The notes: a model not told the origin generated them from the letters alone. A DNA stretch of 64,000 nt from Promethearchaeota archaeon (GCA_048937405.1 JBHLNF010000001.1:64001-128000), one strand, 5' to 3'; numbered from the stretch's first letter, positions 1-64,000 are shown. Numbers and translations are program-made.

Positions 1-571
1 TATATGAATTAAAATCTTTTGATGGTGTTTCGATCAATAATAATTCTTCTTCGGGAACATACCCTAAATGAATTTTTCCATGAATAAATTTAAAGTTGTC
101 AGAAATAGGTAATTTATAGTCCATCACTAACTTAATAAAAGAAAGACATAAATCAGATTTCTGATCTTTGATAGTTTTTATTAATGAAAAATTAATTTTA
201 ATTAATGATAATAATGTATTTACTATTTTCTCATCTTTTTTAATCCTTTTATAGATAGTTAGATTAAAATTATATGCAACCAATACGGCAAATATTAGTG
301 CAAACATTAAAGAATAGAGAATGTTAAAAAATATGAGTCCAAAATTAATAATGAAAATGAACAGGAAGAATAGTAAACTAATAATATTGATAAAAATGAA
401 AAAAGTTGCTTTGCAAACATCTACTTCATCTAAATTATACTTAATTTTATATTGCTTTTTATATTCTTCAGGAATTTGTTTGAAGCGGAGTAAGGGAAAA
501 TTATGCTTTTGAAAATAATTGCAGAATCTAATATATTTCTTCAATTTGTTATCTTCAAAATCATTTAACAT
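1..571 (-). CDS. Type II secretion system F / TadC-FlaJ-like pilus platform membrane protein (5' part; runs off window)
   Basis: Not in the ORF track. ATG at 571 opens a frame to the window edge: MLNDFEDNKLKKYIRF..., two TM helices, then PISDNFKFIHGKIHLGYVPEEELLLIETPSKDFNSY, resembling the T2SSF motif 'S.EF..I...I..G...EEAL.....TPS..F'. Lies directly downstream of a pilin. Confidence 0.55.
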   Translation of the reverse strand, partial: MLNDFEDNKLKKYIRFCNYFQKHNFPLLRFKQIPEEYKKQYKIKYNLDEVDVCKATFFIFINIISLLFFLFIFIINFGLIFFNILYSLMFALIFAVLVAYNFNLTIYKRIKKDEKIVNTLLSLIKINFSLIKTIKDQKSDLCLSFIKLVMDYKLPISDNFKFIHGKIHLGYVPEEELLLIETPSKDFNSY

Positions 572-632
572 CACAATTTCACTTGAATATGTGACTTATT
601 CCTTTATTTATTTAAATAGGAAACTTGAATAA

Positions 633-1016
633 TTAACACTTTAACTCGATAATGTTAAGAGGGATTTTATATTTAACCTGCGCTAGGACTACTTTTGAAA
701 GTAAAGGAGTTTTATCTAATATAGCAATAGTAGCAGCATTACATTTATTCTGAATAGAAATTGTTTCTTGTATTTTATTTTGCGAAATCGAAATTGCTTC
801 ATTTTCTTTAGAATTACCATCTGATGTGAATAGGTCTATAAAACCTTCTTTCGCTTTAGTAAACTGTGCTATAGCAAAAACCAAAAGAAGTCCGATAATA
901 ATTACTGTGATAGCTAATACTAATACTTGGTTTATAATTTCTCCTCCAGATTCATTCTTTTTAAAGCTTTTATACTTCCTTTTAACTTTTTCTAAAAAAT
1001 TTCTCATTCTTAACAT
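633..1016 (-). CDS. Type IV/Flp-like prepilin with class III signal peptide
   Basis: Basic leader (KVKRKYKSFKKNESG) ending in Gly, followed directly by a hydrophobic helix GEIINQVLVLAITVIIIGLLLVFAIA. An A24 peptidase lies 1.3 kb away. Confidence 0.75.
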   Translation of the reverse strand: MLRMRNFLEKVKRKYKSFKKNESGGEIINQVLVLAITVIIIGLLLVFAIAQFTKAKEGFIDLFTSDGNSKENEAISISQNKIQETISIQNKCNAATIAILDKTPLLSKVVLAQVKYKIPLNIIELKC

Positions 1017-1148
1017 ATATGTTATTTTTTAAAGGATATTTTAAAGAGAACGTTTTTTAAAGTTTGGGATGGATTAGAACTTCAAATTATCAATAGTTAA
1101 ATTGTAATTTCGTGAGGTTTTTTAATACCTTCATTAAGAAAAGGTTAG

Positions 1149-1703
1149 ATGATAGACATAATTCACATTAATTCTAGCGGAAAATTGCTTTTCATTATTT
1201 TTACCATGATTCCAATTCTTTTTTACCTGATGTGGAGGAGTGGTTTTAATTTTGGAAAGGTAAAAATTCTGATGATTCTATCCAATATCGTAGCATTTTA
1301 TTTTTATTTTTCTTCGTCTGAACACCTCTTTTTCTTTGCTCTATCATTGAGTAATATAATTGGAACTCTATTATTTTTAAATTTATTGTTCTTTTCTTCC
1401 ATTTTTACTATAATAGTTCTAACAATACGCTCTAATCAAAATTTGGGTGAAACTTCTCAAGTTATAATTAAAAAAGAAAAAATACATGACTTTACACCTT
1501 TACCAGATTGGGATAATAAAAGAGATCTCGAATTATCAACAAGGATGGAGCTAGAATCTTATAATGAGAAAAATAGTGTAGAGGATAATCTTGAGAATTA
1601 TAGAGAGGTGTCAAAAATTGAGTACTCCAATGATGAGTTTCAGAAATTTATAAATAATTTATTTAAAAACCAAAAGACACATCAGAAAGATCAGAAAATC
1701 TAA
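1149..1703 (+). CDS. Hypothetical membrane protein (about 3 TM plus charged C-terminal tail)
   Basis: 184-aa ORF with a hydrophobic N-half; no family recognised. Confidence 0.55.
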   Translation: MIDIIHINSSGKLLFIIFTMIPILFYLMWRSGFNFGKVKILMILSNIVAFYFYFSSSEHLFFFALSLSNIIGTLLFLNLLFFSSIFTIIVLTIRSNQNLGETSQVIIKKEKIHDFTPLPDWDNKRDLELSTRMELESYNEKNSVEDNLENYREVSKIEYSNDEFQKFINNLFKNQKTHQKDQKI

Positions 1704-1713
1704 AATTTAGCGT

Positions 1714-2253
1714 TTAAAATTTAGAATTAACATAACTTAGCATTAAAGGTAGACCAAAAAAAAAAGCTAACATAAAAAAACCTATGAAATAAAAAAATCC
1801 TTTAGTTTTCTTTCCTTGCATGAATTTTTTAAAAATGGCATAATAAAGTCCTAAAATAGATAAAATTAATGATAGATATGAAACTGTAGCAGTTCCCAAT
1901 GAAATAAATAAGATATGACCTGTTCCAAAGGAAGCTTGACGTAACTTAAATACATCCATAATGCTTATAAAAGGTGAATAAGGCAAAATTGAACAACAAA
2001 ATGAAAGTATGATTTGAAAAATACTGAAAAGTGACAGTACTGATAATGATCCAAGTATTAAAACACCATATTTGCATTTTATATCTACTTTTTTCACACG
2101 TAATTTTAAATTATCTTGTCCAATCTCAAACTTCTGAGACGCGTTAATTAAATGGTTAGCCATTAAGAAAAAAATTATAGATAAACATATGTGTGACCAA
2201 GCAAAGAAGTTATATAAAAAATCATTAATATAATAGAAAATACCCTGAAACAT
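1714..2253 (-). CDS. Hypothetical 4-TM membrane protein, possibly pilus-associated
   Basis: Four hydrophobic segments; 33 bp downstream of, and co-oriented with, the prepilin peptidase. Confidence 0.55.
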   Translation of the reverse strand: MFQGIFYYINDFLYNFFAWSHICLSIIFFLMANHLINASQKFEIGQDNLKLRVKKVDIKCKYGVLILGSLSVLSLFSIFQIILSFCCSILPYSPFISIMDVFKLRQASFGTGHILFISLGTATVSYLSLILSILGLYYAIFKKFMQGKKTKGFFYFIGFFMLAFFFGLPLMLSYVNSKF

Positions 2254-2286
2254 ATTAAATATAAATACAAAAATAACTATTTAAGT

Positions 2287-2856
2287 TCAGATAATAAAAA
2301 ATAACCATATAGTCACTGTTATATATGAGAAAAAGATAGGTAAGACTATTGGTAAAATATGTTTCTTTCTTAATGTTCTCAATTGCTTATTTTTAAAATT
2401 ATGTGAGCAATCATCAAATATTACATTGTGCATCATCTTATAGACAATTTCGCTATTCTCACAATTTTTCATCTTATTTTTAAGAAAATAATTGATTATC
2501 AAAAAAAGTAATAAAAAACAACCAAACACAAGGAAGAAATATTTTAAGAAATGGAAAATATAAATAAAGGGAAGAGAATGAAATAGAAGAATCAAAACTT
2601 TACCATCTCCTCCACCTAACAATCTAAAAACAAATAATGTTAAAGTAAGTAAAAAAATAAATGAGAAAATCAATGATTTAATAAAAATATACCAAATTAT
2701 TGTATCTAAATAGATATAGCCTTCTAATGTAATAAAAACAAATGTAATTAGCAAATATATTTTCAGAAATTTATTTGGGATTCTTCGATAAGTCAAGTCG
2801 AAATAAACACAGACAATCAGAAATAAAAAAATTGAAACGAGATTAACTAAATACAT
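2287..2856 (-). CDS. Prepilin peptidase, A24 family (short TadV/CpaA/PibD-like)
   Basis: Both catalytic Asp motifs present (YFDLTYRRIPN and LGGGDGKVL); polytopic; no N-terminal Zn/methyltransferase domain. Confidence 0.85.
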   Translation of the reverse strand: MYLVNLVSIFLFLIVCVYFDLTYRRIPNKFLKIYLLITFVFITLEGYIYLDTIIWYIFIKSLIFSFIFLLTLTLFVFRLLGGGDGKVLILLFHSLPFIYIFHFLKYFFLVFGCFLLLFLIINYFLKNKMKNCENSEIVYKMMHNVIFDDCSHNFKNKQLRTLRKKHILPIVLPIFFSYITVTIWLFFII

Positions 2857-2966
2857 TAAAATTACTATTTTTTTTTATGATTTGTTATTGGAATTCAATT
2901 ATTTAAATTACTAAATTAATTCATTATAAAAGGAATCAATTAGAAGCCTTACGAAAGAGTTTTTTA

Positions 2967-3878
2967 TTACATTTTTAGTTTTAATTTTTCCCGAATCAAT
3001 TTGTAATAATTTCTTAAGGTTACTTCAGTAACTCCAGCAATAATGGATATTTCATTTTGACTTCTCCTTTCATTATTAATTAAACACGCACAATACAAAG
3101 CTGAAGAAGCTAAACTTCGAGGACTTTTTCCACTGAAATTTATTTTCTTTTCCAACATTTTTAAGATATTAATTGCTTGAGTTCCTGTTTGCCATGAAAG
3201 AGATAGTTTTGAAACATAGAGAGGAATCCAATCTTGAGGTTTAGGGGGAGGAAATTTTAAATTAAGTTCTCTCTGAATTATTTCAACGTATTTTTTTATA
3301 GTTTTCAAATTTAAATTAGTTATATTATTTAATAATTGGATAACTGCATTTCTTTTATTCAACTTTAAAACAACATAAAGTGAGGCAATAATCATTCCAT
3401 TTATTGAACGCCCTTTAAGTATAACCTTTTGAATTATCTTTCTGTAGTAATAAGCTGCTTTTTCTTTAATATCATTAGTTAAAGATAATTGAGAGCAAAT
3501 GAGTTCTAAGATATTCATTGCATAAGAGAGATTTTTATTTATTGATTTTTTAAATTTTGTTCGTTCTTGCCATTTTCTCAATCTATAAAGTTCTGATTGT
3601 TTTTTTGGACTTATATAAACTCCAGAGGCATCTTTATTTTCCTTTCCTATCATTGTAGTTAGTCCTTTATCAAATAAAGATAAAATTATTTTAGGTCCTA
3701 CTCGTGTCCTTTTTTTGTGTTCTTCTGGAGTAAAAGAACGCCATTCTGGACCAGGATCAATAAAATATTCTTGGACAACAACTCCACAATTTTTACATAC
3801 AACTTGACCTCTAAAGTAGTCTGTGATAAATATTGTATTTCTACACTCTGGACATGAATTTTTCTCTGATGTTGGCAT
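2967..3878 (-). CDS. tfb: Transcription initiation factor IIB (TFB)
   Basis: Zn ribbon CPEC..CKNCG, B-reader IDPGPEWRSF, DKGLTTMIG, LYRLRKWQ, two cyclin repeats, C-terminal HTH SQNEISIIAGVTEVTLRN. Confidence 0.93.
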   Translation of the reverse strand: MPTSEKNSCPECRNTIFITDYFRGQVVCKNCGVVVQEYFIDPGPEWRSFTPEEHKKRTRVGPKIILSLFDKGLTTMIGKENKDASGVYISPKKQSELYRLRKWQERTKFKKSINKNLSYAMNILELICSQLSLTNDIKEKAAYYYRKIIQKVILKGRSINGMIIASLYVVLKLNKRNAVIQLLNNITNLNLKTIKKYVEIIQRELNLKFPPPKPQDWIPLYVSKLSLSWQTGTQAINILKMLEKKINFSGKSPRSLASSALYCACLINNERRSQNEISIIAGVTEVTLRNYYKLIREKLKLKM

Positions 3879-4217
3879 TTTTAATAATTTAAAAACAATT
3901 TTAAAACACCTAAATGAAAGCGATTTAAAATGAAATCTGATTTTTTACTTAAAAACTGCTCGAAAAGTTAACTTTACTAAGTTCATGTAAAATTTTACAT
4001 CGATTTATTGAAAATAAATGAGAATTTTGACGTATTTTTCTCAAATTAATGTCTAAAGCATAATTTATACAAATTTACTTTCAATCACCTCTCATTCTCT
4101 AAGGTTCTAAATTTCACTTTATTGGTTGAAAAATAAATTTGAAAGTACCAAGTTTTCAAGAAACTGAGATAAAAAACAGGTAGTATTTATACCTTAAAAT
4201 AAAAATTTGGTGTCAAA

Positions 4218-5249
4218 ATGGTAATTGAAAAAAAAGATCAATCAATTTATGATAATTGCCCGGAATGTGGTGGCGAGTTAATATCGAACAGTTTTGAGAA
4301 AATTTGTAGGGCTTGTGGACTAGTAACTGAAAATCTACTTAAAGAAAGCTCTTTTCTTTTCAATGATCTAGAAGATCAGAGAAAATTAAGTAAACAATAT
4401 GTAGCTCTAGGTGAAAGGCCTGACTTTATAGGAGGGTTGGGATCATTTATAGACTATGAAGGATCTAAATATCTAAAAGATAAGGATGGTAGGCTCTTAT
4501 CACCTGAAGAACAAAAATTATTTAGAAGGCTAAAAAAAAATTATGCTCAATTTCTTCATATTAAAAATCACGAAACTGAGTACAGAATCTTCAATATCTT
4601 GAACAAAATTTCATTATCTCTCAATCTTAATAAAAACATCAGAAATAATGCTGCTTATTATTACAAAAAAATAGTTAAAAAAGAGCAAAAAGTTATCAAC
4701 AATATTTCGTTAATTGCTTTTTGTATATTTTATGCTGTACGGAAGGAATATCATAATGCCCCTATAACTATTAATGAAATAGCTGAAGCGTTTCAAACTT
4801 TTGGTCACCGTGTAAATCCCAGATTAATCATGAGAGATGGAATTAGATATAAACATCATTTAAAGAATGCTACTACTCCACATAAAAGTGAAGATTATCT
4901 CACAAGATTAATTGATCAAGTTATTAAACATAAAGATACTACCGAAAGGCTAAATAAAAAGGGAATAAATTGGTCAATTCAGGAATTTCATAATAAATTA
5001 ATGATAAAATGTCGAAAAATTTTAAAAGAACTACCTTTTAGTAAAAGAGGGGGGAGAAATCCATTTATTTTGACAGGAGCGATTATATATCTTGCTGATA
5101 AACTATTAGCAAAAGATTATTCCCAAAAAGGACTATTAACACAATGGTTAGTATCTGATGCTACTAAGATTCCTGAATACTCTATCCGAGACCACTATGT
5201 GAATTTATTAAAACCAATTTTTCTAAAAAAAGAGTGTTTATGTAAATAA
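4218..5249 (+). CDS. Divergent TFB paralog
   Basis: Zn ribbon CPECGG..CRACGLV, GLGSFID/KDKDGRLL linker, cyclin repeats (AAYYYKK; GRNPFILTGAIIYLA), HTH TQWLVSDATKIPEYSIRDHY; lacks the GPEWR B-reader. Confidence 0.85.
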   Translation: MVIEKKDQSIYDNCPECGGELISNSFEKICRACGLVTENLLKESSFLFNDLEDQRKLSKQYVALGERPDFIGGLGSFIDYEGSKYLKDKDGRLLSPEEQKLFRRLKKNYAQFLHIKNHETEYRIFNILNKISLSLNLNKNIRNNAAYYYKKIVKKEQKVINNISLIAFCIFYAVRKEYHNAPITINEIAEAFQTFGHRVNPRLIMRDGIRYKHHLKNATTPHKSEDYLTRLIDQVIKHKDTTERLNKKGINWSIQEFHNKLMIKCRKILKELPFSKRGGRNPFILTGAIIYLADKLLAKDYSQKGLLTQWLVSDATKIPEYSIRDHYVNLLKPIFLKKECLCK

Positions 5250-5594
5250 AAATGCAAAATTGAAAATTAAAAGAAGCTTTAGACATTATTAGAGTATGAA
5301 AAATTAGAACTTAGATGTTCTATATACGAAAAAAACTTTTTTTAAAGAAATATTAATCAAAATTTTAAAAAGAGTAATGTCCTACTTGATTATATCTTTA
5401 TTAGGACATTAACAAAAACATATGGAAGTTTATATATATCTTTGACTTATTTAATTTTGATAAAAAGTAAAATATTGAGAGGATGAAGAGTTCTATAAAT
5501 TTCGGAAAAATTTTGCCGATTTAAATGATCACTATTAACCTTTTTTGAATCCTTCCTGCCTTCAATATTTTCTTTTATCAAATATTAGAAATGA

Positions 5595-6314
5595 CTATTC
5601 AATTAAAGACTTTAATATCTTTATTTTTATTTCGGCATGTTCATTACAAGGTTCAGTAATTAATATAGTCTCATAACAATCAAATGCACTTTCAAAATCT
5701 TCCAATTCAATATATAAATTTCCCAATTTATCTAATAGAATCTCACTATAAGAAAAAATATCTAATGCTTCTTTTATAATTTCAATTGCATTATTTAATT
5801 TCCCTAATCGTTCGTAACATTTTGCCAAATTATAGTAAGCTTCGAAATCAAACATATCTACTGATAAAGCTGCTTCATAATATTCTATTGCTATTTGATA
5901 CTCAAATATATAACTATAAAAGTTTCCTAAATTATAGAGTGCAGGAGCGTTTTGACTGTCTCTTTTTAATACTTCTTGAAAACAGCTTATAGCATCATTA
6001 AATTTTTCTAATCCAAAATATATTAATCCTAAATTAAACCAGACATCTAGAAATTCAGGATTTATTTCAGAACATTGTTTCCAATACTTTATAGCTTTAT
6101 TACTAACTCCTATTCTAGCATAAATTACTCCTAAATTAAATAATGCTCTTAAATTTGAAGAATCAATTTCTAAGACATCAGAGTATTTATTGATAGCAAC
6201 ACCATAATCTTTTAAATCTATAGAAATATCCCCCATTTTCATTAAATCTTTGATCCTTAATCTGATTGTTTTATTATTTCTTAATCTTTCTAATTCGGTT
6301 ATTTTTTCCACCAT
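5595..6314 (-). CDS. Tetratricopeptide repeat protein
   Basis: About 6 TPR units (ALFNLGVIY, VWFNLGLIY, ALYNLGNFY, AYYNLAKCY). Confidence 0.9.
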   Translation of the reverse strand: MVEKITELERLRNNKTIRLRIKDLMKMGDISIDLKDYGVAINKYSDVLEIDSSNLRALFNLGVIYARIGVSNKAIKYWKQCSEINPEFLDVWFNLGLIYFGLEKFNDAISCFQEVLKRDSQNAPALYNLGNFYSYIFEYQIAIEYYEAALSVDMFDFEAYYNLAKCYERLGKLNNAIEIIKEALDIFSYSEILLDKLGNLYIELEDFESAFDCYETILITEPCNEHAEIKIKILKSLIE

Positions 6315-6451
6315 AATTTCATCCTAATATAGTTAATATTATTGATAAAGATCTTTCAAATAGTTTTATTTAAAGAAAAAATGATCATGGTAAGTCAAAA
6401 TTTTGAGTGAATTTTTTTTTTTAAAAAGAATGATATTATTTTCTCTATATA

Positions 6452-7162
6452 ATGGCGGTTGAAGATTTTAAAGAATGTTCAATTTGTTTTGAAAAATTGG
6501 AAATCCCTCAAAATGATTTTAAACCAAAATTCAGTATAGGAACAATATGTAGAAAATGTTTTGATAATTTTACTCCTCAAGAAAATGAGATTTTAATTCA
6601 TGCTTTTAATGTAGCACGTGGAATATTTCAATTCAATGAGAAATGCATTAACGCTATAAAAGATGTGCTTTTTGATGTTCAGTCTGAATTAAAAACTAAT
6701 AAAAAAAGATCAATCAGCCTACAGGGCATTTTTCAGAAAATTCTAATCCGATCTCAGGTTTATGGACTTAAACTAAATATTTTTTTTAATTTAAACTATC
6801 ATTTCTTTCAAAATCAATCAAGGAAATCAAATTGTGATATTTGTAATCAAAAAATAACAGAAGTTGAAGATAATAAGGATTATGGATTAAATAATCAGAG
6901 AGTCTGTGAAAATTGTATTCAAAAATTTACTGATGATGAGATTAATACTATGATTTCATTAATTAAGAAATATGGTGGATATTTTAATGAAATAAAGGAA
7001 AATAAAGTTACTATCAAGCAAATCTTAGAAAACATGCTTTTTAACCTAAAAAATGAAGAAGATTTTTCAGAAATGATAGAAATCAATGAAAAAGCATTGC
7101 ATTTTGCTTTGCTTTATGGTTACCATCCCAAGCTCTTTATAGAGGAATTAAAGAAGCGCTAG
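6452..7162 (+). CDS. Hypothetical protein with two tandem Zn-finger plus helical modules
   Basis: CSIC..CRKC..FT..E and CDIC..CENC..FT..E, each followed by G.F and a final YG motif; internal duplication. Confidence 0.7.
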   Translation: MAVEDFKECSICFEKLEIPQNDFKPKFSIGTICRKCFDNFTPQENEILIHAFNVARGIFQFNEKCINAIKDVLFDVQSELKTNKKRSISLQGIFQKILIRSQVYGLKLNIFFNLNYHFFQNQSRKSNCDICNQKITEVEDNKDYGLNNQRVCENCIQKFTDDEINTMISLIKKYGGYFNEIKENKVTIKQILENMLFNLKNEEDFSEMIEINEKALHFALLYGYHPKLFIEELKKR

Positions 7163-7376
7163 GAAATGCAATAAGCTATATTTATTTAATTGAAACAGGA
7201 TTAAGTTCAAATCCATTATTGTTAAGGGAAATTGTAATATATTAGGTCTTACTCAGTTTTTTTCTTAAGAATTGTTAATTAATCAGTTTAAATTCTCTTC
7301 ATAAACACACACCATAGGTTCTACGATTGTATAATTATTATTAATGATCTTGAATTTCTTTTATCTTAAAATTAGT

Positions 7377-8381
7377 TCATATTCTTTTCTTTTTATTATA
7401 ATAAACAAAAATTAAAATGCTAGCTCCACACAATATTCCTACAAAAACCATAGTCCCTATCATAAATTCAGTGGGGATATTGTAAGTTGTATTTGATGTC
7501 TTTGAGTTATTAGTTTGATTTGGATCAATTGGTCCTGATATTTTATAGCTATTAATTATCGCAAAACCTATATTTACATAGTCAACTTGACAATATAATC
7601 TAATCTTTAAAGTGTAAAGACCTTCATTGGCGGTTCCAAAATAAAATTCATTCATTTCATTGATATTACATACTGATTCCTTTGAATAGATCTCAAATTC
7701 CACTTCTGTTGGATCAGTTAGATTAATATCAATCTGTAAATCTATATTCTTTAAATGAGAGATTGAAGAAACTCTTCCAAAATAAAATAGATACATTATA
7801 TCATTATCAAGTTGGATATTTTGTTCGATATATTGATTTTTATGAAATTTTAGTACATCATAGGATGTAATATTATCAATCTCCTGCCTACTTAATTTGT
7901 CATAAAGAACTTTTTGGTCTTTTCTAACATTGATTAAAATATTGGCATTGAAAGTAGTTTGCACATAAAATTCCAAGGTATAATTTCCAGTTAATGCCGT
8001 ACCGAAAGGAATTTCATACTTACGTTCATTTTCAGATTCATAAGACATTTTATTTTCAAAAATATCATAGAGACTGTTTTCTGGATCCCTAATTCTAATC
8101 TTTATTGATGAAACATTGTGAGTGGTGATTAATTCAATAGAAATATTATAATTATAACACTCCTCCAAAGATAAATTATTAAATATTAGGATATCATTTG
8201 GAGCGACAAATGTGAAAATACCCTCTGGTAATTCTGAGTTAGGAACTGCTTGTGATCCGTTAAGATTCTCTTCTAAGATTTTTTTATGACTAACAAAATA
8301 TATATTTAGATAAATATAGGAATTAGCTAAGATTATTACTATAAAGATAATTTCGATAATTTTTTTTCTCAATCTGAACAA
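7377..8381 (-). CDS. Type I membrane surface protein with two PPC/GOLD-like beta-sandwich repeats
   Basis: N-terminal signal/TM; repeats IRDPE..FGTALTGNYTL and LTDPT..FGTANEGLYTL; C-terminal TM and KKKRI tail; TTG start. Confidence 0.65.
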   Translation of the reverse strand: MFRLRKKIIEIIFIVIILANSYIYLNIYFVSHKKILEENLNGSQAVPNSELPEGIFTFVAPNDILIFNNLSLEECYNYNISIELITTHNVSSIKIRIRDPENSLYDIFENKMSYESENERKYEIPFGTALTGNYTLEFYVQTTFNANILINVRKDQKVLYDKLSRQEIDNITSYDVLKFHKNQYIEQNIQLDNDIMYLFYFGRVSSISHLKNIDLQIDINLTDPTEVEFEIYSKESVCNINEMNEFYFGTANEGLYTLKIRLYCQVDYVNIGFAIINSYKISGPIDPNQTNNSKTSNTTYNIPTEFMIGTMVFVGILCGASILIFVYYNKKKRI

Positions 8382-8511
8382 TTTTCGTTTTTTATTAGAA
8401 ATTTATTATTTTCTTATTTATTCATCTTATTTAAAGGAAAAATGAAGAATGGGTGTGTACAAAATTCAGTGATTTGAAGTCCTCTTGATATAAAAATATA
8501 CCCAATTTGAT

Positions 8512-8952
8512 ATGATTAAAATTTGTGATTTACACATCCATAGTAAATTCTCGGGTGAAGCAAGTAAAAATATTGATATTTTTAAAATAGCTAATAATTA
8601 TAGGCTTAAAGGAATAGATATTGTAGGAATAGGTGATTGTCTTCATCCATTATGGAGAATAGAATTAACTAATAATTTTATTGAATACTTGGATGATGTA
8701 TTTTTTACTCCAAAATTGCCAAATATATTCTTTTTCTTACAATCAGAAATTGAAGCAATTTGGAGCAATAATTCAAGTGTTAAAAAGGTTCACTTCATTC
8801 TTCTATTTCCAAACTTTGACAAATAAATAATAGATTCTCTTAATTTTTCAAAGATTGGAAATTTGGATAGGGAAGGTAGACCCAAAATTTACATTTCTGC
8901 TGAAAAATTAATTATTGGTTTAAAATCGATAGATAAAGACACAGAAATTATT
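8512..8952 (+). pseudogene. Truncated duplicate of the endonuclease Q gene (29301..30500)
   Basis: Closely similar to the 5' part of the intact copy (MIKICDLHIHSK...). The TAA at 8824-8826 lies in an inverted 32-bp segment; similarity resumes (GNLDREGRPKIYISAEKLIIGLKSID) and stops near 8950. Confidence 0.9.
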
Positions 8953-8970
8953 TATTTTTCAATTTGATTT

Positions 8971-9636
8971 TTAAATATACAACATTTTTTCTTCCATTAT
9001 AATAAATATTCCTCTTCTAAGCCAATAATTTATCCTTTTTATGTCATTTCGATTTAATCTCATTTCAAGTTGTTTCATATGATCATTAAAAAATCTAATT
9101 CTCATACCAAGACGCTTGGTTTTTATCATTTCAATAAGATCCTTAAATAGAAAAGCCTCATTTATCTCAGAATTTACTTCAAAATAATGCATATCACTAT
9201 TTTTAAGGAAATCCTCATGAATATATACTTTATGTTCAATATTGCGATTTCTAAATTTAATATTATCAACTGGAACAAATGCCGTTCGATTAATTAATCC
9301 CCTATTGAATTGAATTAGTTCCTGAATGTCATAAATTAAAGGGAAAGCATAAAAGGCCATATGATTTCCACCATCTGTATGCACTAAAGCTTGATGTTGA
9401 TCATGGTAAGGACCACTATTTATTTTGAAGATATATTCTCTTCCATCCTTTTCTTTAGGGCTTTTAAATTGATAATATGTAATTATTCCATCTTGAGGAG
9501 TCTCTAGTGCAAAATCATAACCCACTCTTCGTTCGCTATTACTCGAAACACCTCTAATATAACAATTATCATATTCTTTCTCATAATTATTCAACAATTC
9601 TGCTCCAATATTCAATTCTAAAGTTTTTTCATTCAT
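8971..9636 (-). CDS. Putative PD-(D/E)xK-fold (QxK variant) nuclease
   Basis: N-terminal helix Glu (NEKTLE), then ERRVGYD...YYQFKSP, matching the E..D..QxK restriction-endonuclease-like arrangement. Confidence 0.5.
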   Translation of the reverse strand: MNEKTLELNIGAELLNNYEKEYDNCYIRGVSSNSERRVGYDFALETPQDGIITYYQFKSPKEKDGREYIFKINSGPYHDQHQALVHTDGGNHMAFYAFPLIYDIQELIQFNRGLINRTAFVPVDNIKFRNRNIEHKVYIHEDFLKNSDMHYFEVNSEINEAFLFKDLIEMIKTKRLGMRIRFFNDHMKQLEMRLNRNDIKRINYWLRRGIFIIMEEKMLYI

Positions 9637-9784
9637 CCTTCTTAATTATTGCACCTTAACTAATAATTGGGAATAGCATTTCATTTCTTAAGATCTTTAT
9701 TCTATAATATTATTCTACTTAAATTAATTGATAAATAAGACAAAAGGGAAGTGATTATAAATCTGAATTTTATTAAATATTTAT

Positions 9785-10118
9785 TCAATTTAAATTGTTG
9801 ATATTTTTTTTTATACAGTCAAATCTAGGTTTTGATTTGATTAAGACATTATTATTTGATTTTATTATTTTTTTAAAACTTTTAAACAGTTTTATAAACT
9901 CTGTTCCTTGAAATCCTGAGATATAGGAAAAAAACTCAGCCTTTGTGCTTATAGTAACTTTTCTCACTATTTTTTTGATTAGAAATCATTTCTTTCCAAT
10001 TCTAAATAGTCTTCCTTTTAAATCTAATAGCCATTTTTTTAGCATAAGAATACTTACAGTCATTAGCACATCTTAAATAGCAATTTAAATTATTATCTGC
10101 TCATTCTTTTGTTTTTTT
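9785..10118 (-). pseudogene. Degraded radical-SAM family gene fragment
   Basis: Minus-strand translation KTKE*ADNNLNCYLRCANDCKYSYAKKMAIRFKRKTI*NWKEM..KG*VF: a CxxxCxx(C>S) motif with three stops and frameshifts. Probably continues into the track ORF 9785..9967 (NNVLIKSKPRFDCIKK). Confidence 0.55.
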
Positions 10119-10159
10119 CTTCAAAAAATCAACTTAATTCTTCTTTATATATTAATCTC

Positions 10160-10186
10160 ATTTTTAATCGTGAAATTTGGTTTCAC
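10160..10186. promoter_or_regulatory. Palindromic site GTGAAA-N5-TTTCAC (candidate operator)
   Basis: ATTTTTAATCGTGAAATTTGGTTTCAC upstream of the wHTH gene; its first 16 bp recur inverted at 12707-12722. Confidence 0.4.
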
Positions 10187-10307
10187 ATCCTCCATAAAAT
10201 GATAATGGAATTTTAATATATGTCAAATTTTGATGATGACTTTTTTTCTTTATAAATTAGTATGAACAGTATATCTTTACAACATATTTTGATTCAATTG
10301 AATTTAA

Positions 10308-10880
10308 TTGAGAAAAATAGTAGGAACAATGAGTAAAGCACAAATTACCGTATATCAAAGGACACCTCACTACTATCATAGACCTAGGATTATTTCTATC
10401 AATATATTTAAGGTTTTATTCTATTTAACTAAAAAAGAAGGTTCTGCATATTTTAGTGAAATAAAAATATATTTAAATAGGAGTAGTAGTCAAGTCTCCC
10501 AAATAATGAGAAGACTTAAAATTAAAAATTATGTTAAAGTAGAGAATTGTAAACCATTGAAATATTCAATAACAGAATTAGGTAGAAAAGTTAATAGACA
10601 GACTATCAATGGTTTTTTAAAATATAATGGAAAAACAATTAGAAAAAAGGAAAATATAGATAAAAGAAAATCTAAACTTTATTCTAAAAACTTGGATATT
10701 GAAAAAGAATTAATAAAATACACTGAATTAGAACAACATTACAAAGATATACTCATTAGTTTCTTTATTGAATTGCCAGAAATATTAGTAGATTTAAATG
10801 TTGATTTCACTCCTCAAAAATATCATATCTTTGTTGAGGATACAAAAGCATTTTTGTTAAAACATAATATAATATTATAA
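10308..10880 (+). CDS. Winged-helix (MarR/ArsR-like) transcriptional regulator
   Basis: FSEIKIYLNRSSSQVSQIMRRLKIKNYV...YSITELG wHTH signature. Confidence 0.75.
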   Translation: MRKIVGTMSKAQITVYQRTPHYYHRPRIISINIFKVLFYLTKKEGSAYFSEIKIYLNRSSSQVSQIMRRLKIKNYVKVENCKPLKYSITELGRKVNRQTINGFLKYNGKTIRKKENIDKRKSKLYSKNLDIEKELIKYTELEQHYKDILISFFIELPEILVDLNVDFTPQKYHIFVEDTKAFLLKHNIIL

Positions 10881-11437
10881 TGATTTAGAGAATTAACATT
10901 TCAATTCATTTTCCAATTATCTTCTCGTTTACTCTTAGTTTAAAAAAAAATCTTAAAAAATATTATATTATTCTTCCCTACTATTAAGATTGTGAAATAT
11001 TCAAATGACATATTGTTATTAAAACTAAAACTTTCGCCCAAAGAATATAGAGATTTAAAGAAAGACTTAGTTTAATGTTAATCTTTTATTTTCAGGTAAA
11101 ACAAACAAAAATAACCGATTTTATTAAGATAGAACTTAATACTATCGATATGAATCCTAAATTTTTTCATCTCTTCATAAGAGAATGGCATAAAAATCAT
11201 TGTTCAAAAGAAGAATAATAAAAACTAAATTATTCTCAACTTTTCTCTTATCAATCCGGATTATAATAAAAGAAGATAAATGGCCTAATTAATTTTCATA
11301 GTTTATTCAAATATTCAGAAATAGTGATTATAAATTCTGAGTTTTAATTTTCCTAACTATATTTTCATCATATCACCCAGATATTACCTTTGTATTTTAG
11401 AAATTCATTTCTGAGATAAAGCTTTAATATTGACTTC

Positions 11438-11617
11438 ATGAATAAAATACATGAAATAATGGGAGAAGATAAAAATTTAGTTATTGATAAAAAATTAATT
11501 GAACAAATTAAAAAGGAAATAATTAGCAGTATTGAACAATATGTTGACTTAAAACTAAAACCTGTAATTGACTATTTTAAAAAGAAGAGAGACTTTAATA
11601 AAATGAGTTATTTATAG
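11438..11617 (+). CDS. Small hypothetical protein (59 aa)
   Basis: ATG 11438 to TAG 11617, MNKIHEIMGEDKNLVIDKKLIEQIKKEIISSIEQYVDLKLKPVIDYFKKK...; below the track length cutoff. Confidence 0.4.
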   Translation: MNKIHEIMGEDKNLVIDKKLIEQIKKEIISSIEQYVDLKLKPVIDYFKKKRDFNKMSYL

Positions 11618-11664
11618 AACAATTTATTCTTAGAAATCAATTTCCCTATTAATATATTTATTTA

Positions 11665-11877
11665 TTATGCTTTCTTGTTTTCATTCTCATCAAATATTCC
11701 AACAATTCCTCCTAACTCTTGAAGAGATAAAATATTCTTATTATCAAATACACCCAAGAATTTTTTATCAAAATCTAATTTACAAACAGGACAATAAATT
11801 AAATTGAAATAATCAATAATTTTTGCATTTCCACATCGAGGACAAGATTTGTTTAATTTTAATCTATTTTTTGACAT
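11665..11877 (-). CDS. Small CPxCG zinc-ribbon protein
   Basis: CPRCG...CPVCK. Confidence 0.7.
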   Translation of the reverse strand: MSKNRLKLNKSCPRCGNAKIIDYFNLIYCPVCKLDFDKKFLGVFDNKNILSLQELGGIVGIFDENENKKA

Positions 11878-11944
11878 CTTTTGATATTATTTTTTGTAAT
11901 TAAGATTAGAAATGTTTTATTTAAAGTACATGTTATTTTTAGAT

Positions 11945-12211
11945 TCAAATTGCTGTCATATCATCTGGATTTATGAAGAAAACACTATCTCCTCTGATAA
12001 CTAGTGTCCCATAATAAACTCTTGTACTCCCATTCTCTTCAACTTCGGCAGCTTCCGATAAAACAAGATTCATATGACCATCTATACTCCTTAGAATTCC
12101 TGAATAAAACTCTCCATTTTTCATTCTAATTAGAACTTAAGATCCTGTTAGTTTTTCCAAAGTTGTTTTATATATGTTTAATTTTTGAGTTTCAAATTCA
12201 GTTTTTAACAT
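11945..12211 (-). pseudogene. Sm/Lsm (SmAP) protein with one in-frame TAA
   Basis: MLKTEFETQKLNIYKTTLEKLTGS*VLIRMKNGEFYSGILRSIDGHMNLVLSEAAEVEENGSTRVYYGTLVIRGDSVFFINP; Sm1 (G.L...D.HMNLVL..A.E) and Sm2 (IRGDSV) intact; stop at 12137-12139. Confidence 0.88.
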
Positions 12212-12239
12212 AGTGTATTTATATATTAGGAATAATCTA

Positions 12240-12542
12240 TTAAAAATCAACGAAAACTTTTCCTAAATTTATATTATAATTACACCAAACTAGAATAGAA
12301 TTATATTGTTCTCCAGAAAATCCATGCCTTATGATAAAATTAATAATATCAGCATACATTACCTCTCTCCTCCCTTTTAATATCTGCTTAACTTTCCTTA
12401 GAATATTCTTTAATAATTCAAAGTCAATTACTCCTGTTTTCTTTATCTTCTTTATTTTTTCAGCTTGTTGGTTCACAAGATTCCCTTCGGATGGTTTTTC
12501 ATAATATTTATGATTTATTTTATCGTATATTGGTGTTTTCAT
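12240..12542 (-). CDS. Hypothetical protein
   Basis: 100-aa ORF 28 bp upstream of the Sm gene on the same strand. Confidence 0.6.
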   Translation of the reverse strand: MKTPIYDKINHKYYEKPSEGNLVNQQAEKIKKIKKTGVIDFELLKNILRKVKQILKGRREVMYADIINFIIRHGFSGEQYNSILVWCNYNINLGKVFVDF

Positions 12543-12692
12543 TAAATTATAAAAACTACAAGAGAAAGAAAAGATTGGAAATTAGAAAAAGAAGATATAA
12601 ACTATTCCCTGATTTACATCCGACTTAAAAGAGTAAATTATGATTAAAATCAAATTCTTGTCTAACATTAAAAATTAATGAATAGAATAAGT

Positions 12693-12714
12693 TCGTGAAA
12701 CCGGTGTTTCACGA
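12693..12714. promoter_or_regulatory. Perfect inverted repeat TCGTGAAAC-CGGT-GTTTCACGA (candidate operator)
   Basis: 9-bp arms; relatively GC-rich within an AT-rich divergent intergenic region. Confidence 0.45.
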
Positions 12715-12879
12715 TTAAAAATTAAATAGAATTACAAGCTATTTATAAAGGAAAAATTCACTTTTAGTTAAAACCAGCACTCTCACATATAATTTTAATT
12801 GTAAAGAGAATATCTGAGATGCTAAATGCGATTATGAATAATCAAAAAATAAATTATTACTTGATATAGAAGTGACTTT

Positions 12880-13659
12880 ATGAAATTATATAATGAAATT
12901 CAAGAGAATGAAGATATTACCAATGATAGACTTCTAAAAAATGCTCTTTTTTCACATAATTTTCACAAAATACCTCCTATTATTGGTATCATTACAGCAG
13001 ACCAATATGGAAACACTTTAATGGTATTTCAATATGAAGAAGGGGATGAATCCAATTATAATCCTATTAAATCCTATTTATCTGAGGATGATAAATCTCT
13101 ATTAGATATTGATTTAATTTCTATGTATTTTAGCTCTTTTAAGACCTTCGCAGGACAGACCAACATTCAGAACTTATCAAATTTAGAGATCCATGGTTCA
13201 AACATAAAGATTCAAATTTATTTCTTATTTGATAAATATATGATAATAATTTTTCTAAATTCAAATACAGAATTAAATTTAAAAGATAAAGCCCAGATTG
13301 TACATTATTTTGAAGAACAGTTGATTAACCATGAATTTGAATTCAAATATTTTAATGCTACAGATTCAAGAAATACAATTAGGAAATTGGAGAAAAAGGG
13401 AAAAACTTGGCTTAAAAAGTTAAATGTAAATTATAGAGACGCATTTAAAAATATTTACCTGAAAAAACATGAAATGATTAACTTTGCTATGGAAAAAATT
13501 GCTCCTATTATTCAAGAAGAATTAATAGAATATTTTTCAGGAATTCCAGAAGATATTGTTAATAATGTAACAAAGGAAATTCGTAACAAAATTCAAGATA
13601 AATTCTGTGAATTCAACTCTAAATTATTAAATTCTTCATTACTAAATTTAGATCCCTAA
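12880..13659 (+). CDS. Longin/roadblock-like domain protein
   Basis: IIGIITADQYGNTLM ... DIDLISMYFSSFKTFA ... LSNLEIHGSNIKIQI ... YMIIIFL matches the beta-beta-alpha-beta3 longin pattern common in Asgard proteins; helical C-terminus. Confidence 0.5.
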   Translation: MKLYNEIQENEDITNDRLLKNALFSHNFHKIPPIIGIITADQYGNTLMVFQYEEGDESNYNPIKSYLSEDDKSLLDIDLISMYFSSFKTFAGQTNIQNLSNLEIHGSNIKIQIYFLFDKYMIIIFLNSNTELNLKDKAQIVHYFEEQLINHEFEFKYFNATDSRNTIRKLEKKGKTWLKKLNVNYRDAFKNIYLKKHEMINFAMEKIAPIIQEELIEYFSGIPEDIVNNVTKEIRNKIQDKFCEFNSKLLNSSLLNLDP

Positions 13660-14025
13660 TTTTTATATAATTTTCAAGTCAAAGAAAATCAGTGTATCTA
13701 ATTTTCACTATTCTCAATATGAATGAAAATATAACAATAATTAAGATTTATAATCTTATTTTTTTAAGTAATTAAAAATTGTAAAGGATTTAATTAATTA
13801 GAAAAAAATATCACAGAGATCGAAAAAGGATCTTCAAAATTTACAACATCATCTTCACTAATATCAATAGATGGTAAGTTACAAAAATTCTTTTGAAACC
13901 AGTAATAATTACAAGCTTATATTATGATTTGAAGATACTAAATATTCTGATAATTAATTTGTATATAGAATAAATATTGGAAACTAACAAAAAATTAAGA
14001 AAAAGTGATAAAATTACTTCCTTTG

Positions 14026-14421
14026 TTAATGTCTCAATATAACATCAAAAATCAAACTAAACCCAACACTAGAAATTTCACCAATTATTATAAAAAATAA
14101 ATCCATTAAAAAATCATCAATTTCAATCCAGATAAATGGGAATGTAATAAAGAATCCAATAAATAACCCAAGTACATATTCTAATATGATAAATTTTATG
14201 ATATTATGAAGATTTTCCCCCCGGCTATAGGTATAAAAAAGATAAAGACCTAGTAAACAGACTATCAACGTTACGAAAATAATTTCAATAAATCCCAAAA
14301 TGAGATCCAAAGAAATTCCACAACGAATTATTCTATAAATTAGATTAAAAATTACTATAGCTGTTGTAGTGCGGATAACAGTTCTGATTAAAAGAACTTT
14401 TTCGCCATCAATATTTTCCAC
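14026..14421 (-). CDS. Hypothetical 4-TM membrane protein
   Basis: Four hydrophobic segments. Confidence 0.55.
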   Translation of the reverse strand: MENIDGEKVLLIRTVIRTTTAIVIFNLIYRIIRCGISLDLILGFIEIIFVTLIVCLLGLYLFYTYSRGENLHNIIKFIILEYVLGLFIGFFITFPFIWIEIDDFLMDLFFIIIGEISSVGFSLIFDVILRH

Positions 14422-14910
14422 AAATTTATAAATTTTTTATTTTTTTTAACAATTTTGCATATTCTTTCTTTTCTATTTTTATAATTTTGTGTACATCAGA
14501 GGTATTTAATTAATAAGTTTGTGAAGAAATTATACCAGATTTACTAATATGTTAATTATAATGGAATAACTACAAAACTTACTTTGAGATTTTCACCGGT
14601 CATAGATATCGTTAAGTAGCTAATCCCTATAATTAAAGGCTGATTTCTGAGGATTTTGTCGATAGTTTCAAAGTAACTATCTGAACAAAATTCATTAAAA
14701 TTTGCAAGTTGAATTTTAATTAAATATCAGTTTTGGGATATTATTTAAATTAAATATATCTTTTAAGATTAGAAGGGTAATTCTTTTAGAAGAATATTAA
14801 TATTTTTATTTGTTATAATAGACATAAGGAGTTAAGCAAAAATAATTAATGAAATTTCTATTAAAATTTGATTAAATTATAATTTGGACGATTAATACCA
14901 AAATTGGTGA

Positions 14911-15921
14911 ATGAGAATTTCAGATGATGAAAAAAATACAGAGATAGAATACAAGTTTAATGAATGGACTGTAAAAGATTTAAGGGAATTTGCTACAAAA
15001 AATAATATAAAAATTCCCTCAAAGTCTAAAAAGAAAGATATTATTGAGCTTCTTGAAGAGGTGGTATATCATCCTGATTTTGTTGATCGATCTCAAGAGC
15101 CAGAAGAATTGGAGGAAGAATTAATAGCTGAATTTGAAGATGAGGAGGAAGATCTTGCATTATTACGAAAAGAAAAAACTGAATTAAAATTCTGGCAACA
15201 ACCCCCTTATTCAAGTTTATTGGACAGTGAATTAGCAAAAGAATCTGAAGTTGCGTTTTATGATTTATCAAAATTAGTTGATACTTTTTTTGACAATATG
15301 CTTCACGAGGATTTGATTAATTATAAAATTTCAGGAATTGCGCTTAAAACATCTGCAACTTTGCATCATTATAAAATCTCCAGTATTATAAAAGAAGAGG
15401 AAGAAATTCAAAGAAGAGAAGAGTTAGAAAAATTCAGAGAAAGGCATGCCAGGGGTATTCCAAGAACCTTACCTCAACCAATTTCTCCTAAAGTGCAATT
15501 TGCAACTAAGGATGAATTATTTGATGCGATGAGATCTGCTATTATAGAAGTAATGCAGAATAAGGAAAAATTGAGAAGGAGGAAGATGAGAAGAGATGAA
15601 ATAAAACAACAAAGGCTTCAAAGGAAGTCTAAAGCACAGCTACCTAAAGAACTCCTAAAGCATATTAGTGGAAAGGAACAAACAATTGAAGAATTGCATG
15701 AATCGTGGTATAATAGAATAAAAGGTACAATTAACTTAAATAACGAAGAATCTAATTTTTTTGATTTAACAAATATTATTAAAGATGAAGAAAAAACTAG
15801 TTTAGGAAGGAAATTTTCTTTTGTAAGGATGTTTTTAGCTTTAATGTTCCTGTCTACAGGAAATAAATTGACGTTAAGCCAAGAAGAGGATTTTCGAAAT
15901 ATCTCAATTAATCTTAAATAA
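14911..15921 (+). CDS. scpA: Segregation and condensation protein A (kleisin) with N-terminal SAP/HeH-like domain
   Basis: PYSSLLD..YDLSKLVDTF..ISGIALKTSATLHHYK (kleisin N-domain); FVRMFLALMFL..KLTLSQEEDFRNI (C-terminal wH); immediately upstream of scpB. Confidence 0.82.
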   Translation: MRISDDEKNTEIEYKFNEWTVKDLREFATKNNIKIPSKSKKKDIIELLEEVVYHPDFVDRSQEPEELEEELIAEFEDEEEDLALLRKEKTELKFWQQPPYSSLLDSELAKESEVAFYDLSKLVDTFFDNMLHEDLINYKISGIALKTSATLHHYKISSIIKEEEEIQRREELEKFRERHARGIPRTLPQPISPKVQFATKDELFDAMRSAIIEVMQNKEKLRRRKMRRDEIKQQRLQRKSKAQLPKELLKHISGKEQTIEELHESWYNRIKGTINLNNEESNFFDLTNIIKDEEKTSLGRKFSFVRMFLALMFLSTGNKLTLSQEEDFRNISINLK

Positions 15922-15963
15922 AAATTATATCTAAATGATAATTATCATAAGTAGTTTAGGAAT

Positions 15964-17031
15964 ATGGAAGAAAATTTAGATGAGGAAATTGATGAAGAAC
16001 AAGAAGACATCTCTGAGGATGAGAATATAGAATCAAATAGCGAAGAGAATAGTGATTTAATTGATAAAATAGAAGAAGCAAATGAAGAAGAATCAATTGA
16101 AACATTTGAACAAATGGACTCAAATGATTCAATAATAAGTGAAGATGAAATTATAGAAGAGCAAGATATGGCTACTGAAGATTTAGAAAATCTTGAAAAT
16201 CTGGAAGAACTAGAGCAACAACCAGAAACTCTATTAAGTGATGATTCTATTGAAGAACAAAAGACGGAAATTGCTGCAAACGCAGCCAAAGCTGCGTCAG
16301 ATAGCACCGTTCTTGATGAAAAATCAATAGAAATTGAAACTAGAACTATTCAGCGGAATTTTATTGAAGCTGCTCTTTATGCTTCTGGTGGGCCTTTAAC
16401 AATTGAAGAATTATCACATAGATTAGAATTTCCCAAAAAAGAGGTGGAAATTCTAGTAAATGAATTAGCTTTCGATTATTTAGAGCGTAAAACTGCTTTA
16501 GTGATTAATCAAGTTGGTGAAGCGTATCAAATGGGTTTACGACCAGAATATGTAGAAAAAGTTTCGAAATTTGCGAAGGGTGGGGGAATTGCTGAAAGAT
16601 ACTTAAGAACCCTAACAGTAATTGCTTTAAAACAACCAATTTTAAAATCAATGGTTATAAAGTTGAGAGGTACAGGAGCGTATGAACATGTAAAATATCT
16701 TCTTGATAATGGTTTTATTGATGCTACAAAAAAAGGTAGGTCACACGAATTAACCACAACAGATAAGTATGCGGATATGTTTGGATTACCACGAGATATT
16801 CGACAATTAAAAAGTGTTATGATATCTCAATTAGGAATAGAAGAAGGAGGTCAGATTGAACCTACGGGTGAAATTGAAGAAGGAGATCAGATTGAACCTA
16901 CGGGTGAAATTGAAGAAGGAGATCAGATTGAACCTACGGGTGAAATTGAAGAAGGAGATCTAAGTGAATCTTCAGGAGAAACTGAAAATGTGAGTCAAAA
17001 TGACTCTATAAGTAATAATGAAGAAGAATAA
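15964..17031 (+). CDS. scpB: SMC-Scp complex subunit ScpB with acidic N- and C-terminal extensions
   Basis: IEAALYASGGPL, YQMGLRPEY, LRTLTVIALKQPI, LRGTGAYEHVKYL, TTDKYADMFGL. Confidence 0.92.
   Translation: MEENLDEEIDEEQEDISEDENIESNSEENSDLIDKIEEANEEESIETFEQMDSNDSIISEDEIIEEQDMATEDLENLENLEELEQQPETLLSDDSIEEQKTEIAANAAKAASDSTVLDEKSIEIETRTIQRNFIEAALYASGGPLTIEELSHRLEFPKKEVEILVNELAFDYLERKTALVINQVGEAYQMGLRPEYVEKVSKFAKGGGIAERYLRTLTVIALKQPILKSMVIKLRGTGAYEHVKYLLDNGFIDATKKGRSHELTTTDKYADMFGLPRDIRQLKSVMISQLGIEEGGQIEPTGEIEEGDQIEPTGEIEEGDQIEPTGEIEEGDLSESSGETENVSQNDSISNNEEE
16840..16960 (+). repeat. 36-bp coding tandem repeat (3 units plus a partial; EEGDQIEPTGEI)
   Basis: GAAGAAGGAG(G/A)TCAGATTGAACCTACGGGTGAAATT at 16840, 16876 and 16912, partial at 16948. 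Confidence 0.95.
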
Positions 17032-17059
17032 TTTTACTTTAATTTTAGTCTATATTCTC

Positions 17060-19807
17060 TTAATGTAGGATTTCAAGCTGTTCTTCAAGGGCTTTTTTTC
17101 TTTCCTTTGACTGGTTTAGTTTTTCTTTCTCTTTTTGAACTATATCTGAACTAGCTTTTTGACTAAAGGGACCGCTCAATTTCTTTTCACTTTTTTGTAT
17201 TTGTTTCTCAACTACTTCAATTTGTTTTGATATACGTTCAATTTCAGATTTTAAATCAATAATTCCTTCTAATGGAAGATATATCACAATATCTTGAAGA
17301 ATAATTCGAGCAGAATGTTTAGGTATAGTGGTCTCATCAATTTTAAATTCATTTTGATCTATATGGGATAAAGTGATAATTTCTGAAGCAGTATTTTCAA
17401 TTAATCCCCGATATTCCTCCGTTTGTATAATTAATGGTATTTTCAAGCCAGGTTTTATATTAAACTCCTTTCTTACACGTCGAATTTCGTGAATTAATGA
17501 TTTAATTAAATCAAAATTTTCATCAAGCATATCATCTATTAAAGATTCATCAAACTCAGGCCATCTAGCTAAAATTAAAGCAGGTCCATCTTTTACTGTT
17601 TCAGGTAAGCTCTGCCATAAAGCCTCTGTTAGAAAAGGGATAATGGGATGGAGAAGGCGTAAAGATATTTCTAAAACATAAAGTAAAATTGATATAGGTG
17701 TGATCTTATCAGGTTCATTTTTATCATACATTCGAATTTTAGTAATTTCGATATACCAATCACAAAACTCATCCCAAAAAAAAGACTTTATAGATCGAGC
17801 AGCATTAATGTAATTATATTCTTCATAAGAATTATTAACTTCCTTGATCATTTTGTTTAATTTAGAAAGAATCCAGCGGTCTCCGATGTGAAGCTTTTCC
17901 TTTGCATATGAAGCTGAAAATCGTTCAATCTTTTCTGTTTTCTCCAGATTACCCAAAATATAATTTGTTGATTGCCAGATCTTATTGCAAAAGTTTTTTG
18001 AGGCTTTTAAAAGGCCCTCAACTAGATTTAAGTCTTTACCTGGGATTGTATTTGCAATAAATGTAAATCTTAATGAATCTGCTCCGTATTTTTCAATTAT
18101 TTTTAATGGATCATATTGGTCAATGTCTTCCATTGATTTACTAATTTTTGCACCCTGTTCATTACGAATAATCCCATGAAAATAACACAATCGATAAGGT
18201 GATTGTTTAGTTAATTCTAATCCTAGCATCATTTCTCGAGCAACCCAGAAGAAAAGAATATCATACGCAGTTTCACGTATATTGTTGGGATAATATCGTT
18301 TAAAATCTTCACTTTCCACGTCTGGCCAACCCAAGGTTGCAAATGGCCATAAACCGGAAGAGAACCAAGTATCTAACACATCTTCATCTTGTTTCAGATT
18401 TTTATCATTACAAGTAGAACATTGTATAGGTTCTTCCATTTCACAGTTTTCATGTCCATTTGAACAATACCATACTGGAATTCGATGGCCCCACCATAGT
18501 TGGCGACTGATACACCAATCTTCTATATTTTCCATCCATTGATAGAAACGTTTTTCTTCTCTTTCTGGTATCATCATTGTTATACCACTTCTTACAGCAT
18601 CAATTGCCTCCCTTGCGAGAGTTCTGGTTCTAACAAACCATTGAGTTGAAATTCGTGGTTCAATTATAGTATTACATCGTTGACAATGAGCAACTGCATG
18701 GGAATATGGTTCAATTTTCTCTAATAAACCTTCTTTTTTTAGATCTTTAACAATTTCATCTCTACACTCAAACCGATCCATATTTGCATATTTTCCTGAG
18801 AATTCTGGAACCATATTTCCAGATTCATCTATAACTGTGATTGCCTCTAAATCATGTTTAATTCCAATTTCATAGTCATTTGGATCATGAGCTGGGGTAA
18901 TTTTTAGAGCACCTGTTCCAAATTCGGGATCAACATATGAATCCTCAAAAATAGGGATTTTGCGGCTAAGTACAGGTAAAACTGCTGTTTTTCCCTCATA
19001 TTTTGAAAATTCTTGATGTTTTGGGGCAATGGCAACAGCTGTATCCCCCAATAATGTTTCGGGACGTGTCGTAGCTAAGATTATGAAGTCCGTCGCACCT
19101 TCCGCCCATTTACCAGATCCCCATTCTCCTTTTGATCCTTTCCATTTGTCTGTTATAATCGGATATTTTAAATACCATAAATGGCTTTCATGTTCTTCAG
19201 CTTCAGCTTCTAGATTTGATATTGCAGATTCACACCTTCCCGGACACCAATTTATCATATAGGTTCCTCTATATATTAATCCTTTTTTATAGAGACGGTT
19301 AAATGCTGTTAAAACTGCTTTATGATAGCGTTCATCTAAAGTAAACCTATTACGAGTCCAATCGCAAGAAGCACCCATACTTCTGGATTGATCTATTATT
19401 ATATTTTGACATTTATTTGTCCAGTCCCATACTTCCTTTAAGAACTTTTCTCGTCCAATTTCTTTCCTATAAATCTTTTTTTTAGCTAATTCTCTTTCAA
19501 CCACATTTTGGGTTGCTATTCCTGCGTGATCTGTTCCCGGGAGAAATAAAGTTTCCTTTTGTTTCATACGTTCATAACGAGTCATAAGATCTTCAAGAGT
19601 AAGGACTATCGCATGTCCTAAATGAAGAACACCAGTTACATTTGGAGGAGGAAGTGTAATACAAAAACGAGGACTATCTTCTTTCACTAAACCTAATTCA
19701 CATTGTTTTTCAGGGCGAAAATATCCTTGCGATTCCCACCATTCATATATAGCTTTCTCGATTTTCTTGGGTTCATGCACTCTTGATAAATTGTTAAAAT
19801 CTAACAT
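17060..19807 (-). CDS. valS: Valine--tRNA ligase (bacterial-type, with C-terminal coiled-coil arm)
   Basis: PPPNVTGVLHLGH, DHAGIATQ, ATTRPET, GTGALKITPAHD, DWCISRQLWWGH, DTWFSS, KISKS. Confidence 0.97.
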   Translation of the reverse strand: MLDFNNLSRVHEPKKIEKAIYEWWESQGYFRPEKQCELGLVKEDSPRFCITLPPPNVTGVLHLGHAIVLTLEDLMTRYERMKQKETLFLPGTDHAGIATQNVVERELAKKKIYRKEIGREKFLKEVWDWTNKCQNIIIDQSRSMGASCDWTRNRFTLDERYHKAVLTAFNRLYKKGLIYRGTYMINWCPGRCESAISNLEAEAEEHESHLWYLKYPIITDKWKGSKGEWGSGKWAEGATDFIILATTRPETLLGDTAVAIAPKHQEFSKYEGKTAVLPVLSRKIPIFEDSYVDPEFGTGALKITPAHDPNDYEIGIKHDLEAITVIDESGNMVPEFSGKYANMDRFECRDEIVKDLKKEGLLEKIEPYSHAVAHCQRCNTIIEPRISTQWFVRTRTLAREAIDAVRSGITMMIPEREEKRFYQWMENIEDWCISRQLWWGHRIPVWYCSNGHENCEMEEPIQCSTCNDKNLKQDEDVLDTWFSSGLWPFATLGWPDVESEDFKRYYPNNIRETAYDILFFWVAREMMLGLELTKQSPYRLCYFHGIIRNEQGAKISKSMEDIDQYDPLKIIEKYGADSLRFTFIANTIPGKDLNLVEGLLKASKNFCNKIWQSTNYILGNLEKTEKIERFSASYAKEKLHIGDRWILSKLNKMIKEVNNSYEEYNYINAARSIKSFFWDEFCDWYIEITKIRMYDKNEPDKITPISILLYVLEISLRLLHPIIPFLTEALWQSLPETVKDGPALILARWPEFDESLIDDMLDENFDLIKSLIHEIRRVRKEFNIKPGLKIPLIIQTEEYRGLIENTASEIITLSHIDQNEFKIDETTIPKHSARIILQDIVIYLPLEGIIDLKSEIERISKQIEVVEKQIQKSEKKLSGPFSQKASSDIVQKEKEKLNQSKERKKALEEQLEILH

Positions 19808-19898
19808 ATTAAATCAAATTTAATGTAATTTTTAATTTAAGATTAACGTTCTGAGTAAATATGAGATTAGTTAATAGATATTTTCTCTTAAACATAAG

Positions 19899-20001
19899 TG
19901 GACCCGGCGGGAATTGAACCCGCGACCTCTTGAATGCGAATCAAGCTTAAAATTAATTTGGGACCTACCAAACTAATGATCTTCCACTGATCTACGGGCC
20001 C
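19899..20001 (-). tRNA. tRNA-Ala(CGC) with 31-nt intron at position 25/26
   Basis: GGGCCCG/CGGGTCC acceptor stem with G3:U70, D arm GATC-AGTGGAA-GATC, anticodon arm CTTGA-TTCGCAT-TCAAG, T arm GCGGG-TTCAATT-CCCGC, discriminator A; intron 19947-19977 in a BHB motif; CCA not encoded. Confidence 0.92.
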
Positions 20002-20082
20002 AATTATACTTTTTTAAAATTATATTTTAAAAAATAGAATAACTAAAATCTTTTATGGTTTTTCTTACAGATTATAAAAGAA

Positions 20083-20919
20083 CTACATAAATTTCATTAA
20101 ATGATTTTTGGTCTCAGGAGAAAATAATAAATTTCCTTGTTTTTTATCTCTAAATCTTTTAATGGCTATATCCAAATATTCTTTATTCAAGTCAATTCCA
20201 ATAAATTTTCGATTTAAAATATTACATACAATTCCTGTAGTACCCGAACCTACAAAAGGATCTAATACCCAATCTGCCTCATTTGAACAAGAAGAAATTA
20301 TCCTATTTAATAGTTCCAATGGTTTTTGTGTTGGATGTTTACCAAATTCTTTCTCATCTTTAGACATTAAAGGAATTGACCAAACACTTCTCATTTGCTT
20401 ATCTTTATTCTTTAATTTATCTTTAGGGTTATTCCAAAGCTTCATTTTCTCATAATTAAATGTATGGCGTGAGTTTTTGGATTTGCGAGCCCATAACACC
20501 ATTTCATGACTATGTGTAAAATATTTACATGATAAGTTAGGTGGAGCATTTGGTTTATACATCACTATATCATTTATTATGTCATAATTATTTTTTTCTA
20601 ATAAATATCCTACTTTATATATATTATGTAAAGTACCGGAAACCCAAATACTCCCATTTTCCTTTAACACTCTTTTACACGCTTTTAGCCACAAATCTAT
20701 AAAATTTACATCCTTTACAAAACCTTTGGATTTGTCCCATTCTCCTTTATTAACAGATACCATTTTTCCTGATGAACATGTAATGCCATCATTTGATAAA
20801 AAATAGGGAGGATCAACGTAAATTAAATCAAATCTATCACTTTCAAATTGATTGAGTATCTCTAAAGCATCTCCATAATACAATATAAAATCTTTCTCTT
20901 CAAAATAGGGTTTTGTCAT
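20083..20919 (-). CDS. Beta-class N6-adenine DNA methyltransferase, DpnA/M2.DpnII-like, orphan
   Basis: DPPYFLSNDGITCSSGKMVSVNKGEWD, HPTQKP, VLDPFVGSGTT (motif IV precedes motif I). Confidence 0.88.
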   Translation of the reverse strand: MTKPYFEEKDFILYYGDALEILNQFESDRFDLIYVDPPYFLSNDGITCSSGKMVSVNKGEWDKSKGFVKDVNFIDLWLKACKRVLKENGSIWVSGTLHNIYKVGYLLEKNNYDIINDIVMYKPNAPPNLSCKYFTHSHEMVLWARKSKNSRHTFNYEKMKLWNNPKDKLKNKDKQMRSVWSIPLMSKDEKEFGKHPTQKPLELLNRIISSCSNEADWVLDPFVGSGTTGIVCNILNRKFIGIDLNKEYLDIAIKRFRDKKQGNLLFSPETKNHLMKFM

Positions 20920-21080
20920 ATTAAGATAAATAAAATTTAGAAATTATCTAATGTTCAATCAAACTGGTTAAGAAAATATAATATATTTTATTTATTAACT
21001 TTAAAGTTTAATATTAACAAAGAATTAATATTCATGTAAGGTAATCATAACTTTATCTAAATTGCTTAAGAGAGACAAAC

Positions 21081-22022
21081 ATGATAAACAAACAAAGGTT
21101 TGAAGAATTATTTAATCAGCGTTTAATTAAAGATATTTATGAAGAACAAATTGATATCGTTCTTTCAGGTCAATATGGTAAAGCTTTAGAATTATTAAGA
21201 GATGCGGAATCTACAGGTTTATTTCCTGCATTAGTTGGACCTCCTGGTGTTGGAAAAACTATATTATGTCGTTATTTTGCTAGTCTAAGAGCGAAAGAAA
21301 ACAAAAACCGGAGTTTTCAATGGCTAACTATGGACGAGAGCATTAAGCCATCTCATTTTATCGGCTCCTTTGATCCCGCAATTACGTTAAAGAAAGGATT
21401 TGTATTAGAAGCTTTTAATCCTGGGCCTTTATTAAATGCTATGCTAGAAGGAGGTACTTTTTTAGCTAATGAAATAAATAGGGCTACAGAGTATTCTCAA
21501 AATACCTTGCTTGAACCTTTAGAGGAAGCTTCCATAGGGATTCCCCATTTAGGACGAATAAAAGCAGATAAGGATTTTTTCTTTATATGTGCAATGAATC
21601 CCGAAGAATTATCTGGAACACATCGGTTATCTGAAGCTTTGAAAGATAGAATAAAAGTTTGGATTAAATTAACCTATCCAGATAAATCGACTGAATTAGA
21701 TATTATAAGAATTAATTTACCAGAACACTTTGTTATTGAAGAATCTGAATTAGAATTAATATATTCCATCATTAAAGAAACTAGACAAAATAAAGTTGAT
21801 ATTGAGATTCCTGCTTCTATAAGAGCTGGAATAGCTATTGCCAAATTATTAGCAAGAAAAAGATTATTAGAAAAAGAAGGAAAAGTGAAAGAAAAAGAAT
21901 CTGCATATATTTATCTCTCAGATATTGCTCGTAATGTTTTATTGGGAAGTTTAAAACCTAAACCAGGTGTAAAAGTTGAAGATGTTATAGAAAATATTAT
22001 TCTTAAAACTTTAGGGGGATAA
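21081..22022 (+). CDS. MoxR-family AAA+ ATPase (CoxD/YehL-like)
   Basis: Walker A GPPGVGKT, GPLLNAM, Walker B variant FLANEINRA, AMNP, LSEALKDR, lid PASIRA. Confidence 0.9.
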   Translation: MINKQRFEELFNQRLIKDIYEEQIDIVLSGQYGKALELLRDAESTGLFPALVGPPGVGKTILCRYFASLRAKENKNRSFQWLTMDESIKPSHFIGSFDPAITLKKGFVLEAFNPGPLLNAMLEGGTFLANEINRATEYSQNTLLEPLEEASIGIPHLGRIKADKDFFFICAMNPEELSGTHRLSEALKDRIKVWIKLTYPDKSTELDIIRINLPEHFVIEESELELIYSIIKETRQNKVDIEIPASIRAGIAIAKLLARKRLLEKEGKVKEKESAYIYLSDIARNVLLGSLKPKPGVKVEDVIENIILKTLGG

Positions 22023-22025
22023 TTA

Positions 22026-24515
22026 TTGGGAGTATTTCCTGAAAATCCATGTGAGTTTGCAGTAGAGTTTATAAGAAGGATGAGAAATCATCCAGATATT
22101 ATCCAAATGCCTTCTTCAAGACAAGTGTTATCAATACCAAATTTAATTATATCAAGATATTATCGTAAAGGATCTATTACACCAAGTGATTTTATTGAAA
22201 TTAGTACTGTCACTTCATTTCCAGATAACCAAAGTTTAGCAAAAGATATAGCTTTTGACATTCTCTTTCCAAATTATAAAAAAGATCTAATGAAATCATT
22301 CTTTATTGAAAATGAAATTGAAAATATAGAAGAGGAAGTCGTGGATTCTGGGATCAAATCAGAATTAGATCAACTGCAAGACTTAATAGATGAAATTGAA
22401 TCTTCAAAATCTTTTGATACAAATATGATTCAGCAATTAGAAGAATTCATGAAAGAATTAAATCAAAAGAGAAATGAGGAACCTTATAAATCAGCACTCA
22501 ATTTTTTCGATGATAATTCTGAGTTATATAAAGAAGAGATAACTTCATTTGAAAAATTACTTGAAGAAGCAAAAAATAGAATGATTCAAAAGATCAATTC
22601 CTTAGATCCAAAGGATCTTAAAGCGGGTAATAATTTAGGTTTAGATGACTTAATCCAAGAACTATCTTTACGAGAATGGGAAAAAATTACAAGTAAAGCG
22701 TTAAATAATCAAAATATTCAGGATGATTTGAAAAATCTGTTAAAATCTGGAAATTTAGAAGATTTACTTCAATCAATGAAATTTTTACAAGAAACTGGGG
22801 GAATTTCGAAAGGAGAATTAGAAAATCTAAAAAGTGAGCTTAAAGACAAAATTAACAATTTAGATCAATTATTTCAATCCGCCAAACACTTAGGAGAAAC
22901 TCCAAATTTTAACCTAGATGAAATATTAAAAAATAGTATAGATCAGGCATCATTTGAACATAATTTTAGTCTTGCAAATTCACTTGATCAGTTTTTTGGC
23001 ACTAATCTCAGGTCATCATTATTAGATAAATATGCTCAACAGAGTAGCAATGCAAAAATGAAATTATCGCTTGATAGTCTAACAAAAGCTTCATTTGCAA
23101 ATAAATCTTGGAATTCACTATTTAATCAAGCACTTCAAAGCGCAATAAAAGAAGCAATGTCCCAAAACAGAAAATTTGAGGCATTTAAATCTCTTACCAA
23201 TCAAATGAAGCAACTTATGAATAGTAGTTCAAATATACACTGTAGTCAAAAAATAGCTCAAAAACTTCCAGATCTTACTTCTCAGACTTTAAAATCCTGT
23301 GAAACACCATACCAATTAAGAAACGCAACCGAATTCTTAAGAAAAATAGAAATGAACCCAGATTCCGAATTAATAAAAGAAATTGGAAAATTATTAGAAA
23401 TGCCCGAAGATGATATCTTTGAATTAATTGAACCAACTTACCAATTGCTTAAAAAGTTAATTGAGAATAAGAAAGCAGACTATCAAAGACTAAGCAATTT
23501 AATAAATCAAATTCAAGATCAAATAAATTCTAATAGAATTAAAGAATTAACCGCTATAGCTCTAGCATCTAATAATAGAGATGCGTTAGGAGCTCTTGGA
23601 AACCTCAATTTAAGCGAAGCTCTGAAAAGTGCTCAGGAAATTGGGGGTCAAGAAGGGGAAAATAAGATGATTTCCTGTTTATCTGCAGGTAGTGGAGAAA
23701 ATCTACTTAAGCAATGGTTTATTCATCGAAATTCTCTAGCAGAATCAACTAAGCAAAAAGTTAAAGAATTAGCAAAAAAAATGTTAATTGAATTAGGTAT
23801 CTATTATTCACGAGCACATTTAGGCAGTTCTACAACAGGTCCAATCCCAATTAATATAGTAAGACCGTACTCAATAGGAGACGATTTTGATAATATTGAT
23901 CTTGAGGAAACAGTAAATAATATATTAGAAAAGGGGAAAAAATTAGATCATATTAATTATGATGATTTTTTTGTTTTTGAAACAGCAAAGGGACTTCGGA
24001 CTGCTTGTTTTGAACTTGATATCTCTGGTAGTATGACTGGAGAAAAGCTTACATATATGAGTATCTCAGCTACAATGCTAATATATTCTTTAAGAAAAGA
24101 TGAACTTGGTATCACATTCTTTGAATCAGATACGCATATCCTGAAAAATGTAGATCAAGAAATTGATTTAGAAAAGATTGCAGATGAACTTCTTTCCGTT
24201 ACTGCACGGGGAGGTACAAGGCTACAAAGTGCTCTTGAATGGGCAAATAAACAATTTAAAGAACATTCAACCTCACGTGAAAAATTAAATGTCTTATTTA
24301 CTGATGCTGAAGTCTTTGATATTAAAGAAGCTTTAATAGAATTCCGGAAAATGCGTTCATTAGGCGTAGATTTCATTTTGGTGTGTCCTGAAACTTCGTA
24401 TAATTTAAATGAGGCTAGGAAAATGGTAAAAGTCGCTGGAGGTCAATTGCTTTCTATAAAGAATTGGGAGAACTTTCCCAAATTATTTTCCGATATTATT
24501 AACTCAAGGTTTTAA
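22026..24515 (+). CDS. vWA-domain MoxR partner with N-terminal AAA-lid-like domain
   Basis: C-terminal MIDAS DISGS...GGT...FTDA, preceded by a CoxE-like IDLEETV segment; long helical middle. Confidence 0.88.
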   Translation: MGVFPENPCEFAVEFIRRMRNHPDIIQMPSSRQVLSIPNLIISRYYRKGSITPSDFIEISTVTSFPDNQSLAKDIAFDILFPNYKKDLMKSFFIENEIENIEEEVVDSGIKSELDQLQDLIDEIESSKSFDTNMIQQLEEFMKELNQKRNEEPYKSALNFFDDNSELYKEEITSFEKLLEEAKNRMIQKINSLDPKDLKAGNNLGLDDLIQELSLREWEKITSKALNNQNIQDDLKNLLKSGNLEDLLQSMKFLQETGGISKGELENLKSELKDKINNLDQLFQSAKHLGETPNFNLDEILKNSIDQASFEHNFSLANSLDQFFGTNLRSSLLDKYAQQSSNAKMKLSLDSLTKASFANKSWNSLFNQALQSAIKEAMSQNRKFEAFKSLTNQMKQLMNSSSNIHCSQKIAQKLPDLTSQTLKSCETPYQLRNATEFLRKIEMNPDSELIKEIGKLLEMPEDDIFELIEPTYQLLKKLIENKKADYQRLSNLINQIQDQINSNRIKELTAIALASNNRDALGALGNLNLSEALKSAQEIGGQEGENKMISCLSAGSGENLLKQWFIHRNSLAESTKQKVKELAKKMLIELGIYYSRAHLGSSTTGPIPINIVRPYSIGDDFDNIDLEETVNNILEKGKKLDHINYDDFFVFETAKGLRTACFELDISGSMTGEKLTYMSISATMLIYSLRKDELGITFFESDTHILKNVDQEIDLEKIADELLSVTARGGTRLQSALEWANKQFKEHSTSREKLNVLFTDAEVFDIKEALIEFRKMRSLGVDFILVCPETSYNLNEARKMVKVAGGQLLSIKNWENFPKLFSDIINSRF

Positions 24516-24614
24516 AAAACCATTATTTTATAAAAAGTATAAAAGATAAAACTAAAACGGAAAAAGCTATAAAATACATATGGAAATAACAAAAAAAAAA
24601 CCGATTCCAAAATA

Positions 24615-26963
24615 ATGGTAAAGAAATCAATATCAAGTCTAATAATTGATAAATTTGGCTTGAATATATATCAAAAATCACTTAATTATCTATCTAATAA
24701 AATCAATATTATTGAGATCAGAGAAGATCCAATAAAAATAAGAAGTATTGTTTTAGATAATGAACGTGAATTTCATCTTATAATAGACCAGGAAAATAAT
24801 GAAATTTTTCATGACTGTCCATCATTTCTAATCCATCCTGAAAGAGAAAAGAAAATCTGCATTCATTTAATTAAATTATTATTGGTAATTAAAGAGAATA
24901 TAGCAGAGATTATCTTAGAAAATTTGGAATCTTTCAATTTAACTTCTGAAGATATAGGTTCACACAAAAAAAGAAAGAATTTTCTTTTATTAGCTAATAG
25001 ATGTTTTGATAATGAAAATTGTGTTGAAGCACTTAGCTATTTGAACAAGGCTATTATCAATCAGTTTGAGAGTCAAGATATTATTAAAATCTATTTAGAT
25101 ACAGCAATTAATAACGATCTTTTCTTCGAGTTCTTTGAATTTTTAAAAAATGGGTATGATAGTGACTTAGGGGATTACTTATTAAAATTTGATTCTAATA
25201 TAGAAAGAGGGATTTTAGAATTTTTAGATGCCATCTCTGAATACTTTTTCTTTGACATCCTTAAAATCATTGAATCTATAGATAAAATATTTGAGTTTAA
25301 AAATTTTTCATTTCTGGCATCAAAGTTTGATAAATTGAATAAACTGGTGAATTCTTCAAATTTAAATGAAAAATATTTTTCAATCTATTTAATAAAACGA
25401 TATTACAATAAATTTATTAACTTAAATAATAAATTTGTCGACATTTTTTCTCAAGATCAACTAGAATCTTTAAAAAAAACACTTTTAAATTACTTCTTCT
25501 CTGAAATTGATAATTTCTGTGTGATTGATAAACTAAAATTATTGAAAAAACAATTTCAGATAATAAACATTCCTAAAATATCATATATTAATGAATATAA
25601 AAGATATAAAAATGAAATACAAGAATTAGAGAAAAAAGTCTATCTTAAAAAATTTGCATTTTTAAAAATGATGATTGAGAAATATAAAATAAAAAAAACA
25701 AAAGGAGAGTTCTTAAAAAAAAGAAACACTTATATTGTTAAACATAACAATGAAAATTTGAAAAATCCTGTCTATAATTACATTATTTCTCGTATTGGTT
25801 TCTTTGGTCAAAATGAACAAATGATAAAATCTTCAGAAATTGGAATAAATTACTTTATTATGAAAGAGCTTTTTTTTGATGATATAAGTATTTATCAAGA
25901 TGTATATTATTATAGACAACAACTCTGGGGGGAAAAAGACGATTATGAAATAAGACTACTTGATGGTTTATCTTTATCCAGTGAAATTATTGAATCTAGT
26001 TATGATATTGATCATAAATATTCAGATGACTTAATGATTATTGAGTGGGATTTAGCTCAAAAACCATTTCAAGGGAGTATAGTTAATGCTTATGGATCTC
26101 AAATAATAATTCCTGATTATAATAATCCTTTATTCCATGATTTAAAACCGTTTGATTTATGTTTTTGTAAAAAAACTCCAATCAAAATCGAAAGTAAAAT
26201 AATTAAAACAGTTAATGTAATAAAAAAATGTTCGTTTAAAGATGCTATTAGAAGTGTTTCTAAGGGGATGGAATTTATAGAAGGGTACTATCCCTTGTCT
26301 CTAGCAAGAGCAGTTTTAAATAAAGAAATTGATCCATTTCATGCTCATGAAATCGTGTTTAATAATCCAAATAAAATGTTTGTCCCTAATTATAACGCTT
26401 TTATAAAAGCGTTTAATGAATTTTTATTGAATTATATTTTAAAAGAAAAAGAGAATATATTTGAAGAATTGAAAACTGATGTTATCCCTTATACTGATCA
26501 AATTCTTACTTTATTAAATTTAAATAATGAATTAGCTGGTTTGGATTTACCCTACACTGAAATTCTAAAAGAAAATATTCTTCCAGATATTACTTTAAAA
26601 GAATTTAAATCAAGATTTTTGAATGAAATCCATTTAATTGTAAAAAACAAATTAAATAAACGTGAAATAGGAAGTACATATATATTTGATTTAAAAAAAA
26701 TACAACATACTCCATTTTTTAAATATTCTAATGAAATTCTTAATATTAGAAAAGAAGAATTTGAAAGCTCTGAAGTAATTAGGTATTATGATAAAAATGA
26801 AGTTTTTTATGATATGATTGAAATAAGTAAAACATATTATGGCAAAAAATTCTTGGAGATACTTCAGGAAGGGAAGGAATTAATTCTAAAACCTAAAAAA
26901 TTTAAAAAATTTCAGGAATTTAGCTCAAAATTAAATTTAAAATTAAAAATTTTTACAGAGTGA
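24615..26963 (+). CDS. SWIM-type zinc-finger protein, large helical
   Basis: FHDCPSF...KICIHLIKLLL (SWIM CxC..CxH with the first Cys replaced by His); co-oriented after MoxR-vWA. Confidence 0.65.
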   Translation: MVKKSISSLIIDKFGLNIYQKSLNYLSNKINIIEIREDPIKIRSIVLDNEREFHLIIDQENNEIFHDCPSFLIHPEREKKICIHLIKLLLVIKENIAEIILENLESFNLTSEDIGSHKKRKNFLLLANRCFDNENCVEALSYLNKAIINQFESQDIIKIYLDTAINNDLFFEFFEFLKNGYDSDLGDYLLKFDSNIERGILEFLDAISEYFFFDILKIIESIDKIFEFKNFSFLASKFDKLNKLVNSSNLNEKYFSIYLIKRYYNKFINLNNKFVDIFSQDQLESLKKTLLNYFFSEIDNFCVIDKLKLLKKQFQIINIPKISYINEYKRYKNEIQELEKKVYLKKFAFLKMMIEKYKIKKTKGEFLKKRNTYIVKHNNENLKNPVYNYIISRIGFFGQNEQMIKSSEIGINYFIMKELFFDDISIYQDVYYYRQQLWGEKDDYEIRLLDGLSLSSEIIESSYDIDHKYSDDLMIIEWDLAQKPFQGSIVNAYGSQIIIPDYNNPLFHDLKPFDLCFCKKTPIKIESKIIKTVNVIKKCSFKDAIRSVSKGMEFIEGYYPLSLARAVLNKEIDPFHAHEIVFNNPNKMFVPNYNAFIKAFNEFLLNYILKEKENIFEELKTDVIPYTDQILTLLNLNNELAGLDLPYTEILKENILPDITLKEFKSRFLNEIHLIVKNKLNKREIGSTYIFDLKKIQHTPFFKYSNEILNIRKEEFESSEVIRYYDKNEVFYDMIEISKTYYGKKFLEILQEGKELILKPKKFKKFQEFSSKLNLKLKIFTE

Positions 26964-27129
26964 TGCTTAATAAAGAGTAGAGGATTTTTAATAAGAATTT
27001 TCTAAGAATAAGGGATATTAATTATTAAAAAAGAATATATGAAAAAACCTCAACCTCTTTATTTTTCTTTAAGTCCTACTTTTTTCTGGAATTTTAATAT
27101 CTAATTTATTCTTATAACACTTATAAGAA

Positions 27130-27753
27130 TTATAATTTTTTCAAAAAAGCACTAATTTTTCGACTGAAACTCATATGACCCGCAGTGAGTAAAATCCATA
27201 CCATTATTAGGATAGTTAAAGTCCACTCAATGATAGGTTGAAGCCCCGAAATGAAGAAAATAATAAAGATTGCAAGTATCAAAAATCCCAGATATGCATG
27301 ATATTTTTGAAAATTATGGTTTATGTCTTTAAACATTAAATAACTAAAGAGACTAATATAAATTACAGATCCACCAAAGGCGATGATTGCAGCAAAAATA
27401 TGAATACCTTTAAAGAAAAGAGGATATGTATCATCTGGTCTAACACCAACTAATGCAATACATACACATGTAATAATTGAAATACCTGTTGCAATTTTTC
27501 TATTGATTTCATTTATACCTAATAATGCCTTTTTCTCAAGAAAAATATAAAAAGGAATTATTATCGAGCCACCAATTACAAATCCCATACTAAAAAAAGA
27601 CTTTGCAGATCCATTTCCCAATGAACTTACTGTATTTTTTAGGGGATTATATCCTGGAGTGATACAAGCAGCAAAAATAACCAAAAAACCTGCAAGTATT
27701 ATTCCAAAGAAAGCAAGCAGACATTCCATTTTGTTTTTAAAAAATTCTAACAT
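27130..27753 (-). CDS. DUF998 / Frag1-DRAM-Sfk1-like membrane protein
   Basis: PGYNPLKNTVSSLG, IHIFAAIIAF, IIEW motifs; about 6 TM. Confidence 0.75.
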   Translation of the reverse strand: MLEFFKNKMECLLAFFGIILAGFLVIFAACITPGYNPLKNTVSSLGNGSAKSFFSMGFVIGGSIIIPFYIFLEKKALLGINEINRKIATGISIITCVCIALVGVRPDDTYPLFFKGIHIFAAIIAFGGSVIYISLFSYLMFKDINHNFQKYHAYLGFLILAIFIIFFISGLQPIIEWTLTILIMVWILLTAGHMSFSRKISAFLKKL

Positions 27754-27861
27754 TTTTTATCAATTTTTTTTAAAAAAATTCAAGATTCACAACTTTAACT
27801 TGTTAGTATTATTTAAAATTTATCTTTTTTTTAATTTTGAAAAAACAATGTAAATTTAAAA

Positions 27862-27980
27862 CTTCTTTAACTATTCTATAAAGATCTTAGGATGATAACC
27901 ATATAATAAAGCAAAGTATAACGCCTATTCATTGATTTCTATCATTTCTGAAACATCTCCTTCATTTTTTATATTAAAAA
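27862..27980 (-). pseudogene. Inverted remnant of the 3' end of the 6452..7162 Zn-finger gene
   Basis: Minus strand reads FNIKNEGDVSEMIEINE*ALYFALLYGYHPKIFIE*LKK versus FNLKNEEDFSEMIEINEKALHFALLYGYHPKLFIEELKK at 7038-7156; ungapped 119 bp. Confidence 0.9.
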
Positions 27981-28127
27981 AGTCTATCAATAGAGTCGAT
28001 ATCAATGGAAATAAAATAACATTTTTCTAAAAAACTTATCATGAATTAACTTTTAGACCTAAGAAAACATTTAAATACCTTATTCCTTTATGTAATTTAG
28101 TTTTAACTATCTAAAAATGAAATCTAA

Positions 28128-29291
28128 ATGAGAAAAATAGTATTTTCCTTAATGATTATTAGTTTAATTTTTTCCTCTACATGGTTTATGTTATCTATGA
28201 GTTATGTTAAGAGCAGTACACGTAGTAAATTAATTTTTATTTCCGATCCTATTGATCCCCCTATTGAAATATCTAGTGATAATGACTTTCTATTATATAA
28301 TTTTCCTGGATTAGGAACAGAAGAAGATCCTTATCGATTAGAGAATCTAAATATAATCACGTCACATAGTTATGGAATTATAGTGCAGAATATTACTAAA
28401 TGCATCTTAATACAAAATAATAAAATTACTACTTCATATAGATGTATTGGAATTTTCCATACTAGTCCAGGTACAGTAATTATTGCTAACAATACTTGTA
28501 TTGGACCAGAATTTGAATTATATCAGTTGGGAATATTTGTAGGTGATTCTCCTTATATAAAAATATTAAATAATACTTGTAGCAATTTCTATAACGGAAT
28601 TGACATTAACGATTCTCCACATTCTCTTATTGAAAACAACGTGTTTTCGAAAAATCATGCTGGTATAAGAATTGAAAATAGAGTACACTATTCAAAAATA
28701 ATTAGCAATCTTATTGTAAATAATTTAGATGGAATGTATATAACTAATTCAAGGGAAATATTATTTGAAAACAACATAGTACGAAATAATGTTGTTGGAC
28801 TTCTTTTAGATAGTACAAATGATGAATATCCCTCTCAAAATTGTGTTATTAGAAATAATTTATTTGAAAACAATACTTCTTTTGCTCTAGTATTTTCAGG
28901 ATTTATGGGACAAGATTTTACTCATGAAAACCTTGTATATCATAACTCTTTCGTAAATAACAATCCAAAAGGAGATTCTCAAGCTAAAGATGGTGGAAAT
29001 AACAATAGATGGTATAATGAAAGTTTAAAAGAAGGAAATTATTGGTCAGATTGGGGAGGGCTTTTACCATATGACATTGATGGTTCTACGAATGCAATAG
29101 ATATGTATCCTTTAGAAACTCCTCTACATTCAACTTTGACAAAGATACCTATTTTTTTTATTGGAAGAATTATCTTGGTGTTATTAGGTATGGGGATAGA
29201 AGCTATTTTAGTCATTTGTATATTGATATTTGAAAGATTCAAAAAAAAAAGACGTAATTTAATAGAAAGTATTAATCCTAATAGAGCTTAA
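28128..29291 (+). CDS. NosD/CASH right-handed beta-helix surface protein
   Basis: Signal peptide, GLGTEEDPYRLEN, PbH1 repeats (I.NN....N..GI), GNYWSDW, DMYPL, C-terminal TM. Confidence 0.85.
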   Translation: MRKIVFSLMIISLIFSSTWFMLSMSYVKSSTRSKLIFISDPIDPPIEISSDNDFLLYNFPGLGTEEDPYRLENLNIITSHSYGIIVQNITKCILIQNNKITTSYRCIGIFHTSPGTVIIANNTCIGPEFELYQLGIFVGDSPYIKILNNTCSNFYNGIDINDSPHSLIENNVFSKNHAGIRIENRVHYSKIISNLIVNNLDGMYITNSREILFENNIVRNNVVGLLLDSTNDEYPSQNCVIRNNLFENNTSFALVFSGFMGQDFTHENLVYHNSFVNNNPKGDSQAKDGGNNNRWYNESLKEGNYWSDWGGLLPYDIDGSTNAIDMYPLETPLHSTLTKIPIFFIGRIILVLLGMGIEAILVICILIFERFKKKRRNLIESINPNRA

Positions 29292-29300
29292 AATCCTGCC

Positions 29301-30500
29301 TTAATTTTCAAATTGTAGTGATCCATACACAGAATCATGACCCGGCATAAACCAGAACTTTCTTTTCCTTATTTTATCAATAGCTACAATTAAATTCTCA
29401 TCTATATTATCAAAATTACTCTTTCCTTCCCATATAGCATATTCACCACCATTCTCTACCACTAATTTTTTATACACAGATAGATTATCTCTATCATATT
29501 CAGTTCCACCCAAGACAATAGAAATAAGATGTAATAAAGGAACTATATACTGAAAGTTTAATTTAAATGGATTTAATTGATCATTTAATTCTTGTACTCT
29601 AGATAAAACTCCTTTTGTTAACTTTTTCTTACAATAAGGACATATATCAATATTTAGTTTTGGACTACAAAAATAATCCTCTTTATCATTATGGCGTTCT
29701 GGGCGATGCCCATTATAGTAGTACTTACCCTGCGAGGGTTTTAGCTCATAAGTTTTAATAATACTATTTCGTCTTATTGAATCAACTAAATTTTGGTAGT
29801 TAAGTCTATTAAATCTAAGTAATGTAGCTTCCCTCCCTAACCTATGAAAATTAGTAGAATGACTATCTGAGTTTGATATAACAGATACTTTATTTAGTTC
29901 GGAAATTCCTCTAACCATTAAGGGATCTGAACTTAATCCAGTTTCAATTGAATTAATGTAGTTCATACCAACCCCAAAAGCTTCTTTTACAGAGTTGAAA
30001 TGTGTTTTTTCTCCAAAAACGCCATAATATGGTGTGAAGATATGTGCAGGTATTATTTCTATGTTATTATCTATCGATTTTAAACCAATAATTAATTTTT
30101 CAGCAGAAATGTAAATTTTGGGTCTTCCTTCCCTATCCAAATTTCCAAATTTTGACAAATAAATAATAGATTCTCTTAGTTTTTCAAAGTTTGGAAATAG
30201 AAGAATAAAGTGAACCTTTTTAACACTTGAACTATTGTTCCAAATTGCTTCAATTTCTGATTGTAAGATAAAGAAAACATCTGGTACTTTTGGAGTAAAA
30301 AATATTCCATCCGAGTATTCAATTAAATTATTATTTAATTCTTTTCTCCATAATGGATGAAGACAATCACCTGTTCCAACAATATTTATTCCTTTAAGCT
30401 TACAATTACTAGCTATTTTAAAAATATCAATATATTTACTTGCTCCACCTGAATACTTACTATGGATGTGTAAATCACAAATTTTAATCATTTCATTCAA
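29301..30500 (-). CDS. endoQ: Endonuclease Q family (PHP domain plus Zn finger)
   Basis: DLHIHSKYS, GTGDCLHP, IPAHIFTP, ETGLSSDP, SNSDSHS, LGREAT, GKYYYNGH, CPYC..LTKGV..RV. Confidence 0.9.
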   Translation of the reverse strand: MNEMIKICDLHIHSKYSGGASKYIDIFKIASNCKLKGINIVGTGDCLHPLWRKELNNNLIEYSDGIFFTPKVPDVFFILQSEIEAIWNNSSSVKKVHFILLFPNFEKLRESIIYLSKFGNLDREGRPKIYISAEKLIIGLKSIDNNIEIIPAHIFTPYYGVFGEKTHFNSVKEAFGVGMNYINSIETGLSSDPLMVRGISELNKVSVISNSDSHSTNFHRLGREATLLRFNRLNYQNLVDSIRRNSIIKTYELKPSQGKYYYNGHRPERHNDKEDYFCSPKLNIDICPYCKKKLTKGVLSRVQELNDQLNPFKLNFQYIVPLLHLISIVLGGTEYDRDNLSVYKKLVVENGGEYAIWEGKSNFDNIDENLIVAIDKIRKRKFWFMPGHDSVYGSLQFEN

Positions 30501-30758
30501 AATTTTTCATTAAGAGCTAAAATTGTATTCTAATTTATTTATTTAAATTCATAAATAATGATCAACTCAGTAGTAAATACAAATTTAAGACTAAAACAAG
30601 ATAATATTCTTTCGATTTGTGAATTTGAATAATTTTATGAAGATAAGAATAGATTTTCATCATAATTTTACCTAAATAATAGATTTTATCTCTTTAGAAA
30701 TTAAAAAATAAAAAAAAAAATAATTGATTATGATTTTTATTCTATACGTTATTAATCA

Positions 30759-33700
30759 TTAGAGATCAAATTCTTTACGACGTTTTTTTAGAAATATTAA
30801 ACCAGGAGTAATTACAAGTATTATAATTCCTATAAAACTCCCAATTGCAAAGGGCATCCAAGAATTAGGTTCTGTTCTGCTTGGAGGATCAATGTGGAAT
30901 TGAATCATATCCTCTTTTACAGAGTAATAATGATTATCACTATTAAAATCGACGAACCCATAAACTAAATAAATTCCCTTTGTTAATATAAATTGTAATT
31001 GCTCAATGGTCCATTCAGCTACATAGCGATATACACCAAGGCCCATATGTTCCATCTCCAAGGTAGATAAAATGTCTCCATCTGGATTAACCAAATAAAT
31101 TTTAACTATTAAAGGTATTTCAACAGTAGGGATAATTGGATTTCCAGTTTCAACATCTATAAGATAAGCTGCAATTGAAAGCTTAATTGATTCTGCCTCG
31201 AGATAATCAAATTCACCACTAAGTTTTAATTCTAACCGACGATATACTGTTATATTAAAAAATTTTTCAGCGAAATTCCCTTGTTCATCATAGAAAATTA
31301 ATTTGAGATGATGTTCACCACGATCAAGCATGTTAGTGGTCAGTACAACAATGTCAGTCCTATAAAGATCATTTGAATCTTGAGGATAATGAGTTATACT
31401 CAGAGCAAAACCTTCATCTGGTTGTGCATTATATGGAGGATCAATATTAACAAGTTGGACATCAGTAATTGGAGAAGAATCATAGATTTTTATACTTCCG
31501 ATTATCTGTGGATTCTGAGTGTAATAAATATCTAATTCGTCAGGAATAGTATCATCACCAGGATACCATGATGGGGGATTAACATCTAATCCACTTGGGT
31601 ATAGACTATAGAACCACTTCTTACTCATAGGATTCCATTGATATCCAGTGAATCTACTATTATACACATCGTGATCATATCTTACAAAGAGAGAGGAATA
31701 GGGCATTAAATCTTCAACTAAATATCTTTGAATTTCGTCATAAATAGCTTTTCTTGCTGAAGGATTAATTTCTTCTAATCCTTGAGCCATAAGATTTTGA
31801 AGATAAGGATCATTTACATTAGCAAAATTAGCTATTGAGATATTAAAGCATAAAGAATTAACGAAATTACTAGGATCATTAAAATCAGGTAACCAACCTC
31901 CAAGGAAAAGTTGTACATCATTAGATTCTCCAATAAAACGTCTGAATGCGTGATTAACAATCCATTCCCAGCTAGTACCCCCATCTATGATTTCAATTCC
32001 AATTCTATCAAGACATTCACATAATAAGGGATATAAAGCAGAACGATGCAAATTTTCTACGTTATACGAATAATTAAATGTTGCAAATAATGCATTTGAC
32101 CATAATTCTTCATCAACGCCTGGAAAATCAGTATCCCATCCTACACCAAAACCCATACTTTGCATAATCTCTCTTGCTCTAGTAATATTAAAGGTAGCAT
32201 AGTTATTTGACCAGTTTGCATATAAGATTCCTTGAGGAATAAGTGATTTTGCTCTTATAGCATTTCCCTCCCATATTTCATCGATAATGTATGAATAATT
32301 AATCACATATGATATTGCTTGTCTAAAAGTTTTATTAATCTGTTGATTATTCATACTAAGAAACCACGACTCTGCAGCTGGACCTCCAACTACGGTAAAA
32401 TTGGGATCTATTTCGAATGTATCAAGCATTGATGTTATTGGGTCATCTAAAAAGTCAATTATCCCTAAGATTAAAGCATTATTTCTTAGATCTCTATCTG
32501 ATATGATCAGGAACCATAGATCTTCGATTCCTGCTGGACCTTGCCAGTAATTCTCATATGAATAGAATTTTACACCAATACTTTCTTGATATTCATCAAA
32601 AACAAAAGGACCAGTCCCAATTAAATCTCCTGTATTTGTATCTATGTAATTAGCAAAAGGAGTGGATTTTGGTGACAAAATACCAGTTGCCCAAGAAGAT
32701 AAAAGTGCTTCGAGTGCTGCGTATGGTCTGTTTAATACAAATTTAATAGTATATACATCAATTACTTCAGTCCTATTAATTATTGGTACACCGTTATATC
32801 CAGAAAACAACGATTTTAATCTTGTTTCTCTGACTTCTATAGGTAAGGTTCCACTAATATTCATAAAATACGCTATTCGGTCAAAATTCCATTTTACGGA
32901 AGAAGCATTAAAAGCGGTTCCATCATGAAAAGTAATACCTTGTTTAAGTGTAACAGTATAATTTAAGCCATCTGTAGACCAAGTACCTAAATCTGAAGCA
33001 AGTCTAGGTATAATCTCACAATTAGGAGTAGATAAATTATAAGCAAACAAACTTTCTACAGTCTGATCAATTACATCAATTGATACCGAATCCCAACAAT
33101 TATGAGGATCAAGATCGAATATAACAGAGCTCCTACCAACTATAAAAACATCATCGGGTCTTGGATATTTTAAAAGTACCTCCAATTTAGTGTCTTCAAT
33201 GTTGTCTTCGTTATCAGCAGATCTATAGTATAAAGTTGTAACTCCATTATCAGTAATTATTATTGGCTCGATATATTCAAACCAATTAACTTCATCAAAG
33301 CTATATTCTGTATAGGCTACACCTGATTCCTCATCAAAAGCTGTTAGTTGCACTGTAATATCTGATAAATACCACCCATCAAATCCAAGAATGCCACTCA
33401 CGTCAATAGATGTCTCTGGAGGTACATCATCCAGTTCAATTGGATTAATCCCCCATTCTGGAACCATTAATGTTCCAGTTGCCCAAGTATCTGGATAAAT
33501 TATGTTTCCTGTTGGAAGTACCACTTTTGCCTCATCTTCCTGCCATTGACAGAATAGACCAATGCTATAAGCCTGTCCGTATAGTAAATCATGAGAAGAT
33601 GTAAATGCAATATTTCCACTTACACCTGTAAAAGGATTGCTCGCGTTTATTTTCTCTAATTCTGATACTATTGTATCGGGATTAAAAGATTGGGTCTTAC

Positions 33701-34808
33701 TTGTTACATTTGCAAGCAAATAGATAGCATCGTATGATCCTATCCCTGTGTATGCTGGTTCAATTCCATATTCTTCAAAAAAACTATTCCAAAATGGCAT
33801 TGTTAGCGTTGTTTTTGATATATTATAAGTAGATTGCATAACAATTTCATATTGGCAACCACCGTTAGTGTCACTCCAATAAGGATCTAATTGAGCAGGA
33901 ACATCTATACCAACCATAAGACACTTTGGCTTAACAACTCCGTATGTTTGAGCCATAATACCTCCAATGTCTGCCGTAGTTAAAGGAATCACTATTTGAG
34001 CTCCAGCATCGTCGATTTGATTCCAATAATTAGTAAAATCCTCAGTTGTTGCACTTAATGGGAATGCTATGTCTTCCACTATCTCAAAACCAAAAAGTTT
34101 TAAGTATTCTCTTAATACATCAACCATCCCACTAGTCCATTCTTTATCTTCATACAAAAGAGCGGATTTATTAATATCTTTACCGAGTGTTGCAGTTAAA
34201 TAATTATCTAGATAGTATAAATAGGTCAAAAATTCACGCGCAATCGAACTTGCGTTGAGTGGCATTACACGGAAAAAATATTTATATCTCATATAATCAT
34301 CCAAGACGTTTTGGGTTAAATTTTCAGAAGTACATCCAGTACCAATGAAAGGGATATTTGCATCCATTACAGGTTCAATGTATTCCTTCAATGCGTTCAT
34401 GTTGTATCCTCCTATGATATAATGAGGATTATTTTTAAGAATCATGTCATTAACAGCATTGAGAGCTTTAGATATATCAAAGTCAGACTCGGCTTCATGA
34501 GTATTATTTGCAACAAGTCCAATATAATACTGTGTACTATCTATATTAATACCACCCGCTTCATTTATCTCTCTTACTGCTAATTCTGCTCCCTTCCAAG
34601 CGTGTTCACCGCTAATATGGTTCATATCATCTAAAATCCCTACTTTTATTAATTGTTCTATGGTTATATCCCCTGGAGCACCAGGGGCTATGTAAGGATC
34701 TATCATTGATTCATCAGCACTAACGAAAAAAGTAAAAGGCATCAGAAAAGAACTAAGTATGAGTAGTGAAAGAAATAAATAACTTTCTAATTTAGATTTT
34801 TTTATCAT
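30759..34808 (-). CDS. Fused ABC solute-binding protein: LivK-like, Ig-like, DppA/OppA (family 5), C-terminal domain and TM anchor
   Basis: GAELAVREINEAGGI, YFFRV, YDAIYLLA, FTGVSGNIAF (type I PBP); PPETSI..GWYLSD..DEESGV..YYRSADN; LDPHN, LKQGITFHDGTAFNASSVKWNFDR, GTGPF, RQAISY, GWLPDFNDP (family 5). Confidence 0.9.
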   Translation of the reverse strand: MIKKSKLESYLFLSLLILSSFLMPFTFFVSADESMIDPYIAPGAPGDITIEQLIKVGILDDMNHISGEHAWKGAELAVREINEAGGINIDSTQYYIGLVANNTHEAESDFDISKALNAVNDMILKNNPHYIIGGYNMNALKEYIEPVMDANIPFIGTGCTSENLTQNVLDDYMRYKYFFRVMPLNASSIAREFLTYLYYLDNYLTATLGKDINKSALLYEDKEWTSGMVDVLREYLKLFGFEIVEDIAFPLSATTEDFTNYWNQIDDAGAQIVIPLTTADIGGIMAQTYGVVKPKCLMVGIDVPAQLDPYWSDTNGGCQYEIVMQSTYNISKTTLTMPFWNSFFEEYGIEPAYTGIGSYDAIYLLANVTSKTQSFNPDTIVSELEKINASNPFTGVSGNIAFTSSHDLLYGQAYSIGLFCQWQEDEAKVVLPTGNIIYPDTWATGTLMVPEWGINPIELDDVPPETSIDVSGILGFDGWYLSDITVQLTAFDEESGVAYTEYSFDEVNWFEYIEPIIITDNGVTTLYYRSADNEDNIEDTKLEVLLKYPRPDDVFIVGRSSVIFDLDPHNCWDSVSIDVIDQTVESLFAYNLSTPNCEIIPRLASDLGTWSTDGLNYTVTLKQGITFHDGTAFNASSVKWNFDRIAYFMNISGTLPIEVRETRLKSLFSGYNGVPIINRTEVIDVYTIKFVLNRPYAALEALLSSWATGILSPKSTPFANYIDTNTGDLIGTGPFVFDEYQESIGVKFYSYENYWQGPAGIEDLWFLIISDRDLRNNALILGIIDFLDDPITSMLDTFEIDPNFTVVGGPAAESWFLSMNNQQINKTFRQAISYVINYSYIIDEIWEGNAIRAKSLIPQGILYANWSNNYATFNITRAREIMQSMGFGVGWDTDFPGVDEELWSNALFATFNYSYNVENLHRSALYPLLCECLDRIGIEIIDGGTSWEWIVNHAFRRFIGESNDVQLFLGGWLPDFNDPSNFVNSLCFNISIANFANVNDPYLQNLMAQGLEEINPSARKAIYDEIQRYLVEDLMPYSSLFVRYDHDVYNSRFTGYQWNPMSKKWFYSLYPSGLDVNPPSWYPGDDTIPDELDIYYTQNPQIIGSIKIYDSSPITDVQLVNIDPPYNAQPDEGFALSITHYPQDSNDLYRTDIVVLTTNMLDRGEHHLKLIFYDEQGNFAEKFFNITVYRRLELKLSGEFDYLEAESIKLSIAAYLIDVETGNPIIPTVEIPLIVKIYLVNPDGDILSTLEMEHMGLGVYRYVAEWTIEQLQFILTKGIYLVYGFVDFNSDNHYYSVKEDMIQFHIDPPSRTEPNSWMPFAIGSFIGIIILVITPGLIFLKKRRKEFDL

Positions 34809-35245
34809 TTTATTTCACCCATTTCTGTAAAAAAAATACAGAATTGTATAATACAAAATTAAACATTTATTTAAAAATCTTTCTCTAAGTTATTAATAAA
34901 ATTATATCAAACTCTTTAAAAGAAAATTAGGATTATTATATTTTAAGAGCAGTTGGATTCAGTTTTTCTTATTGATTTCGTTGTAATAATCCTTCTATTA
35001 ATATGTGAAATTAGAGATTAGACTTTTTGAAAAATAAAGAGAATAAATCCATAAATTATATTCAAATTCATACTAAATATAAGTTTAAGATCTATTTAAC
35101 CCAAAATTCTTTCAATTTGTCAATTTGAGTAAATATATCTAAAAGTATAATTTTATTTTTATCATAATTTTTTTTATTGAAGCACAAATTTATTTAGATA
35201 GAATTTGTAAGTTTATTGATAATTAGCAAATGAAATTGTTATAGT

Positions 35246-36526
35246 ATGAAGAAAAATAATTTTCAACATCCTTCAAAAGATATTGTTGAAAGTAAAGGAA
35301 CAATTCTTAGGGGAAAAACAATTTGTATGTGCCTAACAGGTTCAGTAGCAGTAAGTATTTCGCCTATCGTAGCCCGAGAACTCATGAGATTAGGAGCCGA
35401 AGTTATTTGTGTAATGTCAAGATCAGCAACAGAATTGATTAAACCTACCTTAATGGAATGGGCAACAGGAAACAAAGTTATTACTAATTTAACAGGAGCT
35501 GTCGAACATGTTTTTCTCGCAGGAGATAGATCTCATGGCGCTGGAAAAGCGGATTTAATATTAATATGCCCATCTACAGCAAATACAATTTCAAAAATAG
35601 CATGTGGAATTGATGATACTCCAGTTACAACGGTGGTTTCCACAGCATTTGGAACATCTATACCGATAGTTATCGTACCAGCTATGCATGAAAGTATGTA
35701 TAGACATCCAATCTTAGAGCAAAATGAACGTAAATTACGGGAATGTGGAGTTGATATCTTAGGTCCTAGAATTTCGGAAGGAAAGGCAAAAGTTGCTAGA
35801 GTTGATGATATTATTGATAGGGTCATCGATTTATTAATTACCAAGAAAGATTTTGAGGGAAAGAAAGTTCTTATAACAGCAGGTCCAACAAGGGAAGCTA
35901 TAGATTCAGTTCGATTTGTTTCAAACAAATCATCAGGAAGAATGGGGATAGAGTTAGCTAAAGAAGCTTCTGCTAGAGGAGCAGAAGTTATGTTAATTGC
36001 AGGAGAATGTATAGCAAAACTTCCAGATTATATTAACACCAAACATGTAGTTTCAACAGATGATTTTATAAGAGCAGTTAAAGATGAAATTTCATTGAAT
36101 AATTATGATATTTTCATATCTGCGGCAGCGGTGAGTGATTATAAACCCACAGCATGTATTGAAGGCAAAATATCTTCTGACAATATTGAAGAATTACGTA
36201 TCGATATGAAATTAACTCCAAAAATAATAAACGTGGCAAGAAAAAAAGATTTAAATTTATTTATTGTTGGATTTAAAGCCGAATCAAACGTATCTAAAAG
36301 TGAGTTAATAGAACGAGCATATAATCGGCTTGTTAAATCTGATGCAGATTTATTTGTAGCAAATGATATTGGTAGAGAAGATATAGGATTCACCAGTAAA
36401 TACAATGAAGTATTTATTATAGATAAAAAAAAACATATTACTCACGTTGAGAGAAATACTAAGCGATATATCGCTTCTAAAATTCTTGATACTACTTTAG
36501 AGGTTTTTAAAAAAAAAGAAAAGTAG
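35246..36526 (+). CDS. coaBC: Bifunctional phosphopantothenoylcysteine decarboxylase/ligase
   Basis: TGSVA, PSTANTISKIACGIDD, PAMHESMY, TAGPTREAIDSVRFVSNKSSGRMG, AAAVSDY, VGFKAE. Confidence 0.96.
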   Translation: MKKNNFQHPSKDIVESKGTILRGKTICMCLTGSVAVSISPIVARELMRLGAEVICVMSRSATELIKPTLMEWATGNKVITNLTGAVEHVFLAGDRSHGAGKADLILICPSTANTISKIACGIDDTPVTTVVSTAFGTSIPIVIVPAMHESMYRHPILEQNERKLRECGVDILGPRISEGKAKVARVDDIIDRVIDLLITKKDFEGKKVLITAGPTREAIDSVRFVSNKSSGRMGIELAKEASARGAEVMLIAGECIAKLPDYINTKHVVSTDDFIRAVKDEISLNNYDIFISAAAVSDYKPTACIEGKISSDNIEELRIDMKLTPKIINVARKKDLNLFIVGFKAESNVSKSELIERAYNRLVKSDADLFVANDIGREDIGFTSKYNEVFIIDKKKHITHVERNTKRYIASKILDTTLEVFKKKEK

Positions 36527-36801
36527 AACATTTTTTTCTACTATAGTTTTAAAAGCTATATTAAGAATATTCCTTTCTTTTATAAGATTAAGAACCCAAT
36601 CATAATATTTAAATAGTAATTTAATTACTCTAAAAAGTGAAGGAACTAATAATATTCATGCTTATAATATTATAAGACAAAGAAAAATGAGTATTGACAT
36701 CATATAAAATTATATTGTAGAAAGAATTTCGAAAATAACAGTAATGTATACTGTTAATTTTGGAAGTAAGTTTAATAAAATGAAAAAAAAGTGTATTACA
36801 A

Positions 36802-39800
36802 ATTTCATCTAAAGAAGAAGGAAAAATAAAACAAGGGACTATTGCTGATTATATGCGTAAGAGGACTCAGCTAGTCGGTTTTGAATTTGGTTATTGGAAG
36901 CATGTACAGTATTGTAGTGAATTTATAGACAATGCTTTGGATGCGATTGAAAGCTTTCAATGGAAGGAATTAAAAAAATCAGATTCAAAGATAAGTTTTT
37001 CATTGGATCAAGAATTATTTTTAGAAAAATTTTCTATATTAGAGGCAGCAAAGGAAGAAAAAAAGACTCAACATTTAGATAGTGAAGCTAAACATACATT
37101 AATGCAGGAACTGGGTATTGAATCTACAGAAACCAATGAATCTGTTGTAAATAAGGTAGAAATAAAAGAAGAAGAATCAGGTGAAATAACAGATAAAGAA
37201 GAATTAGAGGTTGAGGAAGAGGTTAAAAGAATTATTGATGATATGAATGAAATAATTAAACCAGTTGAGTTTATAATTGATGTAGAACCAATCGTAATAA
37301 TTCGCATCAGAGAATTTGAAGCCCCAGCTTTTTTAACATCAGAAATAAGTCAAAAAAATATCATGAGTTATTCTTTTGAGATTTTTGATAATGGCACAGG
37401 TATGTCAAAGATTGATTTAAGAAAATTTGGTAGATATCTAGCATCCTCAAAATCTATGGAACTAAAACAAACCAGAGGTAGTCAAGGATTTGGAGCACCA
37501 AGTGCCTTTAGTGATGCTCAAAATACAACAGGCAAACCAGTTATTACAGTTTCAAAGTCAATTGATAATATTTATGCAACAGTTGCAGAATTTTTTACAA
37601 CTTCGAAAAATGAAAAAAAATACTTAATTCATCCAACTGAGATTGATAGTCCTTTCTTACATGGTACTTATATCAAGTTGAATTATTTAAACGTAAGGTA
37701 TATTAGAGGATATGCTGAGAAGTATATTGAAGAAACAGCGTTTATGAATCCTCATGTTACAATAATATATATTGATCCTTTTGGAAAAGAAAAAATATAC
37801 CGTAGATTAGCGACTTCGTTCCCACCCGAGCCAAAATATGCTAAACCTCATCCTTCTTCGGTTAATATTGGAGATTTACAAGATCTAATTACAAAATCAG
37901 AAAATAAATCTATTTCAGCATTTTTACAAGATAATTTTGTCAGAATGAGTTCAAGAACCGCTAAAGAAATCGTTGATATTGCTGAGAGAGACTTGCAAGA
38001 TAAATTAAATTTTCTTATTCTAAAAGATGGGTATATAAATATAGCAAAGAAAAAAACTGATCAAATACACTTTATGAAAAATGAAAAAAGAGTCTATGGA
38101 CGTTCTGATAAACCAAGAGATAAGCTAATAATTTATCAAGTTGAATCAGAAGAACTTAAAGAAAAGTACTGGAACACGGTTCAGAATTATAATAAATATA
38201 TTAAAGATTATGAAAAAAACAATAAAGAAATCAAGAAATTAAATGATCAAATTGAAAAATCAGAGACTCAAAAAGAAATTAAAGCTATTGAAAGAAAGAT
38301 TAAAAATATCTTGAAAAATATAGAGGGAATCAGAAAAGAAAAAGATAAAATTAAGGGAATTCTAAATAATCTGTTTAAAGATGTAAAGGATGGATTGATT
38401 GAACTAAAAAAATTTAAGAATCGAACTGATTTTGAATCTTTGATTAATGAAGTTCAAATATCTAAGACAAAACCTGTTGATTTAACAAAAGAACAATTTA
38501 ATTCTCTTTTTCTTGCTTTCAAATCAATAAAGTATATGGCTCCTCCAACAGATACTGCAATACCAGTGGGTGAATCAATTTTAGAAAATACTTTAATTAA
38601 GGAAATTGGATTAAGGATTTCAGAAAGTTTAGATGATTTTGATACCCCTATTGATACTACTAATCAAACAATTGAATTACTACATGAAGAAAAAAAGAGA
38701 TTACTGATAGAAGAAGGAAAAAAGGTTCAGGATGATGAAATTGCCAACATTAAAATAGATCCAGAAGAAGTTATAAACATAAGTTCTGAGATTTTAGGAT
38801 CGATTGATATCGATGGAAGTTCTCTCGATCAACAAGTAGTAAAACAAACTATTAACGATGTTCTTACATTTTCTGATATAGAATCTATTGATAGTTATCA
38901 TGATGTATTTGAATATTTCCTTGAAACCTACACAAAAGATGATGATTTTGTATCAGCAGAGACAAGAGCACCTACAAGTGGAAAAGGATTGGCGTACGTT
39001 GTCGAAGCTGTAATGGCTTATTCAAGAAATATGGAAACACCTAAACGTGCAAGAGATGTTTTGTCTAGGTTTGTGAATAGAACTCCCAAATTAAGAGATA
39101 GTGCTGATTGTGCTATAACAAAAGCAGTTCAATCAGTAAATTGGAAAAATTATAATCTTGATAGCTATGATAATGGATTACCAAAAGGTCCAATTAAATT
39201 ATTAGTCAATGTATCTGGCCCTTTTGTACACTTAATGTTTAAATCGCAATCAAAAAATGCTCTTGCTGATGACGATGAACTGATTAAAGAAATAAAATAT
39301 TGTCTTGAAGCAATAGGAAGAAGATTACGAGTATATCTCAATAGAAGGGCAAGTCTTCGTAAAAGCGAAAAAAGGTCTAGTTTAATAGAGAAATATATTC
39401 CCATATTTGCCAAAAGTTTGTATAATATCGCATCTCAAGGGGAAAGCAAATTTAAAGCGAAGATAATGACTAAAGAAATTGAAGAATTAATGAAGGGAGC
39501 AATAGGAAAAAAATCAGTTCCCTCTCCAGTACAAGATTTTAAGATAGAAAAACATGAGATAAAAGAAGTAAAATCTGTAGAGGAAAAACAAAAGCAAATA
39601 GAAATGCCTAAAGAAGAAATACCCGTTGAGAAAGAAATCTCTCCTGAAAAACCTAAATTAGAAAAAATAATGATTTCTAAAAAATCTTTACTAAACTGGA
39701 CTGTCAAAGAACTAAAGAATTATTGTGTGGAAAAAGATATTGAATTACACTCAAAAGCAAGGAAAAATGATATTATTGAGAAAATTTTAGAATCTTTTAC

Positions 39801-40155
39801 CGAAGAGAGAATAGTAAAGAAACCAGAAGAAATAAAAAGAGAAGTATCAGAAAAAATTATAAAAAAGCCAAAACTTAAAATAACTCCTATGAAGAAAAAG
39901 CCTATTCCAACAGTACCTAAAACAATAACTGCAAAATCAAAATCGACCCAAACAACACTCCCTATTATTACTACAGATAAAATAATATCGGTATTATCTA
40001 ACGAGTGGCAAAATATAAAACACCTTATCTTTAAACTAAAGATTAAAGATATGATGGATGCCCGTTACCTTCAGTTGAAGTTAAAAGAATTGGAACGTAA
40101 AGGAGATGTATTGGTTGAATTAAAAATGGGAAGAAAACATTGGAAATTAAAATGA
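36802..40155 (+). CDS. top6B: DNA topoisomerase VI subunit B, greatly expanded (first in-frame ATG 36853; probable start upstream)
   Basis: EFIDNALDA, DNGTGM, SSK..QTRGSQGFG, HGT, PHP, RFVNRTPKL; directly upstream of top6A. The conserved N-terminal strap (KQGTIADYMRKRTQLVGFE) begins upstream of the ATG. Confidence 0.92.
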   Translation: MSSKEEGKIKQGTIADYMRKRTQLVGFEFGYWKHVQYCSEFIDNALDAIESFQWKELKKSDSKISFSLDQELFLEKFSILEAAKEEKKTQHLDSEAKHTLMQELGIESTETNESVVNKVEIKEEESGEITDKEELEVEEEVKRIIDDMNEIIKPVEFIIDVEPIVIIRIREFEAPAFLTSEISQKNIMSYSFEIFDNGTGMSKIDLRKFGRYLASSKSMELKQTRGSQGFGAPSAFSDAQNTTGKPVITVSKSIDNIYATVAEFFTTSKNEKKYLIHPTEIDSPFLHGTYIKLNYLNVRYIRGYAEKYIEETAFMNPHVTIIYIDPFGKEKIYRRLATSFPPEPKYAKPHPSSVNIGDLQDLITKSENKSISAFLQDNFVRMSSRTAKEIVDIAERDLQDKLNFLILKDGYINIAKKKTDQIHFMKNEKRVYGRSDKPRDKLIIYQVESEELKEKYWNTVQNYNKYIKDYEKNNKEIKKLNDQIEKSETQKEIKAIERKIKNILKNIEGIRKEKDKIKGILNNLFKDVKDGLIELKKFKNRTDFESLINEVQISKTKPVDLTKEQFNSLFLAFKSIKYMAPPTDTAIPVGESILENTLIKEIGLRISESLDDFDTPIDTTNQTIELLHEEKKRLLIEEGKKVQDDEIANIKIDPEEVINISSEILGSIDIDGSSLDQQVVKQTINDVLTFSDIESIDSYHDVFEYFLETYTKDDDFVSAETRAPTSGKGLAYVVEAVMAYSRNMETPKRARDVLSRFVNRTPKLRDSADCAITKAVQSVNWKNYNLDSYDNGLPKGPIKLLVNVSGPFVHLMFKSQSKNALADDDELIKEIKYCLEAIGRRLRVYLNRRASLRKSEKRSSLIEKYIPIFAKSLYNIASQGESKFKAKIMTKEIEELMKGAIGKKSVPSPVQDFKIEKHEIKEVKSVEEKQKQIEMPKEEIPVEKEISPEKPKLEKIMISKKSLLNWTVKELKNYCVEKDIELHSKARKNDIIEKILESFTEERIVKKPEEIKREVSEKIIKKPKLKITPMKKKPIPTVPKTITAKSKSTQTTLPIITTDKIISVLSNEWQNIKHLIFKLKIKDMMDARYLQLKLKELERKGDVLVELKMGRKHWKLK

Positions 40156-40165
40156 GGTAAAAAAT

Positions 40166-41347
40166 ATGGCAAAAACTAGTAAAGTTTATGATTTAAAAGC
40201 AGCAAAAAATTTATATTTAGAATATTTAGAAAAAGGAAAGGAACATAAAGAAATCGCTCTTCCACCCGATACTGTAAAAATTGATGATCTAAATAAAAAA
40301 GAGATGTTAGATCGATTATATAGACTAGTCGATAATGTTCTGGAAAGAATTTATAAAACGGGAAGACCCTCAATCGAATTACCTTCTAGATCGAGCTCTA
40401 ATATCATTTGGGATGAAGAAAATGATCTGTTATTACTTGGTAAGCAAATAATGGAAAAGCAATTTCATTCATTAACCAGCGTCGCAGATATTACTAGACT
40501 AATGAGAGTATTAGAGGTAGTTAATGAGCTTCTCATTGAAGATATTCATGCTACTAAAAGAGAAATTTTCTATACTGATGTAAATTTATTCCAAGAGCAA
40601 AAAAATAGTGATAAAAGCATCGAAGATGTTGCCACAATGTTATATACGACAAGAAATTCAACACATATAGTTGCAGCTCCAAAAGGTACATGTGTTGGAA
40701 GATTAAGAATTCGCGATAGAAATGATATTATTGATTTGGAAGGGTTAGGGAGTGGTGGATGGACAATTTCACCAATGCTTGATAACATTGAAATAATTGA
40801 GTCTGATGCTGAATTTATCTTAGTAATCGAGAAGGATGCTGCTATGATGCGATTAGCAGAGGCTAGATTTTGGAGAAAGTACCCTTGTATCTTATTGACA
40901 GCTCAGGGTGTTGGAAATGTTGCTGTACGAATGTTTCTAAAGAGATTGAGTAAAGAATTAAATTTACCAATTTTTAGTTTAGTTGATAGTGATCCTTACG
41001 GTCACTATATACATTCGGTATATCTAAGAGGTTCGAAGAGATTAAGTTATGAATCACCTTTTCTAGCGACCCCAGATATCAAATTGCTAGGGGTTTTAAC
41101 AAGAGATTTAGATAAATATAAAATTCCTCAAGAAGTCAGGATAAAAATGAATAAACAGGATGAGAAGCGTGTAAAAGATCTCTTAAACGAAGACTTCGTG
41201 AAAAAGAATAAGGCTTGGGAAGCTGATCTCAAACTAGCTCTTAAACTTAAAATAAAAGCAGAAATACAAGCATTTGCGTCTCATGGATTTAAATTTTTAA
41301 CAGATCAATACTTACCAGAGAAACTCACAACAGGTGATTGGATATAA
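40166..41347 (+). CDS. top6A: DNA topoisomerase VI subunit A (Spo11 homolog)
   Basis: TKREIFY (catalytic Tyr), VIEKDA, DSDPYG TOPRIM, KAEIQA. Confidence 0.97.
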   Translation: MAKTSKVYDLKAAKNLYLEYLEKGKEHKEIALPPDTVKIDDLNKKEMLDRLYRLVDNVLERIYKTGRPSIELPSRSSSNIIWDEENDLLLLGKQIMEKQFHSLTSVADITRLMRVLEVVNELLIEDIHATKREIFYTDVNLFQEQKNSDKSIEDVATMLYTTRNSTHIVAAPKGTCVGRLRIRDRNDIIDLEGLGSGGWTISPMLDNIEIIESDAEFILVIEKDAAMMRLAEARFWRKYPCILLTAQGVGNVAVRMFLKRLSKELNLPIFSLVDSDPYGHYIHSVYLRGSKRLSYESPFLATPDIKLLGVLTRDLDKYKIPQEVRIKMNKQDEKRVKDLLNEDFVKKNKAWEADLKLALKLKIKAEIQAFASHGFKFLTDQYLPEKLTTGDWI

Positions 41348-41856
41348 GAGTCTTTAAAAAACAAGATGGTGGAGTTGTACAATTAATCGATAAAGAAGAT
41401 ATGAAAGAATGGCCTATTGAATTACCTTTACTTTTTATCGAATATATAAGGAATAAACAATTAGAAAGCTATGGAAGTGCTAAAAAGGACGTGGAGAAAT
41501 ATCTTGATGAAATTTTAAGTGATGTAGCAATTCCTAGACTAGTAAGTGTTTTGGAAGGAACTGATAATGAACAAATTATATTAGCTTTGACTCGCATTGA
41601 AGAAATTTCAAGAAAAGACGTTGAAATGGCAAAACCAATTAAAAAATATCTAACTGATCTTTCAAAGAAAAATGATAAACAAATAGTAAAATTAGCTCAA
41701 GCTATTTCAAAAAATTTTAGTAACGCTGAGAGGAAAAAAGAATTAGCAGAGAAAAGAAAGATTATGCGTGAAAAAGAGAAATCTTTTCTTGAGGGCAAAA
41801 TAAGTGGAGAAGATTACGCTAAGGCAAGAAAGGAATACTTAACATTAAAAGACTAA
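41338..41856 (+). CDS. Hypothetical HEAT-like protein with C-terminal SHOCT-like motif
   Basis: AIPRLVSVL..ALTRIEEI helical pair; FLEGKISGEDYAKARKEYL; overlaps top6A and pyrE. Confidence 0.65.
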   Translation: MDIRVFKKQDGGVVQLIDKEDMKEWPIELPLLFIEYIRNKQLESYGSAKKDVEKYLDEILSDVAIPRLVSVLEGTDNEQIILALTRIEEISRKDVEMAKPIKKYLTDLSKKNDKQIVKLAQAISKNFSNAERKKELAEKRKIMREKEKSFLEGKISGEDYAKARKEYLTLKD

Positions 41857-42545
41857 TGAGGAATCTTATGATTTGGGAGAATGAAAAAAATAATTTTTAT
41901 AATTTTATCTTAGACAATAATATAATAGGCTTATTTGAAGAACCTATAAAATTAAAATCTGGTAGACTGTCATACTGGTATATAAATTGGAGGAATATTG
42001 CTTCTGATGTATATCTACTCGATCAATTAACTGATTACTTATTATCATTTATTGATCACTTAAACTTAAAACCTAATTGTTTTTATGGTGTTCCAGAAGG
42101 CGCAACAAAATTAGGTATAATAACTCAATATAAATGGGCAAAAAGACAGAATAATTATAGTTCAAAAAGTTATCCTCTCTCTATGGGTAGAGGCAAGCAA
42201 AAAAAACATGGAGATCCTAAAGATCGTTTTTTTGTAGGAACCCCCTCTGGAGATACTATTATTCTTGAGGATATTACAACTACAGGAGGGTCATTAATCA
42301 ATACGATTGAAAAATTAAAAGATTTGGATGTAAATATCATTGCTGCAATAGGATTGACAAATAGAAATGAATTAACTGATGATGGAAAAAGTGTAGAAGA
42401 GAGTATCTTGGAATACAATGTTCAATATTATGCAATGAGTAATGCTATTGATTTGTTACCAAGATTAAAAATTAGTAAGAATACAGCTAAACATATTGAA
42501 GAATACTTTATTAAATATGGAACAGAACCAATAAAACTCTCATAA
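41856..42545 (+). CDS. pyrE: Orotate phosphoribosyltransferase
   Basis: LKSGRLSYWYIN, KKHG, PRPP loop ILEDITTTGGS. Confidence 0.88.
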   Translation: MRNLMIWENEKNNFYNFILDNNIIGLFEEPIKLKSGRLSYWYINWRNIASDVYLLDQLTDYLLSFIDHLNLKPNCFYGVPEGATKLGIITQYKWAKRQNNYSSKSYPLSMGRGKQKKHGDPKDRFFVGTPSGDTIILEDITTTGGSLINTIEKLKDLDVNIIAAIGLTNRNELTDDGKSVEESILEYNVQYYAMSNAIDLLPRLKISKNTAKHIEEYFIKYGTEPIKLS

Positions 42546-42585
42546 TTATTTAGTCCATCATAAATTAATTTCAATTAAAATCTGA

Positions 42586-43146
42586 TTAAAAAAAATCTCT
42601 CCAAATTTTGATAAGATGATACAAATATTTATTGAGTAGTTTCTCAGAATTCGTTAATAACCTTTCATCTTCTAAAGATAACTCAGCCATAGATAGTTTT
42701 AATAACTTTAATAATCGACTATCAATAATATTTGAAGTATAAGAATTATATCTGTCCAAGTCAATTTTTGGTCTGTTTTTCTTATCTATTTCATTTATCA
42801 TCAATCTTCTGAATTCTTTTATTTTATTCAAAAAATAATCATTTACTCTTTTAGTTAACTTTGGACTATCTCTCTCACTTATGGCATATCTTTGAACATC
42901 AACGCTGTCACATTTATCCTCTGGAGCTACTATTAAAATACCTTTCTCGATAAAAGGAACTGCAGAAAACAGCTTTATTTTATATTTCTTACCTTTCTCA
43001 AATTTACCAAAAGATTCTCCTAATAGAGAAAATCCTTCAAAATCTTTGATACATTCAGTGATAATTTTTTCATTATGAAAAATAAAATTAATCCTACTCA
43101 ATGAATTAGAGAACCTATCTTCAAATATTTCCAATAAGGAATACAC
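42586..43146 (-). CDS. GINS23 (Psf2/Psf3-like) subunit
   Basis: B-domain first (DFEGFSLLGESFGKFEKGKKYKIKLFSA), then helical A-domain (IDSRLLKLLKL..LTNSEK..WR); near mcm. Confidence 0.75.
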   Translation of the reverse strand: MYSLLEIFEDRFSNSLSRINFIFHNEKIITECIKDFEGFSLLGESFGKFEKGKKYKIKLFSAVPFIEKGILIVAPEDKCDSVDVQRYAISERDSPKLTKRVNDYFLNKIKEFRRLMINEIDKKNRPKIDLDRYNSYTSNIIDSRLLKLLKLSMAELSLEDERLLTNSEKLLNKYLYHLIKIWRDFF

Positions 43147-43240
43147 CAGATTTAATAACTTAAAAAATCTTTATATAGTATGTAAATGTAATACAAGAAA
43201 AATAAACTTACTATTGTTATATTAATAACTTAAAAACCTC

Positions 43241-46200
43241 GTGAAAATTTTGGTAATTGAAATAATTCTTCTTTTAGTATTTTTAATTTTCTTTATACTT
43301 GGATTCTATATAATTTATCGACAAGTTGCTTTAGTTAAAAAAGGAGTTTTTAGTAATAAAGATAGACTCCAATGTGTACTTTATGGATTTATCTTTAGCT
43401 TATCAGTTTTGGTAGTTTTTACTGTCGCTGTCATTTTTACTGTAAGATCACCTGATTTTTGGGACCCTGAAACAACACCACCAGAGGTTCATCCACTTGC
43501 ATTGTTGATTCCATTTATTTGTTGCTTAGGGTATATTACTATTTATCCTATAATTGACTTTCTTTATATTGCTTTAAGTAAAGAATCAGACGAAGGATTG
43601 ACACCATTTCATAAATTAATAAGCAATAAGCTAATAAATATTTCAAAAAGTAAACTTATTAAAGTTTTACTTGCTTTAACTTTTTCCATATTAATCTTTA
43701 TCCTCCCTCCTATCTTACTATTTTTAATGGGAGTACCCTTTATAGTGATATGGATAACATGGGTGCTCATCTATCCTCTGATGATTTTAACTTTTTATGG
43801 ATCTAAAGGTTATATTGCCGGTATTTCTAATTTATATTATCATATTCCAGATATAAGACGCTCTATTTTTCTTAATTTTGAGGATAGTAAAAGAGGATTA
43901 AAACAATTTATTTCTGATCCAGCACCATACATTGTCTTTGGTTTGATGTTATTTGTGTTTGTATGGGCTTGGATTTCACTATTCCAAACTATAGGATTCT
44001 TTTTCACTGGTACATTAGCTGTTTCTACCATGTCTTCAGCATTTGTGTTTGTAACTCTCTTTTTTGGAATACTCGGGTATTTCACACGTTTTTGGGGGAG
44101 AAAAATAAAGTACAGGGGAATAGATATTTATTTCGCAGCCTACTTAATGGCATCTATAGGAATTAATGTCTTAGTCAATTTTTTAATTGTTAATCCTGAT
44201 AAATTATTATATACTTTTAATTTATGGCCTATAACTAATCAGATTGTACCTAATTATTTAATGTTTGCTTGGGCTGCAGTTATTGAAGAGATTGTTTTAG
44301 TTATTTTTACTTCATATTTCATTCTATCAAGAAATAATGATTTCATAACGAATATTAGGTATTCAAAAATTTCAGAATGTGGACAAACATTTGATCCAAT
44401 TCCTTTATTTAATTTTATTAAACATCGTGATCCCAAAATAAGAAAACATGCCGAGGAAACATTGGTTTTAATGTTTGAAAGAATTCCTCTAAAGAATGAA
44501 ATTAATATTAATAATTGGAAATTTAAAAATTCATTACTTGATGGATTATGTGATTATAATAAAAATTCTAGAAAAGTTTGTAATCAGATCTTAATTCAGC
44601 TAGAAAGAGATGTTCCAGAAATAATATTACCACTAATCTTAGAAGCTATAACATCTCCAAACTATGATAAATCTATCCCTGTTGCAAAAACACTTATGAA
44701 AGCAGATATGGAATTAATAGAAAAAATACCTCAAGATGTACTATTCGACTTAATTGAAGATTCCGAATGGAGATTAAGACTGTTAGGTCTAAAAATTACA
44801 AGAAGGTTGTTAAATAAAAATAAAGATTTAATACTTAATCTTAATATTAAAAAATTAATCAATGACCCAGATAATATCATTCAAGTTGAAATTCTTAATC
44901 TTTTAGCTGAATCTGCTTATAAATTACCTACTGATCTAATAGTTGATAAAATCTTTCATATTAATAACGAAATTAGTGCTGCGGCGATTAAAAATATTAA
45001 AAATCTTGATGCTAAACAAATTGATAAAAAAATTATAAATAAACTAATTCCTTTAATTAAAGATCCCTCTAGCTCTGTAAGAGCATCAATTTTTGACGTC
45101 TTGGCAAAAATCGGCAATTTTAAAAAGAATAACATTCCAATATTACCTTTTTTGGATGGTTTAACAGATTCAAATGAACTAACAAGACTTGCGGCAATAA
45201 AAATCTTGGAAAAATACTTTGAAGAAGAACCAGGGCTAATAGAGATTGATGAGATAATTAGCAAAATTGATCCTAATAATTATGAGATATTAAACAGCTT
45301 TGTTTCGCTTCTTGGAAAAATTTGGAAATACAATCCAGAAAAAATAATTGCTACTCTTCTAATATTTATAAAATTTGATGATGAACAACTAAAAGAGAAT
45401 ATCTCAAATATATTAGTTGATAAATTTAGTAATTATCCTGATTTAGTAATTCAAAACCTAATAAAAATACCAGACATTTCGAAATTTATAACTAAAGGAA
45501 TAATTTCAAGAACCCTAATCAAAATTGGTAAAACCAATCCTACCACTGCTATTCAAATTTTAATGAAGTTCTTATCAGATGAGAATGAAGATGTCAGAAT
45601 AAATGCACTTAATTCAATAGATGGTTTGATTGAAGATTTTCTTAAATATATAGAGGTTAAACCTGTTCTATTATTATTAAATAGGGATGAAAATAAAGAA
45701 ATAAAAAAGATCGCTACAAGTATTATTTCAAAAATAGCTCAAAAAGATTCTACTCTTATAAAACCATACATGCCTGAATTTCTACAAATATTAGCTAGCC
45801 AAGAATCAACTTTAAGAGTTGTATTTTCTAAATCATTGTTAGAAATTGCTAAAGAATCCCCTGATATTATTCCAGTTCATAATATTTTAAATTTTCTTGA
45901 TGATCAAGATTCATTTATCCGGGAAACTAGCGTAAAAATCCTAGGATTTATTGGATATAAGCAACCTTTTCCAGTAGTAGATATTTTATTGAATAAATCG
46001 TTGATTGATGATGAATGGATTGTTAGAGATGCGGCTGTGACGAGTTTAGGGAAAATAATTGATCATGTTGATAATAAGCAAAAAATCATCGAAAAACTTG
46101 TTTCACTCCTTAATGATGAACAAAATTGGGTTCGTAGGTCTGCCATGAATATTCTCTCAAGTATAAAGGAAGTTAGTAATTCTCATATTCCATTTGATCA

Positions 46201-46594
46201 ATTACTCGATAATATAAAAAGTAACGATCCAAAAGTTAGAGAAGCTTCTGCAAGATTAATTGTGATATATAAAAATCAAATTGAAGATAAATTTGAAAAA
46301 TTCAAATTTTTGCTAGAAGATCAATCAAAAGAAGTACGCTCTAGTGCAATCAATAGTCTTATTAAAATAATACAGGATATTGGAATTAATCGTATTTTAA
46401 CTGTATTATTGCAGAATTTAAGCGGTGAAAGCTCTCTCCAAACTCAACAATCAATTGCACAGGTTTTAGGCCGTACAATGAAATATGAAAATGAAAAAAT
46501 TAAAAAGCGTGTGATTTCTCTCTTGAAGATAAGATGTGAAATGAGTCAAGATCCCATTATCTGTGGCATCTTACAACAATTAAAAGAGAATTAA
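43241..46594 (+). CDS. Polytopic membrane protein with long C-terminal HEAT-repeat solenoid
   Basis: About 9-10 TM in the first ~365 aa, then repeats such as DSEWRLR, DPSSSVRASI, DENEDVRINA, DQDSFIRETS, DDEWIVRDAA, DEQNWVRRSA. Confidence 0.85.
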   Translation: MKILVIEIILLLVFLIFFILGFYIIYRQVALVKKGVFSNKDRLQCVLYGFIFSLSVLVVFTVAVIFTVRSPDFWDPETTPPEVHPLALLIPFICCLGYITIYPIIDFLYIALSKESDEGLTPFHKLISNKLINISKSKLIKVLLALTFSILIFILPPILLFLMGVPFIVIWITWVLIYPLMILTFYGSKGYIAGISNLYYHIPDIRRSIFLNFEDSKRGLKQFISDPAPYIVFGLMLFVFVWAWISLFQTIGFFFTGTLAVSTMSSAFVFVTLFFGILGYFTRFWGRKIKYRGIDIYFAAYLMASIGINVLVNFLIVNPDKLLYTFNLWPITNQIVPNYLMFAWAAVIEEIVLVIFTSYFILSRNNDFITNIRYSKISECGQTFDPIPLFNFIKHRDPKIRKHAEETLVLMFERIPLKNEININNWKFKNSLLDGLCDYNKNSRKVCNQILIQLERDVPEIILPLILEAITSPNYDKSIPVAKTLMKADMELIEKIPQDVLFDLIEDSEWRLRLLGLKITRRLLNKNKDLILNLNIKKLINDPDNIIQVEILNLLAESAYKLPTDLIVDKIFHINNEISAAAIKNIKNLDAKQIDKKIINKLIPLIKDPSSSVRASIFDVLAKIGNFKKNNIPILPFLDGLTDSNELTRLAAIKILEKYFEEEPGLIEIDEIISKIDPNNYEILNSFVSLLGKIWKYNPEKIIATLLIFIKFDDEQLKENISNILVDKFSNYPDLVIQNLIKIPDISKFITKGIISRTLIKIGKTNPTTAIQILMKFLSDENEDVRINALNSIDGLIEDFLKYIEVKPVLLLLNRDENKEIKKIATSIISKIAQKDSTLIKPYMPEFLQILASQESTLRVVFSKSLLEIAKESPDIIPVHNILNFLDDQDSFIRETSVKILGFIGYKQPFPVVDILLNKSLIDDEWIVRDAAVTSLGKIIDHVDNKQKIIEKLVSLLNDEQNWVRRSAMNILSSIKEVSNSHIPFDQLLDNIKSNDPKVREASARLIVIYKNQIEDKFEKFKFLLEDQSKEVRSSAINSLIKIIQDIGINRILTVLLQNLSGESSLQTQQSIAQVLGRTMKYENEKIKKRVISLLKIRCEMSQDPIICGILQQLKEN

Positions 46595-46762
46595 TGTTTG
46601 CTTAAATCTAAAATACAGTTTATTACAATTCAGTAAATCTTCCTACTGTATCTTTTTTTTATTAATACCTATTTACGGTTTAATAACTACGACATTAATA
46701 TTGGGGATTAAAAAATCCCCAAGAATAATTAGGTATATCAAAAAAATTAATATGGATTTATT

Positions 46763-48889
46763 ATGACAACACCCTTATCAAGTCCTAGTCAACCCATTAA
46801 TAAGATTCAAAGATTTGAGGATTTTTATAGGTTGTTTCAAGAAAGTCCAGGAGTTTATAAATATCAAGATCAAATTAATGAGATCTATGCAAAAAGTGGG
46901 AATTCCCTAATTTTTCTGTTTGAGGATCTATTAGCATATGATCCTGATATTGCAGAAATGTTAAGAAAGGATCCTGAAACTTTACTTGAAGATGCTGTCG
47001 ATGCTTTCAAAAATTTACTAAAATTTCAAGGAGCAACACTAAGTAATCAGGATTATTTTGTAAGAATAACAACTAAAGATAAAAAGAGTCCATTATTCCG
47101 AGCTCTGAGGGAATTGAGAGCAAAGAATATTAGTACGCTTGTTTGGTCTAAAGGTATTGTAGTTAGATCTTCAATAATAAGACCAAAGATAATAAAAGCT
47201 TTTTTTGAATGTATTGTATGCGGAGCTCAATTTGAAGTAATTCAGTTAACTTCAAGAATAAGACTCCCTAAATTTTGTACAAATAAGCGTTGTAAAGCAA
47301 AAGCACAGTCTGATTTTAGATTAATATCGAAGAATTCAGAATTTATAGATTGGCAAAGTGTAATGATTCAAGAAATTCCTGAGGATCTTCCACCTGGAAG
47401 AATTCCTAGATCCGTTCAAGCAATTTTGACCCATGATTTAGTCGATACTGTTAAACCGGGAGATAGAGTAACATTAATGGGTATTTATAAATCAGTTATA
47501 GCCCAATCAACGAAAAACTATAATTCAACCTTATTTAAAACTTATTTTGATATCAATTTTATTGATCCTGAGGATAAATCTGAAGAAGCGATTGATCTAA
47601 CCAAAGAAGATAAAAAGAAAATTGAAAACCTGTCCAAAGAACCATTTATTCAAAAAAAAATAGCACGTTCAATTGCTCCCGATATTTATGGGAGAGAGGA
47701 TCTTAAAATGGCATGTGCGTTAAGTTTATTTGCTGGTACTAGAAAGAAAAAACCAGGAGGTGGTTATAAAAGAGGTGATATTCATGTTTTATTCGTAGGA
47801 GATCCCGGGACCGGAAAGAGTGAAATATTGAAATCCGCAATAGAAGTTTCTCCACGAGGATTATACACATCTGGGAAAGGTTCTACAGCAGTCGGTCTCA
47901 CGGCTGCCGTAATTAAAGAAGCAGACACAGGTCAAATGAACCTTGAAGCAGGAGTTGTTGTCTTAGCAAATGGGGGAGTGGCGGCAATAGATGAGTTTGA
48001 TAAAATGGATACTGCGGATAGATCAGCTCTACATGAGGCGATGGAGCAACAAACGGTGAGTATAGCAAAAGCAGGAATTGTAGCTACTTTAAAAGCCCAA
48101 ACAGCGATTATTGCTGCAGCTAATCCCTATTCTGGCAGATATGATATATATAAAACGCCTACCCAAAATATTAGACTCCCTCCTTCTCTATTGTCGCGTT
48201 TTGATTTAATATTTGTGGTGGTCGACAAACCTAATGCCGCAGATGATGCTCAAATGGCTGAATTTATTTTAAAAAACTCGATGATGAATATAGAAGAATC
48301 TCTTGAGGATAATGATACTTCAATAGCACCAATTTCTAGAGATCTTCTGAAGAAATATATTAAACATGCCAGAAGAACATATAATCCAATATTAACCGAT
48401 GAAGCAAAGGAAAGAATTAAAGAATTCTATCTCGAATTACGAGGTCAATATGATAGTGAGGATGCCATAATTTCAATATTAGCAAGAAATTTAGATGCCT
48501 TAGTTAGACTTAGTGAATCTTATGCTAAAATGGCCTTAAGAGATAAAGTTCTTAAAGAAGATGTTGAAGAAATTATTAGCTTATTCAAAAGATATCTTAA
48601 AGATACAGGATATGATGAAACTACCGGTAAAATAGATATGGATAGGATATTTGTAGGACAATCCAGAAGTAGTCTTAATAAACTGGAAACATTAATGAAT
48701 AGGTTAAAAGAGATATTTGAAGAAAATGAGTGGAAAGCACAAGAAAAAACTAATGTTATTCAAATTTTAGAATTAGAAGAAACTTTGGATAGAAAATTCA
48801 TAGAAAGTGCTCTAGAAGAGCTAATAAAAGAAGGAACTCTCTATGAACCAAAAAGTAATCAAATAAAATTTACAAATAAAATAGAATAA
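46763..48889 (+). CDS. mcm: Replicative helicase MCM
   Basis: C4 Zn finger, QEIPEDLPPGRIPR, GDPGTGKS, IDEFDKM, HEAMEQQTVSIAKAG, LLSRFD, C-terminal wH. Confidence 0.98.
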   Translation: MTTPLSSPSQPINKIQRFEDFYRLFQESPGVYKYQDQINEIYAKSGNSLIFLFEDLLAYDPDIAEMLRKDPETLLEDAVDAFKNLLKFQGATLSNQDYFVRITTKDKKSPLFRALRELRAKNISTLVWSKGIVVRSSIIRPKIIKAFFECIVCGAQFEVIQLTSRIRLPKFCTNKRCKAKAQSDFRLISKNSEFIDWQSVMIQEIPEDLPPGRIPRSVQAILTHDLVDTVKPGDRVTLMGIYKSVIAQSTKNYNSTLFKTYFDINFIDPEDKSEEAIDLTKEDKKKIENLSKEPFIQKKIARSIAPDIYGREDLKMACALSLFAGTRKKKPGGGYKRGDIHVLFVGDPGTGKSEILKSAIEVSPRGLYTSGKGSTAVGLTAAVIKEADTGQMNLEAGVVVLANGGVAAIDEFDKMDTADRSALHEAMEQQTVSIAKAGIVATLKAQTAIIAAANPYSGRYDIYKTPTQNIRLPPSLLSRFDLIFVVVDKPNAADDAQMAEFILKNSMMNIEESLEDNDTSIAPISRDLLKKYIKHARRTYNPILTDEAKERIKEFYLELRGQYDSEDAIISILARNLDALVRLSESYAKMALRDKVLKEDVEEIISLFKRYLKDTGYDETTGKIDMDRIFVGQSRSSLNKLETLMNRLKEIFEENEWKAQEKTNVIQILELEETLDRKFIESALEELIKEGTLYEPKSNQIKFTNKIE

Positions 48890-48916
48890 TTCTTTTTCTC
48901 TTAATTTTTCTTTAGT

Positions 48917-49450
48917 CTATTTTTTGTTATTAATTGTTTTTACCGCTTCTTCAGAAATTTTTTTAAATGCAGTCTCAACATTTTCACCTGTTTTAGCAGA
49001 AGTGTATATAATGGATAAAGCATTTATTTTTTTTCCTAAAAAATCTATCTCACTTTCACTTATCTGTGTTTCTAAATCACTCTTATTAGCGAGTAATATA
49101 ATAGGAACAATGTCGCAATATTGATTAATATCAGGAACCCAAAATTCTTCAATTTGATAAAATGTATTTTTTCTCGTTAAATCCCCTACAATAATCACCC
49201 CTCTAGCTCCAGTATAATAAGGTCTTCTCAAATTTGTCCAACGTTCTTGTCCGGCGATATCCCAAATCTGAATTGATATATTTGTCTCATTTTTCAATTT
49301 TATCTTTTTAATAAAGATATTAGTGCCGATACTTGCTCGATAGTCTTGAGTAAATTTCCCAGAGATAAATTTTTTAACTAAACTTGTCTTACCAACTGCG
49401 GGTTCTCCTATTATTATGATTTTTAGAGTATATTTGTTGGACTTGACCAT
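48917..49450 (-). CDS. Ras-superfamily (Rab-like) small GTPase
   Basis: G1 GEPAVGKT, G3 WDIAGQE, G4 NKSD, G5 SAKTG; RabF-like IQIW and YYTGA; no prenylation Cys. Confidence 0.93.
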   Translation of the reverse strand: MVKSNKYTLKIIIIGEPAVGKTSLVKKFISGKFTQDYRASIGTNIFIKKIKLKNETNISIQIWDIAGQERWTNLRRPYYTGARGVIIVGDLTRKNTFYQIEEFWVPDINQYCDIVPIILLANKSDLETQISESEIDFLGKKINALSIIYTSAKTGENVETAFKKISEEAVKTINNKK

Positions 49451-49550
49451 ATTTAATTATTCCTATGAAGAAAATTTTTTTAAGTATATATGTAGTTATT
49501 AAAATAATTATAGTTTAAAATTATTGAAGTAATTTTAGATTTTAAGATTA

Positions 49551-50660
49551 TTGAAGAGAATTAATATAATGACAACTGGAATTGTATACGACGATATTTT
49601 TTTAGAACATGACGTTGGTTCACATCCCGAGAACAAGAATAGATTAATTACTATTATGGACTTCTTAAAAGAAAAGAAATTACTTGAAAATCCGAGCTTT
49701 AAACTTATTAAGCCCAGAAAAGCTGATTTAGAGCAAATACGGTATGTCCATGAAGAACGGGTGATAAAAGAAATACAGGAGATATGTGAATTAAGTGCAA
49801 AAACACATCGTCTTCAATATTTAGATATGGACACTATAGCATCTCCCAAAACTTATGAAGCATCATTATATTCTGTGGGTGGAAATTTACAAGCTGCTGA
49901 TGAGATTTTAGATGGTAATATAAAGAATGCCTTCGCGTTAGTGAGACCTCCTGGTCACCACTCCAATTCACATAGATTTTCTGGATTTTGTATTTTTAAT
50001 AATATTGCGGTTGCAACAGAGTATCTTTTTAGAGAAAAAGGTATTAAGAGAGTTGCTATTGTCGATTGGGATTGTCACCATGGCAATGGAACTCAAGATA
50101 TATTTTATAAGGGTTCAGGATCAGATTCTGGAGAATTAGTAATATTCAATTCTCATCAGTACGGATATTTTTATCCAGGAAGTGGAAATTATGACGAAAT
50201 TGGATCAGATAAAGGAGCAGGAAAAATAATCAATTATGCAATGCCTGCTGGGACTGCTGATGACGCAATTCCTATCTTTTTTAATGAGATAATTTCTCCT
50301 GTATGTGGTGAATTTAAACCAGAATTCATACTAATATCTGCTGGTTTTGATACTCATTGGACTGATCAATTAACAAATATGAATTGGACCTATCAAGCCC
50401 CAGCAGAATATCTAAAAAAAATAAAAACAATAGCGCACAAATATGCAAAAGATAGAATATTGATAACCTTAGAGGGAGGTTATGAATTAGATAAACAGGC
50501 CCGAGCTGTTTATAACTGTTTAAAGGTTCTTAATAATGAAGACAATGATTTAATACAAGAAAAATCGAGATCCTCAGAATCAAAATTATTAAAATATCTT
50601 AATACCCAATTAATTCCCGCTTTAAAGGATAAATTAAAACCTTATTGGAGTTGTTTTTAA
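49551..50660 (+). CDS. Zn-dependent histone deacetylase family protein
   Basis: HPE..RL, RPPGHH, GFCIFNN, DWDCHHGNGTQ, SAGFD, LEGGY. Confidence 0.95.
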   Translation: MKRINIMTTGIVYDDIFLEHDVGSHPENKNRLITIMDFLKEKKLLENPSFKLIKPRKADLEQIRYVHEERVIKEIQEICELSAKTHRLQYLDMDTIASPKTYEASLYSVGGNLQAADEILDGNIKNAFALVRPPGHHSNSHRFSGFCIFNNIAVATEYLFREKGIKRVAIVDWDCHHGNGTQDIFYKGSGSDSGELVIFNSHQYGYFYPGSGNYDEIGSDKGAGKIINYAMPAGTADDAIPIFFNEIISPVCGEFKPEFILISAGFDTHWTDQLTNMNWTYQAPAEYLKKIKTIAHKYAKDRILITLEGGYELDKQARAVYNCLKVLNNEDNDLIQEKSRSSESKLLKYLNTQLIPALKDKLKPYWSCF

Positions 50661-50759
50661 GGTATAACATAGAAACACTTTTATATTTACATTTCTGCTA
50701 TAATCATAATTACTCCAACAATTTTGTAGAAACTGTTTTTTATTTATTATTAAAAAAGA

Positions 50760-51665
50760 TTGATTATTATGTCAAATGAAAATGAGAAAAAAAAAAGAGA
50801 AAAAAAAAAAAGCTCAGTACCTTCAATGCCACCTCCTTCGATAACTCCCCTCACCCCACCTCCATCAATGCCACCCCCCTCATCTCCACAACCTGAAATT
50901 CCATTATCACCGGTAACACCTCCACCCATGCAAACCTTTCCCTCTACTTCCACTCCAACTATAACAGCTCCACCCCCACCCCCTACAATACCATCATCCT
51001 CTATTGGACCTTCAGAAGAAGAATACAATACAGTTGTAGCACAGCTTCAACAAAAGGATTCTAGTTTACTCCAACTACAAACTCAGGTTACTGAATTAAA
51101 TTCTCAAAGTTCACTACTAGCTGCTCAACTTAGAGAAAAAGAAAATCAAGTTACTCGATTAACAAATCAATTACAATCTCTTCAAACTTCAACTGAAGCA
51201 TATCAACAACAAATACAACAATTAACAGAGGAGAAAGCTCAATTACAAGCCCATATTCCAGGATTGCAACAGCAGGTTCAGGAACTACAACAGCATAATT
51301 CAATGCTGCAACAACAACTTGGACCACTACAAGCACAAATAACAAAGTTACAAGAAGAAATAGCGTATAGAGATAAACGGATTGAAGAATTAAGAGAACC
51401 TAAAGCTGTAATGCCTTCTAGTTTAGCACAAGGTATCACAAATCAGACAGCAAGTTATAGTTCCAGCCCATCTATTACACCTTCAACAACCTCACCTGCC
51501 ACACCATCGCCTCAAGTAGGAACTGGAAGAAGAATATGTCCCAATTGTGGTGCATCTGGGTTTGCTGTAAAAGAAGTTGAAGATAAAACACGTATAATTA
51601 GTTATATACCAAAACCAATTTATGCGAAGAAATTAGTATGCACTAAATGTGGATTTGAATTTTAG
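50760..51665 (+). CDS. Polyproline plus Gln-rich coiled-coil plus C-terminal Zn-ribbon protein
   Basis: PPPS/PPPPP tract aa ~20-85, heptad Q/L coil aa ~88-212, CPNCG...CTKCG. Confidence 0.8.
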   Translation: MIIMSNENEKKKREKKKSSVPSMPPPSITPLTPPPSMPPPSSPQPEIPLSPVTPPPMQTFPSTSTPTITAPPPPPTIPSSSIGPSEEEYNTVVAQLQQKDSSLLQLQTQVTELNSQSSLLAAQLREKENQVTRLTNQLQSLQTSTEAYQQQIQQLTEEKAQLQAHIPGLQQQVQELQQHNSMLQQQLGPLQAQITKLQEEIAYRDKRIEELREPKAVMPSSLAQGITNQTASYSSSPSITPSTTSPATPSPQVGTGRRICPNCGASGFAVKEVEDKTRIISYIPKPIYAKKLVCTKCGFEF

Positions 51666-51911
51666 ATATATTTACTATCCTTTAATCAAAAAAAATTTCA
51701 AATAAAATTTATTTCAAACCTTTTATTGAGCTGTTTGTAAATTAAAACTCTCTTATACCTATTTTTTAAGATAGTGAGTCAAACATAATATTAAAGATAA
51801 TTTTTAAAAAACCTATTAACTTAAAAAAAGTTGTGGAAAATTATATATATAATAAATTTGATTAATATTCTAAACTTTTTTTGAAAAAAAAAAAGATTAT
51901 TTATAGTATCT

Positions 51912-54900
51912 ATGTCAGAATTAAGAGAGGAAATATTAGGAGCTGCCATTAATAAAAAAAGAATTATTGGTGTTATATTGGTAGCAATACTTTTAACTTC
52001 AATTTTCGCCTTCTCAACAGTATTTTTTAATTATATATTTGGCTCTCAAAGAGAATTACCTAATAGAAATTTAGAAAATGAAACAGAAGAAGAGCCATTA
52101 TTAATATTACCACCTCCTCCACTTGACCTCGATGATTTACTCGACCTATTAGATCAGTTTGATCCTAATTTATTAGATCAACTAGACATTGATAATGAAT
52201 CCTTGATGAACATGTTTTCTGATTTGCTTGATGGAAATTTAGACGATTTAGATTTAGGTGATTTTTCTATGGGATCAATTCTCCCTATACTAGCCTTATT
52301 AGGTTTGGCTGGAGCTGGGGATATTGAAATATTTAGAGTATATAATTATGATTCCTTAGATGATATGAGAGACGTTTTATGGAAATTCGAATGTTTTGAT
52401 GAATATACTGGAGATGGATGGCATTCAACAGCAAGTACAGATATATATGACTTTTATGACTATTCTGATTATTACTCAAAATATGGTCCAGATCCAGAGC
52501 TTTTGACAATTAAAAAACCAGTTCCTTCTCCTGAAGTTGGAGGTAATTCAATGGTCATTCCAACACTTTTCCCTAATCCTTATGTTATGGATGGAAGTGT
52601 TAATGCTCCAAATTTAGATCCAACATATACAACACTTTATAAAAATGAATATAATTGTACTGTGCTAGATCTCTACTTCACATCAAGTGATGCAGTAAAT
52701 ATGACATATGAAATGTTTGGTCTAAACTTACCCACCGATCAAGAAATTAATAATAATGCTGTTGAACCTATTTATACCCCACTTTATATAAGAAATAAAT
52801 ATTTACAGTTACCCCCAACCATCGAAGATTATAAAAGTAATCATCCTAACTTTAATACTCATTTCGACAATTTAGATGCTATTATTGATCCTAGTGATAA
52901 TGCTTTCGTGGTGGCAAATAAAATTAAGAATTATCTTAATACTTACTTTGATATTCCGAGGAGTGTTGATGAATACAATCCTGCTCCTGAAGGGGTTGAT
53001 ACAGTTGAGTGGTTCTGTCAAGAACAAGTAGGAGTATATTCTGATTTTGCTTCTGCTTTTTGTGCTTTTTCTCGTGCTTTTGGTGTTGCTAGTAGATTTG
53101 TTGATGGTTTTAATAGCTTCCAAATAGAAGAATTTTATGATAATATTGAAGGACAGAATTCGTTTGCTATAAAATATGAAAATCTCTATAATTGGGCAGA
53201 AATTTATGTTCCAATGGATATATCAGGAGCAGGACAATGGGTTCAATTCGATATCGAACCAATAACAATATTGGGAGGAAATTATAATATTACAGTCGAT
53301 TCAGATCAATTATATTATTCTAGACCAGATACAGCAATAATCACAGCAAATGTTAGTTCTCTCACCAGTCCAGAAGAAGGTTTAACTATAACTTTTACAG
53401 ATACTACAACTGGGCAGAATTTGGGGCAAGATATTACCGATATTAATGGTGAAGCATCAATCCTTTTTGATCTTAATGATTCACACGTAGTTGGTCCTCA
53501 CGTCATCGAAGCAAAATATGACGATGTAAATTCGAATACTACAGTTATTGGTATATTAGGTGATATATCAGTGCTTCTTATAAATGTTAATCCAGCAGAA
53601 ATAAATATATCTGATTCTCAACCGGATTCGACAAACATTCAAGGACATGTCTATGACCCAAAAAATGGGGAAAGTGTCCAAAATGCTGTAGTAAATCTTT
53701 TACTATTTCAAAGAGGGACTAGTACAGAGGAAACATTTGCTTTCAACCCATCCTCAGTAATAACCGATAATAATGGTGATTTCAACGAGGTTATTGATTT
53801 AAATCCCTCTGTTCTAGTGGGACAATATGAGGTTAGAGCTGATTTTAATGGGACGTGGATTTTATATGTTGAACCTTATCTTTATCAAATTCCTTCAATG
53901 TCAAACTCAAGTAATAGAATGGGACTGAATGTCACAAAATCGTTAGATATTTCATTTTATATCGATGGTATACCTGCTGTTAATCCTACTAACCCTCTTG
54001 TTAATCGAAGTGATACTCTTACACTTACTGCTAGAGTAGTTTCAGTAGTTCATGGACCTATGTATAATAAAAGAGTTTATTTTTATGATTATTCTAGAGG
54101 AGATGTTCTCATAAATTCTGATCTAACAGATATAAATGGATATGCCTCTACTAGTTATTTTGTCGGAGATTATTGCGTAGCAGGACCGAACTTACTATAC
54201 GCTAGAATTGGTCTACAAAAAAATTACTCATATTTTGTTTTAAATGAGACTCCTACTATAAATATCATTTCTGGACCAACTCCTCGGGTTATAAACCGTA
54301 CAGGAAGTGGAGTAACACAGTTTAATATAGTAGGAGAAATTTATGATACTACTACTAATTCTCTACCAATACGCTACTCCGAGATAACGCTAACATTATT
54401 AAGAGGTGGTATAAATTATTCGTCTTACTTAGTTCCAAATGAGGCTTACCCTTATCAAACAGACGCATCTGGTAATTTTGATCTTACTTTTGGAGTTGAT
54501 TCCAATACTCCACCGGGTAATTATACGTTAAGATTAGATTTTAACGGTACAATAAATTTATTATCTTATCCTTATCCCTATTATTTTGATTTACCAATTT
54601 TAACCACTACATCATATTTTATAAACGATCTTAGAATAGAGACAGAAGCATCTTTACTATTTTGGATAAATGGAACTACATCAGATAATTTTAATAACCC
54701 ACGAATTAATCGTAATGAAGATCTAAACCTTTCAGTATATATTCATCTCGCTGGAGTTCCGATAGATGATGGAGAAAGAGTTGATTTTTACGATGTTACC
54801 CAAAACATCCCTATTGGTTATGATACAACCATAAATGGAATTGCTACAGTTATTTATTCAACAAATTCTAGTACAGTAGCAGGACCACATTTGATTTACG

Positions 54901-56393
54901 CTACTTGGAATGGTAGAACTAATTATTCTTATTTTGTTTTAGATGAATCAATAGATATTAATCTTCAGGCATGGCCTCAACCTCGAGAAATAAATAAATA
55001 TGGCCCTTCCAGTAATACATTTATTATTCAAGGATATTTAAATGATACATCAAATTTTGACCCTATTAAATACGGCGAAATATCTATCCACATTTTTGAC
55101 GGTACCGAAATTTTTGGTGGATTAGTACTTGTAAGTGGTTCTTATCAAACTGATCAATATGGTACAATCTATGCTGAATTCACGACGGCTAGTTTTGTTC
55201 CTACAGGTAATTATACTCTAGAAGTATGGTTTAACGGGACTTTCATTTATTCAAGTCCAAATAATATTTATAATGAACATGATTTTAATTTACCATATAT
55301 CAATGCTTCTTCAGACGCGAATTACCAGTTACGAGTATATGACCCCGACGATATTAAAATCCATCTTTGGATTAATGGTACTGCTACATTACCAACTTAT
55401 TATGATTGGGAAGGAAATTTCCCAGAAAGCTTTTCTCGTGGAGGAGACATAAATTTTACAGTATATATTTTAAACAGTACTGATAATCCTGTTACTTATG
55501 GAGAAGTAAGAATTTATAACATCTACAATAACTCATATCTTTTAGGCAGCCACACTTTTACTGGTGGTGAATCTAGACAAGGTTTTCATACATTTATTAT
55601 AGATACAAGCTTATGGTATGGTGGAATTCATTATATTAAAGTAAATTGGTCAAGTTATGTAACATTTAACACTACTTTTGTAATTATAAATGAGCCGGTA
55701 ACCATATCCACTAATTTGATTGATCGCATAATCACTAGGGATGTTGAAAATTTCTTTGTATCTGGAACCGTCCAAGACCAATTAATCGGAACTCCTCTAA
55801 GAGGTCTAAGATTAAATATAATATTACTAGATAGTAGTCTTTCAGATGTTACTCTTTCATATTTAATTGGCTCTAACTGGTTAACAATAAATAATGATGG
55901 GTCTTATCAATTTTCCAATTCAATTGCCCTTTCATGCCCACAAGGTGAATATTCGCTAAATATTACCTTTACGGGAGATATTGATGCTCCCGGTATATAC
56001 CAAACAGGGATTATGATTCACAGTAGTTCATTGATTCCCATAAATATTACGGCTGGAACATCTTTAATAACTGATACGTATTGGAGTGATTGGGAGTCAT
56101 ATGATCCAGAATTATGGATTTTAGGCGATACAGTCCATATAAATGGTACTTTATTATGGGATAATGGTACAGCCATTGAAGGTGTAAATGTTATTGTTTC
56201 AGTTAGATATCTTTCAAATGGTACTTGGATTGATGCAAATTCTTTTGTTGTTACTGGACCTGGAGGAATTTTTGAAGGAATTTTAACTGTTGATGATGAG
56301 TGGCCTGATACAAGAGCAGAAACAACCGTTTGGGTCAATTATAGCCCTCCTGTTTCAGAATATATTGAGGGAGATGAAGAACCATATTTATAA
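51912..56393 (+). CDS. Transglutaminase-like (inactive) surface protein with Ig-like repeats
   Basis: YLQLP..., GVYSDFASAFCAFSRAFGVASRFVDGF, LYNWAEIY, WVQFD; N-terminal TM; repeated ~235-aa beta-rich units (AGPHLIYA..NYSYFVL, GNYTLR/E.FNGT). Confidence 0.85.
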   Translation: MSELREEILGAAINKKRIIGVILVAILLTSIFAFSTVFFNYIFGSQRELPNRNLENETEEEPLLILPPPPLDLDDLLDLLDQFDPNLLDQLDIDNESLMNMFSDLLDGNLDDLDLGDFSMGSILPILALLGLAGAGDIEIFRVYNYDSLDDMRDVLWKFECFDEYTGDGWHSTASTDIYDFYDYSDYYSKYGPDPELLTIKKPVPSPEVGGNSMVIPTLFPNPYVMDGSVNAPNLDPTYTTLYKNEYNCTVLDLYFTSSDAVNMTYEMFGLNLPTDQEINNNAVEPIYTPLYIRNKYLQLPPTIEDYKSNHPNFNTHFDNLDAIIDPSDNAFVVANKIKNYLNTYFDIPRSVDEYNPAPEGVDTVEWFCQEQVGVYSDFASAFCAFSRAFGVASRFVDGFNSFQIEEFYDNIEGQNSFAIKYENLYNWAEIYVPMDISGAGQWVQFDIEPITILGGNYNITVDSDQLYYSRPDTAIITANVSSLTSPEEGLTITFTDTTTGQNLGQDITDINGEASILFDLNDSHVVGPHVIEAKYDDVNSNTTVIGILGDISVLLINVNPAEINISDSQPDSTNIQGHVYDPKNGESVQNAVVNLLLFQRGTSTEETFAFNPSSVITDNNGDFNEVIDLNPSVLVGQYEVRADFNGTWILYVEPYLYQIPSMSNSSNRMGLNVTKSLDISFYIDGIPAVNPTNPLVNRSDTLTLTARVVSVVHGPMYNKRVYFYDYSRGDVLINSDLTDINGYASTSYFVGDYCVAGPNLLYARIGLQKNYSYFVLNETPTINIISGPTPRVINRTGSGVTQFNIVGEIYDTTTNSLPIRYSEITLTLLRGGINYSSYLVPNEAYPYQTDASGNFDLTFGVDSNTPPGNYTLRLDFNGTINLLSYPYPYYFDLPILTTTSYFINDLRIETEASLLFWINGTTSDNFNNPRINRNEDLNLSVYIHLAGVPIDDGERVDFYDVTQNIPIGYDTTINGIATVIYSTNSSTVAGPHLIYATWNGRTNYSYFVLDESIDINLQAWPQPREINKYGPSSNTFIIQGYLNDTSNFDPIKYGEISIHIFDGTEIFGGLVLVSGSYQTDQYGTIYAEFTTASFVPTGNYTLEVWFNGTFIYSSPNNIYNEHDFNLPYINASSDANYQLRVYDPDDIKIHLWINGTATLPTYYDWEGNFPESFSRGGDINFTVYILNSTDNPVTYGEVRIYNIYNNSYLLGSHTFTGGESRQGFHTFIIDTSLWYGGIHYIKVNWSSYVTFNTTFVIINEPVTISTNLIDRIITRDVENFFVSGTVQDQLIGTPLRGLRLNIILLDSSLSDVTLSYLIGSNWLTINNDGSYQFSNSIALSCPQGEYSLNITFTGDIDAPGIYQTGIMIHSSSLIPINITAGTSLITDTYWSDWESYDPELWILGDTVHINGTLLWDNGTAIEGVNVIVSVRYLSNGTWIDANSFVVTGPGGIFEGILTVDDEWPDTRAETTVWVNYSPPVSEYIEGDEEPYL

Positions 56394-56434
56394 AAATCAG
56401 TAATTTATAAAGAATTAGGAGAAAAGAAAATTTT

Positions 56435-58048
56435 ATGTATAAAACAAGAAATCGAAAACACCTCAGAAGGTTTACTTGTTTTTTAGGTATAATTATTTTA
56501 TCTATTCCAATTTTTTTGATATTTCTAAGTAGTAATAATAATATAGCAAATGATTTTTACAAAAATGAGAATTTAAACAAAGGTGATAATGACATCATCC
56601 CCAAAAATTCAGCAACATGGGGATGGGTAAATCTTACGAATTATATGATTAATGAGACTCGTCATTATCATAATGATATTGTTCCAATCGAAGGGCGATT
56701 ATATTTTAAACCTAATGATACAGGTTATGAAGGAGAATCAGTATCTCTAAAAGTTGATGGAGATATCCTCTCCTCACAATATACTAATATAACAAATGAA
56801 AATGGAGAATTTAGATTTGACTATACAATTCCTAATTCAAGTAATATTTATACTGATCATAAATTTGAAGCGATTGTTAATACTGGTAAAACTGTTAAAT
56901 ATTTAAATTATTTAATTATCAACTTTAAATCAAACTCTACATTTGCTAATGTACTTTACAACACCTCTCTTCCATTACTTTCAGGAGAACAACTATCGAT
57001 AAGCGGAGATTTAAGTTATATGAATGGAAGTAATATTCCTTCGGCCATAATTAATTATTATTGGTTAGATGGTACAAATATATTGTCTCAGGATTCTTTT
57101 AATACAGATGATTTTGGCTCATTTACGAATACTATGATACAAGTACCTAATACATTTTCAAATTACTTGGATTTAAAATTAAACTTTTCAGATGATCCTT
57201 TTGTTGATTATAACGAATCGACCATTTCTGATATTTCAATCTTTTCAAATATTACGTGTAATTTGGATATTGATAGCACCCCCACAGAGGGACAAGAATT
57301 TACATTAAAAGGCACTTTATTATCTAGCACAGATCCCACTATAAGAATAAGTAACAGAGAAATTAAGATTATCTATAATAGGACAATACTTAATACTACA
57401 TCTGACCCTATAATAACAGAATCAGATGGCACTTTTTCTGCTACATTTCAAATACCTGAAGGAAATGGTACTGCGTCAATCCAGATAAAATTAGAAAATG
57501 ATCTAGATTTAGATTTAAGAACACCATTACGATATATATCCGTTGAGGCAAGTTCTTCTTCAGCCTCCGGATCTACAGGTGGTGCGCCTCCATTTTTAAT
57601 ATTTTCAATGATTTTCTTTCCAATTATAGCAATTGTTGCAGTAGCATTAGGAATTTATGGTTTTTATTATTATAGAAAACGAGAGAAAGAGTCACGAGTG
57701 GTAAATTTACCACTTGAATCAAGAATAGAAAATCTTAAAATTCTTAAAGATTCAGGAAGATTAGAAGAATCCATATCATATCTATTTAATGCAATTTATA
57801 TGGATTTAATCAATGCTAAATATAATCGGACGAGAAATATCAATGAAACCATCAGAGATTTTGCAATCATATCAGTGAAAGAATTAAAACTAACTCCTTC
57901 TTCAATATACCCCTTTATTCAAAAAGTTGAAGAGATAATATACGCAAAACCTTTTAAAATATTGGAGCAAGATTTCTATACCACATGCGAATTATTCTCA
58001 CCAATATATTATCAATTAACAGGTTATAATTTTGTTTTAAATTTCTAA
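56435..58048 (+). CDS. Membrane-anchored Ig-like protein with cytoplasmic DUF4129-like domain
   Basis: Signal anchor, beta repeats (TNENGEFRF, TDDFGSF, TESDGTF), TM, then ETIRDFA..IYPFIQKVEEIIY. Confidence 0.75.
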   Translation: MYKTRNRKHLRRFTCFLGIIILSIPIFLIFLSSNNNIANDFYKNENLNKGDNDIIPKNSATWGWVNLTNYMINETRHYHNDIVPIEGRLYFKPNDTGYEGESVSLKVDGDILSSQYTNITNENGEFRFDYTIPNSSNIYTDHKFEAIVNTGKTVKYLNYLIINFKSNSTFANVLYNTSLPLLSGEQLSISGDLSYMNGSNIPSAIINYYWLDGTNILSQDSFNTDDFGSFTNTMIQVPNTFSNYLDLKLNFSDDPFVDYNESTISDISIFSNITCNLDIDSTPTEGQEFTLKGTLLSSTDPTIRISNREIKIIYNRTILNTTSDPIITESDGTFSATFQIPEGNGTASIQIKLENDLDLDLRTPLRYISVEASSSSASGSTGGAPPFLIFSMIFFPIIAIVAVALGIYGFYYYRKREKESRVVNLPLESRIENLKILKDSGRLEESISYLFNAIYMDLINAKYNRTRNINETIRDFAIISVKELKLTPSSIYPFIQKVEEIIYAKPFKILEQDFYTTCELFSPIYYQLTGYNFVLNF

Positions 58049-58167
58049 ATTCAAATTTAATAAAAATATTAAGACAATTAATAATAAAAAAAGTACAAAA
58101 AAATAAAAGCTCATAAAAAATAAAATAATAAATTATTTTAAAAATAAAAAGCATAGGTTAGGATATA

Positions 58168-58545
58168 ATGGCTAAAAAGAAAAAGAAACAACCAGAACCA
58201 GAAATAAATATAAAACAAAGGTTTGATAATGTAAAAATTCTAGCTGAAACCAATCGATCCAAAGAAGCAATTGCCTATATTTATCTTGTATATGATGATA
58301 TTATCAACATCAAGTTTAAGAAACCAAGATTAGCTCATCAAACAATTCGTGAATATGCAATTGCTTGTGTTAATGAATTAGAAAAAAGATTAAAACCAGA
58401 ATCTATCTATCCATTTATTAAAAAAATAGAGGATATTATCTATGGTGGAGTGGAACCAACGAATAAGGAATTGAATTTTACTATAGATCTATTCTCTAAT
58501 ATATACAATGAAATAACTGGAAAATCTTTTACTTTCAAATTATAG
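58168..58545 (+). CDS. Stand-alone DUF4129-like protein
   Basis: QTIREYA..IYPFIKKIEDIIYG; paralogous to the C-terminus of the previous gene. Confidence 0.75.
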   Translation: MAKKKKKQPEPEINIKQRFDNVKILAETNRSKEAIAYIYLVYDDIINIKFKKPRLAHQTIREYAIACVNELEKRLKPESIYPFIKKIEDIIYGGVEPTNKELNFTIDLFSNIYNEITGKSFTFKL

Positions 58546-58600
58546 AATTTAGCATTTAAAATATTTTTTAATATTAAAAAAGATTCAAAAGTAAATTACA

Positions 58601-60340
58601 ATGGTAAAACCTGGAAAAGCTACTCAGAAAAGTCTAAATACGTCTAAAGGGATAGTATTAGTATTTTTAACAATTTATTTCATAGTTTTTGGAATACTTA
58701 TCAGTGATTTTATCGATAAATTTAAACAAATAAAACCAGAAGAGTTGCCTGTTTTTGTAAGTTATATCCCCCTTTTAAGTTATTTAGGTGCTATTTTTAG
58801 TAGTATTACTTTTCTTATATTTTTAAGAAAAACAACCTCTCAGAAAATGCGACAATCCCAATCCCGTAAGAAAATCAAGGCTGGGTCGATTTATAAACAA
58901 GGCTTATTCGTAATCATTGTTATCCTTGTCTTTATTCCATTATTTTCCTCTGCGATTGATAAAGGAATAAATAATCAGAACTTTTCAGTTTATAATGATG
59001 ATTGGAATGGGGCTTCAAAATTCAAAACCGTGATAGAAAATGAAGGATATGAAGTAATGACAGTGCAATCTAGCCTGAGTGCAACTGAAAGACTTAATAA
59101 ATCAATCTTACTAATCCTATTAGGTCCAAATCAATTTTATGACCCTATTTTTGAAGTACCATATTTTATAAAGTTTTTTAATGGATCAAATTCACTTTTA
59201 ATATGCCATGATCATGGTTCTACAAGCACTTTATTATGGGAAATCTTTGTAGCAGGAGGACTTAAAGGACACCAGTTCCCTCTAACAATTTTTGCTAATG
59301 GGATCTTGAGAGATAATGAATCCTATTATAAAACTTCAGAATTTCCTGTTATCAAAGATTTTGCTGCTCATCAAACAACTACCGATGTGGATGAAGTAAT
59401 TCTTTCAAAAGCATCATGTGCCATAGGTGGACCTTTTGTTGAGTATTTTGGATGGACACAAATTGGAAGTTCTTCAGAATATAGTTTTATTGATAAAGAT
59501 GGTAATAAAAGATATAATTCCCCTGAAGATGATCTCAATCTTGGTTTTATGAGTATTTTAGAAGATAGCCAAGGTTTTTCGATCCCTACAACTATTCATC
59601 TCACACGCGAGCAAAGTGTATTTCTAGCTTATGATGGTGGCACACAGCGAACATTTGCATGTGCGGATGCAAGTTTATTTAATAATCAATTAATTGATTG
59701 GCCTGGATATGATAATTTACAATTTGGAATAAATATTATTGAGTGGTTGACCTATGCAAATGAGGGAAGACCTAAAGATGAGTGGGTAGTAGTATTTGAT
59801 GAAGCTCATATAAGACCAGAATATTCAAGAGATCTTACATCTGCAGGAATATTTGGTTATGTCATGCAGTACATTGTTCACCTCTCTACAAATCCTATCA
59901 CTGCGTGGATCTATCCTCTTTTAGCATTTTATACATTAAGAAAATATCTCCCGAAAAAAGATAAAAAGAAGGAGGAGGAAAAAATAGCTGAAGAAGAAGA
60001 AAAGAAAGAAGAAATGGCTAGATTTCGAACTTCTTCGTTCTTTGCTCAAAAAATTGATGAATATAAAGATAAGATGAAATATAGTGATGCTTTAAAATTA
60101 TTATATAGAAGATTAGAAAGAAAATTAAATACTCAATTAGGAGGGAGAAAAATTAATTCTGAAAATGTAATTAATTTAGTAACAGCAAAAGATCCTTCCA
60201 CAACCAAATTAAAAATTAGAAGATTAACTAGATTTATGGATAGGATATTATCAATTAAAGAAGGTAAATATAAAGTTAAAACTGAACAAGATTTCGAAGA
60301 AATATTTTTCGAGATGAGTTGGGCAGTTAATAATATTTAA
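58601..60340 (+). CDS. DUF4350-like membrane protein
   Basis: FSVYNDDWNGASKF, LILLGP, ADASLFNNQLI..DNLQF, VVFDEAH; TM segments at both ends. Confidence 0.75.
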   Translation: MVKPGKATQKSLNTSKGIVLVFLTIYFIVFGILISDFIDKFKQIKPEELPVFVSYIPLLSYLGAIFSSITFLIFLRKTTSQKMRQSQSRKKIKAGSIYKQGLFVIIVILVFIPLFSSAIDKGINNQNFSVYNDDWNGASKFKTVIENEGYEVMTVQSSLSATERLNKSILLILLGPNQFYDPIFEVPYFIKFFNGSNSLLICHDHGSTSTLLWEIFVAGGLKGHQFPLTIFANGILRDNESYYKTSEFPVIKDFAAHQTTTDVDEVILSKASCAIGGPFVEYFGWTQIGSSSEYSFIDKDGNKRYNSPEDDLNLGFMSILEDSQGFSIPTTIHLTREQSVFLAYDGGTQRTFACADASLFNNQLIDWPGYDNLQFGINIIEWLTYANEGRPKDEWVVVFDEAHIRPEYSRDLTSAGIFGYVMQYIVHLSTNPITAWIYPLLAFYTLRKYLPKKDKKKEEEKIAEEEEKKEEMARFRTSSFFAQKIDEYKDKMKYSDALKLLYRRLERKLNTQLGGRKINSENVINLVTAKDPSTTKLKIRRLTRFMDRILSIKEGKYKVKTEQDFEEIFFEMSWAVNNI

Positions 60341-60402
60341 TCAAATTACAATAACTAAATATATAATACACAAATTAAAAAAAATAAAGAGGTTTAAAAT
60401 AA

Positions 60403-61383
60403 ATGGAAACTCCTGACAAAGCAAAATATTATGACCATGAAGAGATTGATGTAACACCAATAAGAGAAATTGCTCAAGAAGTTTTAAGTGAAGTAAGTCG
60501 AGTGATAGTAGGATATGGGGAGATTCTACAACAACTTTTCATTGCACTACTAGTGAATGGGCATGTCCTTTTAGAAGGAGTCCCAGGGCTTGGAAAAACC
60601 GTTATGGCTAAAACATTTGCTAATACTCTTGGAATATCGTTTCGTAGAGTGCAATTCACCCCTGATCTTCTTCCCGCAGATATCACTGGAACAAAAATAT
60701 TTGATCAAAATGAGGGTGCCTTTGTGCTTCAAAAGGGACCTCTCTTTGCAAACACAGTCTTAGCTGATGAAATAAATCGAAGTGCTCCTAAAACTCAAGC
60801 AGCTTTGCTAGAAGCAATGGCTGAACGTCAAATTACAATTGAAGGTCAAACATTACCACTTGAAAAGCCTTTTATTGTAATAGCAACTGAAAATCCTGTA
60901 GAAATGGAAGGCACATACCCATTACCAGAAGCACAGGTTGATAGATTTCTTTTTAAATTATGGTTAGATTATCCTGAACAAGATGAAGAAGTTGAGATAT
61001 TAAGAAGACAAATTTCAGGTGATTCACCTTCTGTCGAGGCTATAACAAATGGGGAAGAAATTCTAGCAGCTCAAAAAATAATGAATTTAGTGTATATAGA
61101 TGATAGAATCCTTAAATATATTCGAGATCTCATTATAAAGACTCGAAATCATCCCCAAATAGCATTAGGATGCGGACCAAGAGCAAGTTTAACACTTATG
61201 AAATGTTCTAAAGCCCGTGCAGCGATATTAGGTCGTTCATATGTAACTCCGGATGATGTTCGAGCTTTAGTTGTTCCCGCATTAAATCATAGAGTTCTTT
61301 TAAAACCTGAAGCAGAGTTAGAAGGGCTTGATACTGTGAGTGTTCTTAAATCAATTACAGAGGAAATTCCCATCCCAATCTAA
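60403..61383 (+). CDS. moxR: MoxR-proper AAA+ ATPase
   Basis: GHVLLEGVPGLGKT, RVQFTPDLLPADITG, LADEINR, LLEAMAERQIT, EGTYPLPEAQVDRF. Confidence 0.96.
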   Translation: METPDKAKYYDHEEIDVTPIREIAQEVLSEVSRVIVGYGEILQQLFIALLVNGHVLLEGVPGLGKTVMAKTFANTLGISFRRVQFTPDLLPADITGTKIFDQNEGAFVLQKGPLFANTVLADEINRSAPKTQAALLEAMAERQITIEGQTLPLEKPFIVIATENPVEMEGTYPLPEAQVDRFLFKLWLDYPEQDEEVEILRRQISGDSPSVEAITNGEEILAAQKIMNLVYIDDRILKYIRDLIIKTRNHPQIALGCGPRASLTLMKCSKARAAILGRSYVTPDDVRALVVPALNHRVLLKPEAELEGLDTVSVLKSITEEIPIPI

Positions 61384-61461
61384 AACATTTTTTTTTATCT
61401 TTTATGATCATAAAATTTTAAATGAATTAATAGAAAAAAAAGGAAAAAATGGTGGAGACCA

Positions 61462-62790
61462 ATTTTAGGTGGTAAAGGTAGGACTTTAATCTTATTTGCT
61501 GTTTTTTTTCTTACAGCAGGTTTTGCATTTGTAAATTATTTTTTAATTTACTTCGCAATTTTACTTCTATTTAGTACTATCATTAGTCTACCTTTATTCT
61601 ACTATAAAATGAATGTAGAGGAATTAAAAGTACATAGAGAACTCGAAAAGGAAAAAGTATTCAAGGATGATTTTGTTCATATTAAAGTAGTAGTTGAAAA
61701 TACTGGACGAAATAGTTTTGATTTTATTGAAATAAGAGATAATTATAATCCCCAACTTTTTCGATTGATATTGGGTGAAAATTTTATATCTACTAGAATT
61801 GGACCTAAAGCAATTATAAAATTTTCTTATGTTCTTGAGCCAAGGGTTAGGGGTGAATATGCTATTGGACCATTGTCAATAATAGTAAAAGATAGATTAG
61901 GTTTTAATTCAGTTGAAAGGATTGTACCAGATAGCGTTACAGATATTCTTATATATCCTCCTTATGAAGATATTAAAAGAATTGAAATTTTAGGGTCAAA
62001 GCGCTCTCTACAATTAAATTATGGAGTACAAAGATCGAAGCAAAAAGGTCTTGGTTCAGAATTTTATGGAATGAGAAAATACGTTTTTGGTGATCAATTT
62101 AGATTAATAGATTGGAAAGCTAGTGCACGGGCTCAAACGTTAATAGTTAAAGAGTTTGAAACCGAAAGAGATGTAACAGTAATGATTTTGGTTGATTCAT
62201 CAGATACTATGGCGGGTGGAGCGATTGAAAACACAAAGTTTGAATATGCTATTAGAGCTTGTATGTTATTAACTAAAGTCGCTTTAACTAGAAGAGATAA
62301 TGTTGGTGTATTTACTTTTTCAGATAAAAAAAATCTGAATTTCTTAAAACCAAATAGTGGAGAAGAACACTTCTATCAAGTTTTAGATTTTGTTGCTCGA
62401 ATAAAACCACAAGGAAAATGCAAAATGATTGAAGCAATGGATCATTTCATTAAACGGTTTCAAAAGCGTAGTTTAATCTTTTTTATATCTGATTTGGAGG
62501 CAAATCCTAAAGATATTTCACAAGCTATTAAAAAATTAGTTCCCTTCAATCATACTATCATTGTTATCAATCCATTCAGTCCTTGGTTTGAGATTCATGA
62601 AATTGATCTATCATCAACGGATAAAGCTTTAGCAGAAGCCATTAGTGAGGAAATGCTTGAACATATTCTAACTATTAAACAAGATCTCCGTAATCTGGGA
62701 ATAAGTATAATAACTTGTGGACCTGATGATATGATGAATCAAGTATTAAGCAATTACATGGAAGCAAAAAAGAAAGGGAGGGCTTATTAA
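61462..62790 (+). CDS. DUF58 domain protein (track ATG at 61609; probable ATT start at 61462)
   Basis: EFYGMRKYVFGD..IDWKASAR..VKEFE, LVDSSDTM, FISDLE. The frame is open upstream through two TM helices (LGGKGRTLILFAVFF...) typical of the DUF58 N-terminus. Confidence 0.9.
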   Translation: MLGGKGRTLILFAVFFLTAGFAFVNYFLIYFAILLLFSTIISLPLFYYKMNVEELKVHRELEKEKVFKDDFVHIKVVVENTGRNSFDFIEIRDNYNPQLFRLILGENFISTRIGPKAIIKFSYVLEPRVRGEYAIGPLSIIVKDRLGFNSVERIVPDSVTDILIYPPYEDIKRIEILGSKRSLQLNYGVQRSKQKGLGSEFYGMRKYVFGDQFRLIDWKASARAQTLIVKEFETERDVTVMILVDSSDTMAGGAIENTKFEYAIRACMLLTKVALTRRDNVGVFTFSDKKNLNFLKPNSGEEHFYQVLDFVARIKPQGKCKMIEAMDHFIKRFQKRSLIFFISDLEANPKDISQAIKKLVPFNHTIIVINPFSPWFEIHEIDLSSTDKALAEAISEEMLEHILTIKQDLRNLGISIITCGPDDMMNQVLSNYMEAKKKGRAY

Positions 62791-62793
62791 AAA

Positions 62794-64000
62794 ATGGCAC
62801 GTACATACTTATTGGCTTTAAAAATTATTAATTTGGTATTATATTCTTTATTATGTTTTCTTTTTTTAGCATCAATTTTTCATTTTGATATAGTAATTGT
62901 TACAGCTAAGGATGAACTCGTAATACTGGCTTTTTTTAAGGCTTTAAAAAATGTTTTTTCATATGTAATCTATGGGATTAGTTTAGTTATTGCATGGGGT
63001 TGTGCATATTTGATAGCAAGTTTTGGTCAAAATTTTTATATGTTTGCTTTTGTTAGAAATTTTTTTGAGGAATACCTGAGTAAATGGTTTTCAATACCTC
63101 AACCCGAATTATCTAAAATTCCCGGTTTAATTCTTGGTGAGTTTGAAGTGCTTTTAACAGATCTTTATTTGTTCATTTTTCAAATATTATTAGTCGTTTC
63201 CATTATATACGCGATTAGAGCTTTTTATAAAAATGATCCAAAACATTCTCTTATTGCAATTGGGGGTTTAATGCTCATGGTTATTGTTCCTCTTATGATA
63301 TCAGGATTAAGAGATATGTTGGATTTAATTAACCTTCATTATGAATATTTGGATACAATGGCTGATCCCATTGATCCAATTGTAAATCAAATACCTATTA
63401 ATAATTTTTTCGCATTTTTGGCAAATCCTATTATCTTATTTGCAATATTAGCCTATATTTATTTAGAATTAGCTTTCCAAATTAATTATACTGATACTGT
63501 AACTAAACCTTCTATAGAAAGAAGTGAACGATTAGAAGCTCAATTGAATATTCTTGCAAGAGAATCACACTATGTTAATGCAAATATCGATAAAATAAAA
63601 CAAGAAGCCAAAGAGAAATTGAAAGAGATTGAAACAGAACAGAAAGAGGGTTTAGCTCTCGGAAAATTCTTTGCAAAAACAGGTAAGCGATTCTCATATG
63701 TAAAAGAAATGATAGAAAAGAAAAAGTTAGAGGAAGAAGAAAAAAAACTAGTAACCGCAGCATCGAAAACAAGAAGACTTGGGAGATATATACAACGTCT
63801 TTTCCGAGAAGATTCAGAAGCCAGGGATACGTTAACTGCTAGTACATCAGCCCCTCAAGCTCGAAAGTTAGCAGTTTCTACACTAATTAATTTTACATAC
63901 CGTGTAGGTTTACTTTTAATTATAAGTTATATAATTATTCATCCACGTTGGTTTATTGAGAACATATTAAATTTACCTCCTGCTATTACTGAAAGTGTAG
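62794..64000 (+). CDS. Multi-pass membrane protein with cytoplasmic coiled coil (partial, runs off window)
   Basis: ATG at 62794, 3 bp after the DUF58 stop; MARTYLLALKIINLVLYSLL... open to the window end; charged coil KIKQEAKEKLKEIE. Confidence 0.75.
   Translation, partial: MARTYLLALKIINLVLYSLLCFLFLASIFHFDIVIVTAKDELVILAFFKALKNVFSYVIYGISLVIAWGCAYLIASFGQNFYMFAFVRNFFEEYLSKWFSIPQPELSKIPGLILGEFEVLLTDLYLFIFQILLVVSIIYAIRAFYKNDPKHSLIAIGGLMLMVIVPLMISGLRDMLDLINLHYEYLDTMADPIDPIVNQIPINNFFAFLANPIILFAILAYIYLELAFQINYTDTVTKPSIERSERLEAQLNILARESHYVNANIDKIKQEAKEKLKEIETEQKEGLALGKFFAKTGKRFSYVKEMIEKKKLEEEEKKLVTAASKTRRLGRYIQRLFREDSEARDTLTASTSAPQARKLAVSTLINFTYRVGLLLIISYIIIHPRWFIENILNLPPAITESV

Follow-up and report, generated by a model that had tools for sequence, protein, structure and literature searches.

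The kleisin ScpA and the B subunit of topoisomerase VI (Top6B) encoded within a 64,000-nucleotide stretch of DNA from a Promethearchaeota archaeon (GCA_048937405.1, JBHLNF010000001.1:64001-128000; the whole stretch is referred to below as the window) each bear an appendage containing what appears to be the same short motif. The locus raises the questions of what kind of domain this motif represents, which other proteins carry it, and whether its presence on both proteins reflects a coupling of condensin to the topoisomerase. A sequence-only reading of the window had proposed such a coupling, regarding the motif as a shared chromosome-targeting tag and possibly as an undescribed Asgard chromosome-organisation module. 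To our knowledge, most archaea lack a ParB-parS loading system, and we know of little that has been established about the compaction and untangling of Asgard chromosomes.

The ScpA-ScpB and Top6B-Top6A loci

The features of the two gene pairs in the window are as follows.

14911..15921, + strand: scpA (kleisin), 336 amino acids, with an N-terminal helix-extension-helix (HeH) module, an acidic linker and the kleisin core (open reading frame; SMC_ScpA match)
14950..15066, + strand: HeH (Rho_N/SAP-type) module of ScpA, residues 14-52 (Pfam matches, orthologue conservation)
15067..15186, + strand: acidic linker from the HeH to the kleisin N-domain, residues 53-92 (lowest net charge of a 25-residue window, -13)
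15964..17031, + strand: scpB, 355 amino acids, with an acidic N-terminal extension and a C-terminal 12-residue repeat, three copies (SMC_ScpB, 112 bits)
36853..40155, + strand: top6B, 1100 amino acids, with GHKL domain, long inserts, transducer and a tail of ~260 residues (Topo-VIb_trans, 100 bits, residues 696-840)
39685..39801, + strand: HeH module in the Top6B tail, residues 945-983 (Rho_N, 25.7 bits in the genome scan, above the cut-off)
39928..40152, + strand: conserved C-terminal domain of Top6B, ~75 residues (LPIITTDKI...HWKLK), residues 1026-1100 (kept across families f1 and f2)
40166..41347, + strand: top6A, 393 amino acids (TOP6A-Spo11_Toprim, 197 bits; TP6A_N, 66 bits)

Read in the open frame of the window from its ATG start codon, ScpA presents YKFNEWTVKDLREFATKNNIKIPSKSKKKDIIELLEE at residues 14-52, past a leader of 13 residues, with the acidic linker next. 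The Pfam profile SMC_ScpA (PF02616) matched this frame weakly (E 0.0024; 18.4 bits against a cut-off of 24.6) and over residues 202-334 only. The gene scpB begins 43 nt 3' of scpA, an SMC hinge ORF of 1159 residues lies elsewhere in the genome (contig C7, ~540 kb), close homologues of the window ScpA are labelled as Rec8/ScpA/Scc1 kleisins in their sources, and orthologues are present across Asgard genomes, with alignments to the short forms reaching E values of ~3e-11. The kleisin identity of the window protein holds. The neighbouring ScpB (15964-17031) was observed to possess an acidic N-terminal extension of ~125 residues and, near its C-terminus, a 12-residue unit (GEIEEGDQIEPT) present three times in tandem.

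With Top6B, the match to the GHKL domain was weak (22.7 bits against a cut-off of 25); given the match to the transducer domain and the adjacent Top6A, the gene for which begins 11 nt 3' of top6B, the identity of the protein holds. Residues 945-983 correspond to LLNWTVKELKNYCVEKDIELHSKARKNDIIEKI and are embedded in the Lys-rich tail. The C-terminal domain beyond them (LPIITTDKI...KHLIFKLKIKDMMDARYLQLKLKELERKG...HWKLK) is constant in two families, and the region between it and the transducer varies. A search of the C-terminal 116 residues against Pfam gave no match, and the leads obtained for the ~75-residue domain from a language-model atlas were to winged-helix families only, weak and sub-threshold. 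In the portion of its text available here, a study of Topo VI evolution describes Asgard Top6B as having a C-terminal domain and extra helices, with the HeH unmentioned in that portion (PMC9665070).

Other peculiarities of Top6B were observed alongside. Within its first 700 residues (36853-38950), the protein has an apparent acidic insert near residues 40-150, ahead of the GHKL match, and an apparent Lys-rich insert, probably a coiled coil, at ~400-530. In families f18 and f24, the transducer match falls within open frames of ~2290-2340 residues (loci G080:C6:521893-522585, G089:C125, G097:C30 and G139:C4), which suggests a very large, fused Top6B. Genome G215 has two full-length Top6B-like ORFs of 1142 and 1186 residues (C91:6793-8043; C29:18659-20044), and its second Top6B contains two nearly identical HeH copies in tandem.

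Identity of the shared motif

Pairwise comparison of the ScpA and Top6B modules by BLASTP gave 35% identity over 48 residues (E 2e-8). A hidden Markov model (HMM) of the two motifs was searched against the 27,215 stop-to-stop ORFs of at least 40 residues in the genome (4.47 Mb in 29 contigs, 29% G+C); the two inputs were recovered at E 1e-23 to 1e-24 and a single additional ORF at E 9e-12, beyond which the best match had E 0.03, so that the likeness between ScpA and Top6B is not one of chance or composition. The sequence-only reading was thus upheld in placing the same motif on both proteins, with the positions and frames that it had given.

It was also upheld in naming the motif SAP/HeH-like. 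In searches with whole proteins, the motif fell slightly below the Pfam cut-offs for Ish1, Rho_N and HeH; the isolated ScpA module scored 25.9 bits with Rho_N (cut-off 24.9), 25.1 with HeH (28.9) and 23.5 with Ish1 (26.6). For 21 module copies drawn from different hosts and genera, Rho_N and HeH both matched 18 at E values up to 0.01 (best 2.6e-9) and SAP matched 10, and LEM (PF03020) was absent from the Pfam matches of every copy. When the whole genome was scanned with Rho_N, Top6B (25.7 bits) and a gelsolin-domain protein, GelX (24.9 bits), were at or above the cut-off, ScpA was slightly below it (23.8 bits), and three other ORFs gave weak matches (E 0.08-0.3). Taking the genome scans with Rho_N, HeH and SAP together, the convincing matches (E up to 0.04 with Rho_N or HeH) were to ScpA, Top6B, GelX and a SWIM-like protein only. 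Among PDB sequences, the HeH profile found nothing at E up to 0.01; of the weak matches seen at E up to 10, the best were the N-terminus of Rho and the SAP domain of Ku70.

The fold of the module was predicted with AF2 on the gelsolin copy only, for which helices at residues 312-321 and 332-348 are joined by an extended basic connector (pLDDT 72-89) with disorder on either side. Without an alignment, the mean pLDDT of this carrier was 49.6 and the HeH alone was confident; the prediction was repeated with an alignment of 15 sequences. The net charge of the whole ScpA module is ~+2, the positive charge being gathered in the connector. As judged from its sequence, the motif is a helix-extension-helix domain of ~38 residues and of a known type, that of the Rho_N/HeH/SAP group of Pfam.

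A profile search of a library of 1.84 billion proteins returned 4145 proteins at E up to 1e-3, including many that have the domain in tandem arrays; those listed were mostly tandem-repeat carriers, several of which were judged by eye to be eukaryotic- or giant-virus-like. This search shows the domain to be widespread and is uninformative for the list of Asgard hosts. The domain type has long been known; no description of an HeH fused to ScpA, Top6B or Asgard gelsolins was found in the literature.

Other carriers of the module

Two further carriers were located in the same genome.

Contig C9:34222-35303: gelsolin-domain protein (GelX), 361 amino acids, the third carrier (two-motif HMM, E 9e-12)
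Contig C7:700986-701930: SWIM-zinc-finger-like protein, 315 amino acids, a more distant copy (Rho_N match)

As a single sequence, the C9 carrier scored 17.3 with the Pfam Gelsolin profile (cut-off 21). A profile of 15 of its orthologues matched Thor ProGel (7c2f_B, E 5.4e-7) and Loki 2DGel (7whg_G, E 2.6e-5) in the PDB, and the modelled N-terminal domain was superimposed on 7c2f_B by Foldseek with an E value of 8e-7 and a TM score of 0.83. The protein is a gelsolin; in the AF2 model its gelsolin domain is followed by disorder, by a middle domain rich in beta structure and by the HeH, and its core of gelsolin domain and domain X (Gel+X, ~290 residues) is found across Asgard genomes. In the 315-residue carrier, a CDC...C.H motif was read as a SWIM zinc finger, and the Pfam match there covers the Rho_N part only.

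In sister genera, a second, shorter gelsolin paralogue also has the module, in one or two copies, and a carrier of 784 residues has a C-terminal part that is DUF11-like by eye. Genus g14 adds a protein of ~425 residues (L096:1502-2770, - strand; L097) comprising a GIFT/ABC_transp_aux domain, to which IFT52_GIFT matches too, a coiled coil and a C-terminal HeH. Clear DNA-transaction proteins account for only two of the ~7 host families. Two other candidates, L029 and L030, were rejected as false positives of a narrow HMM made from three sequences; only 16 residues were partially matched in each, and the small ORFs concerned have a methyltransferase-like N-terminus and lack an HeH.

Two observations on the gelsolins stand apart from the module itself. 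Throughout the order, the C-terminal end of the long paralogue is a conserved peptide (R.LPKIPS..DD or LPEIPK) past the HeH or a basic stretch (orthologues L001, of the window genome, L104-L107, L115 and L116), and this peptide looks like a possible short linear docking motif. The window genome also encodes another gelsolin-domain protein, of 410 residues (L109; C17:230273-231480), in which, by eye, a seemingly helical and repeat-like C-terminal half stands instead of domain X and the HeH.

Distribution and the question of coupling

With the three-sequence HMM, all 24 genomes of the genus of the window were found to have two to five module matches, in which ScpA-, Top6B- and gelsolin-sized carriers recur and the gaps fall in draft assemblies. 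A broader profile detected one to nine copies in each of the 70 genomes of its family. Among genomes drawn from the whole phylum, with a completeness of 85% or more, the module was present in 51 of 51 genomes of the family and in 5 of 149 other Asgard genomes, which identifies the fusions as the innovation of one family and not as a general Asgard trait. The notion of an 'Asgard' chromosome-organisation module was too broad for a domain nearly confined to one Loki-type family.

The statement that canonical ScpA and Top6B lack the module was borne out in the other Asgard classes by ORF lengths and alignment limits. ScpA orthologues in eight genera of the family align from residue 2-9, and the ScpA ORFs of other classes are mostly of 225-265 residues and align from residue ~88 of the query; Top6B ORFs of those classes are mostly of 610-730 residues, with matches ending near the end of the transducer. 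Within the family, Top6B has one HeH in the window, two in g15 and in the second protein of G215, three in some genomes, and none in g12, g13 and part of g14. ScpA has a single copy, which is kept in g12, in all of g14 and in every genus sampled other than g13, where the HeH is absent from both proteins.

The sequence-only reading had taken the HeH to be a dedicated tag recruiting SMC-ScpAB and Topo VI to common sites, in the manner of MukB-Topo IV or condensin-Topo II. Such a tag would agree with the presence of the module on both proteins in the genus of the window, where the Top6B tail is assembled (matches in 24 of 24 genomes), with the canonical ScpA and Top6B of other Asgard classes being without it, and with the basic appendages borne instead by both proteins in sister families, by which extra DNA contacts become an order-wide trend. 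However, the two fusions are uncoupled, g12 and part of g14 keeping the HeH on ScpA and not on Top6B, and Top6B having two to three copies elsewhere. In addition, the ScpA module is closest to that of the short gelsolin and not to that of Top6B, at least five other host families have the module, and there was no hint of sequence-specific or site-specific targeting. The 22 kb that separate scpAB from top6BA hold unrelated genes (ValRS, a DNA methylase, solute-binding proteins and CoaBC), and this spacing, conserved only among close relatives, was dismissed as a meaningful feature. Since the two fusions vary independently, unrelated hosts have the module too and its range is that of a single family, it is very unlikely that a dedicated tag serves to co-localise condensin with the decatenase.

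The same reading had treated indiscriminate attachment to unrelated metabolic proteins, or absence from orthologous ScpA and Top6B of related lineages, as evidence against its proposal, and the result was mixed on both counts. ScpA and Top6B do carry the motif, but so do two gelsolins and the SWIM-like, GIFT-domain and DUF11-like proteins; orthologous ScpA and Top6B lack the motif outside the family and in g13, and Top6B lacks it also in g12 and in some of g14, where it is retained on ScpA.

Conservation, annotation and descent

Among 40 ScpA orthologues of the family, the mean pairwise identity of the HeH was 69%, that of the C-terminal winged helix 70% and that of the leader upstream 25%. 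In a relative, GCA_030619785.1 (L117:1345-1560), ScpA is annotated as a protein of 291 residues, and the HeH is coded in frame upstream. No ATG, GTG or TTG occurs between the preceding stop and this HeH, which suggests a non-canonical start there, likely a codon such as ATT. Many ScpA versions of 284-292 residues in databases arise from an HeH left upstream of the annotated start, and many of these entries are probably truncated; as a point of annotation, late starts chosen by gene callers often leave the HeH out of the database entries for this ScpA.

A tree of 85 distinct modules groups them by host, with 7 label changes compared to a minimum of 6 and a mean of 40.9 after shuffling. The ScpA modules adjoin those of the short gelsolin (SH-aLRT 92) and not those of Top6B, which are placed loosely with the module of the SWIM-like protein. 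Built from 40 columns and with most of its forks unsupported, this weak tree fits a small number of early fusions and vertical descent thereafter, and nothing in it marks the ScpA and Top6B copies as a pair.

The restriction of the module to one family, its variable copy number, its ready loss from Top6B and its location only in disordered linkers or at termini are what would be expected of a neutral passenger, that is, of a lineage-specific repeat dispersed into linkers that tolerate it, without any function itself. Against this stand the conservation of the ScpA HeH, which equals that of the kleisin's winged helix, its retention in all of the sampled genera of the family but g13, its persistence in frame even without a canonical start codon, and the occurrence of a basic element wherever the HeH is absent. 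A passive role of this kind is considered highly improbable.

Replacement of the module by other basic segments

The most informative result of the analysis is what takes the place of the HeH. In g13, ScpA has an N-terminal appendage of equal length in which the HeH is swapped for a Zn-knuckle (MPKCPYCGK.F.RLSQHKCPKK; CPYC...H..C), and the ScpA proteins of families f2 and f24 have long K/S/T-rich tails, with up to +13 net charge per 25 residues, that resemble the tails of histone H1. A basic head of whatever kind, followed by an acidic linker, is found in nearly all ScpA orthologues of the order (heads compared in L063-L070, the orthologues of G183, G079, G166, G212, G224, G030, G025 and G028). 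Where Top6B is without an HeH, its linker is K/P- or K/S/T-rich, and the long gelsolin of g13 and f2 has K/T/R- or K/S-rich stretches at the HeH site, ahead of the LPKIPS..DD peptide. In one order of Loki-type Asgard archaea, it does stand that both the kleisin and Top6B have gained extra basic appendages that are missing in other Asgard classes. That three hosts exchange the HeH for generic basic segments argues that the job of the module is non-specific binding to a polyanion; for a kleisin and a topoisomerase, this polyanion is most simply DNA.

The ligand could nonetheless be something else, the module serving as a docking tag for a common protein partner, F-actin, RNA or acidic membranes, with ScpA and Top6B recruited together with the gelsolins. 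The carriers include two gelsolin paralogues, a GIFT-domain protein and a DUF11-like protein, and the Lys-rich replacements would bind F-actin or lipids as well; moreover, the related LEM domain binds a protein (BAF) and not DNA. However, no candidate partner was identified, the module sequences match Rho_N, HeH and SAP and not LEM, and what a kleisin and a topoisomerase subunit would most obviously bind is DNA. The Zn-knuckle found at the module site in g13 ScpA likewise speaks against such a docking role, such knuckles typically binding nucleic acid. Because gelsolins and GIFT-domain proteins are among the hosts, docking to a ligand other than DNA is kept as an alternative, though a rather unlikely one.

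Proposed role of the module

Given these considerations, the module is probably, though by no means certainly, a lineage-specific, mobile and sequence-non-specific tether for a polyanion, likely DNA, that works on each host separately. The HeH would have expanded within one family of Loki-type Asgard archaea, becoming attached, by way of flexible linkers of low complexity, to the termini or tails of several proteins that are unrelated to one another: the N-terminus of ScpA, the C-terminal tail of Top6B (zero to three copies), the C-terminus of two 1DGelX-type gelsolins (one or two copies), and the SWIM-like, GIFT-domain and DUF11-like proteins. Each host would then have passed on its own copy vertically. 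The occurrence of the module at either terminus or within linkers, in zero to three tandem copies, attests to its autonomy and mobility.

The basic connector (SKSKKK or SKARK) and the second helix would bind the polyanion, which for ScpA and Top6B would be duplex DNA, so that SMC-ScpAB and Topo VI would each gain in local affinity for DNA, or in residence time on it, independently of the other. If the two machines were co-localised, this would simply follow from both being on DNA rather than from a specific coupling. DNA as the ligand, and with it any effect of the module on the enzymes, is what we infer from the best-known members of the domain group and from the nature of the two hosts. The gelsolin, GIFT-domain and DUF11-like hosts, which have no known role with DNA, count against a DNA tether, as does the low net charge of the ScpA module taken whole, and the Lys-rich replacements count against specificity for DNA in that they would suit RNA, F-actin and acidic lipids equally.

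With gelsolins among the hosts of the HeH, one may ask whether there is a physical link between the regulation of actin and the nucleoid. If the HeH binds DNA on all of its hosts, then in this Lokiarchaeial family actin-severing or -capping proteins of the gelsolin type would be tethered to the chromosome beside SMC-ScpAB and Topo VI, and this, if true, would point to an actin-linked organisation or segregation of the chromosome in a close relative of eukaryotes. That proteins with the HeH form a nucleoid-associated set in which actin regulators are included is, at present, judged very unlikely. The basic appendages of ScpA and Top6B, be they HeH, Lys-rich tail or Zn-knuckle, nevertheless provide a simple and testable handle on how these machines hold DNA.

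Comparison with known systems

The domains of Pfam families PF07498, PF12949, PF02037 and PF10281 have the same size as the Asgard module and the same build of two helices and a basic connector. Known examples of the HeH/SAP type are the C-terminal SAP domain of Ku70, the SAP domains of PIAS and SAF-A, the HeH domains of Heh1/Heh2 and LAP2, and the N-terminus of Rho. As with the known Rho_N/HeH/SAP domains, the Asgard module is an autonomous unit joined by a flexible linker to one end of a bigger protein. It differs from them in its hosts, a prokaryotic kleisin, Top6B and Asgard gelsolins, in its scores, which are at or slightly below the Pfam cut-offs, and in the restriction of this subfamily to one Asgard family.

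With the canonical prokaryotic ScpA of SMC-ScpAB, the window ScpA shares the kleisin core, an adjacent scpB and an SMC gene in the genome, but it has an additional N-terminal appendage of ~90 residues composed of the basic head (HeH) and the acidic linker. The third carrier resembles the 1DGelX architecture described from Thorarchaeota, in which a gelsolin domain is followed by a second domain, domain X, predicted to be a coiled coil (PMC7444086). Unlike its thorarchaeal counterpart, domain X of the C9 carrier is modelled as beta-rich, and in the family of the window the Gel+X core has gained a C-terminal HeH in one or two copies.

Eukaryotic Topo II-alpha has a C-terminal region that tethers it to chromatin. 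For the plant Topo VI, the accessory proteins BIN4 and RHL1 are predicted to touch the C-terminal domain of TOPOVIB (PMC9665070). These systems and the present Top6B are alike in adding a targeting or accessory element behind the core of a type II topoisomerase by way of a disordered basic tail; neither the Topo II-alpha tether nor BIN4 and RHL1 are homologous to the Top6B element, which consists of the HeH and the ~75-residue terminal domain in cis.

The pairing of an SMC complex with a type II topoisomerase on one chromosome is common to MukB-ParC (Topo IV), condensin-Topo II and the present case. MukB and ParC are joined by a direct protein-protein contact; here, by comparison, what is shared is only a generic domain, the gains and losses of which are independent between the two proteins, with no interaction indicated.
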